A stretch of DNA of 64,000 bases. Origin: a virus (taxonomy: Duplodnaviria; Caudoviricetes). Where the stretch lies: the IMG/VR virus record IMGVR_UViG_3300013121_000020, positions 32,001-96,000 of that record; one strand, 5' to 3'. Position 1 is the stretch's first letter; the number at the start of each line of letters is the position of its first letter. Under the pieces are notes generated by a model, which made no database searches, was not told the DNA's origin, and saw only the letters and a program-made list of their open reading frames with translations. A program made the position numbers and the translations under genes. Shown in pieces: positions 1 through 64,000 of the stretch.

Positions 1-2
1 CG

Positions 3-971
3 CTTGGGTGTGGTGGCATACCACAAGGTCGCATAATTGAGTTATTTGGTATGGAATCGTCTGGAAAGACGACAACATGTTTAAAATTTATAGCAGCATG
101 TCAAGATCATTTTTTCGCTAAAAAGAATAGAAATGGTGTTGCGGCATTCGTAGATGCTGAACACGCATTTGATCCGGTGTGGGCAACAAAATGTGGTGTT
201 GATGTTGATAAATTATTATTTTCGCAACCTAACTCTGGTGAAGAAGCACTCGATATTGTGCTGCAACTAGCTGAATCAAGTTTAATTGATTTAGTAGTTG
301 TGGATTCTGTCGCTAATTTGGTTCCCATGAAAGAACTTGATGGTGAGATGGGTGAATCTAGCATTGGCGCACAAGCTAGACTGATGTCCCATGGTCTTAG
401 AAAGATTAGTGCAAAATTAAATGTTAGTAAGACAACAGTTATATTTATTAATCAAGTGCGTCAGAAAATTGGTATTATGTTCGGATCGCCAGATACGACT
501 CCTGGTGGATTGGCGTTGAGGTTTTATTCATCTGTGCGTGGAGAGATTAGAAAAGGTCAGCAGCTTAAAGATGGGGATGCGACTGTTGGATTTAGACCAA
601 CCATTAAGTTTATTAAGAACAAATGTGCTCCACCATTTACTACAGCAGAATTCGATATTTGTGTTGGTCACCCAAAGCGCCCCGTTTGTGGTGTAGACCC
701 AATTGCTAGTTTGATTGAAGTTGGGAGCGATCTTGGTATTATTGAAAAGTCTTCGAGCTATTTTGTGTTCGAGGATGGCCATAAAGTTAATGGTTTGGTC
801 GCTGCGATGGGGTATCTACGCAGTAATGCTGAAGCTCAAGCGACATTGAGAGAGAAAATTTACAATATACTTCTAGAAAGGGTTCATTCTGTTGAGCCTA
901 TAGAAGACGCTGAAGACAGCGATAACGATCTATCCGACGATATTTTGGATGGTATATGTGATGACGACTAA
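3..971 (+). CDS. recA: RecA recombinase (bacterial type), 5' end outside window
   Basis: Frame is open from position 3: LGCGGIPQGRIIELFGMESSGKTT (Walker A), FVDAEHAFDP, SQPNSGEEAL, VVVDSVA, GAQARLMS, IFINQVR, TPGGLALRFYSSVR, KNKCAPPF. Confidence 0.97.
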   Translation, partial: LGCGGIPQGRIIELFGMESSGKTTTCLKFIAACQDHFFAKKNRNGVAAFVDAEHAFDPVWATKCGVDVDKLLFSQPNSGEEALDIVLQLAESSLIDLVVVDSVANLVPMKELDGEMGESSIGAQARLMSHGLRKISAKLNVSKTTVIFINQVRQKIGIMFGSPDTTPGGLALRFYSSVRGEIRKGQQLKDGDATVGFRPTIKFIKNKCAPPFTTAEFDICVGHPKRPVCGVDPIASLIEVGSDLGIIEKSSSYFVFEDGHKVNGLVAAMGYLRSNAEAQATLREKIYNILLERVHSVEPIEDAEDSDNDLSDDILDGICDDD

Positions 972-1293
972 ACCTTTATATGGTCTTGGTGATGTGGTGT
1001 ATCTTAAGGAGTCTGCCGCGCTTGGTTTTATTGAAGCTGTTAGGATAGGTGGTGTGCATCTTGGTAAAGACGGTTGGGTGTATTCAATAAGTACGAGCAT
1101 GGTGCCACCATCTCCTGGTATGTTTCTTGATCGCAGGAGTTTAGTTGGAACTCAGATTTTATTATATACTGAAGATGAGTTAGTTACTGTTTGCGATGCA
1201 TATGTTCTTGCCGAAGCGAACGCTAAAATTCAGTATGAACGAATTAAAGCACAAAGGCAAGCTTTGTGTCCTGATAATCCAACAGCGAGTTAA
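961..1293 (+). CDS. hypothetical protein (small beta-barrel-like N-terminus)
   Basis: ORF coupled to the recA end and the helicase start; likely start MTTKPLYGLGDVVYL. Confidence 0.7.
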   Translation: MTTKPLYGLGDVVYLKESAALGFIEAVRIGGVHLGKDGWVYSISTSMVPPSPGMFLDRRSLVGTQILLYTEDELVTVCDAYVLAEANAKIQYERIKAQRQALCPDNPTAS

Positions 1294-1295
1294 TA

Positions 1296-2630
1296 GTGAG
1301 CACATTAGACAGACTTGAAGAATTGACAGATGTTGAAGCGAAGACGCCATTTGGTCCATATCAAGAAGAAGCTATTATATCATTATTTTTTGACCATCCA
1401 GAATTTGCCACATCTTCTGCTCGTTTTATAGCTCCCACACATTTTAGTCGTTTAGAATGTAGATGGGTTATGGCTGAAATTCTCAATTCATTTGAGAAAT
1501 TTAATGTTATTCCCACACGCAAATGGCTAAGAGATTATATGGAGCAAATTGTCACAGAAGATGACAATTATGCTGAAATTTTTCGTCTGATTGATAGAAA
1601 ATCAGAACCACGTGAAACGCCGCTTATTAAGGACACTCTGCTTAAATGGACCAAAGAGCGAGCATATGGGCTTTTATATTCAGATGAAGCTGTAGAAGCA
1701 TATCATCGTGGTGATTTTGCTTATCTTGAGAATATTATACAAGAAGCGAACCGAATCGCGGATGTTGGAACTACTGGGTTGTGGTTTTTTAAGGATATGG
1801 AGACTTTATTTAATCCAGATGTAATTCGCCATCAGACAACAGGTTTTCCAAGGCTTGATAAATTATTGAATAATGGCGGACCATCGCGGAAAGAGGTAGT
1901 ATGTTGGTTAGCTGGGACGAATGTTGGTAAGTCTATTATGTTGTGTAATAATGCAATTTCTTCCTTAAAGGGAGAAAATCAGGACGGTACAGTTGGTCAG
2001 GATGTGTTGTTAGTGACTTTTGAACTTGATACTATTAAAACAGCTATGCGTTGCTTGGCAGCTGCGACTGGAATTAGAACTGATCAGATTGTTGAAAAGC
2101 AAGAATATATTCGACGCACTATTGATGTAATGAGAAATACATATAAGAAAAGATTTTTAATCCATGAGATGCCGCCAGATGAATGTTCTGTTAATCATAT
2201 TTATGCATTGATAGATAATTTGAAACGTATAGAGGGTTGGAAACCAGATGTTATAATTCTTGATTATATGGATTTGATGGTTAGCCGAAATCCAGCATAT
2301 AATAAAGATGATTATACTAGACAGAAACATGTCGCGAATGAGATTCGTGGGTTAGCGAAAAATGAACAGGCACTTGTGTTTACCGCAACACAAACAAATC
2401 GTAGTGGAGCCAGTGGTGAAGAAATTGTCGATCTGACGAAAGCTGCAGAGAGTTTTGGAAAACAATTTTCTCTTGATTATGTGATAAGCCTTAATCAAAG
2501 TCACACTGATCGATCACAGTCACCACCACGTATTCGCTTGTTTATTGCTAAAAATAGAAATGGTCCGAAGCATGAAACATTAACATGTACGATTAATTAT
2601 GACACAATGGTTGTGAAAGAATTGATTTAA
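1296..2630 (+). CDS. dnaB: DnaB/T4 gp41-like replicative helicase
   Basis: TTGFPRLDKLLNNGG, Walker A AGTNVGKS, VTFEL, IILDYMDLM, TATQTNR, AESFGK, AKNRNGP. Confidence 0.93.
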   Translation: MSTLDRLEELTDVEAKTPFGPYQEEAIISLFFDHPEFATSSARFIAPTHFSRLECRWVMAEILNSFEKFNVIPTRKWLRDYMEQIVTEDDNYAEIFRLIDRKSEPRETPLIKDTLLKWTKERAYGLLYSDEAVEAYHRGDFAYLENIIQEANRIADVGTTGLWFFKDMETLFNPDVIRHQTTGFPRLDKLLNNGGPSRKEVVCWLAGTNVGKSIMLCNNAISSLKGENQDGTVGQDVLLVTFELDTIKTAMRCLAAATGIRTDQIVEKQEYIRRTIDVMRNTYKKRFLIHEMPPDECSVNHIYALIDNLKRIEGWKPDVIILDYMDLMVSRNPAYNKDDYTRQKHVANEIRGLAKNEQALVFTATQTNRSGASGEEIVDLTKAAESFGKQFSLDYVISLNQSHTDRSQSPPRIRLFIAKNRNGPKHETLTCTINYDTMVVKELI

Positions 2631-2683
2631 CGACCACGCATCGGTTTTAGTACTTAGATAACACCATTTTAACGGAGACAATC

Positions 2684-3115
2684 ATGGCAATGCCTAAGAG
2701 TCAAAAATTGTTGCGAGACGAAGCTGCTAAATCTAAGCATGATGTTGCAGATACTATTCCGATTCCGGTGCTGGCGTCTGGTGAACCGCTAAAAATTAAA
2801 GAAATTAAATGCTGCAACGATTTTGTGGCCATATTACAATTTCGTATGCAGTCAAGTTTGGAATTGGGTGATACTGGTTATAAACAAGAAGGAATGGTTG
2901 TTGGTGTTGGTCCTGGATTACCAACGGCATCTGGAGCCAGATGCCCTTCGCAATTGTCGATTGGCGATGTTGTGACATTTTTCGGAAATCCAACATTGAC
3001 TTTAGAACCAAGAAATGGGTTATATAGTGGTCGCAAAATTGTAATTATACCAGAACGATCGTTTATTTGCCATTTGCCAAAAATTCCATATGAAGTGTGT
3101 GATGAAAATAAGTGA
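2684..3115 (+). CDS. groES: GroES-like co-chaperonin (T4 gp31 analogue)
   Basis: NDFVAI...EGMVVGVGPG...G.R.P..LSIGDVVTF Cpn10 pattern; GGAG RBS. Confidence 0.75.
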   Translation: MAMPKSQKLLRDEAAKSKHDVADTIPIPVLASGEPLKIKEIKCCNDFVAILQFRMQSSLELGDTGYKQEGMVVGVGPGLPTASGARCPSQLSIGDVVTFFGNPTLTLEPRNGLYSGRKIVIIPERSFICHLPKIPYEVCDENK

Positions 3116-3126
3116 ACGGAGTTGCA

Positions 3127-3591
3127 ATGTCTAATTTTATAGCTGTATGTCATGATTGCGAACGAAAAGCCAATAGAAAGGCTAAGCGTTGCAAGAGTGA
3201 ATTGACAATTAAAGAAATTGAAGAACTAATTCTTTTTGAAACAGAACATTCGATTACCGCTACGGAAGATGAAATTCGAGAAGCGTTGACATGCCCACGT
3301 TGTGGTGGGGTCAATTGTGAAAAGACTTTTCTTGGTTATAATGTGACTGGCTATGTTCGTGGTAATGGATATTTAGATCGTGCTGGTGCTACCCGCGATA
3401 TGCATATGTTTCATCTTACTCAGGATGATCCATATGCTCAATATCGTGTCCCTGGCGAAGTTGAAGAAATGAAGACGAAAATTAAGAAAGCTGGTCAGCA
3501 TAACCCAAAACGTAAGCATTATGATGTTAAAACAAGAAAATCAATGGAAAAAGCTGTAAAGAAAGTTGCTTCTACTCCTCCAATATCTTAA
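3127..3591 (+). CDS. FmdB-like zinc-ribbon protein
   Basis: CHDC ... CPRCGG..C pairs, basic C-terminus; GGAG RBS at 3118-3121. Confidence 0.6.
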   Translation: MSNFIAVCHDCERKANRKAKRCKSELTIKEIEELILFETEHSITATEDEIREALTCPRCGGVNCEKTFLGYNVTGYVRGNGYLDRAGATRDMHMFHLTQDDPYAQYRVPGEVEEMKTKIKKAGQHNPKRKHYDVKTRKSMEKAVKKVASTPPIS

Positions 3592-3615
3592 TTGTGTTCA
3601 TTTTGTATTTTGGTG

Positions 3616-4845
3616 ATGATGCGTGATCTTTTCATATACACTTTATTTGATAAACAAGGAAGACCCAGATGTACTGGCGTTAAAGTTGGCAATGATATTA
3701 AAATATACGAATTGTTTAGACCGGGTGATAGGAAAACTATTGCGACAATTAATAAGCATCGAAAATTGATTCGTGCGTTAATAATTAATGCAAATCAAAA
3801 ATGTCGAGTTATTATTTCAGATTTTAAAAGTCACATTTCAGCATTTGATCTACCATTAGAATTACAACAATATAATATATATGATCTTCATTTGCCAGAT
3901 TTTTCATGCTCTGATTCGGTGCATAAAGATATTGAAATTGTGAAAAAAGTCTTGTATAAAATGAGTAATAGTCGTATCAGTGAGTATCAAAAGATATATG
4001 CTAATGCTGCAGTTGTGTACCAAGATCTTCAAAATCGCGGTCTAAAAAATAATTATAATGATGTTTTTCCAATTTGGTCACAGAAGACTTTTTCCGGTCG
4101 TTCAAAAACTACAGGGTTTAATATTCAGGGATATACAGAACCATTTCAAATTTTACCACCAAATGTTGATGATAAATCGGTACTAATTCATTTTGATTGG
4201 ATTTGTGCTGATATACGTGTTGCATCATTATTATCTGGTGACGTTGAATTACAGAATTCGTTTGTCAGTTCTGATCCATATACTTACATGATGAAGATTA
4301 TTAATAGTAATTCTACACAACAAATCACACGTGACGAATGTAAGATATTCTTATTAAAAGCTATTAATTCGATGGAATTTGACAACATCGCGTTGACGAG
4401 TATTTATCCTACACTTGGTGATTGGATAATCAAAAGTGGTGTTACAATCGATCAAGTTGGTGGTTATTTAGAAACAATTTTAGGTCGAAGATTTAGGATG
4501 GCGCATGTTAAATCTGCTAAAAATGGTAGATTGGCTGTTTTGAATGGTGCTATGCAAGGATCTGTTGCCAATGGAATGCAAAATGTTGTTCGACGTGTCT
4601 GGGAAAAATTGCGTAACAGGATTGTTGCTGAAATTCATGACTCACTTATAGTATCCTCAGCACCAACAAACCAGGAAATTAAATCAACCATTGATACTGT
4701 AACCAAAATAATGTTATATCCTTTTGATGGATTATTGCCTAGCAACCCATCGTTTCCATTGAAAGTAAGTATTGGTAAAAAATGGCGTAAATGGAAATTG
4801 TTTGCAATATATCGCCACAGTGGAGTAGAATATGTCAAAGTCTGA
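3616..4845 (+). CDS. divergent, thumbless family A DNA polymerase-like protein
   Basis: TFSGRSKTTGFNIQ (TGRLSS..PNLQ), motif A FDWICADIRVASLLSGD, motif B RDECK, GYLETILGRR, NGAMQGSVA, motif C EIHDSLI. Confidence 0.8.
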   Translation: MMRDLFIYTLFDKQGRPRCTGVKVGNDIKIYELFRPGDRKTIATINKHRKLIRALIINANQKCRVIISDFKSHISAFDLPLELQQYNIYDLHLPDFSCSDSVHKDIEIVKKVLYKMSNSRISEYQKIYANAAVVYQDLQNRGLKNNYNDVFPIWSQKTFSGRSKTTGFNIQGYTEPFQILPPNVDDKSVLIHFDWICADIRVASLLSGDVELQNSFVSSDPYTYMMKIINSNSTQQITRDECKIFLLKAINSMEFDNIALTSIYPTLGDWIIKSGVTIDQVGGYLETILGRRFRMAHVKSAKNGRLAVLNGAMQGSVANGMQNVVRRVWEKLRNRIVAEIHDSLIVSSAPTNQEIKSTIDTVTKIMLYPFDGLLPSNPSFPLKVSIGKKWRKWKLFAIYRHSGVEYVKV

Positions 4846-5092
4846 AAAATTGAAGAAGCAGGCGATGATTCGCCATAATAAAAAATTGAAGCGTGTTAAA
4901 CGCAAAAAATCTGTTGTTAAAAAGAAGACTAATGTTAAAGTAAGTAATGGCGTGGTGCAAGCGAGTGCGTTCAATAAGTCTGCGTGGCGTGACAATTGTA
5001 GTGCGCAGAAAGAGCACACGAAAGTATTTCAAAAAAGGATTGCTGGATTTGATAGATCGATTTGGCAACCGCCAGAAAGTATTGGAAATTGA
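4832..5092 (+). CDS. small basic hypothetical protein
   Basis: Lys/Arg-rich 86 aa ORF with GGAG RBS, filling the gap between the PolA-like and UvsY-like genes. Confidence 0.6.
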   Translation: MSKSEKLKKQAMIRHNKKLKRVKRKKSVVKKKTNVKVSNGVVQASAFNKSAWRDNCSAQKEHTKVFQKRIAGFDRSIWQPPESIGN

Positions 5093-5647
5093 TTGATGAT
5101 TAAAATTCCACATGGTAAAGACCGGAATCTACCGGTTTGGATTCAAGAAAATATTCCAGCAGATCTGGTATCGTCTACTTTATTTCGATTTAAAGTGAAA
5201 TTGCAGGCTATAGATAGTGTTGATCCAGATACTAAAAAACCGAAGCGAAAGGAAATAGAAGTAGACCTTATCCCAGACTTGGATCTGGATTATGATATAT
5301 TAGAGTCGCAGATGTCAGCTATTCCGGCCCAATATGCTTTTTGGGCTGCTGTTTACTCTGAGGTCCGCCTTGGCGTGGCGGTCGCTGAGAGGAAACTGAA
5401 AGCGCGGAAGGCTGAAGTTACCAAGGCAATTCAAAAAGAAGCCGCAGAGGAAGGAGTACGACTTAACGCTGATACTATTAAAATTATTGTTGAGGCAGAT
5501 GTTAGGCTTAATGAGGCTGAATTGAATTACCAACATGCTCAAATGCAAGCTGGAAAGTTGTATAACATGTTGGAAGCGTTGAAGATGAAGTCAGAACTAG
5601 CACGGTCTCTGCTGGGCTTGAAAAAGCAAGAACGAGACAATAGTTGA
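5093..5647 (+). CDS. UvsY-like recombination mediator
   Basis: Helical coiled coil with P.QYAFW...LEALKMK pattern, directly upstream of the SSB gene. Confidence 0.6.
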   Translation: MMIKIPHGKDRNLPVWIQENIPADLVSSTLFRFKVKLQAIDSVDPDTKKPKRKEIEVDLIPDLDLDYDILESQMSAIPAQYAFWAAVYSEVRLGVAVAERKLKARKAEVTKAIQKEAAEEGVRLNADTIKIIVEADVRLNEAELNYQHAQMQAGKLYNMLEALKMKSELARSLLGLKKQERDNS

Positions 5648-5680
5648 TGTTGAATTAACTCACAAAATCGAGGTTTCATC

Positions 5681-6793
5681 ATGGCGTACGATGTGGCAGC
5701 CATTCGTAAGAAGATTAAAGATTCAATGTCTGGGAAATTCAATGACCCAGATGAATTTCGGCCAGAAAAGGCAAAATCCACCACAGAACCAACTAAGTAT
5801 CGTTTTTTCATTCTTCCGCCTCTAATTGAAGGCGAAAAATTGAAGAATGGAACAGTCACGCGCGGAATGGATTCTCAGTTTTTTGTCGCACACGGTAACC
5901 ATTGGGTCAATGACAAACCATATCCATGTCCGCGCATCGGTTCAAGTGAACGATGCCCGATATGCGATTTTGGGTTTGAGTTACTAAAAGATGATAAAAT
6001 TAAGAATGATGACGCCAAGCGACAAGCAGTCATCAAACAGTGGATGCCGACGCAGTATTATATGATGAATATCTTTTTTCCGAATGTTAAGGAGAACCCG
6101 GAAGATTTACGCAATCGAGTGATGTTTTATAATGCTCCAAAGACTGTTATCGATGTGTGTACAGCGTGCCTAATGCGTGATGACGCTGGCGATCCTGAGT
6201 CGCCAGAGGCTTTTGGTGTCTTTTTTGATGAGAATAACGCATTCCTGTTTGAACTTCAAGTGTTGAAACAGGGGCGTAATAACTCATACAAGACTTCCAA
6301 ATTTTTGTCGTCACCTAGAGCGATTGTTAGGAATCCAGACAATAGTGCTAATCCAAAGGCCATTGCTGCGGCGTTAGCGCTCCGCCACGATCTGTATTCG
6401 AAGATTGAGACTCCGAATATGGATAAGATCAAGAAGATCTTTGAAGTTATGCAAAATGGTGATGATAGTCCAAGTGATGGTGGTTTTGACGATGATGAAA
6501 ACAAGCCCAAAGTGGCCAGCTTTGTGAAACCACCAGCTGGTAAAGTTGATCCTGGTAAGGGTATTGTCACCAGCCCAGCAGTGATGAAGGCACAGAAAAA
6601 GCAGGTAGTTGTTGAAGACGATGCTGATGTTGATGCTGCGGATCTGGTTCAGACAGCACCAGCACCTGCGCCGAAGGCTAAAGCTCAGGTTGCACCAAAG
6701 GCAACTGAACCATTGGCGGCAGAAGCACCAATAGATGATGTCGATATGTCTGAAATCGATAGTTTGCTTGGTCAGTTAGAAGACAGTGATTGA
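5681..6793 (+). CDS. T4 gp32-like single-stranded DNA-binding protein
   Basis: RFFILPP, H..W, CP..G...CPICD zinc motif, YYMMNI, Y.TSKF, low-complexity linker and acidic C-terminal tail. Confidence 0.85.
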   Translation: MAYDVAAIRKKIKDSMSGKFNDPDEFRPEKAKSTTEPTKYRFFILPPLIEGEKLKNGTVTRGMDSQFFVAHGNHWVNDKPYPCPRIGSSERCPICDFGFELLKDDKIKNDDAKRQAVIKQWMPTQYYMMNIFFPNVKENPEDLRNRVMFYNAPKTVIDVCTACLMRDDAGDPESPEAFGVFFDENNAFLFELQVLKQGRNNSYKTSKFLSSPRAIVRNPDNSANPKAIAAALALRHDLYSKIETPNMDKIKKIFEVMQNGDDSPSDGGFDDDENKPKVASFVKPPAGKVDPGKGIVTSPAVMKAQKKQVVVEDDADVDAADLVQTAPAPAPKAKAQVAPKATEPLAAEAPIDDVDMSEIDSLLGQLEDSD

Positions 6794-6801
6794 TGTTGTT
6801 A

Positions 6802-6846
6802 ATGGTATGTGCCGGGAATAAAATTAATATTCCCGGCACATACCAT
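6802..6846. repeat. perfect 19-bp inverted repeat (hairpin; terminator or RNA stability/processing element)
   Basis: ATGGTATGTGCCGGGAATA-AAATTAA-TATTCCCGGCACATACCAT between the SSB and exonuclease genes; no U-tract. Confidence 0.9.
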
Positions 6847-6858
6847 ATGTGAGGTAAT

Positions 6859-7719
6859 ATGCGACCAGCACTTTTAATCGACGCTAGAAACGCACTATAT
6901 CGTTCAATTTATGCCGTGCGTGCGGATCACCGGCCAGGACCAAAATATCACTATTTTACAATTTTTCTACGTCAATTATCGAAATGGATTCGTACACTTG
7001 ACCCATCAAGCATACATGTTTTTTGGGATGCACCACGTGAAACAACGTGGCGTAGAATGATTTTGCCAACATATAAAGATCGTTCTAGTAGTAATTTTGT
7101 TGAAGGAATTGCTGAAGATTTGGCGATGACTACGAATGTTGCGAAAATGTTTTTCCCTCATATGGGTGTTAGACAATATGAAAGAAAACAAATGGAAGCT
7201 GATGATCTAATTTATACTGCTGTGTCTATTCTTCATCCACAGCGTTCTATAATTGTGTCGACAGACAGTGATATGATGCAAATTCCATATCGTTTTAACA
7301 GTTGTAGTGTCTTTGATCCGACTGAGATGCAAATGGTGCCGGTACCAACTGTAAATCCGGTTTATCTTAAGTCGTTGGTTGGTGATAATGCTGATTCTAT
7401 AAAAGGATATTATGGAATAGGCCCGAAAAAAGGTCAAGCTTTGCTTGAAGATCAAAATGGATTACATGAATTTTTAAAAACAAAAGGTGCAAAAACATTT
7501 CACTTGAATATGTTGTTGATCGATCTTTCTTTGTGTCCGCGTCTCCTATCTAATACGATATATATGCATAAGAAATTGGTTCAACCTATTTCATTTTCTG
7601 TTGATGAGATTAATAAATTGACTATGACTCATAAAGTTAATGGTATTCCACAAGAATTTTCTGATTTAATATTTCCATTTCGTGATATAGCTACACAAAA
7701 TTGTGAACTATCCGTGTAA
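6859..7719 (+). CDS. 5'-3' exonuclease / flap endonuclease (T4 RNase H-like)
   Basis: LLIDA, VFWD, R....PTYK..R, EADDLI, STDSDMMQ, LVGDNADSIKG..GIGPKK. Confidence 0.93.
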   Translation: MRPALLIDARNALYRSIYAVRADHRPGPKYHYFTIFLRQLSKWIRTLDPSSIHVFWDAPRETTWRRMILPTYKDRSSSNFVEGIAEDLAMTTNVAKMFFPHMGVRQYERKQMEADDLIYTAVSILHPQRSIIVSTDSDMMQIPYRFNSCSVFDPTEMQMVPVPTVNPVYLKSLVGDNADSIKGYYGIGPKKGQALLEDQNGLHEFLKTKGAKTFHLNMLLIDLSLCPRLLSNTIYMHKKLVQPISFSVDEINKLTMTHKVNGIPQEFSDLIFPFRDIATQNCELSV

Positions 7720-7755
7720 AGATGAAATATTTGGTTTCACAAACGGGAGCGTAAA

Positions 7756-8040
7756 ATGGCAATTGGTATTCATATTGCACGTGTTGCTTTTCTACCGATT
7801 AACAAATTAACTGGCAGTGTTGTTAATAAAAATGATCAAGCTACGACTATCAATGATGTATTACAGACAGAGCACCGACATGTAATCATTCCTGATACTA
7901 CAAATGCCCCCAATTCTGTTGGGTATCCGACTGTTGATGCGTATCTTAAATTGGAGGCTGCGTCTGACTATGTGGTGTATCATATGGATCAAAACATGAT
8001 CGTTACTTATGATCAAGGCGCTGTTAATGCAGCGACGTAA
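7756..8040 (+). CDS. hypothetical protein
   Basis: 94 aa ORF with GGGAG RBS. Confidence 0.7.
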   Translation: MAIGIHIARVAFLPINKLTGSVVNKNDQATTINDVLQTEHRHVIIPDTTNAPNSVGYPTVDAYLKLEAASDYVVYHMDQNMIVTYDQGAVNAAT

Positions 8041-8042
8041 AA

Positions 8043-8735
8043 ATGGGACAACGCATACGACTGTATTTTGCGCCGGGTTTCGACCATTCTCTGGCACCTA
8101 TTCCGGCACAGAAACTTCGAGATTGGTGGGACGACAATTCAAAGACGGCTAATCATGCCAAACATTGTTTGCCGCTTCAAATGGCAAACAGTCTTGGTTA
8201 TTATATCCTATCACCTGGAACATTTATCGTACGTTGGAATGGTGACATTCATTCTAACGCACAAATTGAACATATTGATAAATCATCTCATTATGAAGTA
8301 GACAATCACGCAGCGTTTGGGTCTTTTACAGTTCAAGCTAAATTTATACCAGTTACTGATGATCCAGGCGATTTTGTGATTATTAAAGGAATCGCAAATG
8401 AGCGAAATGTACCATACACTTGCATGGAGGCCGCTATTGAATCGTGGTGGAGCGTAGCAAATTTTGGTTTGGTTTTTCTATTGAACCAGCCAGGAGAATT
8501 TCTAATCCCAATGGGTAAACCAATTGCTCAGATGTTTATGTATCATGGTGCTGCTGGGGCTGCTGGGCTAGAACTTATTGATGGGCATCCTCCTGGTCAT
8601 GCTGAGTGGCTGGCGAGGCGATCAAGACCAGATTATCACAAAGATCTTGATTATTTTAAAGGTGCAACAGCTTCTGGACAGCAAATAAATACACACATTT
8701 CTAATTGGACACACGCTGAGAAATTTTACAAATGA
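8043..8735 (+). CDS. DUF6065-like protein
   Basis: R.WWD...A.HCLPL.MANSLGY, G..N, IESWW...F, G.PIAQ pattern of a family often paired with 2OG oxygenases in phages. Confidence 0.55.
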   Translation: MGQRIRLYFAPGFDHSLAPIPAQKLRDWWDDNSKTANHAKHCLPLQMANSLGYYILSPGTFIVRWNGDIHSNAQIEHIDKSSHYEVDNHAAFGSFTVQAKFIPVTDDPGDFVIIKGIANERNVPYTCMEAAIESWWSVANFGLVFLLNQPGEFLIPMGKPIAQMFMYHGAAGAAGLELIDGHPPGHAEWLARRSRPDYHKDLDYFKGATASGQQINTHISNWTHAEKFYK

Positions 8736-9487
8736 ATAACATACTAGATAAATGGGTTAATGATTATTACTTATTAGACAACACTGTTGAAAATATTCGT
8801 CAAACTATAATTGCAAAACCATCTGTGAAATATATTGTGCTTGATGACTTCTTTAAAATTGAAATGCTTGATCGTTTAATTGAACATCACCATACTTTGA
8901 AGTTTAGTGAGGAGATGGATAGGAGAGCACATAAAACTGGTGAATGGTTACCATATGATGGGGCTGTAGTGTTTGTTAAACCTGGGATTCATTTCGGTTC
9001 TGAATTATTCTTCGATGATGAATGGCACAGATATTTGGCATATTTATGTCATTGTAACTTGAAATTTCCATCGACCACAGAAATAAAACTTCGCTGGCAC
9101 AGACCAGATGCTGATGGGTTTTGGATTCATACAGATAGTACGATTAGAACTTTGGTTGCTATTTGCTATTTTAATAAAGAATGGAGAGTTGATGATGGTG
9201 GATTGTTGCAATTGTGGAGAGTTGATGAATCAACTGTAGATTCTGTACCATATGTTGACAATCCAACAGGTAGATTAGATATTCTTACTAAGTATCAGCG
9301 TATTAGAACATCCACTCCGGGTGGTGGTTTTAAAAATTGTAAACCACATGATATGGTATTAATCGATCAAATTGTGCCAACATATAATCGTTTGTTTTTG
9401 TGTAATTATCAAAATGACCCTGCATATCATAGCGTTACACCAAGCAATGGTAGAGAACGAACTGGTTTCGTACAGTGGCTTGCATAA
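8732..9487 (+). CDS. 2OG-Fe(II) oxygenase (prolyl-hydroxylase-like)
   Basis: YIVLDDF, HTD (HxD), YFNKEW...GGLLQLW, P.YNRL, HSV...R. Confidence 0.85.
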   Translation: MNNILDKWVNDYYLLDNTVENIRQTIIAKPSVKYIVLDDFFKIEMLDRLIEHHHTLKFSEEMDRRAHKTGEWLPYDGAVVFVKPGIHFGSELFFDDEWHRYLAYLCHCNLKFPSTTEIKLRWHRPDADGFWIHTDSTIRTLVAICYFNKEWRVDDGGLLQLWRVDESTVDSVPYVDNPTGRLDILTKYQRIRTSTPGGGFKNCKPHDMVLIDQIVPTYNRLFLCNYQNDPAYHSVTPSNGRERTGFVQWLA

Positions 9488-9501
9488 ATGTTGGAGACGG
9501 G

Positions 9502-9735
9502 ATGGAAAATCATCATGAAGTTGCTATGAAGCTATGTGCGTTTTGTGAAGCGATGGAAAATGAAAATATTACGAGTCGAGAGTTAGCTGACGCATTGGAA
9601 AATGTAGTGGTTGATAATGCTGATTTTGTGCTTAATAATTTTGGGATGCGGCTTAATTTAGAAATAGCCATTAATGCGATAAATATCATTCAAAATCGGT
9701 TGACGTTAAAGTTAAATGATGAGAGTAACAAATAA
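9502..9735 (+). CDS. hypothetical protein
   Basis: Short helical ORF with GGAG RBS, coupled to the next gene (TAATG). Confidence 0.6.
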   Translation: MENHHEVAMKLCAFCEAMENENITSRELADALENVVVDNADFVLNNFGMRLNLEIAINAINIIQNRLTLKLNDESNK

Positions 9736-10517
9736 TGGCACGTAAAGATAAATGTTTTGTATGTCAACTACAGACAAAATGCAAGGGTTGTACATGTGGT
9801 GCATATTTTTGCAACGACCATATTGCTGAAGATAAACACGATCATTCTGGCATACTAGTCATTAAAGCAAAACAATCAAAAATTGGGCGATCAAATGTGC
9901 GTCGTGCAAAAGGCCATGAGAGGACTGTTGCAAAATTTCTAACTGATTGGAGTGGGAGAGAATTTAGACGCCGTCGTGTAGAAGGACGCGATGTAACTGT
10001 TATCGAGCGTGAGAGTACCGCCGATGTTATTCCAGTAAAAGGCGATATCTATTGTTCGATTGAAGCAAAATGTGGCGAGGTTCAAACTTTTGGCAATTTG
10101 ATGGCGAATCCAAAGACTTGTAAGTTTACTGAATGGTGGCATCAGGCTAATTATGACGTGCAATTGGTGTCTAATATTTTTAATCGTCAGTTTTATCCAA
10201 TGATGTTTTTTCGTCCATATCTCAACCAAAATTGGGTTGCTATTTCAGAAAAATTGTTTACGAATCGTATTTTACGTCCTAAAATAAATTGTGAACCATT
10301 AATGATTAAGAATGCTGAAGAAGGTTGTGTTTGGTTTCCGCATTTCTTATTTGACGCATATAAATTAACTGGCGAGATTTCGTTTAATGTGGTCAGAACT
10401 AAAGAAAAGAAGAATTTTAAATTTGTGCCGTTAATTTTAGATTCTGTGGTTATGTGTAGATGGTGTGATTTTGCTGCTGGTGTTGATCCGCAATCGTTTT
10501 TTATATCACATAGTTGA
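9735..10517 (+). CDS. Holliday-junction resolvase-like PD-(D/E)XK nuclease with N-terminal zinc finger
   Basis: RRAKGHER.VAK.L, ADVIP, SIEAK, WW.QA; N-terminal CxxC..CxC..CxxH..H. Confidence 0.75.
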   Translation: MARKDKCFVCQLQTKCKGCTCGAYFCNDHIAEDKHDHSGILVIKAKQSKIGRSNVRRAKGHERTVAKFLTDWSGREFRRRRVEGRDVTVIERESTADVIPVKGDIYCSIEAKCGEVQTFGNLMANPKTCKFTEWWHQANYDVQLVSNIFNRQFYPMMFFRPYLNQNWVAISEKLFTNRILRPKINCEPLMIKNAEEGCVWFPHFLFDAYKLTGEISFNVVRTKEKKNFKFVPLILDSVVMCRWCDFAAGVDPQSFFISHS

Positions 10518-10541
10518 ACAAACTTATCTATGGAGGCTTTT

Positions 10542-10694
10542 ATGAGATGTGGGAGTTGCGGAAAACCAACAGCGATAATAGTGCATCGGCCATCGCCACT
10601 TACTCAACAACAGCCAATTAATGTGCGTCCTAAACGATCGAATGTGCGAACAATAAAATCTAAAGTAAGCAATATTGATAAACATAGAATATAG
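10542..10694 (+). CDS. small Cys/basic protein (not in ORF track)
   Basis: GGAGG RBS; MRCGSCGKPTAIIVHRPSP...KHRI, 50 aa. Confidence 0.65.
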   Translation: MRCGSCGKPTAIIVHRPSPLTQQQPINVRPKRSNVRTIKSKVSNIDKHRI

Positions 10695-10703
10695 GGGATA
10701 ATT

Positions 10704-10958
10704 ATGGGATGCTGTGGTGGTAATACTCGTCCACAAACGGTAAGAAAACAAGTTATTGAGACAACGATTCCATCTCCTCAAGTTGTTCAAAAAAAGATTA
10801 GCCGTTCGCAATCATCGACTCCTGTTAGTATTCAACGTCAGTATGTTGTGCCGCGTCAACAATGCGCCAAATGTGGTTATCCAACTATGGCGGTAACTAT
10901 TGCGGGGCGTGAACGTTTTCAATGCAGTAATGCTAATTGTAGGATAGTAATACAATGA
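10704..10958 (+). CDS. small zinc-ribbon protein
   Basis: MGCCGG N-terminus; CAKCG...CSNANC. Confidence 0.7.
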   Translation: MGCCGGNTRPQTVRKQVIETTIPSPQVVQKKISRSQSSTPVSIQRQYVVPRQQCAKCGYPTMAVTIAGRERFQCSNANCRIVIQ

Positions 10959-11389
10959 TTGATATTATTGAGTTGATGTTGTTAGTGATTGTGACGGAAG
11001 CGACGACTGAAATTATAGTTGACTCGAAGATTTTTAGCGAAATAAGATTTCGCATACGTAAGAAAGCTTTTCCTGAGCAACCGGGATCATCGAATCCAAT
11101 ATTTGTGTTTGTTGCTGAGCTAATTAGTTGTGGATATTGTACTAGTGTGTGGGTTGCAATGTGGTGGAGTTTATTTGCACCATCGTTTTTTAAATTTGGA
11201 TTTATCATTAATTGGGTTATTATGGGAATGGTGATTCATCGCTTGTCTAATTGGTTACATGTTGTTTATTCGCTAGTTAAGAAGGGACGCATTAAGACGT
11301 ACGATATTGAACTGAAATTGATTCATACTAATGAGGCATATGATGGAAGCGTTGGATACAGCGTTAGCGCGGGAGAAAACCAAAATTGA
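10955..11389 (+). CDS. DUF1360-like membrane protein
   Basis: Hydrophobic segments with ELISCGYCTSVWVA motif. Confidence 0.65.
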   Translation: MIDIIELMLLVIVTEATTEIIVDSKIFSEIRFRIRKKAFPEQPGSSNPIFVFVAELISCGYCTSVWVAMWWSLFAPSFFKFGFIINWVIMGMVIHRLSNWLHVVYSLVKKGRIKTYDIELKLIHTNEAYDGSVGYSVSAGENQN

Positions 11390-11849
11390 TCCACGTCAGG
11401 CTTTAGCACCAGCTGAAGTTCGCACTCTTGATGATATAAAACGATTGGTTTCTGAGTTTGATCCATCACGTAATCCACCACCAATTAATGTGCCACTTGC
11501 TGCAAATATGGTTGTTCGAGAAGACAATCGTGAAGTTATGTATAGAGCAGAAACAATAACACGCTCAAAGAGTCGTCGAGACATTTTGATAGAAGGATTA
11601 ACAATTGTTAAAAATCGAATTGATTCAAGTCATGTACAAGATATAGCGGAGCCAATTGAAGTAAATGGTATTCGCATGAAACCAGCGTGCATAGGGAATG
11701 GTGTGCATGGAAAAAACTGGGTTGATCCGTTAATTAAACAGTGGCTTGGCGGATTCAGAGATGGGATTATAATTTGTTGGGATTTGAATGATGGGTATAT
11801 TTATCGTTATGATATATTTACTCATAAACTAACACGAATTAGTAAATAA
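11340..11849 (+). CDS. hypothetical protein
   Basis: ORF with GAGG RBS, start MMEALD. Confidence 0.7.
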   Translation: MMEALDTALAREKTKIDPRQALAPAEVRTLDDIKRLVSEFDPSRNPPPINVPLAANMVVREDNREVMYRAETITRSKSRRDILIEGLTIVKNRIDSSHVQDIAEPIEVNGIRMKPACIGNGVHGKNWVDPLIKQWLGGFRDGIIICWDLNDGYIYRYDIFTHKLTRISK

Positions 11850-11864
11850 TATTGGAGAATCATC

Positions 11865-12176
11865 ATTCGTTCCGATTTACCACCACTGGCACAATATCGT
11901 AGTCTGAGCGAGTATAAACCAAGCTATGGTGATTATGTCGTTTGGTCTGGGTGGCTTACTACATGGCATGGAATTGTTTCTAATTTTGATGTAGAGACGA
12001 ATGAATTATTAATTATTTTTGCGGGGATTCCGTTTGTTCTGTTCACGCTTGAAGAAGATGAACAGAAAAAGGAAACTAAGAAAATATCGTTGTCTAAGAT
12101 TCGCACGGCACCACATGGCACATGGGCGGTTTTACAACATGACTACACGCGCAACGCGAATGTCTGGTACATCTAA
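11865..12176 (+). CDS. hypothetical protein with probable ATT start (not in ORF track)
   Basis: 103-codon open frame (RSDLPPLAQYRS...YGDYVVWSGW...NVWYI) filling the gap exactly; GGAG at 11854-11857, then ATT; no early ATG/GTG/TTG. Confidence 0.7.
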   Translation: MRSDLPPLAQYRSLSEYKPSYGDYVVWSGWLTTWHGIVSNFDVETNELLIIFAGIPFVLFTLEEDEQKKETKKISLSKIRTAPHGTWAVLQHDYTRNANVWYI

Positions 12177-12750
12177 ACTTCCAGCAATTCTAAAATATCC
12201 AATTCTACATAACTTCTCTGATGTTAATAAATTTCTTAACAATCATTTATGTTATATACTACGAAGATATGAAAATGATGGCATTGCGGTTATAATTGTA
12301 CGAAACCCAGCAAATGATGATGTGACAATTTTGTTTGGTGACTGGGCTGGTAATTCTGTTGATTTATCGGCTGTTGGTGATAACAAATATAAAGATGCTG
12401 CATTATCATTCATAGATAGTGACATGTCATTATTTTTGAAGGTAATGCGATTGATAAAACTTGATCAAGCACAATTTTTCTTTTCGTTTGGACCTGATGG
12501 GTTAATACTTACCGATATTCAAATTTCTATTAATAAATTGGTTGGTCCTGGGATGGTGCGTGATATTTTTGGTTCTAATTATAGAGTGCCAGAGATAGTA
12601 AAAATTGAAGTAATTGATGAGCGTGCAAGTGAGTATATTAGTAAAGGTTTGGGATCTTATGAGGGTGATTTAATAATTAAACCAAGTAAATTTCTCACAT
12701 TTTCAGATAAATCAATGACTCTGCCACTATATGTAGAAGTGAAAAGATAA
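12160..12750 (+). CDS. hypothetical protein (possible degenerate ligase-like fold)
   Basis: Likely start MSGTSKLP. ENDG and EGDLIIKP loosely echo ligase motifs I and IV, but the catalytic Lys is absent. Confidence 0.6.
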   Translation: MSGTSKLPAILKYPILHNFSDVNKFLNNHLCYILRRYENDGIAVIIVRNPANDDVTILFGDWAGNSVDLSAVGDNKYKDAALSFIDSDMSLFLKVMRLIKLDQAQFFFSFGPDGLILTDIQISINKLVGPGMVRDIFGSNYRVPEIVKIEVIDERASEYISKGLGSYEGDLIIKPSKFLTFSDKSMTLPLYVEVKR

Positions 12751-12771
12751 AATTAAAATTGGAGGTTACCC

Positions 12772-14712
12772 ATTCCTGAATATATTAATCCGAACAACTA
12801 TGTTGTGCATCTCACTGGCCCAAATGGTGAGACCATACAAGTTCGTGGTCGTCAAAGAATTGTTCTTCCAGAATTTTTTGATAGATATGTTGGACGTGGA
12901 TTTATAAAACCAGTTACTCAAACAATAATAAAAGAGCCACAACATAAACCTATTCAAGCGAGAATTCAAGTCAATCGTAGCGTAGTAAAAAGACCAAACC
13001 CAGCACCGCCGCCAATAGATTCTAAGGTAATTGAACGTAGAGTTAGACGTGATGAGTTGGTGAAGATGCGAAAATTAGCGGCGGCTGTTCGTGTTAATAA
13101 TCAAAAACGAATAAATTCGAAAATAGTAAGCAAGCCAACAGTTATTGGTAAATCTGTCAGTGTCGATCCTAATGAATTGTTACGCAACAATCTTACTCAG
13201 AACAACTATCCTATTAGCAACAATATTGGTGTTGGTATATTGTCTTATAATCGTGGGCATTGTTTGCGTCGGCTTATTGAATCAATTTCAAAAACAACTG
13301 ATTTGCGACGAACTACCATATTTGTTAGCGATGATGCCAGCGACGATCCAGATACTTGTAATTATTTGAACGAACTTTCATCAAATCACAATTTTGTGGT
13401 TATTAGAAATAATACTAGACTTGGTGTGGCTGGTAATAGCAATAGATTGCTTAGATGCTTATCTAGATTCGCGTATGGGATTTTATTGAACGACGACGTT
13501 GAAATTTTAAATCATGGTTGGGAATATTTATATCCAGAAGTTATGCAACGTTTTGGGTTTCACCATCTTTTATATCAACAGTCTGGTGTGTATGGTTCTG
13601 ACAATGGTGAAATAATCACTAGAAATGATGGTGAATTGAGTCTTAAGAAGATGAATGATAAGCCACACGGTGCTGTGTTAGCTTTTTCAAATCAGATGTT
13701 ACAGACTGTGGGGTATTTTGATGAGTCATATGGTCTTTATGGGATGGAGCATGTTGATTGGTCGCAGAGAGTGTCTGAGCTTGGATTGCAGGAAGCTGGT
13801 TTCTTCGATGTCCAAGGCTCTGATCGGTTTTTTATGCTTCACGCCGATTTGAGTGCCGTCCTTGACAGAGGAAAGCATCTTACGGCCGCACGGAAGTTGT
13901 TTGCGGCTCGAACACCACGATATGTTGCTCCATCTGGTTCGAGTCAATTACCAGAAGTTAGCTATGTTATTCCATTTCGCAATTTTGAAAGATCTGATTC
14001 GATTCGCGCAGTTGTCAATAATATTCGTGCACAACGATATCCAATAATTAATATTATTATAGTAGAACAAGATGCTGAAACCAGAATTGATTTAGCTGGA
14101 TTTAACCCAGTTACATATTTATTAGCACGAGAAACCGACAATCTGCTATTTAATAAATCGAAAGCATTTAATTTAGCTGTTGCGAATGTTAGTACAGAGT
14201 GTGTAATATTACATGATGCAGATATGTTGGCTCAAGGACATTATACGGCCGCTGTTATGAACATATTGCGTGATTATGATTCGTGTCATTTAGGCAGAAC
14301 AGTCATATATACTGGCCAACCGGCGATGGAACAAATAAATCTGATTGGAACAGTTGATGAGAATGCGAAATGTGAGAGAGTAGTTGGTTATTATGAAGGC
14401 GGATCTATAGCATGTAGGGTCAAATCATATTGGAAAATTGGCGGATTTAATGAGGATTTTTGGGGCTATGGTTGTGAAGATTGCGATTTTTATGCTAGAT
14501 TGTCTGGTGGGTCCAATTGGAAAGAAGATAGAGTTTTCGATTTCTTACATTTATGGCATTCAAGAGTACCTGGGTGGCATTCACATCATGAAACAAATAG
14601 GCAAATTGAAGCCGCGTTGAAAATCAAACCGATTCCGGTTCGTATACAATTACAACATTCTCAGTTAGATAAACTTGGCTACAAGCAATATATTGTTGAG
14701 GCTATGAAATGA
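12772..14712 (+). CDS. multidomain glycosyltransferase (GT2 + second GT-A/GT7-like domain) with small N-terminal extra domain; probable ATT start
   Basis: VGILSYNR, VSDDAS, LLNDD, VGYFDE.YG.YG.EH; then VIPFR, FNKSKAFN, LHDADM, GGFNEDFWGYGCEDCDF, HLWH. GGAGG lies 6 nt before ATT at 12772. Confidence 0.88.
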   Translation: MPEYINPNNYVVHLTGPNGETIQVRGRQRIVLPEFFDRYVGRGFIKPVTQTIIKEPQHKPIQARIQVNRSVVKRPNPAPPPIDSKVIERRVRRDELVKMRKLAAAVRVNNQKRINSKIVSKPTVIGKSVSVDPNELLRNNLTQNNYPISNNIGVGILSYNRGHCLRRLIESISKTTDLRRTTIFVSDDASDDPDTCNYLNELSSNHNFVVIRNNTRLGVAGNSNRLLRCLSRFAYGILLNDDVEILNHGWEYLYPEVMQRFGFHHLLYQQSGVYGSDNGEIITRNDGELSLKKMNDKPHGAVLAFSNQMLQTVGYFDESYGLYGMEHVDWSQRVSELGLQEAGFFDVQGSDRFFMLHADLSAVLDRGKHLTAARKLFAARTPRYVAPSGSSQLPEVSYVIPFRNFERSDSIRAVVNNIRAQRYPIINIIIVEQDAETRIDLAGFNPVTYLLARETDNLLFNKSKAFNLAVANVSTECVILHDADMLAQGHYTAAVMNILRDYDSCHLGRTVIYTGQPAMEQINLIGTVDENAKCERVVGYYEGGSIACRVKSYWKIGGFNEDFWGYGCEDCDFYARLSGGSNWKEDRVFDFLHLWHSRVPGWHSHHETNRQIEAALKIKPIPVRIQLQHSQLDKLGYKQYIVEAMK

Positions 14713-14969
14713 CAATAAATGATGTTGTGATGTTTGCAGAAACTGTTGATTGTGATGCTGGTAAATTTTGTTTTGAGCATGGCATCGCTGGAATTGTGCA
14801 GGATATTGTGAATGACATGATTATGATAGATGCTGGTTTTGGATATATAATTTATGCATCGCGGAATGATGTTGTATTAGCTCCTGCTGGGACAATTGCA
14901 AAACTTGATAGATATGGTAATTTTCCAGATATGAATTTAGTTCCAATCGATGATGATGTAGTGGGGTAA
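14709..14969 (+). CDS. hypothetical protein
   Basis: Acidic 86 aa ORF, translationally coupled (ATGA). Confidence 0.6.
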   Translation: MTINDVVMFAETVDCDAGKFCFEHGIAGIVQDIVNDMIMIDAGFGYIIYASRNDVVLAPAGTIAKLDRYGNFPDMNLVPIDDDVVG

Positions 14970-14972
14970 AAT

Positions 14973-15920
14973 ATGAGAGTGTTATTTTGTCATAGGCCGG
15001 GTGGTGCTTTCGGATATATTACCGATGGTATGATCAATGCGTTTAGAGATCGTGGGCATAGTGTAGCTCGTTGGGATGGTAAAGAAGAATCGTGGTTTGA
15101 TTTTGCTCCAGATCTTTATTGTGGATCATCTGGGCATAGACAACCTATCCCATTAAGACGTAAATGTAAAATTGCACTTCATGTTAACCCATATGGTCCA
15201 GTTAATATTAATGGTATTAATGAGTCAAATGAAAGTATTAGGTGGACATTAAATCAAAAACCAGATGTTGTTTTTGGGTATGGTCATGAAGAAGACCGAA
15301 TTTTATGGAGCTATTGGACGAAACAACATGGGATTAGATGGGTCCCAATGCCAACCGCTGGTGATAAAACAATTTTTAAAGTTTTGCCAGATATTAAGAA
15401 AGAATTTGATATAGTATATCTTGGTGGTAAATGGGCATATAAAGGAATTACTATAGACGCCTATTTAATGCCAATATTGCAAGAACATAAATTGTCGTAT
15501 AAACTTCATGGGTGGGGTGAATGGCCGCAAAATATGTGCTCAGGAATCTTGCCGGATGATATGGCGTGCCGTTTTCTTAATTCTGGTAAGATTGGGCCTT
15601 GTATTTCTGAACAACACACACATTCGTATGGTATAGACATCCCTGAACGAGCGTTTAAAGTGGCGTTATGTGGATCGTTAATTATACATGATCCGGTAAT
15701 CGCTGTGCGACGAATGATACCATCAGCTTTGGTCGCAAGTAGCCCAACACAATTTAAAGATTATTGTCATCATTTTTCTGAAAACGATAAAGAGCGCATT
15801 GATATTGTTGCTAAGCAACGTCAAGAAGTGTTGTCTGGTCATACATATCATCATCGGATTTCGTTGTTATTGAAACAACTAGGTTTTGATGATGAAGCAC
15901 ACCATATGATATCGGAGTAA
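14973..15920 (+). CDS. GT-B glycosyltransferase (CgeB/DUF3880-like)
   Basis: DIVYLGG, LHGWG.W, PERAFKVALCG, HTYHHR C-terminal motifs. Confidence 0.8.
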   Translation: MRVLFCHRPGGAFGYITDGMINAFRDRGHSVARWDGKEESWFDFAPDLYCGSSGHRQPIPLRRKCKIALHVNPYGPVNINGINESNESIRWTLNQKPDVVFGYGHEEDRILWSYWTKQHGIRWVPMPTAGDKTIFKVLPDIKKEFDIVYLGGKWAYKGITIDAYLMPILQEHKLSYKLHGWGEWPQNMCSGILPDDMACRFLNSGKIGPCISEQHTHSYGIDIPERAFKVALCGSLIIHDPVIAVRRMIPSALVASSPTQFKDYCHHFSENDKERIDIVAKQRQEVLSGHTYHHRISLLLKQLGFDDEAHHMISE

Positions 15921-15922
15921 TT

Positions 15923-16507
15923 ATGTTATCGTTTTCAAAAAACAGATTAATAGATATAATCTTGAAGAATGGTATTGTTTATGCCAAACCCGGTCAGCAA
16001 TTTACTCTTGCAAGCGGGGTAAAATCATCGTTTTATATCGATTTCAGTCGTGTTATGATGTTACCATTTGGGGCTGTTGCGGTTGTTGACGCATTGCTTG
16101 ATCACATGAAATCGATATATTCTTCTCAAGAACATGGTGGATTACCTTTTGATATTATCGGTGGCCCATCCAGTGGTGCCGATTCAATAATTGGAGCGAT
16201 ACTTCCAAGACTGGTTCCTGAAATTAATGGGTTTACTATTCGTAAAGAACCAAAAAGTCATGGTCCTGATGCTGGTAAAATGTATGATGGTTATATTCAT
16301 CATTCAGCCCGTGCACTCGTGATTGAAGATGTTACGACATCTGGGCAATCAGTATTAAAAGCCGTTAAAGAAATAGAGAAGCAAGGTGCCACAGTCACAA
16401 GGATTATAAGTTTATTAGATCGTCAAAATGGTGCTAGTGAACTTTTGAAAGATTATTCGTTCACGTCTATAGTGCGTTTAGATGAACTTAATATCAAGCA
16501 AGTGTAA
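15923..16507 (+). CDS. pyrE: orotate phosphoribosyltransferase
   Basis: FTLASG.KS.FYID, RKEPKSHG, PRPP-binding VIEDVTTSGQS, LLDR..G. Confidence 0.9.
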   Translation: MLSFSKNRLIDIILKNGIVYAKPGQQFTLASGVKSSFYIDFSRVMMLPFGAVAVVDALLDHMKSIYSSQEHGGLPFDIIGGPSSGADSIIGAILPRLVPEINGFTIRKEPKSHGPDAGKMYDGYIHHSARALVIEDVTTSGQSVLKAVKEIEKQGATVTRIISLLDRQNGASELLKDYSFTSIVRLDELNIKQV

Positions 16508-16524
16508 ATGTTTTGAGAGTATTA

Positions 16525-17169
16525 ATGGCTCTGGCCACTGATAAATTAATATTTTTGCATATTCCAAAAACTGGCGGAGTGTTTTTCCGTCATGCGCTTA
16601 AAGTATGCAAAATTGCACATGAAGAAATCGGTGCACAACACGATCATTTTCCAGAAATAACACGTTTGAAACCGGCAGAATTTTTTCAGAAACGAAAGAT
16701 TATTTCTTTTGTACGCCACCCATTAACGTGGTATCAATCGCGGTGGGCATTTAGAATTAAACATGGTTGGCGTGCTCAACATCCACTAGATTTTAATTGT
16801 GCATCTAATGATTTTGCTACTTTTGTTGATAATGTGCTGAAATATCAGCCAAATGGTTGGTTTTCGTGGGAATGTCGCATGTTTTTGAGCCAAGCCCCAC
16901 GTCTTGATTTTGTTGGGCGAATCGAAAGGTTGGTTGATGACACAATTTCTGCTCTTACGATGGCTGGAGAGAAATTTAGTGAAAAGGCAATCAGAGCTAT
17001 TCCACGCATTAATGATTCTGATTTAGATTCAAAACCATCACAATATTGGGCACGATATGATGATATTCTTGCCAGAAGAGTTATTGCGGTTGAGCGCGAA
17101 GTGATTGCTAAGTATTATTCGGATTTTCCTTTTGATCCCAAAAGCCTATGCGGTCCATGTCCATATTGA
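16525..17169 (+). CDS. sulfotransferase (Sulfotransfer_2-like)
   Basis: FLHIPKTGG (5'-PSB loop), VRHP..WY.S.W (3'-PB), DFVGRIE.L..D. Confidence 0.8.
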   Translation: MALATDKLIFLHIPKTGGVFFRHALKVCKIAHEEIGAQHDHFPEITRLKPAEFFQKRKIISFVRHPLTWYQSRWAFRIKHGWRAQHPLDFNCASNDFATFVDNVLKYQPNGWFSWECRMFLSQAPRLDFVGRIERLVDDTISALTMAGEKFSEKAIRAIPRINDSDLDSKPSQYWARYDDILARRVIAVEREVIAKYYSDFPFDPKSLCGPCPY

Positions 17170-17884
17170 TATTTCTCTTTTTCCATTCTTTATATCCATC
17201 AACACAATCGTCGTTTAGATGAAGTACTTCAACATCTGTAACGATACCGACAAATCGCTGTTGCTTTGTTGCTGACTTACATAATTCACCATCATCATTG
17301 CCATATAATTGATTTTGAACATATCCACCAACACTTTCAAAAAACTGGCGATCAATAAGGAACAATGGTCCTGCTGTATGTCGATTGTAGTAAACATTTG
17401 ATAAGGTGAAATGTGATGCTGATGTGGTTCTGTGCATGATCATTTTATTGTTTGATAATTGTTGTTGAAAATTTTCTCCAATTTTATTCATAATAACTGG
17501 TGCAAGTATTCCAAGTTTATGTTCGATACGAATTCTATAAGCGGCAAGTTGAAGTTTGATAAGCCAATCTGGTTCAACTAATAAATCTGGATCGATTGAG
17601 ATAAAATGATCGCTACGTGAGTTTTTCATGATTTGTGGGTACCATTTCATAAAGGCACGACCTTTACCAAGGTTTTGATGATTTTTATAGATAGTTATAT
17701 GGTTGTTAGAGAAAAGTGAAGTTTCGAATAGTTTGTCTAAGCCACCATGTGAATTGTCGCAGATATATATATGATATGGTTCATTAGTATTAATAAGTAT
17801 CGATTCAATGCATCGTCGTAAATCGTTAGGTCGAAAATATGTAACCATTATTAATGGTGTTGTATCGTGATGTGGAATTAGCAT
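17108..17884 (-). CDS. glycosyltransferase family 2
   Basis: MVTYFRP, ICDNS, NLGKG, IDPD, VGGY...YGNDD, H. Confidence 0.85.
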   Translation of the reverse strand: MLIPHHDTTPLIMVTYFRPNDLRRCIESILINTNEPYHIYICDNSHGGLDKLFETSLFSNNHITIYKNHQNLGKGRAFMKWYPQIMKNSRSDHFISIDPDLLVEPDWLIKLQLAAYRIRIEHKLGILAPVIMNKIGENFQQQLSNNKMIMHRTTSASHFTLSNVYYNRHTAGPLFLIDRQFFESVGGYVQNQLYGNDDGELCKSATKQQRFVGIVTDVEVLHLNDDCVDGYKEWKKRNINMDMDRIGFWDQKENPNNT

Positions 17885-17921
17885 GTGTTTGTTTTGTGGT
17901 GGATATTGGTTGAGGTTATAT

Positions 17922-18419
17922 ATGATCGAGCTTGTAGCTGATATTTGGAATTTTCATGCCGACGGTAAATGGATAGTAATTACTACTAATATTGGGTGGA
18001 AGAAAGATGGAATGAACCCTATGGGTGCTGGTATTGCTAAACACGCAGCTAGTATGTTTCCAGAACTTCCTAGTTGGTATGGTGCTAGATGTAAGAAGTA
18101 TGGAAAGGACACCGCTGTTTGTTTTTATGAACCGGCTCGATTTATCCTTTTTCCAACGAAACCTTTAAATTATTATCAACCATGGTTGTCGTGGCAGAGC
18201 ATGTCTAGCATTGAATTGATCAATCGATCTGCTATTCAATTGCAGAAATTGGGTGAAATAATGTATGAACGTAATATGACTAATGAAAAAATTGCATTGC
18301 CGTTAGTTGGATGCGAAAATGGACGATTAAATCGTTGTGATGTTATTCCTATATTGCACAAAAACTTGGATGATCGTTTTGTGTTGGTGGAACGTCAGTT
18401 GAATTTGGAGACCATGTGA
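17922..18419 (+). CDS. macrodomain protein (ADP-ribose hydrolase-like)
   Basis: VITTN, MGAGIAK, FP, FPTK, IALPLVGCENG.L; GAGG RBS. Confidence 0.8.
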   Translation: MIELVADIWNFHADGKWIVITTNIGWKKDGMNPMGAGIAKHAASMFPELPSWYGARCKKYGKDTAVCFYEPARFILFPTKPLNYYQPWLSWQSMSSIELINRSAIQLQKLGEIMYERNMTNEKIALPLVGCENGRLNRCDVIPILHKNLDDRFVLVERQLNLETM

Positions 18420-18868
18420 ATAGTACATTATATTTAGATATTGATGGTGTTTTGAATACACATGAATGTTTTCGTAACGGCTATTGTGGTATTCATCGTG
18501 ATAAAATTGAATTAGTTAACTGGATAGTCGATAATGCTAAGTGTAATGTTGTAATTATTTCTGCGTGGCGGTATCTTGTATTGGCTGGATCTATGACGCT
18601 TAAAGGGTTTTCAAATCTTCTATTTACTCATGGTGCTGATGATTGGGCTGAGTTGATACGAGTGCTTCCATTCGATATTGGAAATGGGTCAGATCGAGGA
18701 CAATTAGTTGCTAATGATATTGCAAATAATCATGTGACTAATTATATTATTCTTGATGATCTTGATTTAGCATATACATCAAGAGGATTGAATTGTGTGA
18801 TTGTTGATGGGAGAATTGGACTTACACCATCATTGGCTCAAACAGTTTTGTCTTGTTTGACAATTTGA
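18416..18868 (+). CDS. HAD phosphatase (Swiss-army-knife RNA-repair type)
   Basis: LYLDIDGVLN, VVIISAWR, YIILDD, GLT. Confidence 0.85.
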   Translation: MNSTLYLDIDGVLNTHECFRNGYCGIHRDKIELVNWIVDNAKCNVVIISAWRYLVLAGSMTLKGFSNLLFTHGADDWAELIRVLPFDIGNGSDRGQLVANDIANNHVTNYIILDDLDLAYTSRGLNCVIVDGRIGLTPSLAQTVLSCLTI

Positions 18869-18903
18869 AATTCTTAGTAAATATGTTGCAGGTTAGTGGT
18901 GTT

Positions 18904-18930
18904 CCGCTATGGGATAGCGGTACTATTTTT
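18904..18930 (+). terminator. possible intrinsic terminator
   Basis: CCGCTAT-GGG-ATAGCGG stem followed by TACTATTTTT. Confidence 0.45.
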
Positions 18931-18953
18931 GTGGTTGCTTGGAGGTCCAAGTT

Positions 18954-20042
18954 ATGTTAGGTCGTATTCATGGTTCTGTTGAACATTTCTACATTCCTCA
19001 TCTCATTTATTTGAATGAAAAAGTTAGGATCGAATCTAAACAACGCACTTCAACAAGATTATATGGTTTATATAAATTAGATTGGGAGTCAGTAGATTCG
19101 TTTAAGAAGAATTATTGGAAAAAGAAATTTCCAAAGAGTCTTGAAGATCAATTTGCTACACTTCCAGAACGATATGACAATATAATTAAAAAGATGTTGT
19201 TTGCTCTTCCTTACGACGCTAAAAGCGAAATCGAACATTTTACGCAGATATATTACACCGAACGACATCGAGTTCGACATTTCGATACTATGATTCGTGA
19301 TGTGTGTTTAGAAGTGTCGGAAGCTGCTATTGGCTGTGCTTTTAAGCTTTTAAGTGATTATATTTATGATAATAAGACGTGGTTCCGTGACAATCATGAG
19401 ATTGATAAACGTTTAGCTTGTCATCTTATGATGTATAAATTTTGGCGAGAAATTATTGGTCGTGGTTGTGTTTGGGAGTATGCTGAGATGGATAAATTAG
19501 AAAAACGAATTGATGTTTTTGAAAAGACGAAGCTTTACCGCGATGTTTTTGATAAAACAAAGATGTATCGTACATGCTTGAATGAAATTCGTCGGTGGGA
19601 AGAGGATCAAGAAAAATTTTATGATTTTGTGAATACTATATGCGATTTTGTGTGTGATACTATAGAGGTACGAGAAGAAAAGGTTGAAGTTAAATCGTGT
19701 GGTGTTCGACATGAGTTTGGCCATAGACCAGTTATATTAGAGACTGTTCGTCTTCATATCGTTTTTAATAATCAATCTATTGTTGATGTGAGTTTCGACC
19801 AAAATGGCAAGATTAATTGTCGTGATGAGGCGGTTCAAATTGTTATCAATGATAAATGGATTCAATCTATTAAGATAGATCAAACACGATCGATGATATC
19901 TAATCAACATATGGAACTGATTTTGTGTGGTGGTGAATTCCCAAATGGTGCTGTTGGAGTTGTCAATTATACAGCGATGCCGTCAATGATAGAGCCACAG
20001 CCTAAATTAATTAGTGAATGTGATGAGACCCATTCGCCGTAA
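18954..20042 (+). CDS. hypothetical protein
   Basis: GGAGG RBS; about 360 aa, helical N-terminal part and beta-rich C-terminal part. Confidence 0.7.
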   Translation: MLGRIHGSVEHFYIPHLIYLNEKVRIESKQRTSTRLYGLYKLDWESVDSFKKNYWKKKFPKSLEDQFATLPERYDNIIKKMLFALPYDAKSEIEHFTQIYYTERHRVRHFDTMIRDVCLEVSEAAIGCAFKLLSDYIYDNKTWFRDNHEIDKRLACHLMMYKFWREIIGRGCVWEYAEMDKLEKRIDVFEKTKLYRDVFDKTKMYRTCLNEIRRWEEDQEKFYDFVNTICDFVCDTIEVREEKVEVKSCGVRHEFGHRPVILETVRLHIVFNNQSIVDVSFDQNGKINCRDEAVQIVINDKWIQSIKIDQTRSMISNQHMELILCGGEFPNGAVGVVNYTAMPSMIEPQPKLISECDETHSP

Positions 20043-20231
20043 TTGTTCTAGTTGACCTTGATCCAGACGTTGTTTTTCTAGTGTCATTTGTGCGCCTGGT
20101 GCTATTGATACTTGAGACGCAGTTGACGCGGTAATTCCAGAATTAGCATTGGCGTCTGCTAATGCTATTTCATTAACGAGCACTGGTACAATCTGTCGTG
20201 AGATGTTTGTGATTGTTGTGAGCGCTGCCAT
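20007..20231 (-). CDS. small probable virion protein, paralog of pre-sheath gene 35785..36018
   Basis: GGAGG RBS and upstream CAAAACTA; shares I.N.S.Q..P...QV.I.PG....L.K..L...Q.E.L with 35785..36018. Confidence 0.7.
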   Translation of the reverse strand: MAALTTITNISRQIVPVLVNEIALADANANSGITASTASQVSIAPGAQMTLEKQRLDQGQLEQLRRMGLITFTN

Positions 20232-20273
20232 GGTATCCTCCATATTATACACTAGTTTTGACTGGATTATTGT

Positions 20274-21161
20274 ATGCCAGATTTTTCAATAGTGTCTGTT
20301 GTGTCACGACCTGAAGTTTTTGAAACATGTTTATTGAAGTCTATAAATGAGAATAGACGACACCACAATATTGAAATTATCCCAATAATGAATGAGGATA
20401 ATCGATATTCAGCTAGTAACGCACTTAATATTGGCTTAGATGTTGCTAGATCTAATATTGTCATATTTGTTCATCAAGATGTAAAACTTTTATATCGATG
20501 GTTTGACCAACTATCGTTATTGATTAAGGAAATACCCAATGATTGGAGTGTTATTGGACCAGCCGGGATAGCTTTGAAATATTCTAGAGCTGATATTGGT
20601 AAATGGGGTGGTGCATTAAATGTGAACACAGTCGCTGTTGGATCTGTTTGGGATACTGATGATAGTTTAGGTAATATACCATATTGGGATGGTATTAAAG
20701 AGCCAATTCCGATACATTGTGCCGATGAATGCGTGATTGTGTTGAATAAGAAGACTGGACTTCGTTTTGACTCTATGTTTACTGGATTTCATTTTTATGG
20801 TGTTGATTTATGCTTACAGGCTCGTGCTGCTGCTTATTCTGTCTATGGTGCTCATTTACCTATAATTCATTATGGTAAATATTCCGCTAGTTTTAGCGGT
20901 GATAAAAAATATTGGGTTTATCTTCGTTTTCTCTATAATAAGTGGCGTCTACGATTTCCAGAAGTTCTTGGTACCCATTTTCATTGGAATAGTGCAAAAA
21001 TTATGTCTGTGCGTGGTTTTGATGAAATTCCAGAATTGACTAGTTATATAAATGTTTCACTTGATAGTAATGACGGTTTAAAAATTTATTTAAAAGCGAT
21101 GGGAATTAATAAAGTGAAATTGAAAACCGATAAGCAACATGGATTATTGGAGATATCTTGA
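20274..21161 (+). CDS. GT-A glycosyltransferase-like protein
   Basis: FSIVSVV, ALNIG, FVHQDV, IG.AG, DEC, FD..F.GFHFYG.DLCLQA, IIH. Confidence 0.85.
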   Translation: MPDFSIVSVVSRPEVFETCLLKSINENRRHHNIEIIPIMNEDNRYSASNALNIGLDVARSNIVIFVHQDVKLLYRWFDQLSLLIKEIPNDWSVIGPAGIALKYSRADIGKWGGALNVNTVAVGSVWDTDDSLGNIPYWDGIKEPIPIHCADECVIVLNKKTGLRFDSMFTGFHFYGVDLCLQARAAAYSVYGAHLPIIHYGKYSASFSGDKKYWVYLRFLYNKWRLRFPEVLGTHFHWNSAKIMSVRGFDEIPELTSYINVSLDSNDGLKIYLKAMGINKVKLKTDKQHGLLEIS

Positions 21162-21973
21162 TACATTGTATTCAATTGTGTCACCCGCAATCGGTTGATT
21201 TATTGCCAAAATCTGTATTTGATCAAGAATATGCTAAATGTACTAGAATATCATGCGGCACGAGCAGTATGAATAATGTTGACATATCAGAGGTTGATTT
21301 CTTTCCAACTTATGCATCTTGGAATTCAGCGTTGTTTGAGACTAGTGTGATTTTAACTGTGTGGGAACATGCTGATGAATTGATCGGTGATAATGATGTT
21401 GCAATTATTCATTCTGATATTACTTTACATTTTCAAGTGTCGGAAACATGGCAAAAGATTTGTGGATGGTTGCGTGAAAATGAGAAACGTTCTGTTGGGT
21501 TAACTGCACCATCTTCGTTTGCGCATGCATGGGACGATTGGTTGATCCCAAATGAAGTTCAATTTATTCCAAAATTTGATCCATATAAATTACATTCTTT
21601 TGACTATGGAATTAAAGTTTGGGATTTTGTAAAACTTTATGATTATGATACTTATGTGTGGGCAATGGATGTACAACCACGTTTAATTTATTCACATCAA
21701 TTTGCATGCACTCGTAAAACATTTGATTATTTAGGTGGGAAATTGTATGAAGTCGCACATCGTTTACGATTGCGTGATGTTGGTTTTTGGACGCCTCATA
21801 TGTTTGAGAGGCTTATAGCGTTGTACTTGGCTAGATATGGTGGCGATCCAATTTTATCAACGTGCTTTTGGCATGTATCATCTAGTGGTGTATTTGGACC
21901 TGGAGAATTGAGCTTGTATGGTCCACGACCTAGAAAGTATTATAAATTGAGAACACGTTGGAATCAACAATAG
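21158..21973 (+). CDS. hypothetical protein, possibly GT-A-like
   Basis: TTG start with GGAG RBS, coupled to the GT gene; IIHSD and FERL motifs. Confidence 0.55.
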   Translation: MIHCIQLCHPQSVDLLPKSVFDQEYAKCTRISCGTSSMNNVDISEVDFFPTYASWNSALFETSVILTVWEHADELIGDNDVAIIHSDITLHFQVSETWQKICGWLRENEKRSVGLTAPSSFAHAWDDWLIPNEVQFIPKFDPYKLHSFDYGIKVWDFVKLYDYDTYVWAMDVQPRLIYSHQFACTRKTFDYLGGKLYEVAHRLRLRDVGFWTPHMFERLIALYLARYGGDPILSTCFWHVSSSGVFGPGELSLYGPRPRKYYKLRTRWNQQ

Positions 21974-21974
21974 A

Positions 21975-22283
21975 TTATGGTATGCAACCAACCATCAGTG
22001 CTAAAAATGCAGCTTCAACTTCTTCATAGAAGTTTTGGTCTATGTCGTCAATGCTTTTTATTCCGATATTTATATTAAGTGGTATTGTGATTGTGATTGT
22101 TTTTCGCACCCAATCAAATATGCATGGGTCTAGTCTAACATCACTACCCCATTTATCGTCGATGTCTTTGCCGTGTTTACGTTTAACAACGGCATATATA
22201 AATGCATCAAAATGTTCAATTTGTGGTGGGATAGCCTGAAGAAATGTGGTGGTCACCCTTCTGGTGACTTTAATTTCGTTCAT
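21975..22283 (-). CDS. hypothetical protein
   Basis: 102 aa ORF; GTACAT motif 5 nt before the ATG. Confidence 0.6.
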   Translation of the reverse strand: MNEIKVTRRVTTTFLQAIPPQIEHFDAFIYAVVKRKHGKDIDDKWGSDVRLDPCIFDWVRKTITITIPLNINIGIKSIDDIDQNFYEEVEAAFLALMVGCIP

Positions 22284-22328
22284 GCAATATGTACGGATGT
22301 GTAATCGATTTGGTTTTAGAGTGTTGAA

Positions 22329-22511
22329 GTGATGGATGAAAAATTGCCATTATATATTGATGACATTATTTTTGAAGCAGCACAAGAATCATTGAAATTG
22401 ATTAGTTCATGTTGTGATGTACGTGGAAAAACATGCAACAGTGATATATGGCAAGGCAATTTACGCCAATTCGTGGCGGTATTGTTGAAAAAATTGGAGG
22501 ATTCTAAATAA
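22329..22511 (+). CDS. hypothetical protein
   Basis: 60 aa ORF coupled (TAATG) to the next gene. Confidence 0.5.
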   Translation: MMDEKLPLYIDDIIFEAAQESLKLISSCCDVRGKTCNSDIWQGNLRQFVAVLLKKLEDSK

Positions 22512-22975
22512 TGTTTTATCCAAACGATGCTTTTATTGCATACCTTAATAGCGGCAATGTTTCTTATGAATATTTTGGTCCGGATGCAATTCCAATTGTT
22601 GTCGCTGACTTTGTTGTTAATGGCGTAAGTTTTGAAGCAATCTATCGTGATTCACACGACGTGTGGGAGATTTCTGATGTTGATGGTATGATAGCTGTTG
22701 CTGATCGTGGTCATAAATTTTATGAATACGCAGAACGTACTGTTGAGAAATTCAAGGATAAAATGCTTTCTGGTCCATCTGCGCAAGTTAGACGAGGGCG
22801 ATTAGTTAAAGCTATGACAAAAAGAATTATAAAGGATATGGACGAGGAGACTGTTAATAATATGCGATCATCGATTGACATGTTTCTTACACAATTTCGT
22901 TCTCTTAATCTGGCGTTTAAGCGTGATTTAAACATCGAAATACCACATGGAATTATATCGAAGTCATTTTCATAA
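22511..22975 (+). CDS. hypothetical protein, tandem paralog A
   Basis: Shares AIP.VVA.F.VN...F.A.Y.D..D.WEI and VAD..HKFYEYAERTV.K.KDK.LSGP with 22992..23465. Confidence 0.75.
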   Translation: MFYPNDAFIAYLNSGNVSYEYFGPDAIPIVVADFVVNGVSFEAIYRDSHDVWEISDVDGMIAVADRGHKFYEYAERTVEKFKDKMLSGPSAQVRRGRLVKAMTKRIIKDMDEETVNNMRSSIDMFLTQFRSLNLAFKRDLNIEIPHGIISKSFS

Positions 22976-22991
22976 ATTGTAGAGATATATT

Positions 22992-23465
22992 GTGATTATT
23001 TTTATTCCAGAAGATGCTTTTGCTGCTTCTTTTGACGAAAATGGGAACGTCAGGGTTGAATTTGCAAATCCAACCGCAATCCCAACTGTCGTAGCTGAGT
23101 TTATAGTAAATGATGAATATTTTAAAGCTGTTTATCATGATTTATACGACATATGGGAAATTTTCGGTAATTGCGATAAATGGATAGTTGCTGATCATAG
23201 TCATAAATTTTATGAATATGCAGAACGTACTGTTGGAAAATGCAAGGATAAACTTCTTTCGGGTCCATGTCCTAGGTCTATTCAGAATAGATTGACCAAT
23301 TTGATGGTTAAAGAAATGCTAATTGAAATTGATACAGATATCCTCACACAGTTTAGTGCTGTTCCTCGGAAATTGAAACCTAGATGGACAATAGATGATA
23401 GTAGTTTGATTGTTAAATCGCGTCTATTTAACACATCTGCATCGGATGCCACAGCAACGTATTGA
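22992..23465 (+). CDS. hypothetical protein, tandem paralog B
   Basis: See paralog A; 73/82 nt identity between 22697-22778 and 23187-23268. Confidence 0.75.
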   Translation: MIIFIPEDAFAASFDENGNVRVEFANPTAIPTVVAEFIVNDEYFKAVYHDLYDIWEIFGNCDKWIVADHSHKFYEYAERTVGKCKDKLLSGPCPRSIQNRLTNLMVKEMLIEIDTDILTQFSAVPRKLKPRWTIDDSSLIVKSRLFNTSASDATATY

Positions 23466-23489
23466 GAACAAATAACTTAAGGACCAACC

Positions 23490-25646
23490 ATGAAAGATGC
23501 CAAAACCATCCTAAACTACCTTCGTAAAAACATATCATTCAGCGATGCAGTACAATCGCTTTCTATCGGCGAAACCTGTCTTTTAATTGATAAAGCCGAT
23601 TCGCTTTATTATCGCCCAGGTTTGACGTCGCCACTTTCCGATGCAGAGTATGATACACTTCGTGAACATTTAAAAATGTTAAATCCAACTGATTTTAGAC
23701 TTACTCGTGTCGGTGCACCATATAACCCAGCAGAAATTAGCACCAAAGTCAAGCATTTAATTCCAATGGGATCGCTTGACAACACTGATGATGGTATTTT
23801 AGGTTATGAGCCGTGGGTTGAGTGGGTCAAGGATAAACTTCGCGGCTTCTTTACTGATTCGACATTTGATAATTTGGTAATATTTGCATCGCTTAAAGTT
23901 GATGGTGGCAGTATTTGTGCCACATATAAGAATGGCGTTTTGATGCGTGTTGCTACACGTGGAAATGGTGAGTATGGCGAAGATATCACCGCCAATGCCG
24001 CCAATTTTCAAGGTTTACCAACTGTTCTTTCTAAACCCATTGATGCTGAAATTCGCGGTGAAGCAGTTCTTTATAAGCAAGATTTTTTGACGATTTGCCA
24101 GGATATTCCAGAAGAGGAGCGTAGTAATCCACGTAACGTTGGTAATGGTATTTTGGGTCGGCATGACGGCAAGGATTCGGAGCATATCCGATTTCTTGCG
24201 TTTAATCTTTACCTTGGTGAATCGTCACTTAACTACAACACCGAGGAAGAAAAATTTGCTGTTTTGAAGGAATTAGGTTTTACGCCTATTCCACATAAAG
24301 TCTGTAACACAATGTCGGAATTTCAGACATTTTATAACAATATCGCGGATGGTCGTGATAAATTACCATTTGAAATTGATGGTATTGTAGTGGTTGTGAA
24401 TGATTTGAAGTTGCAATCGCCGTTTGTTAATAGTGACCCTAAAAGTGTTATGCGACCAAAGTATGCTCGTGCGGTGAAGTTTCCGCATAAATCTAACACC
24501 ACGATTCTTGAGGGGTTGGATATTACAGTTGGTCACACACGAGCTATTATTCCTACTGCGAAATTGAAATCGGTACGAGTTGGTGGTGTTAATGTTGACT
24601 CAGCATTGTTGAACAACTACGATGAAATTAAGAGACTTGATCTTGCGATTGGTGATGAAGTCGAAGTAATTTTAGCGGGTGATATAATTCCGAAGGTGAT
24701 CCGCAAAGTCAAGAGTGTAGCAGGAGCTAGAACACTCATCGCAGAACCAACAAACTGCCCAGCTTGTGGAACTGCTACTACACGACTTTGTCGCGGAAAA
24801 GCTGGGGCTGTCACATACTGTTCAAATGTTCGTTGTTCTGCCGCAGTTTTCGCTAAGTTGGATCATTGGATTGGCACTAGCAAAAAGGGGGTAGGTATCC
24901 TTGATATTGGCGATGTGATGATTAAGGCGTTATGGCAAAAGGGATTGCTAACTGATCCCGCTGATCTTTATACTTTGACTGTGGATAGTATCAAGGATGT
25001 GGTTTTGGAAAATGGTGGGAAAATTGGTCAATCGCGGGCTACCAAAATTATTGCTAATATAAATGCAAAACGCCATTTGCCATTGCACGTGTTTTTAGGA
25101 TCGTTGGGAATTGAACTTCTTGGTCGTCGAAGAGTTCAACTTATTCGTGATGCTGCCAATAATCAATTAGATACTTTAGATGATTGGTTGGATTTACAGA
25201 AATTACGAACAATTCAAGTCCCTGGTTTTGGTGATGTGATTAGAGACTCGGTTGTTGCTGGTATTGAGGAGAATTTACCACTTATAAAGAAATTTTTAAC
25301 AAACGGAGTAACTGTTGGTGCTCCAATAGCTGAATTGAATGCTGTTGGCGTGGTTGATAAAGGACAACCAGTAGAAGATAAATCAAAACCATTTGCTGGT
25401 TTGTCGTTTTGTTTCACCGGCACACGTTCAAATATTGATGATGTAGAACGTCTTGGTGGTACTATTAAGAGCGGTGTGTCCAAAGGGTTGTCAGTGTTAG
25501 TTCAACTGGATGCGCTTAGCACTAGTAATAAAACAAAGAAGGCTGATGAATATGGAACATTGATTGTTTCGCTTGATTATCTTCAACGTGCGATTCGCGG
25601 TGAGGTTGATCTTGTTGCTGATGTTCGACAGCGATCTATGAAATGA
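23490..25646 (+). CDS. ligA: NAD-dependent DNA ligase
   Basis: SDAEYD, HLIPMGSLDN, KVDG, TRGNG..GEDIT, EIRGE, NPRN, DGIVV, GDIIP, C4 zinc finger, HhH motifs, C-terminal BRCT (FCFTG..GG..GVSK). Confidence 0.97.
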   Translation: MKDAKTILNYLRKNISFSDAVQSLSIGETCLLIDKADSLYYRPGLTSPLSDAEYDTLREHLKMLNPTDFRLTRVGAPYNPAEISTKVKHLIPMGSLDNTDDGILGYEPWVEWVKDKLRGFFTDSTFDNLVIFASLKVDGGSICATYKNGVLMRVATRGNGEYGEDITANAANFQGLPTVLSKPIDAEIRGEAVLYKQDFLTICQDIPEEERSNPRNVGNGILGRHDGKDSEHIRFLAFNLYLGESSLNYNTEEEKFAVLKELGFTPIPHKVCNTMSEFQTFYNNIADGRDKLPFEIDGIVVVVNDLKLQSPFVNSDPKSVMRPKYARAVKFPHKSNTTILEGLDITVGHTRAIIPTAKLKSVRVGGVNVDSALLNNYDEIKRLDLAIGDEVEVILAGDIIPKVIRKVKSVAGARTLIAEPTNCPACGTATTRLCRGKAGAVTYCSNVRCSAAVFAKLDHWIGTSKKGVGILDIGDVMIKALWQKGLLTDPADLYTLTVDSIKDVVLENGGKIGQSRATKIIANINAKRHLPLHVFLGSLGIELLGRRRVQLIRDAANNQLDTLDDWLDLQKLRTIQVPGFGDVIRDSVVAGIEENLPLIKKFLTNGVTVGAPIAELNAVGVVDKGQPVEDKSKPFAGLSFCFTGTRSNIDDVERLGGTIKSGVSKGLSVLVQLDALSTSNKTKKADEYGTLIVSLDYLQRAIRGEVDLVADVRQRSMK

Positions 25647-26350
25647 TAATTCCGACTGAAATTGGCTTGAGAATATGTAATGATTCTGGAGATGAGCAAT
25701 TATGTACATTTGTTGCTCATCTCCCATTTTTAACAATTCCAAATATTGGTCACAAAATAATAATTAAACCAGATGAACAATTTGGCATTACTGTATGTAA
25801 TATATGTCATTTCGTTCCAACATCTGCTAGCGATGTCGCCAATTTATTAGTTATGACTATTCCGATTCAAATTAAAGAATATGATACAATGTTGAGGATT
25901 TTGGATTGGTTTAAGGCATTGTATAAAGTTGAGAATGTTTGTTCTAATGAACCAACAAGACTATATTACAGATTTTATAGAAATCTAATTGGTGTTCTTG
26001 GGCTGGCTCGTGATCCATGTCCTAAAATTGGTTATAATCCATCTGAAATAAAAGTGTTCGCAGAATCGTGTCGATCTGTTATACTTGCAGAGTTGCAATT
26101 AAGTGATGAGGAATTGGTTGTTACTATTCCAACGTATAATCGTGTTATTGAGGAATTACATAGGATGATACTAGAATATAAATATGATCATCCTGATGGT
26201 GTTAGCATGCTTGATATTGTTAAGAAATTTGAAAGTTTTATTAATCCTGGGCGAACTGTGCAGTGGAATGCATCAATACAAAAATGCATTTCATCTGCTC
26301 AATTTGTTTTTAAGAAACTAACGACCGTTGAACTTCCAAGAAATAATTAA
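25643..26350 (+). CDS. hypothetical protein
   Basis: 235 aa ORF coupled to ligA (ATGA). Confidence 0.65.
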   Translation: MIIPTEIGLRICNDSGDEQLCTFVAHLPFLTIPNIGHKIIIKPDEQFGITVCNICHFVPTSASDVANLLVMTIPIQIKEYDTMLRILDWFKALYKVENVCSNEPTRLYYRFYRNLIGVLGLARDPCPKIGYNPSEIKVFAESCRSVILAELQLSDEELVVTIPTYNRVIEELHRMILEYKYDHPDGVSMLDIVKKFESFINPGRTVQWNASIQKCISSAQFVFKKLTTVELPRNN

Positions 26351-26880
26351 AATCGTTGAATTGTTCTAATATCAGGAATATCTTGTTTAGCTGCTTTAGC
26401 AATTGCTGGGCCGCTTGCTGCGATTGTTTTTAACATATCTTTCAATTTGCTTTGTGTTATTTTACCAACATTTGATAATGTAGCAACATATCCTGCTGGT
26501 CCTAAAGCTAGTTTGTATTTGTCGCGAACCGCTTTGCTTTGTGCTAAGTTTTGTAATGGTGTTCCTTTTACATTTTTTGGTTCAATGTCGTAAATTGATG
26601 CTGCGACAACTGGAGAAGATAAGTTTTTGAGAGATTCCCATTTCTCTGCTCGTTTCATGGTCTCTTTGTCATTAGCAGCAATGGCTTGTTGAATTATTGA
26701 GTCAATTACCCAACGTGTGCGTTCCCATCCTCTAGCTGATGGTGATTTTAGAAATTCATCTATTGCCGAACGTTCATCATTATTTTCACTTATATCTTGT
26801 ATATATTGGATTAAATCGCCCATTGCGGTTGCGGCGTTTCTGATAACCGCTTTTGTTTCTGAGATCATGCAAATTCTCAT
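26347..26880 (-). CDS. hypothetical protein, possible internal head protein
   Basis: N-terminus MRICMISE resembles short I/L-x-E propeptides of T4-type head proteins. Confidence 0.55.
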
Positions 26881-26933
26881 ATTGTTATGTTTTTCTGGTT
26901 ATGTATATAACATACATTTTATGGGAGATAATA

Positions 26934-27920
26934 ATGAGTATGCAGAAAGTTGCGCTGTTGTCTGGAATTAATGGACAAGATGGTTCATATTTAGCAGAGT
27001 TTTTGCTGTCAAAAGGATATGAAGTGCATGGTATAGTACGTCGTTGTAGCAATCAGAATCTTGAACGATTAGAACCAATTATCAATTTGATTACATTACA
27101 TAGTGCTGATTTGATGGACCAAGGTTCATTACAACGAATTGTTAATAATATTCGTCCAGATGAAGTTTATAATTTAGCGGCGCAATCATTTGTGGCTGCG
27201 AGTTGGGAACAACCAGTCATAACATCTGAAATTACAGCGCTTGGTGCGACACGACTTTTAGAAGTTATTAAACATACTATATATGAACATGGTAAGAATA
27301 TTAAATTTTATCAAGCATCGTCGTCAGAGATGTTTGGTAAAGTTCAAGAAATTCCACAGACTGAACGAACTCCATTTTATCCACGAAGTCCTTATGGAGT
27401 TTCTAAAGTCTATGCACATTGGATTACTATTAATTATCGCGAAAGTTATAATATGTTCGCAACAAACGGAATTTTATTTAATCATGAATCACCACGTCGC
27501 GGAATGGAATTTGTTACTAGAAAAATTACAAATTCAGTTGCACGCATTAAATTGGGTTTACAGGATAAATTGTTTCTTGGTAATTTATCAGCGAAACGTG
27601 ATTGGGGGTTTGCTGGCGATTATGTTAGGGCTATGTGGTTGATGCTCCAACAAGATGAACCTGGAGATTATGTAATAGCGACTGGAGAAACTCACAGTGT
27701 GCAAGAATTTGTAGAGGCGGCGTTTGGATACGTTGATCTTGATTGGACTAAATATGTAGAAATTGATAATAAATTAATACGCCCGGCTGAGGTGAATATA
27801 TTGTGTGGGGATGCGTCATTGGCGAAGAAGAAACTTGGTTGGGTGCCAGAAGTTTCATTCCACGATCTTGTGAAAATGATGGTTAATGCAGATTTAGTTA
27901 TTGAATCTAACAATCGATAA
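26934..27920 (+). CDS. gmd: GDP-mannose 4,6-dehydratase
   Basis: [80 protein letters not shown]; GGAG RBS. Confidence 0.97.
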
Positions 27921-27993
27921 GTGGAGTCAAATTTATTTATGACGGCTTCATGCAAAATTAATCTAACTTTGTGATAACAAAATTTAGGAGGGT

Positions 27994-28395
27994 ATGATGG
28001 CCGCTCAACCAGCCAACACCGACATCAAGGTCTATCGTTCGTTACGCAGTTTTCGTCAAACACTCAGAAATGAGAGTGTGGCTGCTCTGATCAAGCGGTT
28101 ACGCCCGCTCGTTATGAGCGTTCCAGCTGAGGAAGATTTGGTGGGTGTCCTCACACGAGACACCTCCACAAAGGACTTTAGTCCATATATGGGCGAAGCT
28201 CGTCACGATGCTGGTCGTGGTTTCCCAATTGTTGTTGGTCTTAAAGCTCAGGTTAGCTTTGCAAATGCGCAAGCTAACTTACCAACCATTGATTTCGCAT
28301 TCCAGATTGGTCAAGACAAATTCTTGGCTAATACTGCAGCTGGTCTTACCGCTGATCTACATGATGATGCGAGAGATTTGGCTGCTGATCTATAA
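27994..28395 (+). CDS. hypothetical (probable virion) protein
   Basis: AGGAGG RBS, upstream CAAAATTA; first gene of the structural region. Confidence 0.65.
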   Translation: MMAAQPANTDIKVYRSLRSFRQTLRNESVAALIKRLRPLVMSVPAEEDLVGVLTRDTSTKDFSPYMGEARHDAGRGFPIVVGLKAQVSFANAQANLPTIDFAFQIGQDKFLANTAAGLTADLHDDARDLAADL

Positions 28396-28413
28396 TATCA
28401 GCAACTTGAAATT

Positions 28414-28450
28414 CATAGCAGGCCAGGGAGAGTCTCCCTGGCCTGCTATG
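28414..28450. repeat. 18-bp inverted repeat with 1-nt spacer (hairpin/terminator)
   Basis: CATAGCAGGCCAGGGAGA-G-TCTCCCTGGCCTGCTATG. Confidence 0.9.
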
Positions 28451-28502
28451 TAAACATGTTAATATCAAATATATAATGAAGATATCATAATGGAGTTAAC
28501 TG

Positions 28503-29045
28503 GTGCCAGCCACAGTTATTATTAACAGACGGACTGGCACAGGAACATTAACTGATATTACGAATATAAATACAGTTGCAAACGCTGATGATACACACCA
28601 AACAGTAGCACTTGGAAGTTCAAATCCAGTAATGATACCACAAACTGGTGTTCATTACAGTTTCTGGGTATCAACACGATTAAATTGTACTGTAGCACCA
28701 TCTGGTACAATTAACAATATTCGATGGTATATGGATAGCGGCAATTCGCTTGGTTCTGGAATCACATGTAAGGCGCAAGATGCAGCACATTATGTTCAAG
28801 CAACTGGGACAGTTGGTGTTACGGGAACACAATTAACAACAGACAATCATGACGGGTTAACTGGCGCACCAGTTAACGCTTTTTCATTTACATCTGGATC
28901 ACCAAAATCTGTTCCTGGGTCAATTAGTGGCCCAGCAACAGGGAATTTTGGTAATTTCATGGTTTATCAGTTTGAAGTTGATGCTAATGCTGTGCCGGGA
29001 GTGTCTGGTACTGAAACGATCACGTGGGTATATGATGAAACGTAA
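28503..29045 (+). CDS. probable virion structural protein (Gly/Thr-rich beta sandwich)
   Basis: GTG start with GGAG RBS and upstream CAAATATA; Thr/Gly-rich; ends ITWVYDET. Confidence 0.65.
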   Translation: MPATVIINRRTGTGTLTDITNINTVANADDTHQTVALGSSNPVMIPQTGVHYSFWVSTRLNCTVAPSGTINNIRWYMDSGNSLGSGITCKAQDAAHYVQATGTVGVTGTQLTTDNHDGLTGAPVNAFSFTSGSPKSVPGSISGPATGNFGNFMVYQFEVDANAVPGVSGTETITWVYDET

Positions 29046-29056
29046 TGGAGGATAAC

Positions 29057-29593
29057 ATGGCACGATTTATTCCGTTTACCGTTTATGTAAGTGTTGTTCC
29101 AAGACAAGGTTATGGTAAACGTTTTGAACAAATTCGCGATATTCAAAAATTGTCTATATTAATATATGATGAAATATTATCAATCTCTGGTATACAAGTA
29201 GCACTCCCTGGTGGTGGACAATCATCACAATTGTCAGATATTAACCGTCGAGGTGGTCTTGGCGGATATGCTAATGGTACTGCAGTTAAATTGCAGATGG
29301 GAGAATCGCCAGCACAATTGGCATTAACTGGATTTTATGAAGTTAATGAAGCTAATTCACAACCGTGGAACGATTATCAACTAATATCTGGAGGTGAAAC
29401 ATTAACTGGTCCGGGACCACATCCGTGCGATGCGGTTCCGATAACTTCTTTTAATACGAATGTAAAATCTCTAAAAAATAGTTTCGAGTCAGCGATTACC
29501 GCAGCATTGCCAGCATCAATTGTGTGGAAAATTTTTAGAATTGATTTTGGTGGTGCTATATATGGTGATAGAGGCTTTCATTTTCCTAGATGA
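29057..29593 (+). CDS. hypothetical (probable virion) protein
   Basis: GGAGG RBS; start MARFIP. Confidence 0.65.
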   Translation: MARFIPFTVYVSVVPRQGYGKRFEQIRDIQKLSILIYDEILSISGIQVALPGGGQSSQLSDINRRGGLGGYANGTAVKLQMGESPAQLALTGFYEVNEANSQPWNDYQLISGGETLTGPGPHPCDAVPITSFNTNVKSLKNSFESAITAALPASIVWKIFRIDFGGAIYGDRGFHFPR

Positions 29594-31001
29594 TCAATTC
29601 AAGTTTTAAATGCCCTGCATCCCACATTCGCCGATAGCCGTTGTTAAACATGTTTTGTGCTTCGGTTAACAACGGATCGAAGGTTGCAAGAGTGTTGCCT
29701 AATTTATGTTTTTGACATTGTTGTCTTGATATAGTTTTTAATCCTTTACAATAAAAATATCCTGGTCTGGTTATTTTTCTTTCTATAAATCCGATAGCTC
29801 GATATCCAGTTGCATTTGTGTATCTTAGGTCAGCATATGTTATGATTTTTGATGGGTTGATAGTCTTAATAAAATGATTAAATAATTTTGACACTCCACC
29901 ACGCACGTTATAACCAATTTTAGTTGCCATACGTATTAGTTCATAACCTTCTTTATGCGGATTCCATGACGCTGCCATAACAATTTCATCATTGTCCATT
30001 AAACAAACGTTATACTTCGCATGGCGACCACTTTGCAGATGGTTGTGTTCATAAAAGGTAAATGGGCATATATCAGTTTGTATTTTAAAGGAACGTGCGT
30101 GTAATCTTTTTGATTTATGTTGGCGATTTTTGATTATTGATTCTACGATTTTAGTTTTATATACCCATTCATGTTCATAGAATTGTAAAAGTTGTATACC
30201 AACTTTTTGTGATAAAATCCATTTTGTTTGATGATACAGTCGCTCTTGAGTTGTCTCTATTCTATTAAATGAATGCCAAAACATACCATGGTATTCCACA
30301 CCTAATTTTAATTCTTTATCATAAACATCAATTTCGAATGGTGGTATGATGTTTCTAGAATTGATTATTGGATTATTAAATAGAGTTGATATATCATTGT
30401 GACCTTGTGATAAATTGCAATATGGACAGCCTGAGCCTCTAATATGGTTACTTGGTGTTTGTTGAAATATTTTATTGCACGTGTTGCATATAATATCAAT
30501 ATCTTTGAAATACGATGCATATACTACTTTTGAATAATTGAATCTATTATTGTGGCGATTTTTTGCTTTTTCAATAAATGAGATTGTTATTTCTTGCAGC
30601 TTGTTTTGCCAATGATTTTTTAAGCATTGTGATAATTTTTTCTTCCTTGATATTGTCATCGACTTTTTTATTCCTTTAATAATTAGTTCTCTGTTTTTAC
30701 GCCAGTTCAATTTTGATGATTCTGATAATTGTTGTTTTCTCTGTGATTGAATGATTTTCATTTTTTCGCTTTGTGCCTGTCGATGTTCATTGTTTGCCCA
30801 GTATGTTGATGAATATGATGAGATATATGATGATCTTTTTCTCATTCCTTCAGATATTGAACTGCGATTTATTTTGTGTTTCTTTATCCAATATCGAACA
30901 CTTGCTGGTTTTATACCTTCACGATTTGCTAATTCTCTAATTGAGCAAATCTCCAATTGGGTGATTAACCAGTCTCGATTATGGAAATCGCTAATGGCCA
31001 T
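29586..31001 (-). mobile_element. free-standing Hef-like homing-endonuclease gene: HTH/helical repeats + zinc ribbon + Vsr/DUF559-like nuclease + GNAT-like domain
   Basis: CxxC..H..G.GCPYC; EIDVY...GVEYHG.FWHS; NHLQ...ELIRMATK..VRGG.SKL..ITYADLRY..Y..IGF..GYRRMWDAG. AGGAG RBS; antisense to the structural operon. Confidence 0.7.
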
Positions 31002-31776
31002 ACTATCTCCTGCTGATTTACCTTCTATAATGAAGGTTCGCTCAGAACCAATGAAAAAATACGTGTTAAGTAAGCTTGGCTATCCGAACGTCGATGTAGA
31101 GATATCTGAAGATCAATGGGAGGTGATATGGAAAGTGGCTGGTGACTTTATTGCCCACTATTTTCCACGCGAGCAAAAACTTGCTGTTTTTTATACGTCA
31201 CCTTTAAAACCAACGTATCCATTTCCAAAAGATGCCTATTGGATTCAATCAGTAAATTGGGACCCAGTCACTTCAAGAATAGACGACGTGTTCGGCGCGG
31301 AAAGTTTTTTGTTTAACGTTGGGAATATTAGTGGAATCCAAAATATTTTACTTGACTATCATTTGTTGGCGGCATATCGAAAATTTTCACAAAAAATTCT
31401 TGGTACTGAAGGTCATTGGGAAGTTATTAATGAAGGAACCAGTACTGTTGAAGGTGATTCACTAAGTTCAAAAGATCAATTAATAAGATTATATCCAACA
31501 CCAAAAGGTGCATTTCCAGTAGTTGTGTTATATATTCCGGTGGTTAATTATTTTAGAAGTCCACAAGCGCGCCAACTTGCATACGATTTGATGCTAGCGG
31601 AAGCTAGAATTGCTGTTGGCAGTGCCAGAAGCAAAATTTCTGGTATGCCGACACCAGATGGCGGCGGTATTAATTATGATGGAAGTGATCTTGTTCAGAT
31701 GGGTGAACAGGCTAAAGAGAAAATTATAGAAACCGCAATGAATCTTGGTGAACCGTTAATGGTACACATGTGGTAA
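30994..31776 (+). CDS. neck/head-completion protein (T4 gp13-like)
   Basis: KKYVL.KLGYP.VDVEI.EDQ, G..RSK..G.P.P.GG.....G..L, P-rich end; position before the gp14/gp15-like genes. Confidence 0.8.
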   Translation: MAILSPADLPSIMKVRSEPMKKYVLSKLGYPNVDVEISEDQWEVIWKVAGDFIAHYFPREQKLAVFYTSPLKPTYPFPKDAYWIQSVNWDPVTSRIDDVFGAESFLFNVGNISGIQNILLDYHLLAAYRKFSQKILGTEGHWEVINEGTSTVEGDSLSSKDQLIRLYPTPKGAFPVVVLYIPVVNYFRSPQARQLAYDLMLAEARIAVGSARSKISGMPTPDGGGINYDGSDLVQMGEQAKEKIIETAMNLGEPLMVHMW

Positions 31777-31780
31777 TGAT

Positions 31781-33004
31781 ATGAAATTGAATATGATACA
31801 TGGTGGCGTACTAAACGAAAATTTTTATATATATGATAATCGCTCGCCAGACGAAGATCCAACAATTTATAGTATAGGTGACACAGAACTGCCCGGAGGT
31901 GGTGGCGACTTAGCAACCATGATGGTTGGAGACAGAGAATTACCGCTAATACGCTTTAATCAAGACCTATTCGATTATAGTGAAGATGCTGTTTATGAAG
32001 TTCTTAGAATCTTAATGAATAAATTATTAAAATTAAAAATTAAAAAATTTGATATAGATGACCATAATGCACATGAGTTTGTATACAGTGCAATAAATAG
32101 ATTAGAGAGTGAAGGATGGATTATAAAAACTCCTGATGATTATATAATTGCAATTGGTAACTCACTTCATAAGAATGACCCATTTGCGGCTCCAACGCTT
32201 GCTTCTAAATATTATGAAAAACGTGGTATTATGCCTGATGATATTCCAGGGGCTGATTATTATGATTTACATGCGTTGTCATCGAAATTGGGGCAACCAA
32301 GTGTTGGGCTGCGAGATAAGTTGGGGAAACAATTATCTAAACCATTTTCAGCATACAGTTGGAAGAAAAAACGGTCTGAACATAAAAATGAAGCTGGTAC
32401 AACATTAAGTAAAGCAGTTATTTACCACCAACGTCATTTTAATGGAAAACGATGGCCAGAATTAGAGGCGGCGTTTTTACAACGTGCGAACACTTATTCA
32501 TCACCAGCTGGTGATTATACTCGTCCTAGAATGTCGTTGTTTACTTATATGAACAATTTGCGAGAAGAATGGCCTGAGGGAGAGAAATTAGCGGAATCGC
32601 TTGTTAGTTTTATTGAACGAAATTATGGTAAGAATCATAAATATTATAAGAGATATATTAATTATGGTAACGATAGTTTTATTGAATTTATGAAACGTAG
32701 ACCTAATTTGGCAACACGACTTATTAGACCATTAATAAAACATATTGCAGAAACATGTGCAGCAATGGTGGCTAATTATAATTCACTTTTTGAGAGCGAT
32801 GGCGGATTTAACAATGTAGATAGAACTGTTAAATTAGTGGTTGATCGTATAGTAACTAATAAAGATGTTGATGCTTTGAATCAGATGCATGGTATGTTGT
32901 TTGGTAGAATGGATACTATAATAAAATTAGTAACATCTTTAAAAGATTATTTTGATTTTGATTTATTTGAAACCACAATACAAAATGTTCTTCGGAATCG
33001 CTAA
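31781..33004 (+). CDS. hypothetical protein, possible internal head protein
   Basis: 407 aa; N-terminus MKLNMIHGGVLNE ends in L-x-E. Confidence 0.55.
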   Translation: MKLNMIHGGVLNENFYIYDNRSPDEDPTIYSIGDTELPGGGGDLATMMVGDRELPLIRFNQDLFDYSEDAVYEVLRILMNKLLKLKIKKFDIDDHNAHEFVYSAINRLESEGWIIKTPDDYIIAIGNSLHKNDPFAAPTLASKYYEKRGIMPDDIPGADYYDLHALSSKLGQPSVGLRDKLGKQLSKPFSAYSWKKKRSEHKNEAGTTLSKAVIYHQRHFNGKRWPELEAAFLQRANTYSSPAGDYTRPRMSLFTYMNNLREEWPEGEKLAESLVSFIERNYGKNHKYYKRYINYGNDSFIEFMKRRPNLATRLIRPLIKHIAETCAAMVANYNSLFESDGGFNNVDRTVKLVVDRIVTNKDVDALNQMHGMLFGRMDTIIKLVTSLKDYFDFDLFETTIQNVLRNR

Positions 33005-33008
33005 ATAA

Positions 33009-33497
33009 TTATGATGCCCAATTTGGTAATGGTGGAAGGACTCCACCTTCTGCCGGGAAAGAACCTTCTGGTGTGTATGGGTTGACTGGTGGTGCGTCTG
33101 TCAATTGAAAATCTGGATGTGGGCAATAACCCATGCTATTGGTGTGACATTTATCATACGACTCTTCGACTGGCAATTCAGTAGAAGCCAATTCTTTTAA
33201 CATTTTAAAATAATCTGGATGTGTTCCTTGCGGGCATTCTGGTTTTAATGGTGGTAACACAAACCATTTCTGACGATATCCGCCGCGATTGAAATTAGCT
33301 CCGAATTTTATAAATGAGCCTGGAATCGCCGCTAACGCTACTTCTACATCAACTAAAGCACTACCACAGCCATTTCGTGCCATATATGATGATAACACTC
33401 TTGATGAAATAGATGATGTTGGTTCACAGCCTGGCACAAGAATTTTGTTGCCTGGCATGATTTCTAATTGCAATGCGATAGTGTGTGTCCATCCCAT
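33009..33497 (-). CDS. hypothetical Pro-rich protein
   Basis: 162 aa ORF coupled to 33500..33940. Confidence 0.6.
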   Translation of the reverse strand: MGWTHTIALQLEIMPGNKILVPGCEPTSSISSRVLSSYMARNGCGSALVDVEVALAAIPGSFIKFGANFNRGGYRQKWFVLPPLKPECPQGTHPDYFKMLKELASTELPVEESYDKCHTNSMGYCPHPDFQLTDAPPVNPYTPEGSFPAEGGVLPPLPNWAS

Positions 33498-33499
33498 AT

Positions 33500-33940
33500 T
33501 TAATTTTTGAATTGTAATTGTTCTTGTATAAAATTAATACATACATTCATAAAATGTGGGTTTGCCATGTCTATATTTATTGTGTTGAAGTGATCGGTCG
33601 AGTTTGTTGAAATCTCTTGCGTTATTGATGTTAAGAATAGTGCGCTTAAGATATTACTGTCGATGTCAAAATCAAGCGATATTGAATGTAATATAATGTT
33701 ATGCGCCAGTGGTTTGGTTTCTTCAAATGAGTGTGGTTTTGTGGCGGTAACACACTCACGCCCTAAAAGTTGATTGCTGTCATAAATCATGAATCCAGCG
33801 TGCGGGCCAGTTATTGTTTCTTTATGCAATAGGGTCTTATATTTATAATCAAGTGTTTTAGTTATTTCTTGCAATAGATCGTTTGCTACTTTAAGTGCTA
33901 TTGCTATTTCTAAATCGCGTGCTGATTTTAATTTGTTCAT
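33500..33940 (-). CDS. hypothetical protein
   Basis: 146 aa ORF; GTATTT motif upstream. Confidence 0.6.
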   Translation of the reverse strand: MNKLKSARDLEIAIALKVANDLLQEITKTLDYKYKTLLHKETITGPHAGFMIYDSNQLLGRECVTATKPHSFEETKPLAHNIILHSISLDFDIDSNILSALFLTSITQEISTNSTDHFNTINIDMANPHFMNVCINFIQEQLQFKN

Positions 33941-33988
33941 AGTGGTTTATGTTAAAAATACATTAAATATCTTTAAATTGTGATAATT

Positions 33989-34627
33989 ATGATTCATAAA
34001 TTTGGTTATGATTCTGATGCGGTTCCAGAGGGTGATAAATTTGATTTATCACACCCAGACTTTCGTTCTGATGTTGAGCAACGTCACACACCTCTTGCAT
34101 TACACGATTCAAATAGTAATGATCTAAAACTTGCACGCGCTAAAGCTAATGAAATTATTAATGTATCTGGTGCTGAAGTTAAGGTTTATATTAGAACTGA
34201 GAATGCCGATTATGATCAAGTATGGGATGCTGATCCAGATCCGACATATTGGAACAATTTTACAATTAAAGCGTTTTTTAAACCACAACCATTGGAAACA
34301 GAATTGAAAAAGTGGGGGGTAGATGTAGCAAACAAAACAGAAGTTGTGTTTAGTCATCAAAATCTCTTCCAACTTCTTGGAGAGAGAATGTTACGCGCTG
34401 GAGATGTTATCCAATTACCATATAATGCAGCAACTAATGCTGTTGCACCTAAAAATTATAGAGTTATTAATAGTACTCCAAGCGGTAATTTTCGTTATAA
34501 TTGGTTATATTTTACATGTCAGGTTGAGGTCTTGACTGCTGATATTACAGTTCGTCCTCCAGATGATTCACCAATAGCTGTTGATGAACAAATTGGTAAT
34601 GGGGGTGTATATCGTGAAAGTCTCTGA
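33989..34627 (+). CDS. neck/head-closure protein (T4 gp14-like)
   Basis: E.I..SG..V.VY.R.....D.VW..D, L.KWG.D, RAGDVI.LP; synteny with gp13- and gp15-like genes. Confidence 0.65.
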   Translation: MIHKFGYDSDAVPEGDKFDLSHPDFRSDVEQRHTPLALHDSNSNDLKLARAKANEIINVSGAEVKVYIRTENADYDQVWDADPDPTYWNNFTIKAFFKPQPLETELKKWGVDVANKTEVVFSHQNLFQLLGERMLRAGDVIQLPYNAATNAVAPKNYRVINSTPSGNFRYNWLYFTCQVEVLTADITVRPPDDSPIAVDEQIGNGGVYRESL

Positions 34628-34898
34628 GCAATTGAAACCAATTAGACTTGGTGCAAATATTGCAACACACTCTTTTTTGTCTAGAATAGCGTCAGCGTTG
34701 CAAAAGAAACTAGCTGAAGAAGCTGGCATTGAGGTTGTGTTTATTGGTAAGTCAACGAGCAAGAATGAAATATCAGCAACTTTAACTGGTCAAGTTATTG
34801 ATCTTGATGAACAAAAAATTGACGATGTTAAAAAGAGAGTAGAAGCGATTATGACAAATTTAAAGAATCCAACTAATTTTGTTGAGTTACTTGAGTAG
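34614..34898 (+). CDS. hypothetical protein
   Basis: ORF between the gp14- and gp15-like genes. Confidence 0.55.
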   Translation: MKVSEQLKPIRLGANIATHSFLSRIASALQKKLAEEAGIEVVFIGKSTSKNEISATLTGQVIDLDEQKIDDVKKRVEAIMTNLKNPTNFVELLE

Positions 34899-34912
34899 TT
34901 TGGAGATGAACT

Positions 34913-35776
34913 GTGCCGATTCATGATTTTAATGCTGATATTAAATTACCCAATTCTCAAAGTCTGCCGCATGGGGCGGCAGAACTTCCTGCTGCACGTC
35001 AATTAAGTCACGCAGAAGGTGGTCGTATTAAGTTTGATGGATCTGACTCCATGTCATATCCATATCAACTTGAAGAATTTTTACAACCGGGTTTTCGTGC
35101 GCTTGATGATGCTATGAGGCAGTATTGGTCTGGTATCCGTGTTCCTACTAAAGATTCATATCGTTTTATGAGAGTAAAGGTGGCTGGTGGTGATAAAAGT
35201 CTGTTGTTGTGGGCTGATGATTTGAAGGAAGGTCGTGCAAGATTACCACTTGCAGCGTTGTCACGTGAGTCTCATGAATTTAATCCAGAGAAATTTTCAC
35301 CTGCTTATCACGCTATGACTGCGCGATATATCACAACTCGCGGCAACTTAGCTGCTAAGGTTTATCGTCCTGTTCCATTTTTGGTTGAATACAATTTAAC
35401 TATTTGGGCAGAACATAAGCGTGATGCTGAGTATATCCTATATCAAATTTTAACAAGATATAATCCACTTGCTGAATTTAGGATGTTTGATGGGAAACTT
35501 GAAGGCAATGTTCAATTACATTACGGTGGGTCACATGATGCTAGTGATAAAGAAGCTGGATATGATCAACACGCAAATGTACGATATGAGATTTCTACAA
35601 CAGCGGAAGCATGGCTACCTTTACCAGAAAAGATTGTACCAACTGTGATTGGCCGTATGACGGTACTTAAAGAAAGAGTTGGCGAGATCGCTACCGATCT
35701 ATTTTTAGCTTCTCGTGGATCTGGTAGATTTTCTGAGCCTATTCAAGACATAAATAAAGCTGAAAATGAAATATAA
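34913..35776 (+). CDS. tail terminator / sheath stabiliser (T4 gp15-like)
   Basis: LPLAAL.R..., PVPF..EY.L.IW......A..IL.QIL.R.NP; located upstream of the sheath. Confidence 0.7.
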   Translation: MPIHDFNADIKLPNSQSLPHGAAELPAARQLSHAEGGRIKFDGSDSMSYPYQLEEFLQPGFRALDDAMRQYWSGIRVPTKDSYRFMRVKVAGGDKSLLLWADDLKEGRARLPLAALSRESHEFNPEKFSPAYHAMTARYITTRGNLAAKVYRPVPFLVEYNLTIWAEHKRDAEYILYQILTRYNPLAEFRMFDGKLEGNVQLHYGGSHDASDKEAGYDQHANVRYEISTTAEAWLPLPEKIVPTVIGRMTVLKERVGEIATDLFLASRGSGRFSEPIQDINKAENEI

Positions 35777-35784
35777 TGGAGTTA

Positions 35785-36018
35785 ATGATGGCTAGTAAGA
35801 AGTCTGTGGTTGTTCGGATTTATAATCGATCGAAACAAATGATACCATTGCAATTACGAACTCCTGGTAGCGATTTCTTTACCAATGAACAACAAGTTAG
35901 AATCGATCCTGGTAAAGATGTGGTTTTGCCAAAGTCACATTTGCGCATGGAACAAGTTGAAAATTTGCAAAAACGGCGGATGATTCAAGTTATTTATGAC
36001 AGTGAAGAAGAGTCATAA
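35785..36018 (+). CDS. small pre-sheath virion protein
   Basis: Small gene between the gp15-like gene and the sheath; paralog of 20007..20231. Confidence 0.65.
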   Translation: MMASKKSVVVRIYNRSKQMIPLQLRTPGSDFFTNEQQVRIDPGKDVVLPKSHLRMEQVENLQKRRMIQVIYDSEEES

Positions 36019-37514
36019 ATTAATTTGATGTTCCCAGCATCCCAGAAACGTCGATATCCATTAGCAAACATGTTAGCTGATTCTGACATTGTTTGATCGA
36101 AATTTATCAATAATTTTTTCAACTTATGTTTTTGACATTGTAATCTAGATATAATTTTACCATTTAAATGGTAAAAATATCCTGGTGGTGTAGTATGTGA
36201 TTTTACAAATCCCATTTGTTGATATACATTACCAGTTGAATAACGTAAATCGGCGAATGTTATGACTGTTTGTGGTTTAATTGCACAAATTGCGGTTTTT
36301 AACAATCTTGCTGCACCCCCTCTAATAACATAACCAATTTTGGTTGCTAATCTCATAATTTCTATACTATTATTGCTGTGGCGATTAAATGACATGGCTA
36401 CTACTGGTTCATTGTTATCAACAAGGCACCAACACCATTTTGAGTTTCGGTGTCCGGCTAGGTGGTTTGCGTTGAAAAAAGCTTCTGCTTCTTTATCACG
36501 CATTTGAGCAACACCTAATTTTCTAGCATGTAATTTTTTAGACAAACCAAGTCGATTGGTTATCATTGATATGACAATATCTTGTTTTAATCGCCATTCA
36601 AAATCACAAAATTGCAATAATCTAATTCCTGCTTGCCGTGCTTTGATGAACTTTTCTTGATGGCGATACTTTTCTAATTTAGTTTCTGAACGATTGTATG
36701 AGTGCCAATATATTCCATGATATTCAATTCCTAATTTATGATTTGGTAAATAAATATCTATCTCAAATGGTGTAATGATTGATCTATCATTTAGAATTGG
36801 TGTGTTATTACAAATACCACTAACCAATTCGTAAATTTCACGTTGTCCAGCAGAAGTCGATGATGGTGCACAATGTGGACATCGACTACCACGCAAATGA
36901 GTTATCGGTAACTGAGTGAATGTTGCAGTGCAATTATTACATGTAATTTCGATTGGTTTCGTTGTGGTTGTATATTGCGATGCTGAATAATCAAATTTTC
37001 CGTCATGAATTTGACTAGCTTTTGATATGAAGTCTGATGTGCGTTGTTGCTGGTTGTTTATCCGTTGGCTTTCCCAATAATTTTTAGACCAATCTGAAAT
37101 TTTTTGTCGATATTCATCCGTATGCCTGTGTATTAAATGCTTTGTGCGTATCGTTGGATCAGTCCATGATTTCTTTACGGCTGTTGATATTTTGTGTGAA
37201 ATTGTTTTGTTGTGTACTGCATTGAAATAGTTTGGATCTAAATGTAATGCTGCAAATTTTTGTTTATATTCTTTTGTTTTATATAATGGATTAGATCCGG
37301 CAATAGCGTCGATTGCCGGTTTTCGACATTTATAGCACGACCATGGGTCAGTAGTGTTTTTTCTAAATTTCCAATAATTATTTAAACTTATTGATACTAT
37401 TTGTTTACAAGTGTGGCAACACACTAGTAAGGTGATGTTTGTTGTCTTAGCAAATATAGATGGGTAGTGAATCACTTGAGGGTCGGCAGCAATAGTCGCT
37501 TTGCGGGTGGGCAT
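35994..37514 (-). mobile_element. free-standing Hef-like homing-endonuclease gene (paralog of 29586..31001)
   Basis: CxxC motifs, FEIDIY...GIEYHG.YWHS nuclease core, NHLAG...EIMRLATK..IRGGAARL..FADLRYS.G.VY..GF..GYRRFWDAG. Start MPTRKAT with GGAG RBS. Confidence 0.7.
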
Positions 37515-37534
37515 GACTACTTTATTGCTCCAAG

Positions 37535-37542
37535 CAAAAGTA
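37535..37542 (+). promoter_or_regulatory. candidate late-promoter motif CAAA-NN-TA (sheath example)
   Basis: Same motif upstream of starts at 10519, 27953, 28466, 42248, 42942, 45468 (+) and 20260 (-). Confidence 0.5.
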
Positions 37543-37567
37543 TAGTAACTTACGAGGATAAATACAT

Positions 37568-40414
37568 ATGGCAGTTTATCTTTCACCCGGTGTATTCCCG
37601 CGTGAGATCGATCTCAGCGTACTGCCGACAGCAGTTGGTCCATTGCGTCCCGCCTTTATCGGGACGGCTAAGAAGGGACCACTAAACCAAGCTGTGCTTG
37701 TGACAACATCACAACAGGCAATCGACACATTTGGTGAACCATTTCCATCATCCCATCTCATGTACGCTGTGTTAGCATACCTTGAAGAAGGTAATCAATG
37801 CTACGTTATGCGGGTTGGGGTTGAATGCGAAACTGGCCAACCAGAAGAACTATCATCAATCTGTATAGACACAAGTGGTGGGCGAGGTTCTGGTTGGGGC
37901 AGGATTCCCCTCTTTACTGGGATCGATTTTGGTCGTCTCAATTTTAGAGAAATCACGACTGAAAGCCCAGTCAGTTTCCATGCGGCAAGCGTCAGTGATA
38001 TTACATATAACGATGTGGATGTTTCAACAACGCAAGGGGCAACTACCGCAACATTGAGTGTTACTGGGACTTATAGTGGAGATATTGAAGATTCGTTTGT
38101 GATGGTGATTACTGGTCCGCCAACTGTGTCGGCGGCTGATAAGATTGAAGGCGCAACATTCCAAATTATTCGCAATTCTGATGGTGAAATTGTTGCTAGT
38201 GGGAATTTGAATGACCCAGATTATAACGGCACATCGCAATTGATCGTTCTTGATAATGGTCTTAGTGTGCAAGTTATAGTCACCGCTGGTGTTTTGGATG
38301 AGAATGATACATTCACATTCAAAGTTCACCCAGATAATAGAGTGTTTTCGATTTCGGTTGAAGGTGGTGTGGCTAACTCATATACGATGCCAACTGCCAC
38401 TTACACAACCGCAGCAGCATTTAAAACCGCATTTAACGCATTATTAAGTAGTGAAGATTACCTCATGATCGAGTATACTCTCGATGATGGGGTGACTGTG
38501 ATTCCACAGGTGCGAACAACAGTCGCTGGTGAACGAATTCAATTGATGACAACGTCTGCGTTTGCGATTGAAGTTGGTTCGCAGCGATATGCGTGGGATA
38601 TCCCACGTTCATATCTGCTTGGGGTTGATGCTGGCCCATATGACATTTCGACTCAAAATAACAGACTAAAAGTGAATGTTATTGGAGACGAAACGACAAA
38701 AACTGTTGAGTTTAATGTTCCGGTCGGTGTTGGTCAAACCGCAACAAACATTGCTCAATCGATTGATGTGGCTGGTGTTGTGGACGGTGAGGTTTTGTGG
38801 GATTCGTTTGCATTAACTGTCCCAGGTGGATCGCAGCATGTAGTGATGGTAACAGTTATTGACCATCAATTTGACACTTTACAATTGATGGCCAATTACT
38901 CCAATTTGAAGACGTTACGTTTTGCTGAAGAATTAAACATTCCGTTCCCTTATAAGCGTTCGTATCGTGGGTTTAGTGATAATCGATTGACTTTACCTTC
39001 ATCTGGTGCGGTCACAGCTAGCACTCCACTTTCGTGTGAAGTTGATCCGCTAAGTAGTGATTGTGCATCGGATACTGCATACTTCCAAAACATTGTTGGT
39101 TGGCTGGTAGCACCAAGCCCTGGGACTTGGATTGATGGATATTCAGCTACTTTGGAAGTGTTCACTGAATCGAGTGCTCCGAGTGGTGTGTATAAGATTA
39201 CTATAAAGGATGCTAATAGGGCGGTTGTTGAAGTAATTGAAAACATTACTTTCGATAAACGAGACGATCGATACATTGCCAATGTTATCAATCCTGGAAC
39301 GAAATATGGTGGCACAAGTGGCAATGTTTTTGTGAACTGGGAAGAACGACCAGCATATCTCGACAATGATGTTAATTTAACATCATTTGCTGTGCGATAT
39401 CCATCTCAGTTTTCGGAGAAACAATATGAAGGACAAGCTGATGGTATTCCAACTGATCCAGCTTATTCTTCAGAATTAGATTCTGTGGTGATTGGTAATC
39501 CAGCAACCTCAAGCGGTTTATACGCATTCCAGAACCCTGAATCTATTGATATTAATATTTTGTGTACTCCAGGTTTTTCTACTGGAGCAGTTATTGGCAC
39601 AGCTTTGCAAATGTGTGAAAGCCGTGGAGATGTTCTTTATATTGTTGATCCTCCGTTTGGTTTAAGACCACAACAAGTAGTTGATTGGCACAATGGTATG
39701 CTGTTGTCCGATCTTAAATCGGCAATTAATTCAAGTTATGGATCATTGTATTGGGGATGGTTAAGAACTTTCGACCAATTTTCGAATAGTGAAATTTGGG
39801 TTCCACCATCTGGGCATGTTGCAGCAGTATTCAGTAGAACTGCTCGCGACACAGAACAATGGTTTGCACCTGCTGGTTTGCGACGTGGAAGACTGTTAAC
39901 TGCCTTGGATGTTGAATATAGCCCAACACAAGGTGAACGTGATCTGTTGTATGGATCTGGAAATTCTGTGAATCCAATTGTAAAGTTCCCGCAAGACGGG
40001 ATTACAGTGTGGGGTCAACGAACGCTCCAGAGAACACAATCAGCACTTGATAGAGTTAGTGTTCGAATGTTGTTGATACATTTGAAGAAGAATTTGATTC
40101 AATTGTTACGAAACTTCATTTTCGAACCAAACGATAGAATCTTGTGGAAACAAGTGCTGGCATCTGTCAATCCGTTCTTGTCTGATATACAGGCTCGTCG
40201 TGGCTTGCAAGCGTTTAATGTGATATGTGACGAGTCTAATAACACTCGTGAACGGATTGATCGCAACGAATTGTGGATATCAGTGTTCTTTAAACCAACG
40301 AAGACAGTTGAATTCGTTGTGTTGAATTTGGTGGCATTAAGAACTGGAGCCAGCTTTGCTGCTGAAGAAGTGTTGGCTGCTGGTGGTGTTGTGCCACTAG
40401 CAACTGCTACATAA
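37568..40414 (+). CDS. contractile tail sheath protein (gp18-like)
   Basis: YLSPGVFPREIDLS, FIG.A.KGP, FG.P, WVPPSG, WFAPAG..RG, NPI..F...G..VWGQRT, RV.VR.L, FEPND, CDESNNT, P.KT.EF. Confidence 0.96.
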   Translation: MAVYLSPGVFPREIDLSVLPTAVGPLRPAFIGTAKKGPLNQAVLVTTSQQAIDTFGEPFPSSHLMYAVLAYLEEGNQCYVMRVGVECETGQPEELSSICIDTSGGRGSGWGRIPLFTGIDFGRLNFREITTESPVSFHAASVSDITYNDVDVSTTQGATTATLSVTGTYSGDIEDSFVMVITGPPTVSAADKIEGATFQIIRNSDGEIVASGNLNDPDYNGTSQLIVLDNGLSVQVIVTAGVLDENDTFTFKVHPDNRVFSISVEGGVANSYTMPTATYTTAAAFKTAFNALLSSEDYLMIEYTLDDGVTVIPQVRTTVAGERIQLMTTSAFAIEVGSQRYAWDIPRSYLLGVDAGPYDISTQNNRLKVNVIGDETTKTVEFNVPVGVGQTATNIAQSIDVAGVVDGEVLWDSFALTVPGGSQHVVMVTVIDHQFDTLQLMANYSNLKTLRFAEELNIPFPYKRSYRGFSDNRLTLPSSGAVTASTPLSCEVDPLSSDCASDTAYFQNIVGWLVAPSPGTWIDGYSATLEVFTESSAPSGVYKITIKDANRAVVEVIENITFDKRDDRYIANVINPGTKYGGTSGNVFVNWEERPAYLDNDVNLTSFAVRYPSQFSEKQYEGQADGIPTDPAYSSELDSVVIGNPATSSGLYAFQNPESIDINILCTPGFSTGAVIGTALQMCESRGDVLYIVDPPFGLRPQQVVDWHNGMLLSDLKSAINSSYGSLYWGWLRTFDQFSNSEIWVPPSGHVAAVFSRTARDTEQWFAPAGLRRGRLLTALDVEYSPTQGERDLLYGSGNSVNPIVKFPQDGITVWGQRTLQRTQSALDRVSVRMLLIHLKKNLIQLLRNFIFEPNDRILWKQVLASVNPFLSDIQARRGLQAFNVICDESNNTRERIDRNELWISVFFKPTKTVEFVVLNLVALRTGASFAAEEVLAAGGVVPLATAT

Positions 40415-40423
40415 TTGTTATTA

Positions 40424-40449
40424 GTGTGGGGGACATATGTCCCCCACAC
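40424..40449. terminator. perfect 26-bp palindrome between convergent genes (likely bidirectional terminator)
   Basis: GTGTGGGGGACAT|ATGTCCCCCACAC between the sheath (+) and deaminase (-) stop codons. Confidence 0.75.
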
Positions 40450-40451
40450 AT

Positions 40452-40877
40452 TTATCGTCGCATTAATTTAGAACCGGGCAATTCTAGAAAGCCAACTTCT
40501 GAAGAGAAATAGAAATTTTTACACCCGACTGCTGATAGCAATTCAAAACATGGTCTGCATGGTTTGCTTAGACGTAATTTACCAAGTTTGTTTAGTCTAA
40601 TGTTAATAATCTCAAAAAAGCCGTCTTCAAGAATTCCTCTTGCGCGTTTATATGCCCATATTTCAGCGTGAAATTTTGGGACAAATGTAATGTCATTTTT
40701 GCTGCTGTGATATCCATAATGTAATGGTGGTTCTAGACGTCCATTAGTTGCCCATTCTACAATTTGATTGTGTTGCACTATGAACGCATAGTGGATAAAT
40801 CCTTTGATACGTTCCGGGTGGTGTTTCAGTTTGGTTTGAGCGGTTTTAATAGCAGAATATAATAAATTCTTCTTCAT
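40452..40877 (-). CDS. zinc-dependent cytidine/deoxycytidylate deaminase-like protein
   Basis: HAE and SKPCRPC motifs. Confidence 0.8.
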   Translation of the reverse strand: MKKNLLYSAIKTAQTKLKHHPERIKGFIHYAFIVQHNQIVEWATNGRLEPPLHYGYHSSKNDITFVPKFHAEIWAYKRARGILEDGFFEIINIRLNKLGKLRLSKPCRPCFELLSAVGCKNFYFSSEVGFLELPGSKLMRR

Positions 40878-40921
40878 AACACTATGTGGCAGTGTACTAA
40901 TGTTGATAAATATTGATGTGA

Positions 40922-42235
40922 TTAATGTGATGGTTCATATATAAAACACAATTTTGGGCCTCCCCATTTTTTGATATATCCAAATTTTTCAGCGAATTGG
41001 CTTTCTGTGAGTTTTAAATTTACAGCACGATTATAAAGTGTCTTTTTATGCATGACAAAGCCGTCTTTATCAACATACCAATAATCTGGATTTGTTTGAT
41101 GGTGGAGTTTGAAATTTGCTGCTTTATAAACAGCGCCAGTATGACCAACAGTTGTGTCAGCAAATGCTATAACTGCTTTATAGTTTTTAACAAGTTTTGC
41201 TAACCACCAACTAAGCAGATTGTGTTTGTGATAATTTGGATGTACACATAGTCGTGCTAATTCGACGGTGTTGGGTGGAAATTGGTGTGCCATGTTTTGT
41301 CGCGGGAGTGGACTAAATCGACTCACAGCGATTAATTTATTTTCTAGCCATAGTCCAAAATCAGTTCCTCCTCTAGAGCTTGTTAAATAATGATATTTAG
41401 ATAAAAATTTATTCGATTCTTCTCTGCTTAATTGATTACTATACAATTGAGATAATTTGAATTGTGTTGTTTCAATTGCGAGATTGAGTTTTAATTTAAG
41501 ACGATCTAACACACGATCTTTGGTTGCAAATTCATGTTCCCAAATATACATGATTTCATATTCTGGAAAATATCGTTGTATATATGTGAATTTTGAACGA
41601 TCATTACGAATAGCTTTTGGTAATGAATGCCAATAATCTCCTTGACATTCGATTAAGATTGATCGGGGTTTATGTGGAATTAAACAATCGAATGAATAAA
41701 ATCCGATAGTTGTGTTTGGACCTTCTTTGTGATGTTCTACTCCGAGATTTGTTAAATATTCATATAAAATTGTCTGTAGTGATGATGTTTTTTGTCTGCT
41801 TAAATTGTTTAATGCGGCGATTCGATATGAGTTGTCTAACCATCTTTGTCGTAGTCCGATTGATATTTTTTCTCGTGTTTCTGGAGTTGCAAGAGCTGTT
41901 TTTACATTATTTATTATTTTTGTTCTGTATTCTAGAATTGTCCATAATTTTAATGTTCTAATTGATTGTTGTTTTTTATATTCATCAGTTGTATTTGCCG
42001 CGATACTTGCTGCGGTGATTTTCGCTCTAAAATCTGATCGTTTCCATAAAGTTTTGCTTTGTTCGGAACGGCGTTCTGAAGAGCCACTATATTTTCCTGT
42101 CACACCAGCTAACTTTGCTGCACATTTTTGACATAAATATACGCCATTCTTCTTTATGTTGGCTTTGTAAGTGTCGCGGCGTACTAAACCAGACCACCCA
42201 CAGTTACAATTGGCGTGTTCACGTGGTCTAGCCAT
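40922..42235 (-). mobile_element. antisense fusion gene: zinc ribbon + helical repeats + Vsr/DUF559-like nuclease + Mom-like GNAT domain
   Basis: YSFDCLI..ILIECQGDYWHS..D..K..IWE nuclease; FLSKYHYL..GL..LIAV..VELARLCV..FADTTVGHTGAVYKAANF Mom-family pattern. Start MARPREH with GGAG RBS. Confidence 0.72.
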
Positions 42236-42304
42236 ACGATTCTCCAGCAAAACTATATTGAATAGCATGTTGCTATCTAAAAATACATTTGCCGAGGGTT
42301 TCAA

Positions 42305-42886
42305 ATGCCCGGCTTTAATATTGCACCATATGGTGGTGGTTACTCAGTACAAGGGCCTTCTAACGTCCTTGAAACTCGGCGCAAGCACCGTTGGGTGTTT
42401 GAGACGATTGGCAGAGGTACTGGTAGCTTTTCTCAGACAGAATTACTAGTGTTGCAGTCTGCATCTCGTCCGAGTTTTAAATTCGAAGAACCTGAGATGC
42501 ATCACAATCAAGAAGTATCCCGTTTTGCTGGTAAGCAAGATTGGGAACCGATTACTATGACGTGGTATGATGTTCAACAAGATCCTGACGTTTCGCGTGG
42601 GATCTATATGTGGATTGAGACTGTTGTTAACATGTTCTCATTACAGGTTGCTCATCCTAGATTATATAAAAAGACTGCTGTTCTTTTGATGATTGATGGT
42701 GTTGGTCAAACTACTGAACGATGGACGATGCTTGGGACATGGCCATCAACTTGCAATTGGCAAGAATTAGATTACACTTCCACTGATATTCAAACATTGG
42801 AAGCGACAATGAGATATGATCGTGCGGTGCGTGATTGCGTTGCTCCGATTTCTCCGCAACCAATTTCGCCAAACTGCCCAGTTTGA
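42305..42886 (+). CDS. tail tube protein (gp19-like), copy 1
   Basis: E.RRKHRW, ASRP.F.FEE, FAGK..WEPIT.T.YD, E.W...G.WP.....LDY, MRYDRA. Confidence 0.88.
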   Translation: MPGFNIAPYGGGYSVQGPSNVLETRRKHRWVFETIGRGTGSFSQTELLVLQSASRPSFKFEEPEMHHNQEVSRFAGKQDWEPITMTWYDVQQDPDVSRGIYMWIETVVNMFSLQVAHPRLYKKTAVLLMIDGVGQTTERWTMLGTWPSTCNWQELDYTSTDIQTLEATMRYDRAVRDCVAPISPQPISPNCPV

Positions 42887-42894
42887 TAATTAGT

Positions 42895-42940
42895 AGAAGG
42901 CAATGGGGTACTATAACACCCATTGCCTTCTTGCTTATTT
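42895..42940 (+). terminator. probable intrinsic terminator after tail tube gene
   Basis: 13-bp stem AGAAGGCAATGGG / CCCATTGCCTTCT followed by TGCTTATTT. Confidence 0.7.
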
Positions 42941-42986
42941 GCAAATATAAGCAGTGTTTGCAATTCGCTTGATTGTGGGAGGCGCA

Positions 42987-43577
42987 ATGCCTGGTTTTAG
43001 AATACCAGTCCCAAATTATTGTGGAGTTACTGATTTTGGCGATGGGCCAAGCAATACTGTTGAAACAGCACGTAGACATCGTTATTCTCTAGAGGTCTTA
43101 GAGCCGCTTGGTGATAAATACACAGGATTGTTATTATTTGGATATAAATGTACAAGACCGACAATTGAATTTGATGAGATGGCGATTCATAATGGTCAAG
43201 ATGAAATTTTTCGTCCTGGTAAACAACATTGGAAACCAGTTGATTTCAGTTTTTATGAAAAGCTTGATGGCGACAATGTTTTATCTAATCAAGCGGCTGA
43301 ATTAATTTATGGGTGGTGGGGCTTCACTATGGTTAATGTGTGGAGTTCATTACATCAAGAACCAGCAAAATATTTAAAAAATATTCAACTTGATTTGTTA
43401 GATGGTTCTGGAAAAACAGTATGGGTATATGAGTTGTTAGATTCTTGGCCATCACGTATATCACCAAGTCAACTAGATTATACTGATACTGCGATTGCTG
43501 ATATTACTGTTACTATTAGATATTCTAAAGCACGAGAAGGTCAATTTCCTTTTGGCATAGACACCTCGGCTCTTTGA
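42987..43577 (+). CDS. tail tube-like protein, copy 2
   Basis: GGAGG RBS; MPGF start; RRHRY, TRP.IEFDE, PGK..W.PV, WP.....LDY, IRY. Confidence 0.8.
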   Translation: MPGFRIPVPNYCGVTDFGDGPSNTVETARRHRYSLEVLEPLGDKYTGLLLFGYKCTRPTIEFDEMAIHNGQDEIFRPGKQHWKPVDFSFYEKLDGDNVLSNQAAELIYGWWGFTMVNVWSSLHQEPAKYLKNIQLDLLDGSGKTVWVYELLDSWPSRISPSQLDYTDTAIADITVTIRYSKAREGQFPFGIDTSAL

Positions 43578-43591
43578 ATTTGGAGGGTGGT

Positions 43592-44122
43592 ATGCCTGGA
43601 TTTATGATAGATAGGTTTGGCGGAGAGAGAATTCATACTCAACCATTGGGTGGTAAACGACAATATTATTATAATTATTTTTGGGAAATTGAAGACTTAT
43701 TTGAAACGAAATTATTTAGCACTACTGATGCACTTATTTCGTTGAAAGATGTCACATTACCAACATTTACTGTTAGTAAAGAAACATATGTTGGTAGCAC
43801 TTTAGAGTACAAGTTTGCTAAAAATGTGACATGGGAAGATATTAAGGTGAGTTGGTATGATTCAGAGGGTCTTTTACCGTTTGTGAAAGGTTGGAGAGAA
43901 TCGGTATGGACACCAAACACTGGTTTACAAATGTCAAATGAATATAAGAAAATTTCAATAATACATCATTTTTTACCAACTGGAAAAAGAAATAATAAAT
44001 GGCGTCTTATTAATAGTTGGCCATCTCAGATTAGAAATGGTGAATTGACATATACAAGCAGTGAGATAAAATTGGTTGAAGTTACCATAACCTATGATTG
44101 GGCTGAAGAAACGCCCGGTTAG
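43592..44122 (+). CDS. tail tube-like protein, copy 3 (possible tube initiator)
   Basis: GGAGG RBS; MPGF start; LP.F, FAK.V.W.DI.V.WYD, W.L..SWP.....LTY, VTITYDWA. Confidence 0.8.
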   Translation: MPGFMIDRFGGERIHTQPLGGKRQYYYNYFWEIEDLFETKLFSTTDALISLKDVTLPTFTVSKETYVGSTLEYKFAKNVTWEDIKVSWYDSEGLLPFVKGWRESVWTPNTGLQMSNEYKKISIIHHFLPTGKRNNKWRLINSWPSQIRNGELTYTSSEIKLVEVTITYDWAEETPG

Positions 44123-44167
44123 TATATAGTAAGAAGCAAAATACACATCATTATTATGGTGATTAAT

Positions 44168-45196
44168 ATGGAAGAAGAACTAAACATTAATGCTCCTAGT
44201 GATCCAATTTCTAAGAAACAAGCTCAAGATCAGCAGTCAGAAGAAGATCATGCCAATCGTATGGATGGTAAGGTTGGCGATTTGAGTGATGTCGCTGCTC
44301 CTGGGCAAACTAATGAAGAATTTATTCATAGGTTGCTGCAGGTTCCCAGTGACCGATTGATTCCATGGGAAGAATGCTGGTTGCCAAGTAAGGGTATTTA
44401 TTATGGATGGCCAGATGGGTTAGTTAAAGTTAAGGCTATGGGGCAAGTTGCGGAAAAGATTTTATCAACGCAGAGACTAGCCCAAACTGGACAATCTATT
44501 GATTATTTATTTAGGGAATGTTGTCAGTTTCCGAATGGATTCGATCCAGTTGATTTGTTGCTTGGCGATAGAATATTTATGTTATATTTTATCCGTGGTA
44601 TTACTCACGGTAATATGTATGAGTTTGTGATTACATGTCCAAATGTAAACTGTGAAGCTGTTAGTACGCATACTTATGATCTTAATGATCTTGCTCAAAC
44701 GATTAATTGGGCGAAGCCAGAACTTGGTCGGGAACCATTTCAAGTGGACTTGCCATATATTTCAGCAGCTACTAAACGTCGTGTGTGGGTTGGAGTTCGA
44801 TTTTTGCGTGCTTCTGATGCGAGTGATATTCTTGCAAAGCGTAAGACACGGAAGAAGATGTTTGCAAAACCAGGTGGTGTTCGCACAAGAAGTAGGTCTG
44901 GACAGCAGTCAGTTGATCCGCGACAGCAGGCTGAGCAAAATCAGATGTTGGATGATACCATTTCTCACAATATGGAGAAGATTATTGTTAATGTTTTAGG
45001 CATTAACGATTTGTTCACTGTTCGTGATTTTATTTCTAAAATGCATGCTCAAGATACAGCTGCGGTCAGAGAATGGCTGCGGGAGAATACTCCGGGTATC
45101 GACAACACTGTAACTGTTACCTGCCCAGAGTGCAGTAACGAGTTTACAGTTGAGTTGCCGATCACGGACTCATTTTTTCGCCCGTCAAAGTCCTGA
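44168..45196 (+). CDS. baseplate hub / tail assembly chaperone (gp26-like)
   Basis: LPSKG..Y, V..M....EKIL, L.LGDR...L..IR....G..Y, CP...C and CPEC, PGID, terminal FFRP. Confidence 0.8.
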   Translation: MEEELNINAPSDPISKKQAQDQQSEEDHANRMDGKVGDLSDVAAPGQTNEEFIHRLLQVPSDRLIPWEECWLPSKGIYYGWPDGLVKVKAMGQVAEKILSTQRLAQTGQSIDYLFRECCQFPNGFDPVDLLLGDRIFMLYFIRGITHGNMYEFVITCPNVNCEAVSTHTYDLNDLAQTINWAKPELGREPFQVDLPYISAATKRRVWVGVRFLRASDASDILAKRKTRKKMFAKPGGVRTRSRSGQQSVDPRQQAEQNQMLDDTISHNMEKIIVNVLGINDLFTVRDFISKMHAQDTAAVREWLRENTPGIDNTVTVTCPECSNEFTVELPITDSFFRPSKS

Positions 45197-45431
45197 TGAA
45201 TATGAACGTGCGTGGAATCAGATTATGGAACAACAGTTCCAATTGAAGTTCCATGGACATTATGATTTATTTGAACAATCGACAATGACGGCTGAAGAGC
45301 GCACATGGATTCTTAAACGTCTCGAAAAGGAATTTAAAGATAGAGCAGAACGTGAGAAGGCACAAATGGGTTCTGTGCGTCGTCCATCTATGCCATCAGT
45401 AAGGAAACCAAGTATTTCACGTAAGCGATGA
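45177..45431 (+). CDS. small tail-assembly protein (gp51/gpT-like), possibly reached by +1 frameshift
   Basis: Overlaps the previous gene in the +1 frame; QF.L..HG....E...M...ER.W...RL pattern; no good RBS before its first ATG. Confidence 0.65.
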   Translation, partial: FARQSPDEYERAWNQIMEQQFQLKFHGHYDLFEQSTMTAEERTWILKRLEKEFKDRAEREKAQMGSVRRPSMPSVRKPSISRKR

Positions 45432-45496
45432 CAAATAAATTTTAGTTATTCTAATACATATAGGAGGCAAAAGTAATATAAGATGTGAGGTACATA

Positions 45497-46387
45497 ATGA
45501 GTTGCCCTCAACTACTTAATTCACACCCGCGAATATCCGCGAGACGTGGTGCGGTTGTGGATCTCAATGTTGATTTTTTCAAGAATGGTATTTTGACTGA
45601 TCCATATGCAATTCGACATGTTGAAATTTATAAAACACAAGTTCTTCCACACAATTTAGTTACAACAATTCCGATTGCAGAATTAGAAGATTCTTTATAT
45701 CCGGCACCATTATGCAGAGACTATCAAGATAGCACTGGTGCAGAAACAACATCCGGTGATGCTGATGCTACTTTAGTAGCGGGTCGATTTCATCTTCCAT
45801 ATTTCGTGCCACTAGACTTTATAGTGCCAGATGTTTATTTTGATGTGTGGTATTATTTTGCAGAAAATCCGTGTGATGATGATTTAAGCGGAACTGGAAC
45901 CGATTTTACATCTGGTCCTGGCACAGCTTGTAATTTAAATAATCCTGAATTTGATACTGTATTATTGAAATCATGTAATAGATTTTGGATTTATCCAGAA
46001 GAGTGGTTTGTTAGCGATCGGTTACAGACTTTACGATTTGGATTTGAACCATTAGACCAACGTTTTCAATCGCCTGAAAAGCGGCCTTTGGAAGTTGGGT
46101 TGATGCCTCTTCCATTGTATGATTTCAATTATAATTTGGTTACTCCAATAATTCCATTTTTGCAACCAACTATTACTATTAGAACACAACGATGTGAACT
46201 ATTAGTTGATAATGAACCTTGTAGAATTGGTATAAGACAAGGGTCGTATCGAACCAATCCATGGGTCATTCAATATGACCTTGACACAAATAAATTCTTA
46301 AAGGGGACATATCAATATCAAATCACGTTGACATTACCAGATAGTTCGACAAGAGTTAGTAGACCATTTATCTTAGTGATAGCATAG
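45497..46387 (+). CDS. hypothetical virion protein
   Basis: GAGG RBS and upstream CAAAAGTA; Ig-like C-terminus (GTYQY.ITL). Confidence 0.65.
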   Translation: MSCPQLLNSHPRISARRGAVVDLNVDFFKNGILTDPYAIRHVEIYKTQVLPHNLVTTIPIAELEDSLYPAPLCRDYQDSTGAETTSGDADATLVAGRFHLPYFVPLDFIVPDVYFDVWYYFAENPCDDDLSGTGTDFTSGPGTACNLNNPEFDTVLLKSCNRFWIYPEEWFVSDRLQTLRFGFEPLDQRFQSPEKRPLEVGLMPLPLYDFNYNLVTPIIPFLQPTITIRTQRCELLVDNEPCRIGIRQGSYRTNPWVIQYDLDTNKFLKGTYQYQITLTLPDSSTRVSRPFILVIA

Positions 46388-46400
46388 GAGAATCAATGTT

Positions 46401-46883
46401 ATGGGGAATGCGATTCTTGAGGGTTCGCCATCCATTGTTCGATTACGAGAATTGTCAAATTCTCTTAACTTAGAGGAAAGGAATCTTTATAATTTCTTTA
46501 ATCAGTCATCGGATCTACTAGCTATCATTAGTGCTGATGGAATGTTTGTGAAAGCTAATGAATCGTGGCATAAATTTCTTGGATGGGAAATGCATGAACT
46601 CATGCAGAAACCGTGGTTGCATCTAATACACCCTGCAGATATAACCAAAGTCCGAGATGTGGTCGGGCATCTTGTTGCTCACGATGTTGATCGTTTTCAT
46701 TGTCGTGTGCAATGTAGTGATAATAGACATGTTGTAGTGGAGTTCTCAGCTACTAAGTGGAATAATGGGCACTCTAATCTCATAGGTAGAATAGTGCCAG
46801 ATGCGTGCTTTGAATGTCCTAATACTAGTTCTCGCATAAATTGGAGACCCCATGCCTGCAGCACCGCCAAACAAGGGGGGTAA
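46401..46883 (+). CDS. stand-alone PAS-domain protein
   Basis: FFNQSSDLLAIIS.DG.F...N.SW...LGW...EL...PW..LIHP.D, F.CR....D; AGGAG RBS. Confidence 0.85.
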   Translation: MGNAILEGSPSIVRLRELSNSLNLEERNLYNFFNQSSDLLAIISADGMFVKANESWHKFLGWEMHELMQKPWLHLIHPADITKVRDVVGHLVAHDVDRFHCRVQCSDNRHVVVEFSATKWNNGHSNLIGRIVPDACFECPNTSSRINWRPHACSTAKQGG

Positions 46884-47285
46884 CGGGGATGGATCGAATG
46901 GGTGGGCTGAATATCGACGATTGGTGTTAGCAGAGATCGAAAGAATAAGCCTAAGATAGAAAGCCAGCACACAGCAATACAACTAGCACTCACCCAAGCG
47001 ATTTCTGATGCCCGTGCTCATCTACTAGATAAGATTCGTGAAACAGCTACTGAAATAAAGGAGAATAACGATGAAAAACTCGCAATTGTTGAAAAGGATA
47101 TTGAAACTAAAATTCGAGAATTAGATACGCGATATCAATCTGAAATGAAATTGATTCGAAATGAAATTGATAAACAAGGTAGAGATATCTCTGTTTTGAA
47201 GGCCAAAGCGGCGCTTCTTGGTGCCGTTGCTGGGTTTGTAGTTGCCGTTGTTGGAGTAATAGCAAGCATTTTCTTCAATAAGTGA
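46852..47285 (+). pseudogene. frameshifted coiled-coil protein with C-terminal transmembrane helix (holin/XhlA-like)
   Basis: GGAG + ATG at 46852 gives MPAAPPNKGG..NGWAEYRRLVLAEIERISLR*. The -1 frame continues KIESQHTAIQ...ISVLKAKAALLGAVAGFVVAVVGVIASIFFNK* to 47285. Confidence 0.7.
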
Positions 47286-47301
47286 TAGGTATTGAGTCAT
47301 T

Positions 47302-48432
47302 ATGGCTCATGATCTAAATGCTTATCGACTGAAATTAGACGGCGGCGCAAAACGAATCCCAGCATCTAAAATTGCGGCGTGGATCGAGAAGCATTTTGAT
47401 TTTAAAACTAGAAAGGATGGTGACGAATATTGCATATGTAATCCGTTCAATGGCGACACCGGATTTCATATGAATATAAATCCTGAAAAAATGGTCGTGC
47501 ATTGTTGGACTGGAGACGAGTGGGCGGGACCTGTTAATCCGAATACAGGTAAAAGAAATTGCTCGTTTATTCAATTGGTGAAGCTTTACAAAAAGTGTTC
47601 ATATCAAGAAGCCGTCAAAGACGTTCTCGATACCACAGAAGACATTAGAGCGTTTTTAAGGCCAGAAGCCCGCCATAGCACCGCAAAACCAACTCGAAAA
47701 ATAGCGGTGGCCCTTCCTGAGGGCACGGAACGATTGACTTATGATATCGATAAACAAAAACGTATATTAATCAATTGGCTCATATCTCGCGGTTATACTA
47801 TACAAGATATTGATAAGAATGATATTTATAGTCTTGGTATAGACGTTTATTGGCCATATTATGAATTTGATGAATTAGTATATTGGCAAAGTCGAAGTCG
47901 TTTTAATAAAATTTACAGATTTCCAGATACGACAATATATGATAGAAAAGGTGCGATAGTTGGTGAAACAGAAGGTAGCAAAGGTGATTTTCTATATGGA
48001 TTTGATGAATGTGATTCTGCTAATTATTTGATCTTAACTGAGTCGATTTTTGGTCAATATACGTTAGGCCAACAAGCATTAGCATCCGGTGGTGCATTAA
48101 TAACTCCGTCGCAAATTGGCAAGATTAAAATTTTGGGTCCTAGAAAAGGAATAATATTATCGCCAGATAATGATAAAGCTGGAATTCAAAGTATTATATC
48201 GAATAAAACTCTTTTAAAATCTGTTGGTTATCCAATCTTTTATAGTGTACCACCAAGAATTGAATATGTCGAAGATGGAAAACGCCATTATACAAAAGAT
48301 TGGAATGAGTTTATTACAAAATTGAAGATAAGTAAAGAGGAGATTAGAGAGATTCATGATCGCGGCATTAAACGTTTAACACATGCGTCACTTTCTCATT
48401 TGTACTCGTTTATGCCGCGTCATAAAAATTAA
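47302..48432 (+). CDS. DnaG/gp61-like primase (divergent)
   Basis: WL.SRG, PYY....LVYWQ.R, LYG.D, LTES, TOPRIM DNDKAG, KDWNE. Confidence 0.8.
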   Translation: MAHDLNAYRLKLDGGAKRIPASKIAAWIEKHFDFKTRKDGDEYCICNPFNGDTGFHMNINPEKMVVHCWTGDEWAGPVNPNTGKRNCSFIQLVKLYKKCSYQEAVKDVLDTTEDIRAFLRPEARHSTAKPTRKIAVALPEGTERLTYDIDKQKRILINWLISRGYTIQDIDKNDIYSLGIDVYWPYYEFDELVYWQSRSRFNKIYRFPDTTIYDRKGAIVGETEGSKGDFLYGFDECDSANYLILTESIFGQYTLGQQALASGGALITPSQIGKIKILGPRKGIILSPDNDKAGIQSIISNKTLLKSVGYPIFYSVPPRIEYVEDGKRHYTKDWNEFITKLKISKEEIREIHDRGIKRLTHASLSHLYSFMPRHKN

Positions 48433-48977
48433 GCAGTTAATGATCGTCCAATTGCTTCTTCTACTTTTTGAACCATTTCATATATCGGGTTGGCTTTAGT
48501 TATTGTTTGATTTGTGCCAAGGTCAATAGATGTGTCGGCAGTGAATAATATATGAAAAGAATTTCGACCACCATATGATTTTCTTGTTTCTACTATGACT
48601 GTGATGCCCGGATTGCAATTTGGATCTTGTAATCTAAGTTCATCACATGTTTTATATTGTGGTGGTGATAGATTTAAAATGTCGACCCATTCGAAATTTT
48701 TACATTTGTTGCTGGTTCCAACAATAGCTGCTTCGATGCATAGTTTATCAAATATTGTTTTTGTTGTTTTATGATAACCTTTTCTTTGTTTTTCAATCAC
48801 TTTGGTTTCTATGAAATTCAGTAGAAGCCAATCATTGTTAAATTGTTTAATTTGTGATTGGCCTTGTGTGCCTAATCTTCCCCAACGAATGGTGGCTGTC
48901 AATGTTTGTTTGTCTATATTGACAATCCAAAATTTGTTGTGGTTTTTGCCAGTGTTGATGTAGATTGTTTCTTGCAT
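48429..48977 (-). CDS. WGR-domain protein
   Basis: HNKFW, IRWGRLGTQGQ, EKQRKGY. Confidence 0.85.
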   Translation of the reverse strand: MQETIYINTGKNHNKFWIVNIDKQTLTATIRWGRLGTQGQSQIKQFNNDWLLLNFIETKVIEKQRKGYHKTTKTIFDKLCIEAAIVGTSNKCKNFEWVDILNLSPPQYKTCDELRLQDPNCNPGITVIVETRKSYGGRNSFHILFTADTSIDLGTNQTITKANPIYEMVQKVEEAIGRSLTA

Positions 48978-48995
48978 ATCTTATCAAATACGTAG

Positions 48996-49271
48996 TCATT
49001 GTTTTACCTGATATCGATTTATAATTATTGCATTTTTGGTATAGATTTCACGAAAACCAGATTTAAATGAAATTGGACAATGACTTCGAAACCATTCGAT
49101 TTTTCTATCAAGTGATAATCGCGATAACTCATGCGATCTTTGTATTATTTTCTCACGTTCAGAATTTCCTATCATGTCAGATATGATGCCACAATATTTA
49201 TTGTTTCGTTCTCCTAATAGTAATAGCAATATATATTTTTGATTTTTGTAATTTAAATAGATTAGATCCAT
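48996..49271 (-). CDS. hypothetical protein
   Basis: 91 aa ORF with AGGA RBS. Confidence 0.6.
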   Translation of the reverse strand: MDLIYLNYKNQKYILLLLLGERNNKYCGIISDMIGNSEREKIIQRSHELSRLSLDRKIEWFRSHCPISFKSGFREIYTKNAIIINRYQVKQ

Positions 49272-49316
49272 TTTTAGTCCTTAAATAAATAAAAATCAAA
49301 GATGGTGTGGTGATAT

Positions 49317-50612
49317 ATGAAACAACCGCAAGCAAAAGAACGTCCAAGGATCAAGCTCACATTCCAATTTCGAGGATTGGCTGGGATTGATTATGGGCAT
49401 CTTTTTAAAAGTTTTGAATTTCAAGGTATGGTAAATGGTGGTTATATAATTCGCGCTCAATTATATGATGCTAATTATGGTTTATTGAATCGTCTTATGG
49501 AAGAAGGATATCTTAAAGAAACAAGAGAAAATCCAGTAGCAGTACGTTTTCAAATTCTAGCTGGGGTTAATGGAGTCTATCCTGAATCAGCTACGAAACC
49601 ACAGACTGCTATTGTGCTTGGTATAGATGTTGTTGGTGGTCCAGCTGATATTGGAGTTATTGAATTTATGGCAATAGATCCACCATCGTGGTATCTAAAT
49701 ATGGGAGACGCATCTGGTGGTGTATTCAAAGGGCGTGTTGATCAAGTTATTAAACAAGTTATACAGAAATATGCTCCTCAAGTCACTGCTGAAGTTGGTC
49801 GGACCGTTGATTCTGAACAAAATAAATTTTGGATGATGCGACAAGATCCAAAAACATTCTTAGCATCATTGATGGATTGGTCGTCGTCTGTTACTCAACG
49901 GAAGACTAATTGGCTGGTTGAAGTGGATGGTTATAATATATCAATAAAAGAACAGGCGGCATTAGTATCAAAACAGCGTGGATTTTATCGTTATATTTCT
50001 GGAAATAATCAAAGCACTATTGAACGATTAGCGTTAAAAGCCGACAATGCATTGAGTGTTGTGCAAACTAAATTGATTACTGCTGGTCTTTCATCGATTT
50101 CTGGACAATATCTTGATAAAATAACAGATGAGAAAGAAAAGAAAGTTGTTGTGAAAGATAGTAATACAAGTAATAAACAAATCGCAAAGACAAACGATGA
50201 TCAATCATTTTCAAAACCGCCAGACGCTGGTCCAATAAGGGCTGGATGGACTGAAGTAACAGCAATTCCAGAAGTTTATTCAGCTGGTGAGCTTGGTCTA
50301 CGATATGATGAATATATTGACGGTAGGCCACGTGCTTTGTGGTTGAATATGGTGAATTCACTGTTGCGTGCTAAATTTAGCGTTCTTGGACATGGTGAAT
50401 GGTCTGAGTGTCGTGGTTTAGGTATAGATACTGTTTTTATAAAGTGGACTTCTTCAAAAAATATTGGTGGTGATCAATTTTGGTGGACAACCGGTGCGTG
50501 GTTAGTGTATGGATTTAACCATGTAGTTAGTAGTGATGAGTGGACTACTGATTTATATTGTGCTAGATTTGATCACAATGCTGATGCTAGACGTATTGGT
50601 GCGTCTGAATAA
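49317..50612 (+). CDS. probable baseplate hub protein (gp27/GpD-like)
   Basis: Hub-like layout: G.V.QVI.Q, W.M.Q....FL, V.GH, G.WLV....H; located upstream of the tape measure. Confidence 0.55.
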   Translation: MKQPQAKERPRIKLTFQFRGLAGIDYGHLFKSFEFQGMVNGGYIIRAQLYDANYGLLNRLMEEGYLKETRENPVAVRFQILAGVNGVYPESATKPQTAIVLGIDVVGGPADIGVIEFMAIDPPSWYLNMGDASGGVFKGRVDQVIKQVIQKYAPQVTAEVGRTVDSEQNKFWMMRQDPKTFLASLMDWSSSVTQRKTNWLVEVDGYNISIKEQAALVSKQRGFYRYISGNNQSTIERLALKADNALSVVQTKLITAGLSSISGQYLDKITDEKEKKVVVKDSNTSNKQIAKTNDDQSFSKPPDAGPIRAGWTEVTAIPEVYSAGELGLRYDEYIDGRPRALWLNMVNSLLRAKFSVLGHGEWSECRGLGIDTVFIKWTSSKNIGGDQFWWTTGAWLVYGFNHVVSSDEWTTDLYCARFDHNADARRIGASE

Positions 50613-50693
50613 TTATTTTTGTGTATTGTATTAGCATCAATACTGTGCCACACTTAAGTAGGTACAGATGATATAACACTACAAAGGAGCATT

Positions 50694-51041
50694 GTGATGA
50701 CTACGCAACAAGATGATGATTTTATTCAATACTACAATGACGATATAAATGAGTGGATTTTATCAGAAAAAGATGAACAAATTGTAAAATCTATTGAAAG
50801 CATGGGATGGAACCAGCTATTGGCTGCTAGAAATCATATCAATAACACGCTGATTGAAGACCCAGCTTTTCAATACAGTAGAGAGAAAACGATTGCGTGT
50901 AAGTGCATTATCCATCGTGCAGAATTTTTGAAACAACGTGGGCTTGATTCAAATCAAAAAATTGGATTTTTTGATTTAGTGTATGAAGGTATGGTGGGTT
51001 ATATAATTGGCAATGAATTTTGCCGAAGAATTGGATTGTAA
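50694..51041 (+). CDS. hypothetical protein
   Basis: AAGGAG RBS. Confidence 0.6.
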   Translation: MMTTQQDDDFIQYYNDDINEWILSEKDEQIVKSIESMGWNQLLAARNHINNTLIEDPAFQYSREKTIACKCIIHRAEFLKQRGLDSNQKIGFFDLVYEGMVGYIIGNEFCRRIGL

Positions 51042-51043
51042 CA

Positions 51044-54000
51044 ATGGCTAAAAGCGTTGATCCTAATGTGTATGCTCTTAGCATCCAATTGTCATTGGAG
51101 TCTGGGGATGCGTTCAAGACCTTAGACTCATTTGGCGAGAAAATCAGCAATATTGAGCAACAACTAGCATCGTCTGCTAAAGCGTCACTTCAATCTATTA
51201 AAGATGTGGCGGTTGCTGCTACACAAGCCGTAGTTGATTTATCAACCGCATTTAAGGGTGTTGATGCTAGCACTCTCAGAATGCAGACGACAGTTGTGGA
51301 TACTGGTAAGGAACTAACTGATCAATTTGATAATGGTGAAGACAGGCTTGAAACTGCAGTTGATGAATTTAAACAACTTACTAAAACTCATGATCTTCAT
51401 AAGGATACTGGGAAAGAACTTGGAAAGCATTTAATAGTTGGTGATAAATTCTTAAAAGGATTGGAAGCTATTAATAAGGCGATTGAAGTAAAGAATAAAG
51501 GCCATGAAGAACAAAATCGCTTATTAAAAACAGATGATAAATTAATCAATCAAATGAATTCGTCTTTAGGAGAGACAAATAATAGTGGCAAACGCATTGA
51601 TAGAGAATTTAGAAAAGTTGTGTCTACTGCTTCTGCTATTTGGGGATATATCAAGAGAATTGATGCTGATACGGAAAAATTTGTTACTACAAACTATCGA
51701 GCATACGGATCACAGCAACAACTTGTCCAAAGTTCACGCAATCTTGCTATGACCAATGGTGTTTTCTATGAAAACGCTATTGAAGCATATCAAGTCCTTG
51801 GTAACTTGAAAGTTCCAAGGGAAGAAATGGACAAATATGCTAAAACTATAGCAATTGCCAATCGAACGACTGGTGTTGGTATACCACAAATTGGTGCTTA
51901 TGTTAATAATTTACGACTGGCTGGAATTAATGCAGCACAAGCCGAAAGAAATGTTGCATATATTACTGAATCAATGCGCAAATTTGGATTAAACACACGC
52001 GATGTGAACGCATTGATGAGCCAGAGTGCAGCAAGCACGAAAGTTGCTGCTAGAATTTTCGGTGAAGGTGCTGATGGGATTGGTAAATGGGAACAATCTC
52101 GTGTTACGATGGCGGCGTTTGCACGCCAAGCTGGTCATGGTGCTGAAGAACTTGCGTCATTTGAACAATGGATTTTGAGTGATGTTTCGGCAATGTCTCG
52201 TTTTAAAGATATGACGAACACCACAGAAAAGGGGGTTGATGGTTATCGTCTTGCTATGTTACGAGCGGGTATAGAAACAGAACGGCAAATGGCTGCTCTT
52301 CAAGCTGCAAATGATGGCTCCGCAGAAGCTGCGGCACAATTGATCGTTGAAGAAGAAGTTTTAATCGACGTATATTATGGTAAAAGTAGAGCAGCGTATG
52401 AAGCTGCACGTGCGATGGGACGCGCAGCGAAAACAGCGGGAGTGACTGGTGAGAGTGTTGCAGATCTTGATAAGATTGCTGGAGTTGCAGCTAATACTTT
52501 AGAAAATCAACTTGGTGAAGCTGGTTATACGCTTACTGCTGAATTGAAAACCTTAGGCAGCACATTGTGGTCGGTGACTGGTTCAGTTCTTCAATTTGCC
52601 GCTGACGCTATTGCACCATTTGTGCATGCGTTAAATTGGGTTATACGTCATGTTTCTATGTTTATAGATAAATGGGTAGAATTTAGAACTAGATTGGAAA
52701 ACACAATTCCTGGTTTTAAATATGTTACGAAAATTGCCAGATTTCTTGTCGGTATTGTAATAGCTCTTGTTGTTGGCGTAGCATTGTTGTCGGGTGGGAT
52801 CACGGCTTTTTCAACAGCATTTTCATCTGCTAGTGGTATTATTTCTGGTTCAGCTAAATTTATTGCATCGATTGGTCAAACATTAGTATCGTTAGCAACT
52901 GCGATTGGTGAAGTAATATTTGTTATTTTAAATAGTATTGGTAGAGGGTTGGCGGCACTTGGTAATCAAATTAAACCAGTTATCGTACCATTGCTTGGTT
53001 TGGCTTTGGCGTTGCTTATAATTTCAGTTGCTGCCTATGTGTTTGCCGCTGCTGTTGTTCTTATCGCTAATGCTGGATCTTCTGCAATTCCTGTGATGTT
53101 TGCGTTGGTGATTGCTGTAATCGTTTTATTGACAGCACTTGTGATTTTGGCACAATTCTTAAAAGATCCAACTACAACTGCTGGATTGTTGGTTATTGCT
53201 GTTGTGCTTTTAGCGGTTGGAGTTGCTGCAGTGTTGGTTGGTTTCGGATTAAAACTTGCTGCTCAAGGGATTGAAATTCTATCGCAATCATTGAGCTTTA
53301 AGTTGATTTTGATGATTTTCTTACTGGGCGTTGCGTTGATTAGTCTTGGTGGTATGGGTTTATTAGCAGCACCTGGGATTGTGCTTATTTCAATTGCTAT
53401 GATGGCACTAGCTTTAGCTGTTTATATTCTTGGTAGTAGTTTTAATGATATTCTTGCGGCGTTTACCAAATTTATTGGGATTGCTGGTGATGATTTAGTT
53501 ACTACTAGCATATCATTTTTAGTTGCTGGTGTAGCCTTTTTCAGTGCTGCTATGTTGATGGCTGCTGCTGCTGTTGGGTTTATGGTCGCAGCACCATTGT
53601 TGGTTATTGCTTCGTTTATGGTTTCTAATGCTGCAGTGCTAATGATCCCAGCCGCTGGTATGTTATTAATTGTTGGGGCAACATTGTTGATTGCGTCGTT
53701 GATGATTCTTAATGCATCAATTGTTTTAGCTGTTGCTACTGCTATTTTGATGGCTAGTACACTTTTACTGGCTGTAGCGGCACTTGGTCTCATGTCCGCT
53801 GCATCTTTGTTGATTGTTGGTGGATTGTTGCTGGTGATTGCTAGCGCATTTCTTGCAGTTGGTGCTACTCTTATGATTGTGGGTGCATTGTTAATTATTG
53901 AATCTTCTATGGTTTTGATGGTTGCTGGTGGTTTTCTGCTTGGTGCTAGTCTTGTGATGTCGTTGGGTTTGATGTTGATAAGTGGTTTGGCGAAAGACAT

Positions 54001-54892
54001 TTTTGATGTTGGAATTAGAATTGGTATTGGTGGCAGTATGTTGTATATGGGTGCGACGAAAATTCTCGCTGCTGCTGATCTTCTTGGGTCTAGTGCGTTA
54101 GTTATAAAGATGGTGTCGGCCGATTTGAGTGCTGCTGGTAAGTGGTTAATTCCGGCGTCTCTGGCAATTTATCTTGGTATGAAATTGTTGGAATGGGCGA
54201 TTAGTAGTTTTTCAAAGACGGTTGTTGATATTAATAGTATTGCGATTGCGATTACACTGTTGACTAACGCATTTCAATCTCTTAACAATATTCCAGTTGG
54301 CATGTTACGTGACTTGGCAGCTAATTCGCTGGCAGCTATTCCGAATCTTGATTTACTTGGCGATCAACTTGCTGTTGCTGCCCAGAAATTAGACTCTGGT
54401 GTTACTCAGTTTGAGGGACCTGCAAATCGTCTTATTAGTATTTTGGGTGGATTGAGCGGTGCTATTGCGGAGTTTGGTGCTGGTCTTAAGCTTGGTGATG
54501 ATATTGGACAATTGGCTGAAAAATTGGATAAATATGCTACATTGCTTGAGAATACATCAACACGAATAGAGACAGCAGTAAAATCTAAGGCTGTGCCAGC
54601 CATGAGGGCTGCTGAGGAGGCTGGTGTTGAGGAAGCGATTAGATCAGAAGCGATTTCTACTATTAATGTTACATATGATGATGATACAGCAACTAGTGAA
54701 AATGATAATCAATTGATGGAAATATATAATAAACAGATTGTTTTGCTTGAATCATTAGATGAACGGTTTGCGACGATGCAGACTGGCCGTGATAATGTCA
54801 ATGAAATTTTAACATTGTTGCAAGTTCATTTACCAAGAATGGCGAAAAATGATCAAGGTTTAAGTAGCGATTTTAACTCGTGGCAGAAATAA
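51044..54892 (+). CDS. tape measure protein
   Basis: About 1280 aa, Ala-rich and helical with a very long hydrophobic segment; followed by baseplate genes. Confidence 0.85.
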   Translation: MAKSVDPNVYALSIQLSLESGDAFKTLDSFGEKISNIEQQLASSAKASLQSIKDVAVAATQAVVDLSTAFKGVDASTLRMQTTVVDTGKELTDQFDNGEDRLETAVDEFKQLTKTHDLHKDTGKELGKHLIVGDKFLKGLEAINKAIEVKNKGHEEQNRLLKTDDKLINQMNSSLGETNNSGKRIDREFRKVVSTASAIWGYIKRIDADTEKFVTTNYRAYGSQQQLVQSSRNLAMTNGVFYENAIEAYQVLGNLKVPREEMDKYAKTIAIANRTTGVGIPQIGAYVNNLRLAGINAAQAERNVAYITESMRKFGLNTRDVNALMSQSAASTKVAARIFGEGADGIGKWEQSRVTMAAFARQAGHGAEELASFEQWILSDVSAMSRFKDMTNTTEKGVDGYRLAMLRAGIETERQMAALQAANDGSAEAAAQLIVEEEVLIDVYYGKSRAAYEAARAMGRAAKTAGVTGESVADLDKIAGVAANTLENQLGEAGYTLTAELKTLGSTLWSVTGSVLQFAADAIAPFVHALNWVIRHVSMFIDKWVEFRTRLENTIPGFKYVTKIARFLVGIVIALVVGVALLSGGITAFSTAFSSASGIISGSAKFIASIGQTLVSLATAIGEVIFVILNSIGRGLAALGNQIKPVIVPLLGLALALLIISVAAYVFAAAVVLIANAGSSAIPVMFALVIAVIVLLTALVILAQFLKDPTTTAGLLVIAVVLLAVGVAAVLVGFGLKLAAQGIEILSQSLSFKLILMIFLLGVALISLGGMGLLAAPGIVLISIAMMALALAVYILGSSFNDILAAFTKFIGIAGDDLVTTSISFLVAGVAFFSAAMLMAAAAVGFMVAAPLLVIASFMVSNAAVLMIPAAGMLLIVGATLLIASLMILNASIVLAVATAILMASTLLLAVAALGLMSAASLLIVGGLLLVIASAFLAVGATLMIVGALLIIESSMVLMVAGGFLLGASLVMSLGLMLISGLAKDIFDVGIRIGIGGSMLYMGATKILAAADLLGSSALVIKMVSADLSAAGKWLIPASLAIYLGMKLLEWAISSFSKTVVDINSIAIAITLLTNAFQSLNNIPVGMLRDLAANSLAAIPNLDLLGDQLAVAAQKLDSGVTQFEGPANRLISILGGLSGAIAEFGAGLKLGDDIGQLAEKLDKYATLLENTSTRIETAVKSKAVPAMRAAEEAGVEEAIRSEAISTINVTYDDDTATSENDNQLMEIYNKQIVLLESLDERFATMQTGRDNVNEILTLLQVHLPRMAKNDQGLSSDFNSWQK

Positions 54893-54893
54893 C

Positions 54894-55445
54894 ATGATGA
54901 CATATCTTCCGATTGATGAAGAGCTTTGTAAAGCAGTGTCATTTCGTATGCCTGGACAGGAGTTGTCAATTGAATTCCAGTTTCCGCCAAAGATTTTAAG
55001 TGATAGTCGAAAGGGTAATTGGGAAGAGAAAGATAATGTCGGTTCTGAGCCAATAGCTATATACAAAACAAGTGGTGCTCGTGAGATTTCTTTAAATTTT
55101 GTTTATATTGTGGATGGTGGTAAATGGACTACTAAAAAAATTTCAGAACAGATTCGAAATCTTAGAGGTTATTTTACTAGATATATATCGGTAGGTCAAG
55201 GACGTGGTCTTGTTGTTATGTTTAAAATGTGGCGGCATGGTGGTGCTAATGAAATGTCTTGTCGCATTCGTGGTGTTGATGTGAAGCATTCAGATTCGAT
55301 TGTTGTTCCAGATGGTGTGGTGAGCGATGCATATGCTTTGCGTTCTGATGTAACGATAGATTTAAGAATTTGGAGTAAAGGTGGTATTCAAAAGATACAA
55401 GATGTTCCTGGTTTAAGAACAGCGCAACCACCAGATTGGTATTAG
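54894..55445 (+). CDS. baseplate tube-cap/tube-like protein
   Basis: FQFPP.I.SDS...W, G.EP...Y..SG.R.ISL pattern; directly after the tape measure. Confidence 0.6.
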   Translation: MMTYLPIDEELCKAVSFRMPGQELSIEFQFPPKILSDSRKGNWEEKDNVGSEPIAIYKTSGAREISLNFVYIVDGGKWTTKKISEQIRNLRGYFTRYISVGQGRGLVVMFKMWRHGGANEMSCRIRGVDVKHSDSIVVPDGVVSDAYALRSDVTIDLRIWSKGGIQKIQDVPGLRTAQPPDWY

Positions 55446-55453
55446 GAGAAGTT

Positions 55454-55765
55454 ATGGTGATTGATGATTTTTCAAGGTTCAAAAACACTGAATCGATTAT
55501 TGTTGATGGTAAAGAAACTTTTGGTAGATGGAAACAGTTTTCTTTTTTAACAGAACGACCATCTGACGAACTTATTGGTGTGTTTCAAGTTACATCAGCT
55601 ACTGAAGGTAGGCCGGATTTAATTTCATTAGCGGTTTATGGTACTGTTTATTTAGATTGGGTGATTATTGCTTTTAATAAGGTATATGAAACATTGAATT
55701 GGCCACGAGCCGGTGATGCCATTGAATATCCTTTTGATACTGTAGTGTTTCCAGAATTGTTGTAA
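55454..55765 (+). CDS. baseplate wedge LysM-like protein (gp53-like)
   Basis: EGRPDLIS..VYG....WVI...N, P.AG..I.YP. Confidence 0.8.
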   Translation: MVIDDFSRFKNTESIIVDGKETFGRWKQFSFLTERPSDELIGVFQVTSATEGRPDLISLAVYGTVYLDWVIIAFNKVYETLNWPRAGDAIEYPFDTVVFPELL

Positions 55766-55833
55766 CAATTTTAGTTTGTACATTTCTATGCTGTGAAATT
55801 TATATATAGAGAGCACAAATAGGGAGCCACTAT

Positions 55834-58008
55834 ATGGCAGATAATTTACATGTTGTGTGGAATAAATTTTTTCAACATCGTACTCGAACGCTTTGGGAAC
55901 GATTTCCTGGTTTTTATCGTGCTTTGGTAGTTGAAACAAATGATCCGTTATGTATGATGCGTGTGCGTTTTAAATGTCCAGACATGCATGATTTTTCATT
56001 GTCACCAGAAGATTGTCCGTGGGCTGTTCCTATGAATGATCTTGGTGGAGCGAAAGCTGGGCGATTTAGTCATCCATGCATCGGCGATTGGGTATGGATC
56101 ACATTTGAACGCCAACATCCATATGGCCCGATTTGGACCGGATTTGCACAACCAACACGTAGAAAATTTTATACCTATCCACAAATATTTCAAATTACAC
56201 CATTAAGTGTCAATGAAGAGGGTAAACCAGATAGTAGACCAAATGATTATGACAATCAATATCTGCCACTTGATGGTCGTCCTATGGCACATGGATGGCA
56301 AGATAGATATGGAAATTTAGATATTCACTCATCGGTTGGATTTTTTCCAACAACTCATCAAAATCCGCCCCCACCACCAGATTATGACGCATTAGCATCA
56401 AGTCAATTTAAGAATCAGCAAAACGCCCCCCAACTGAATTTGCCAGATAAAAAGTATATGGCGAGGGTGACAAAATATGGCTGCATGTTTATAATGTCTG
56501 ATCAAGGATATTATTGGAAGAAAGATGACTCAAGTAATGTTGGGGAATTTAAAGGTGATTTTAAATCTGATGAACAATATGAAATTAATCGATGGAAAAA
56601 TCTTCAACGATTATTAAATGAAGATTCTCCAACTAACGACTCTAGACGTGCGATGTTGCTTACGCGATATGGTTCAAGATTTGAGATGCGTGATACTGGG
56701 TGGGCACAGCGTGGACCGCGTGCATCACAGTCTCGTGATGGTGAATTTGGTCCAAGTAGAACATTATCGGTAGAAAATAAAAATGATTTTCGGTGGATTA
56801 AATTGCGTACAAAAGGCGGTATGTTATTTCAGATGTATGATAAAGGATTTGACCCAAACGAAGACGAATTTATAAAAAGAAAATTAGTTGATGAGCAGGG
56901 TCCTAATTCTGAAAAAGAAGATGAATATTGGGGTGGTAAAGATGGCCGGTGGATACGAATGGTTACAAGATATGGATTTAAATTTGTATTAGATGATCGT
57001 GGTAGTCATGATAAGCAAGCTAATGTTCGTGAAACACCTCGTGGTAATGGTATATTATTAAAAGGGCGACGTTCTCCTGGTGCGAAAAATGTTGAATCAT
57101 CTGGTAATCCGCGTGGGTTTTTCTTTGAAATTAATGAAAATGATGCTGCCAATCATACGATGTGGGGGTCTCCTAATGGAATGGTGGTGGAAATGAATGA
57201 TAGATATCAATATATGATGCTTGCTGCGACAATGGGACGTGAATGGTCTGCTGAGTGGCAAGGATTAAAAGAAAATGAATTTATTCGTAAACCAACTATG
57301 TTAAATGATCCAGAAAACAGTGCATATCATTTAAAACTTGATCACGATAATGAATATCTTCGATTGAAAACGCGGGGTGGACGCGGCAATCAGCCAATTA
57401 ATCCAGCTAATGGAAGTGCTGTACGAGAAGAAGATGATGAAATTCAACAAGGATTAGAATCTCGCGATGGACGTGGTGGACAAGGACCGTGGACTGAACT
57501 TGTTGATTGTCAACATCGCGGTTTTTGGTTTAGTAAACGCCAAAATTTAGGTATATGGCGTGCAAAAAAAGATGTGAAAATGTATCAGTGGATGGATGAT
57601 CAAGAAAAAAAGATTGTAATTTATAATAATGAAGACAATGGTTCTATTGAGATATACGCATCTGGTCATATTAATTTTATAGGTGAGAAAGGAATTGCGT
57701 TTAAAACTGATAATAATATTGATTTTAAAGCTGGAAAATCGATTAGATTTCAAGCTGATGACACTCGTGTCACTATAGCTAAAACTCTACAAACTAATAA
57801 AGATATTAGTGCGAAGAAAATTTATGCATTTTTCCCTGGTGTTAGACCTGGAAGTGGTGCGGGTAAAGAGAATCCTGGAGGTGTTAGAGCCAAAAACATT
57901 GAGCAACCAGAATTACCTGAAATTTTGGAACCAAACGATCGTGGGAAAACCTATAATGAACCATTTGAAGAATGTCCACGAGAAGAAGTTGAACATTTAG
58001 ATAAATAA
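55834..58008 (+). CDS. baseplate spike/hub protein with gp5/VgrG OB-fold N-terminus
   Basis: YRALVV..NDP....RVR...P, PWA.P, P.IGD.VW..FE...P..P.W.G; C-terminal beta-helix-like repeats. Confidence 0.8.
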   Translation: MADNLHVVWNKFFQHRTRTLWERFPGFYRALVVETNDPLCMMRVRFKCPDMHDFSLSPEDCPWAVPMNDLGGAKAGRFSHPCIGDWVWITFERQHPYGPIWTGFAQPTRRKFYTYPQIFQITPLSVNEEGKPDSRPNDYDNQYLPLDGRPMAHGWQDRYGNLDIHSSVGFFPTTHQNPPPPPDYDALASSQFKNQQNAPQLNLPDKKYMARVTKYGCMFIMSDQGYYWKKDDSSNVGEFKGDFKSDEQYEINRWKNLQRLLNEDSPTNDSRRAMLLTRYGSRFEMRDTGWAQRGPRASQSRDGEFGPSRTLSVENKNDFRWIKLRTKGGMLFQMYDKGFDPNEDEFIKRKLVDEQGPNSEKEDEYWGGKDGRWIRMVTRYGFKFVLDDRGSHDKQANVRETPRGNGILLKGRRSPGAKNVESSGNPRGFFFEINENDAANHTMWGSPNGMVVEMNDRYQYMMLAATMGREWSAEWQGLKENEFIRKPTMLNDPENSAYHLKLDHDNEYLRLKTRGGRGNQPINPANGSAVREEDDEIQQGLESRDGRGGQGPWTELVDCQHRGFWFSKRQNLGIWRAKKDVKMYQWMDDQEKKIVIYNNEDNGSIEIYASGHINFIGEKGIAFKTDNNIDFKAGKSIRFQADDTRVTIAKTLQTNKDISAKKIYAFFPGVRPGSGAGKENPGGVRAKNIEQPELPEILEPNDRGKTYNEPFEECPREEVEHLDK

Positions 58009-58019
58009 CGAGAATAATT

Positions 58020-58748
58020 ATTATTATTAAATTTCCAACTGGATTATATTCATCAATTCTCCCAATAACTCCGGAGGATAAAGGCAATATTACATTTACT
58101 ATAAGTAATAATTTGCCACCACGAACGAATCTAATTTTTCCTAAAGTTCCTATTGGAATTGTTTCACAACGACGTGAGTCCACAGAAAAACCAATCACAT
58201 CTAGGCGTTCTAATTTTGGTGAATTAATATTCAGTGTTTCAAATTCTAAAAGAAGTGTGCTTGGTAACAACGCACGTCAATACGAATTGGGACAAGTGCT
58301 ATCATTTGGAGATAGTCAAACAGTAGACGTTAATCCAATGCTTGTTGGGGCAACGACTGAACTTCGCCATGATACTAACATATTCGACAATGCTTCTATG
58401 GGATTGTCAGATACTGATGTTACAATTATTTCATCTGCATCATTGCAAACGCAAGATATATTGACTAATAAATTGAATTTAATCAAAAAACAACGTGCAG
58501 ATGCTGAATTATCAATAACTATTCAGCAAAAGATTATAAATGAAACTGAGAAAACATTGTCAGCATTGAATGTAGTGCAAAATCAATTTCCAAGCGATGA
58601 TGTTGCATCATTGATTGAGCGGTTACAACAGCGACGTGATGATGCCATATCAAATCGTGATGCTGCTATTGTGTCCGCAAACGATTTAGCTGCACAGGCA
58701 GATGTTGTGCTTGAGCAACTTCGAACTGTAGCAACAGTAGTGAAATAA
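58020..58748 (+). CDS. hypothetical baseplate-region coiled-coil protein; probable ATT start
   Basis: Frame is open from 58005 with a run of ATT codons giving (M)IIKFPTGLYSSILP...; the first canonical start (TTG 58113) has no RBS. Confidence 0.65.
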   Translation: MIIKFPTGLYSSILPITPEDKGNITFTISNNLPPRTNLIFPKVPIGIVSQRRESTEKPITSRRSNFGELIFSVSNSKRSVLGNNARQYELGQVLSFGDSQTVDVNPMLVGATTELRHDTNIFDNASMGLSDTDVTIISSASLQTQDILTNKLNLIKKQRADAELSITIQQKIINETEKTLSALNVVQNQFPSDDVASLIERLQQRRDDAISNRDAAIVSANDLAAQADVVLEQLRTVATVVK

Positions 58749-59140
58749 TGGCAAAATCTAAAGCTGTGTTATATGGTTGGAATCCACCATTTATTGGTGG
58801 TCCACAAAATATATTATCTAGACAAGAAGATGAGAAACTTGTTAAAAATGATTTGTTACAACTTTTGATGACTGTGCCCGGTGAAAGAGTAATGCGACCA
58901 GAATTTGGTGTTCCGCTGCGTTCATTTGTGTTTGAACAACTTGTTGACTCAGATATTTCAGCGTTGGAAACAACAATTCACGATTCGATTGTTGAACAAG
59001 ATCAAAGAGTTATTGTTGATCAAGTCAATGTCCAACGAGACGATGAACGAAATGGTATAAACATAAAAATAATTGTCAGGCTAAAGAAAAATCCGGCTCG
59101 TGAATTAACAATCGAACAATTTTTAGCAGCGAGGTCCTGA
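58748..59140 (+). CDS. baseplate wedge / sheath initiator (gp25-like)
   Basis: L.QLL.T.PGERVMRPEFG..L..FVFE, I...D.RV. Confidence 0.92.
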   Translation: MAKSKAVLYGWNPPFIGGPQNILSRQEDEKLVKNDLLQLLMTVPGERVMRPEFGVPLRSFVFEQLVDSDISALETTIHDSIVEQDQRVIVDQVNVQRDDERNGINIKIIVRLKKNPARELTIEQFLAARS

Positions 59141-60750
59141 TGGCAGAGGAAACATTATTTGAATTACCAAACGCTCCAGATGAATTTGGAGTGGTTCTAC
59201 CTGCACCAAGTTTAAGAAGGCTTGATTTTAGTGGATTGGATTATACGACAGCACGTCGCGCAATTGTTGAGTATATTAAAACTTATTTTCCAGATGATTT
59301 TAACGATTTTATTGCCAGTAATGGTATTATGATGATTATGGAGATTATAGCAGCTACTACTGGAAAATTATCACTGCGTGGCGATATTTTAGCAAATGAG
59401 TCAACACTTCCAACATGTCAAACTGAAGAAGCTGCGATTAATCATCTTGCATTAATTAATCAACGTATTAAACGCCAAACTCCAGCGGTTGTTGATATTG
59501 AAATTAGTGTTGATCAACCAGTTTTTACTGATGTTGAAATTGAAGCTGGAACACTATTTTCAATTGCTGGTATTGATGGTTCGCAAGTTACATATGAAAT
59601 TTATCGTGCTCCTGGGGATTGGACTGGTAAAATTGTAATTCCAGCTGGTAAACGAGGTGTAATTGCTTATGGGTTGGAAGGGAAATTTGTTGCACCTGTG
59701 GTTATTACTAGTGCTGGTGGTGCGAATCAACGATACACAGTTCAAGATGTGAATATTCTTGAATCGCCTTTGTTTGTATCGATTACATTTGGCGATTCAG
59801 TTGAAGATTGGAGAGTTATTACTGAACCGATTGAACGTTATAGTGCTACTGATAGAGTTGTGGAAGTAAATTTTGTTGAGGATAAAGCTATTTTTAGATT
59901 TGGTGATGATGTGACTGGTCAGGCACCATTGTCCGGTTCACAAATTTCTATTCGATATCGTGTTGGTGGTGGAATTCGTGGTAGAATTGGTGTTGGGCAA
60001 ATTGACGCATCACGTCAAATTACACCATTACCACCAGCGAATGCGGCAGTGTCTGTGCGATTTCGGAATATTTCACCATCGTCTGGAGGTGTTGATCGTG
60101 AATCGTTGGAACAAGCGAAGCGTCGTGCGCCTCGCGATTTTGCATTGCAACGATCGATAGTGACTGCCGATGATTATGCACAAGCTGCGACTGCATTTTC
60201 ACATCCGGTGTTTGGGTCAATTGTTAAAGCGGTTGCGACAATTCGCACAGCTTTGAATGCTAATCGTGTTGAAATATACGCCTTAGCAGAAGGACCTGAT
60301 AGCCGTCCAGTTGCTCCAAATGTTGGTTTAAAAACTGGGTTGGCTACTTATTTTTCAGATTTAAATGTGCTTACAGATAGTGTCGTCGTGCTTGATGGTA
60401 TCATCAAACCTGTTGATATCGAAATGACAGTAATTGTTAGTCGCAACGCTGATGCTTCTGTAGTTAAAGAACGTGTAGAATCTATCATTGGACAGTTTTT
60501 CAATTTAAATAAATGGGAAATGGGTCATGCGTTTTATGTTTCAAATTTCATTGAGACAATAAAGACTATTGATGGTATATCATATATTGACTTATTGTCA
60601 CCATCAAATAATATTTTGCCGACTGGAAAAGAAGCTGATTCATCTGTTGATGGGGTTGGATTTAATGAACTGATAGTAGAAGGAAGCAGAAAGGTTAGTT
60701 ATTATTATGAGCGAAACCCTCCGCCAAGCGGTATTAGAAGTTCAAAATGA
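59140..60750 (+). CDS. baseplate wedge protein (gp6 / baseplate J-like)
   Basis: DF..LDY, W/FNDF..S, FGD...G..P, YRVGGG..G, GG.D.ES...K.RAP, Q...VT..DY. Confidence 0.9.
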   Translation: MAEETLFELPNAPDEFGVVLPAPSLRRLDFSGLDYTTARRAIVEYIKTYFPDDFNDFIASNGIMMIMEIIAATTGKLSLRGDILANESTLPTCQTEEAAINHLALINQRIKRQTPAVVDIEISVDQPVFTDVEIEAGTLFSIAGIDGSQVTYEIYRAPGDWTGKIVIPAGKRGVIAYGLEGKFVAPVVITSAGGANQRYTVQDVNILESPLFVSITFGDSVEDWRVITEPIERYSATDRVVEVNFVEDKAIFRFGDDVTGQAPLSGSQISIRYRVGGGIRGRIGVGQIDASRQITPLPPANAAVSVRFRNISPSSGGVDRESLEQAKRRAPRDFALQRSIVTADDYAQAATAFSHPVFGSIVKAVATIRTALNANRVEIYALAEGPDSRPVAPNVGLKTGLATYFSDLNVLTDSVVVLDGIIKPVDIEMTVIVSRNADASVVKERVESIIGQFFNLNKWEMGHAFYVSNFIETIKTIDGISYIDLLSPSNNILPTGKEADSSVDGVGFNELIVEGSRKVSYYYERNPPPSGIRSSK

Positions 60751-61129
60751 ATTGGCACAACCACTTTGGGAATCAAAATGTTGGGGTAAGGTGTGGCACC
60801 GATTTAATGATACATTATTGAATGAAAGTTTATTGCAAGTTAATAAGGGGTTTCGATGTTCAATTCATTATCATCAATATAGATTTAATTGTTTTATAAA
60901 TATAAGTGCAGTATTACAAATTGACACATTTGAAATGATAGATGCTACACCAATAATACAGTCAAGTAAAATTCTTAATGCTGGTGAAAGTTTAGTTATA
61001 AAACCAAAAGTTTGGCATTGTTTTCGTGTATTAGAATCTGGCACAGTAGCAGAATTATATTGGGCATCTGTTGGTCCGTGTCGCATTGATGATATTGTTA
61101 GATATGATATTGGTGGTTTGGATTGTTAG
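60707..61129 (+). CDS. cupin-fold protein (sugar isomerase-like)
   Basis: K.WG, L.V..G.RCS.HYH, G.S..I.P..WH.F, E. Confidence 0.7.
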   Translation: MSETLRQAVLEVQNELAQPLWESKCWGKVWHRFNDTLLNESLLQVNKGFRCSIHYHQYRFNCFINISAVLQIDTFEMIDATPIIQSSKILNAGESLVIKPKVWHCFRVLESGTVAELYWASVGPCRIDDIVRYDIGGLDC

Positions 61130-61132
61130 CAT

Positions 61133-61138
61133 GTATTT
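61133..61138 (+). promoter_or_regulatory. candidate early/middle -10-like motif GTA(T/C)NN (example)
   Basis: Found 5-8 nt before RBS-less ATGs at 3605, 47289, 61133, 62104 (+) and 22294, 48991 (-). Confidence 0.45.
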
Positions 61139-61145
61139 GGATCAT

Positions 61146-61766
61146 ATGAGCACAAAAATTTATTTTGCGTGGCGTTGTAAGGATAATTGTTTTGATAGGT
61201 TTCTTCAATCTATTAGAGAGCATTGTTTTGCTATTGCTCGTAAAAAACTTAATCAATTATCAAATCATGTAAGTCAACAAGTTGTTGTAGATGAATATGT
61301 AAAAGATAAGAAATGTACTCTTAATGGTTTTATCAGAACGCATGGCCGTAGAATTCGTTTATATCATGCAATATATGATGTAACGTTGGAGAGTTATTCA
61401 TCGCGACGTAGTGATTTTTGTATAGATCTTGCATTGAATGTTTTTTATTATAATAAATATTTTTATGTTGTTCCGGTTGGTGAATCGTATATGTTTGCTG
61501 GGTTGAAGTTGGTTGATGGTGTTGAGAACTATGAATATTATAATAACACTGATAAACCACGTAATATTTCAACTAGACAATGGGCAAAGCGTGCGTCAAT
61601 ATGGGATGAATTAATTCGCAATTGGGATGCGTTTCGTATGGTGCATACGATCATTGAATGTAAAACTGGTATTGGTGTATATGAGATAACTGAAGGTTTG
61701 GTGCGAGATGCACATCGTTGGGCAGTATATTTAGGATGCAAGGATGCTGTTTTTAACAAGTCTTGA
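61146..61766 (+). CDS. hypothetical protein
   Basis: MSTKIY start 7 nt after GTATTT; Y.Y.NNTDKP..IS..QW..R...W motif. Confidence 0.7.
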   Translation: MSTKIYFAWRCKDNCFDRFLQSIREHCFAIARKKLNQLSNHVSQQVVVDEYVKDKKCTLNGFIRTHGRRIRLYHAIYDVTLESYSSRRSDFCIDLALNVFYYNKYFYVVPVGESYMFAGLKLVDGVENYEYYNNTDKPRNISTRQWAKRASIWDELIRNWDAFRMVHTIIECKTGIGVYEITEGLVRDAHRWAVYLGCKDAVFNKS

Positions 61767-61768
61767 TA

Positions 61769-62092
61769 TCACACTTCAAGTTCTGCACCGAGTTTTTCTT
61801 TTAGGCTTCGTAAGAGCCTTGTGAGCATGACCGCCACGTCATATTCGTGACCGCGCATGAACACGAGCGGGCCGTTTCCTTGCGGGTGGATCGCTATAGC
61901 TACAGCCGTGTTTATGCCTTGGGTTTCACATGCCTCGCCGAATCCATTCATAGTGACAGCGAACTGCTTGTCAAAAATGTCTGGGTGATGGTCGTTAGCT
62001 GTTGTTTGTGCACTTTCATTGGGTTTCGCCGAATCTTCTGTGAGAGTGCGTTCAGCTTTGGTCTTGATCGGGGGTGTGGTGTTGTTAGCCAC
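61769..62092 (-). CDS. hypothetical protein
   Basis: GTG start with AAGGAG RBS; locally higher GC. Confidence 0.65.
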   Translation of the reverse strand: MANNTTPPIKTKAERTLTEDSAKPNESAQTTANDHHPDIFDKQFAVTMNGFGEACETQGINTAVAIAIHPQGNGPLVFMRGHEYDVAVMLTRLLRSLKEKLGAELEV

Positions 62093-62117
62093 TGTTGCTC
62101 CTTGTATTGATAACCAC

Positions 62118-62792
62118 ATGCTGGAACGTTCACGTCTTGACGATGGCCAGATTAAAGCAGTCTGGTTGTGGTGCTCTGAGGCTTATTTACGCCATGGGCG
62201 GAAGTTAAATTTTCCCAAAGGAACTGACCCATCTAAAACATATCAATGGCGTTATGTTGTGGCGATTGCTAAGAAGTTTGATGAGTGGGGTTTTGATGAG
62301 CAAACAGCACAACGATTTTTAGATATTGCTGTGCGTTATGCAAAACAATCTAAAACCATGCAGAAAGGTCTGGCAATATTTTTTCAGAGCAATATTCTTA
62401 ATATTTGTTATGAAAAATTGCAGGCTGAACTGAATGACAATTCGCAAACTCTTAGCATGCTTCGACATATCCGTGGTTGGTTATGGCGTAAAACTGGTTC
62501 AAATCCATTGTTGGAAACGTTGTTAAAACGTGAAGTTGATGATGGATTTTGTAATTTGTCGATGTGGTATCACGCATCCAGAATTTCTCCATTATTTTTG
62601 GCGTTGTCAAGAGCGTGTGCACAAAGTTTGGCTAGATTGAATGTTGATTATCCAACAGAACGCGAACTACTCCCACCACAAACTACATTATACCTCATAC
62701 GAGATGAATTCCTACGCGGCGACGTGAATAATCTCGTGCAAGCTCGCGAAATCTTCGCGAATGATTGGAGAGAACCTTGTCTACTACCATGA
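62118..62792 (+). CDS. hypothetical protein (weak resemblance to gp59 helicase loader)
   Basis: Helical, about 225 aa; C-terminal WY..SRISPLFL; ATG 8 nt after GTATTG. Confidence 0.55.
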   Translation: MLERSRLDDGQIKAVWLWCSEAYLRHGRKLNFPKGTDPSKTYQWRYVVAIAKKFDEWGFDEQTAQRFLDIAVRYAKQSKTMQKGLAIFFQSNILNICYEKLQAELNDNSQTLSMLRHIRGWLWRKTGSNPLLETLLKREVDDGFCNLSMWYHASRISPLFLALSRACAQSLARLNVDYPTERELLPPQTTLYLIRDEFLRGDVNNLVQAREIFANDWREPCLLP

Positions 62793-64000
62793 TCAAACCA
62801 ACAATCGAGCAAACTGTGACTAAGAATAAGAGAATTAAACCAAGTCTCTATACTGTTCCAGACGGTATGCCTTTATCGGTTTTTAATGATCGGTATGCGA
62901 GAAATGATAATAACGGCAAATTGCAAGGGTTTGCTGATAGAATGCGTGAGATGGTGATTGGAAATACGTCATTAGATAAGCGAATTTCACGCGCTGAAAT
63001 TGATGAGCTTACTGATTATGCTCTTGCTGGTATTGTGCCAATGTCTGGTCGACATATCCAACATGGCGATAAAGATCAACCATCAAAGAATATTGAAGTC
63101 TTCACAAATTGTGCAACTTCAGCGTTTTCATTTGTTAATTTTTATTTGCTGTTGAATGGAAGCGGAGTTGGTCGTGATTATTCATCAGAAAGTTGCCGTG
63201 TTGATTGGGAATATATGCCAAATGTTCGGCTTGTGTTGAATGGTGGTCCAGATGACGATGGTGATGTGACGAAAGGCGCACATCCAGATTTTAAAACAGC
63301 TTTTAACGAGTTTACTGCCGGATTTGATAGTTTAAAAGAAGCGAATCATAAATATGATTCTGAATCAGAAGATGTTCGGTGGATCTCTGTTAGAGACAGC
63401 AGAGAAGGTTGGGCAGAAGTAATCGCGACATTGGAAACAGCAGCATTTCATAAAAATCACCGCGAATCGTTGTTCATTTTTGATTTTTCTAACGTGCGTG
63501 GTCGTGGATCGCCAATTAAAGGAATGCAAGATCGTCCCGCACAAGGGCCAATTCCTTTGATGCGTGCCGTTTTGAAGATGACATCAATTAAAGGCACAAA
63601 AATGAAGCCATGGAAACAGGCTTTATTTATTGACCATTTCTTAGCGACAATTGTTGCGGTTGGTGATATTCGTCGTGCTGCGCGTATGGCTACTAAGAAT
63701 TGGCGTGATCGTGATATTATTGAATTTATTGATATTAAACGTGGTGGGTTTTTGTGGTCAGCGAATAATTCAATACTTGTTGATGATGAATTTTGGAAAC
63801 AAGCATCAGATCCGAAGCCAAGTCATGGAAGAAGGGTGTTTGAGGCAGCGGTTGGGGCCGCTTATTATGATAAGACTGGCGAACCAGGATTTATAAATAC
63901 ACATAAGTTGAATTCTAATTGTGATGGAATGGATAATATAACATCAGATAATTATTTTAATAAGTCGTATGATTTACGATTGCATCCGAAAACTTATGAA
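62777..64000 (+). CDS. nrdJ: class II (B12-dependent, monomeric-type) ribonucleotide reductase, 3' end outside window
   Basis: Not in ORF track. RYAR, SGRH, FTNC, GSGVG.D, DSREGW, FDFS.VR..G..IKG, G..RRAA, ANNS, GEPGFIN; GGAG RBS before TTG. Confidence 0.9.
   Translation, partial: MSTTMIKPTIEQTVTKNKRIKPSLYTVPDGMPLSVFNDRYARNDNNGKLQGFADRMREMVIGNTSLDKRISRAEIDELTDYALAGIVPMSGRHIQHGDKDQPSKNIEVFTNCATSAFSFVNFYLLLNGSGVGRDYSSESCRVDWEYMPNVRLVLNGGPDDDGDVTKGAHPDFKTAFNEFTAGFDSLKEANHKYDSESEDVRWISVRDSREGWAEVIATLETAAFHKNHRESLFIFDFSNVRGRGSPIKGMQDRPAQGPIPLMRAVLKMTSIKGTKMKPWKQALFIDHFLATIVAVGDIRRAARMATKNWRDRDIIEFIDIKRGGFLWSANNSILVDDEFWKQASDPKPSHGRRVFEAAVGAAYYDKTGEPGFINTHKLNSNCDGMDNITSDNYFNKSYDLRLHPKTYE

Follow-up and report, generated by a model that had tools for sequence, protein, structure and literature searches.

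We found that three antisense genes, inserted at intergenic junctions within the neck-tail module of a T4-like jumbo phage (uncultured; 354 kb), are very probably free-standing genes for homing endonucleases of the Hef-like branch, with a nuclease of the Vsr-like EDxHD type. A sequence-only reading of the window, the whole 64,000-nucleotide stretch of DNA analyzed here, had called three minus-strand open reading frames, and all are present: copy 1 at 29586..31001 (P0001, 471 amino acids), copy 2 at 35994..37514 (P0002 from M25, 506 amino acids), and copy 3 at 40922..42235 (P0003 from M24, 437 amino acids). The start codons chosen in that reading for copies 2 and 3 (37514 and 42235) are likely the true ones, since the additional upstream 24 and 23 residues, respectively, of the longer open reading frames model as disordered in AF2 (pLDDT of <50); residue numbers given below for these two copies are those of the longer frames P0002 and P0003. 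Each product was identified as a Hef-like homing endonuclease, by matches to phrog_3339 for copy 1 (E value of 4e-72, with a DUF4379 Zn finger) and copy 2 (E value of 6e-91), and by matches to phrog_3339, phrog_1384 ("Mom-like"), Pfam Mom (E value of 1.6e-17), and REase_MTES_1575 (E value of 9e-6) for copy 3, which belongs to a Mom-proximal subfamily. The PHROG "homing endonuclease" matches span the full length of the copies. The 354-kb genome carries nine Hef-like copies in total, including ones that adjoin the major head protein gene and a helicase gene. Copies 1 and 2 had been described as close paralogs; they do fall in the same subfamily, but at 41 to 46% identity they are only moderately close.

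Profiles and AF2 models (pLDDT of 89.7 for copy 2 and 87 for copy 3) bear out the domain order that had been claimed from the letters, in which zinc ribbons or helical repeats are followed by a Vsr-type nuclease and then by a GNAT/Mom-like domain. On the minus strand in copy 1, N-terminal DNA-binding modules occupy 30423..31001 (residues 1 to 193, with boundaries carried over from the copy 2 model via the alignment) and comprise a weak MerR-type helix-turn-helix (HTH) match at residues 19 to 52, helical repeats, and the treble-clef Zn finger DUF4379 at residues 152 to 196; they precede the Vsr/EDxHD nuclease at 30123..30422 (about residues 194 to 293; D225, E236, and H243) and the GNAT/Mom-like domain at 29589..30122 (about residues 294 to 471; H321, R357, S371, D391, R393, and Y400). 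The corresponding minus-strand segments of copy 2 are an N-terminal Zn ribbon, helical repeats, and treble-clef Zn finger at 36852..37514 (residues 25 to 245 of P0002, from AF2 secondary structure, with a HypA-like Zn site at residues 200 to 244), the nuclease at 36552..36851 (about residues 246 to 345; D277, E288, and H295), and the GNAT/Mom-like domain at 35997..36551 (residues 346 to 530; H375, R412, D446, R448, and Y455, with Ala426 at the position of Mom Ser124). Copy 3, also on the minus strand, begins with a Zn ribbon, which gave a weak L33-like Zn-ribbon match, and helical W..YR.K repeats at 41786..42235 (residues 24 to 173 of P0003), and continues with the nuclease at 41480..41785 (residues 174 to 275; D206, E219, H226, and D235) and a Mom-family domain at 40925..41464 (residues 281 to 460; H305, Y306, R351, S365, D383, and Y393, with Thr385 at the position of Mom Arg151).

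The nearest solved structures are I-Bth0305I (3r3p) for the nuclease and Mu Mom (8bv8; PF25680) for the C-terminal GNAT domain, a true Mom homologue. When searched against the PDB, the profile of the copy-3 subfamily matched Mu Mom with an E value of 3e-11 and the I-Bth0305I nuclease with an E value of 1.4e-10, and that of the copy-1/2 subfamily matched 3r3p with an E value of 7e-6 and GCN5-type GNATs with E values of about 1e-3. Structural alignment of the copy 3 model with VIA-align gave a Z score of 13.2 to 3r3p (root mean square deviation of 2.2 over 92 of 98 residues) and 11.7 to Vsr (1cw0) for the nuclease, and a Z score of 14.8 over 148 residues to Mom for residues 281 to 460, for which Mom was also the best Foldseek match (E value of 5e-9). 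The Mom motifs HYL, ELARL, and AD..GH.G.VY.A.NF that had been pointed out in copy 3 are all present, and this copy scores 64 to 67 bits against Pfam Mom, above the cutoff of 27.1. Copies 1 and 2 alone fall below that cutoff and are tied to Mom by an hhalign comparison of disjoint alignments, in which the copy-1/2 and copy-3 subfamilies are homologous end to end (E value of 8.7e-42) with a mutual identity of only about 20%, and by a Foldseek search with copy 2, in which Mom ranked second to third (E value of 7e-6), after the GNAT 1yvk (E value of 6e-6).

I-Bth0305I, the EDxHD/Vsr-like prototype, has in common with the three copies the nuclease fold, the catalytic Asp/His/Glu positions, and N-terminal DNA-binding repeats, but it is intron encoded and ends at the nuclease, without a GNAT/Mom domain. 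The likeness to Mu Mom covers the GNAT fold and its Mom-type C-terminal elaboration. In contrast to the domain found here, Mu Mom is a stand-alone dimeric enzyme, and Trp at the position of its dimerization residue Trp48 is not found in the family consensus aligned to 8bv8. Mu Mom also lacks a Gly-rich loop, whereas the copy-1/2 subfamily has a motif-A-like one that aligns with the CoA-binding loop of GCN5, as in CoA-using GNATs.

The nuclease triad is essentially invariant across the 273 family proteins over which we counted conservation (D in 273, E in 265 with D in the other 8, and H in 270) and is intact in all three copies. At the position of I-Bth0305I N208 and Vsr H64, copies 1 and 2 have His and copy 3 has Gln; the equivalent of I-Bth0305I D222 (D235) aligns only within the copy-3 subfamily. 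For the Mom-like domain, seven Mom active-site residues (H58, Y59, R111, S124, D149, R151, and Y159; PMC13219725) were mapped by a HMMER alignment to 8bv8 and a MAFFT alignment of the 273 proteins, a residue map that does not involve side-chain superposition. The equivalents of H58, R111, D149, and Y159 are present in all three copies, that of S124 in copies 1 and 3, and that of R151 in copies 1 and 2, so that copy 1 keeps six of seven (Y59 is Leu), copy 2 five (Y59 is Leu and S124 is Ala), and copy 3 six (R151 is Thr, as in most of its subfamily). Family-wide, H58 is kept in 272 proteins, R111 in 271, Y159 in 272, and D149 in 261 (with Asn in 11, all members of the copy-1/2 subfamily), and the S124 position holds Ser or Thr in 240 of the 273. 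R111, S124, D149, and R151 are required in Mu Mom (PMC13219725). With this much of the Mom active site preserved, the domain may retain enzymatic activity. Within the copy-1/2 subfamily, however, Ser is absent from the S124 position in 30 of 122 members while the nuclease D/E/H residues are kept in 122 of 122, which, together with the Ala in copy 2, disfavors an obligatory coupling between the nuclease and Mom-like activities.

Spacings and PHROG or Atlas matches confirmed that each copy lies head-to-head with a conserved virion gene. The partner of copy 1 is a gp13-like neck protein gene at 30994..31776 (plus strand), which gave an Atlas score of 0.98 to T4 gp13 clusters and no PHROG or Pfam match, and which lies upstream of gp14-like and gp15-like genes; its start codon overlaps that of copy 1 within the palindrome ATGGCCAT (30994-31001), and alignments with its relatives begin at residue 82 of the longer open reading frame. 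Copy 2 starts 53 bp from the tail sheath gene at 37568..40414 (plus strand; phrog_23, E value of 3e-85), and copy 3 starts 69 bp from the first of three paralogous tail tube genes at 42305..42886 (plus strand; phrog_4542, E value of 1e-24). Because the three copies run opposite to the late structural operon and have almost no promoter space (a sigma-70-type scan was uninformative), their expression is putative. Downstream of copy 3, within the same sheath-tube insert, is a small gene of the TadA/dCMP-deaminase fold (40452..40877, minus strand; HAE...PCxxC), which is absent from all 80 related loci. Homologues of this deaminase gene elsewhere lie in accessory regions and do not adjoin Hef-like genes.

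A comparison of relatives for empty alleles, which the sequence-only reading had proposed for its view of these genes as selfish elements, upheld that view: the genes are not fixed, and empty sites predominate at all three junctions. In related uncultured jumbo phages, junction 1 is empty in 25 of 32 loci, with the conserved gene on its left flank (29045..29593, plus strand) directly abutting gp13; junction 2 is empty in 64 of 68, with the small conserved gene on its left flank (35776..36018, plus strand) about 30 to 300 bp from the sheath gene; and junction 3 is empty in 46 of 66. Since these junctions are usually empty, the three genes are inserted mobile genes. Across the related loci, 14 of 80 carry a total of 23 Hef-like genes, whose positions vary and which point either way, and in L001, the closest relative, a copy with 55% identity occupies the position and orientation of copy 3. 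The sheath proteins of the relatives are just 55 to 77% identical, so recent transfer and co-conversion tracts are untraceable.

The gene family is already known as the published Hef-like, or EDxHD, homing endonucleases (PMC3239194). Its homologues occur in 466 isolate phage records, annotated as "Hef-like homing endonuclease" or "nuclease/acetyltransferase," and in 3476 metagenomic cluster representatives; tblastn matched Hef-like homing endonucleases of Campylobacter, Bacillus AR9/PBS1, Acinetobacter, Dickeya, and jumbo phages. Hef of the T-even phage U5, which is reported to cleave nrdB and to act as a site-specific homing enzyme (PMC2988022), and the free-standing "Hef-like" enzymes share full-length homology with the three copies, including the C-terminal domain. 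In the set used for comparison (the Campylobacter CP30A/CP81 group, Dickeya LIMEstone F-LimIII/VII/VIII/X, Acinetobacter Stupor/AM101, Bacillus AR9/PBS1, and PA5oct-like phages), the genes likewise stand free beside conserved phage genes, usually several per genome, and F-LimVIII adjoins a tail tube gene, as copy 3 does. Identity to these enzymes is at most about 40%, and the present genes differ in their setting, an uncultured 354-kb jumbo phage in which all three are antisense and head-to-head with virion genes. The nuclease-Mom fusion has also been published, by Iyer, Anantharaman, Krishnan, Burroughs, and Aravind in 2021 (PMC7824862), who described fusions of identical architecture in the same kind of phage (five counted in PA5oct) as Mom-REase proteins predicted to restrict and protect; the word "homing" never appears in that paper. 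No paper in the literature that we searched joins "Hef-like" with "Mom-like" or "momylation."

The conserved Mom active site is left unexplained by a plain homing model, and we weighed three accounts of it. It is possible, if somewhat doubtful, that the domain is no longer a transferase and instead helps the endonuclease to bind DNA, flip bases, or oligomerize. Homing endonucleases often recruit DNA-binding folds, and in Mom the DNA cleft is positively charged, an insertion resembles an HTH, and a flipped adenine has been modeled (PMC13219725); the loss of Ser124, seen in copy 2 and in one-fourth of its subfamily, and the Thr for Arg151 in the copy-3 subfamily would fit a relaxed catalytic constraint. 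However, near-invariance of four active-site residues across subfamilies with so little identity exceeds the usual needs of a scaffold, and the GCN5-like loop of the copy-1/2 subfamily also argues against this account. The cut-and-protect idea of the sequence-only reading, which we consider unlikely, would have the Mom-derived domain acylate or aminoacylate an adenine of the carrier genome, within the long site that the enzyme itself targets, so that the carrier would be immune and unmodified alleles of co-infecting relatives would be cut; the donors may differ, with aminoacyl-tRNA for the copy-3 type and acyl-CoA for the Gly-loop copy-1/2 type. The same near-invariance speaks for it, as does the fact that the Mom-like domain is always nuclease fused in the 354-kb genome, which has no stand-alone Mom. 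Sandegren et al. in 2005 reportedly found that Hef cut the DNA of its own phage in vitro, which would fit protection by modification and not by target sequence. Mu Mom does modify N6 of adenine in double-stranded DNA, using Gly-tRNA, but its S124A variant is catalytically dead (PMC13219725), and copy 2 carries this very change; the absence of Ser124 and the Asn for Asp149 in parts of a subfamily with a fully kept nuclease triad, the Thr for the essential Arg151 in copy 3 and most of its subfamily, and the lost dimer residue Trp48 also count against a protecting transferase.

Still less probable, in our judgment, is the single-chain restriction-modification unit of Iyer et al. (PMC7824862), in which the Mom domain would modify adenines genome-wide and the nuclease would attack, at short motifs, any host or rival DNA that lacks the modification. 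That proposal covers exactly such jumbo-phage fusions, and both active sites are apparently intact in most copies, but genome-wide protection would need only one modifier, whereas this genome has nine copies, each with different, long N-terminal recognition modules. Precise insertion at conserved-gene junctions with presence/absence polymorphism is instead the signature of free-standing homing genes, in line with the site-specific homing reported for U5 Hef (PMC2988022), and the empty-site data favor the homing description over the restriction-modification one.

For the homing endonuclease reading, the architecture, homology, residue conservation, and insertion polymorphism suggest a pathway in which the variable N-terminal modules (Zn ribbons, HTH, and 35-amino-acid helical repeats) would bind a long site within or next to the conserved neighbor gene in an insert-free co-infecting relative, and the Vsr-like domain would then cut. 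The endonuclease gene would be copied into the junction by recombinational repair, along with cargo, if any, such as the gene for the small deaminase. The Mom-like domain would most likely still bind a flipped base in the target and may have retained the transfer of an acyl or aminoacyl group.

Taken alone, the three genes add to the known copies of a selfish gene that is common in phages. Across thousands of phage genes, however, a domain homologous to Mu Mom, with most of the Mom active-site residues and a putative function, is fused to a homing nuclease, and the same proteins go by two names in two literatures, "Hef-like homing endonuclease" and "Mom-REase restriction-modification fusion." If cut-and-protect were true, a free-standing homing gene would be a hybrid of homing and restriction-modification, with every allele open to invasion because a resistant target sequence would no longer be required. 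If the Mom half does modify DNA in a site-directed manner, it would give homing elements a self-immunity mechanism of a new kind and might serve as a tool for modifying chosen adenines.

In the source record (354 kb, ~98% complete), of which the window is bases 32001-96000, the longest minus-strand reading frames of the three Hef-like genes span 29586-31001 (copy 1), 35994-37586 (copy 2), and 40922-42304 (copy 3). The sequence-only reading had placed the starts of copies 2 and 3 at 37514 and 42235, and these are likely the true starts, since the first 24 (copy 2) and 23 (copy 3) residues of the longer reading frames are disordered in AF2 models (mean pLDDT, 89.7 and 87.0, respectively). Over their full length, all three products match PHROG 3339 ("homing endonuclease") and PHROG 559; the E values are 4e-72, 6e-91, and 2e-25 for copies 1, 2, and 3, respectively. 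When the 14-kb region was compared with isolate phages by megablast, no match was found.

The genes had been described from sequence as fusions of a nuclease to a GNAT/Mom-like domain, and this architecture was confirmed by profiles, VIA-align, and Foldseek. When compared with solved proteins, the profile of the copy-3 subfamily matched Mu Mom (8bv8; E 3e-11) and the catalytic domain of I-Bth0305I (3r3p; E 1.4e-10), and that of the copy-1/2 subfamily matched 3r3p (E 7e-6) and GCN5-type acetyltransferases (about E 1e-3). Profiles were required for these matches, as a phmmer search of the PDB with the single copy 3 sequence returned nothing useful. In VIA-align comparisons using the AF2 model of copy 3, residues 281-460 resemble Mom (Z 14.8), residues 174-275 resemble I-Bth0305I (Z 13.2), and Escherichia coli Vsr scores Z 11.7. 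Foldseek ranks Mom first for the copy 3 model (E 5e-9) and finds both the GNAT protein 1yvk (E 6e-6) and Mom (E 7e-6) with the copy 2 model; copy 3 lies above the Pfam cutoff for Mom, and copies 1 and 2 on their own fall below it. The two subfamilies are homologous over their whole length (hhalign with disjoint alignments, E 8.7e-42); a value of 6e-99 was discarded because sequences were common to both sets. The N-terminal modules vary among the copies (Zn ribbon, MerR-like helix-turn-helix, and treble-clef finger), and runs of helical repeats of ~35 residues are common to all three. A complex prediction for two nuclease-plus-Mom cores of copy 3 scored 0.00, which gives no verdict and is evidence neither way.

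The proposed head-to-head placement beside virion genes is real. Copy 2 is separated by 53 bp from the tail sheath gene (37568-40414) and copy 3 by 69 bp from the tail tube gene (42305-42886), while the start codons of copy 1 and the gp13-like gene (30994-31776, plus strand) overlap at 30994-31001 within the palindrome ATGGCCAT, so that the ribosome-binding region of each lies inside the coding sequence of the other. The gp13-like gene has no match in PHROG or Pfam; an Atlas search (0.98 against T4 gp13 clusters) and synteny with the gp14-like and gp15-like genes downstream point to its probable identity. A sigma-70 promoter scan was uninformative (48 sites versus 54.6 expected). The tube gene is followed by two paralogs, forming a tandem triplet (42305-44122; 193, 207, and 182 aa) that is kept in most relatives, and a strong, GC-rich, 11-bp hairpin (40424-40449) follows the sheath stop codon.

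We retrieved 80 related loci from uncultured phages with the sheath protein (55 to 77% identical in this protein) and mapped the window's proteins onto them, counting at each junction the loci that have both flanks. At the junction between g29045 and gp13, 25 of 32 loci are empty, one (L001, the closest relative) has Hef-like genes, and six have other inserts. Between g35776 and the sheath gene, 64 of 68 loci are empty, with gaps of ~30 to 300 bp, and none has a Hef-like gene. The sheath/tube junction is empty in 46 of 66 loci, with Hef-like genes in five and other inserts in 15; in L001, a 55%-identical counterpart of copy 3 occupies the same site in the same orientation. In total, 23 Hef-like genes are spread over 14 of the 80 loci, and their positions and strands vary. 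This presence/absence pattern is that expected of free-standing homing endonuclease genes. The reading of the three genes as selfish homing elements holds, and fixation in all relatives without empty sites, which the sequence-only reading had listed among the outcomes that would refute it, is contradicted at all three junctions. Rfam searches of the window, L001, and the related locus L071 found no group I intron and no other family.

In L001 (2515-5778), gp13 is split into two open reading frames exactly between GAESYLF and NVGNISG, and a similar split is found in L071 (4454-6770). The N-terminal half has a 155-aa extension starting with CFPG, the C-terminal half is preceded by an extension of ~107 aa in which a SprT-like HExxH motif scores below the cutoff (E 7.5e-5), and a Hef-like gene lies between the halves on the opposite strand. 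The layout recalls the "fractured gene" organization with which this endonuclease family was originally associated, but the junction looks unlike a canonical intein. The window is unlike its relatives between gp13 and the gp14-like gene (31781-33940), where two genes, for proteins of 407 aa (31781-33004, plus strand) and 146 aa (33500-33940, minus strand), match no family and lack homologues in the 80 loci. Between them, a conserved 162-aa gene (33009-33497) is on the minus strand in the window, but 53 relatives encode it on the plus strand, indicating a local inversion. Downstream of copy 3, the sheath-tube insert encodes a 141-aa TadA/dCMP-deaminase-fold protein (40452-40877, minus strand; HAE...PCxxC) with no counterpart in any of the 80 related loci. 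Since its homologues in other phages sit in accessory regions near tRNA-related genes, it may be cargo carried along with the homing gene; those regions are without Hef-like genes, and a role as a regular Hef-like partner was rejected.

The 354-kb record contains nine Hef-like family members, one directly 3' of the major head protein gene and another adjoining a helicase gene, and no stand-alone Mom. One of the nine (G000:C1:141846-143444, minus strand; locus L082:3047-4645) lacks the Vsr-like nuclease and instead has two Endo VII-like modules (phrog_1035 and phrog_3322) with a Mom-like domain, showing that a single genome pairs the Mom-like module with nucleases of at least two unrelated types.

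Mom uses Gly-tRNA to attach glycine to N6 of adenine in double-stranded DNA; its active site includes H58, Y59, R111, S124, D149, R151, and Y159, and its S124A variant is dead (PMC13219725). We mapped these positions through an HMMER alignment to 8bv8 and an alignment of 273 members of the family made with MAFFT. The equivalents of H58 (272/273), R111 (271/273), and Y159 (272/273) are about as conserved as the nuclease Asp (273/273), Glu (265/273, with Asp in the other 8), and His (270/273). The D149 equivalent is Asp in 261 and Asn in 11 of the 273 proteins, that of S124 is Ser or Thr in 240, and that of R151 is Arg in 109 of 122 copy-1/2 subfamily members versus Thr in 131 of 151 copy-3 subfamily members. 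The Mom-like pocket thus appears to be strongly constrained, consistent with a role in base binding or catalysis that has been kept. However, the Ser124 position maps to Ala426 in copy 2 and is not Ser in 30 of the 122 copy-1/2 subfamily proteins, all 122 of which keep the nuclease triad, so the nuclease is not strictly dependent on an intact Mom-type Ser. This subfamily also has a Gly-rich loop, aligned with the GCN5 CoA-binding motif A, that is absent from Mom and the copy-3 subfamily. Judged from these alignments, the loss of Ser weighs against an obligatory coupling in which the nuclease cleaves a rival allele and the Mom-like domain modifies its own DNA, at least in the copy-1/2 subfamily. 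Sandegren et al. (2005) reportedly observed Hef cutting the DNA of its own phage. The proposed cut-and-protect element has a counterpart in print as a restriction-modification reading: Iyer et al., in whose paper the word "homing" is absent, predict that the phage is protected by momylation and other DNA is attacked by the nuclease (PMC7824862).

Copy 3 matches 3476 cluster representatives at E 1e-3 or better, and copy 2 matches 466 isolate phage records (1100 places), including 10 to 12 places in each of the Campylobacter phages. Isolate-record annotations read "Hef-like homing endonuclease," "homing endonuclease," or "putative nuclease/acetyltransferase protein." Hef-type enzymes have been assigned to the Vsr-like EDxHD family (Taylor et al. 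2011, PMC3239194), U5 hef is reported to cleave nrdB (Edgell et al. 2010, PMC2988022), and LIMEstone1 has four Hef-like genes, one of which adjoins a tail tube gene (PMC3296691). No paper in the literature searched uses "Hef-like" together with "Mom-like" or "momylation." Two descriptions of the same proteins, as Hef-like and as Mom-REase, seem not yet to have been joined, and the three genes are additional members of an already described gene type.
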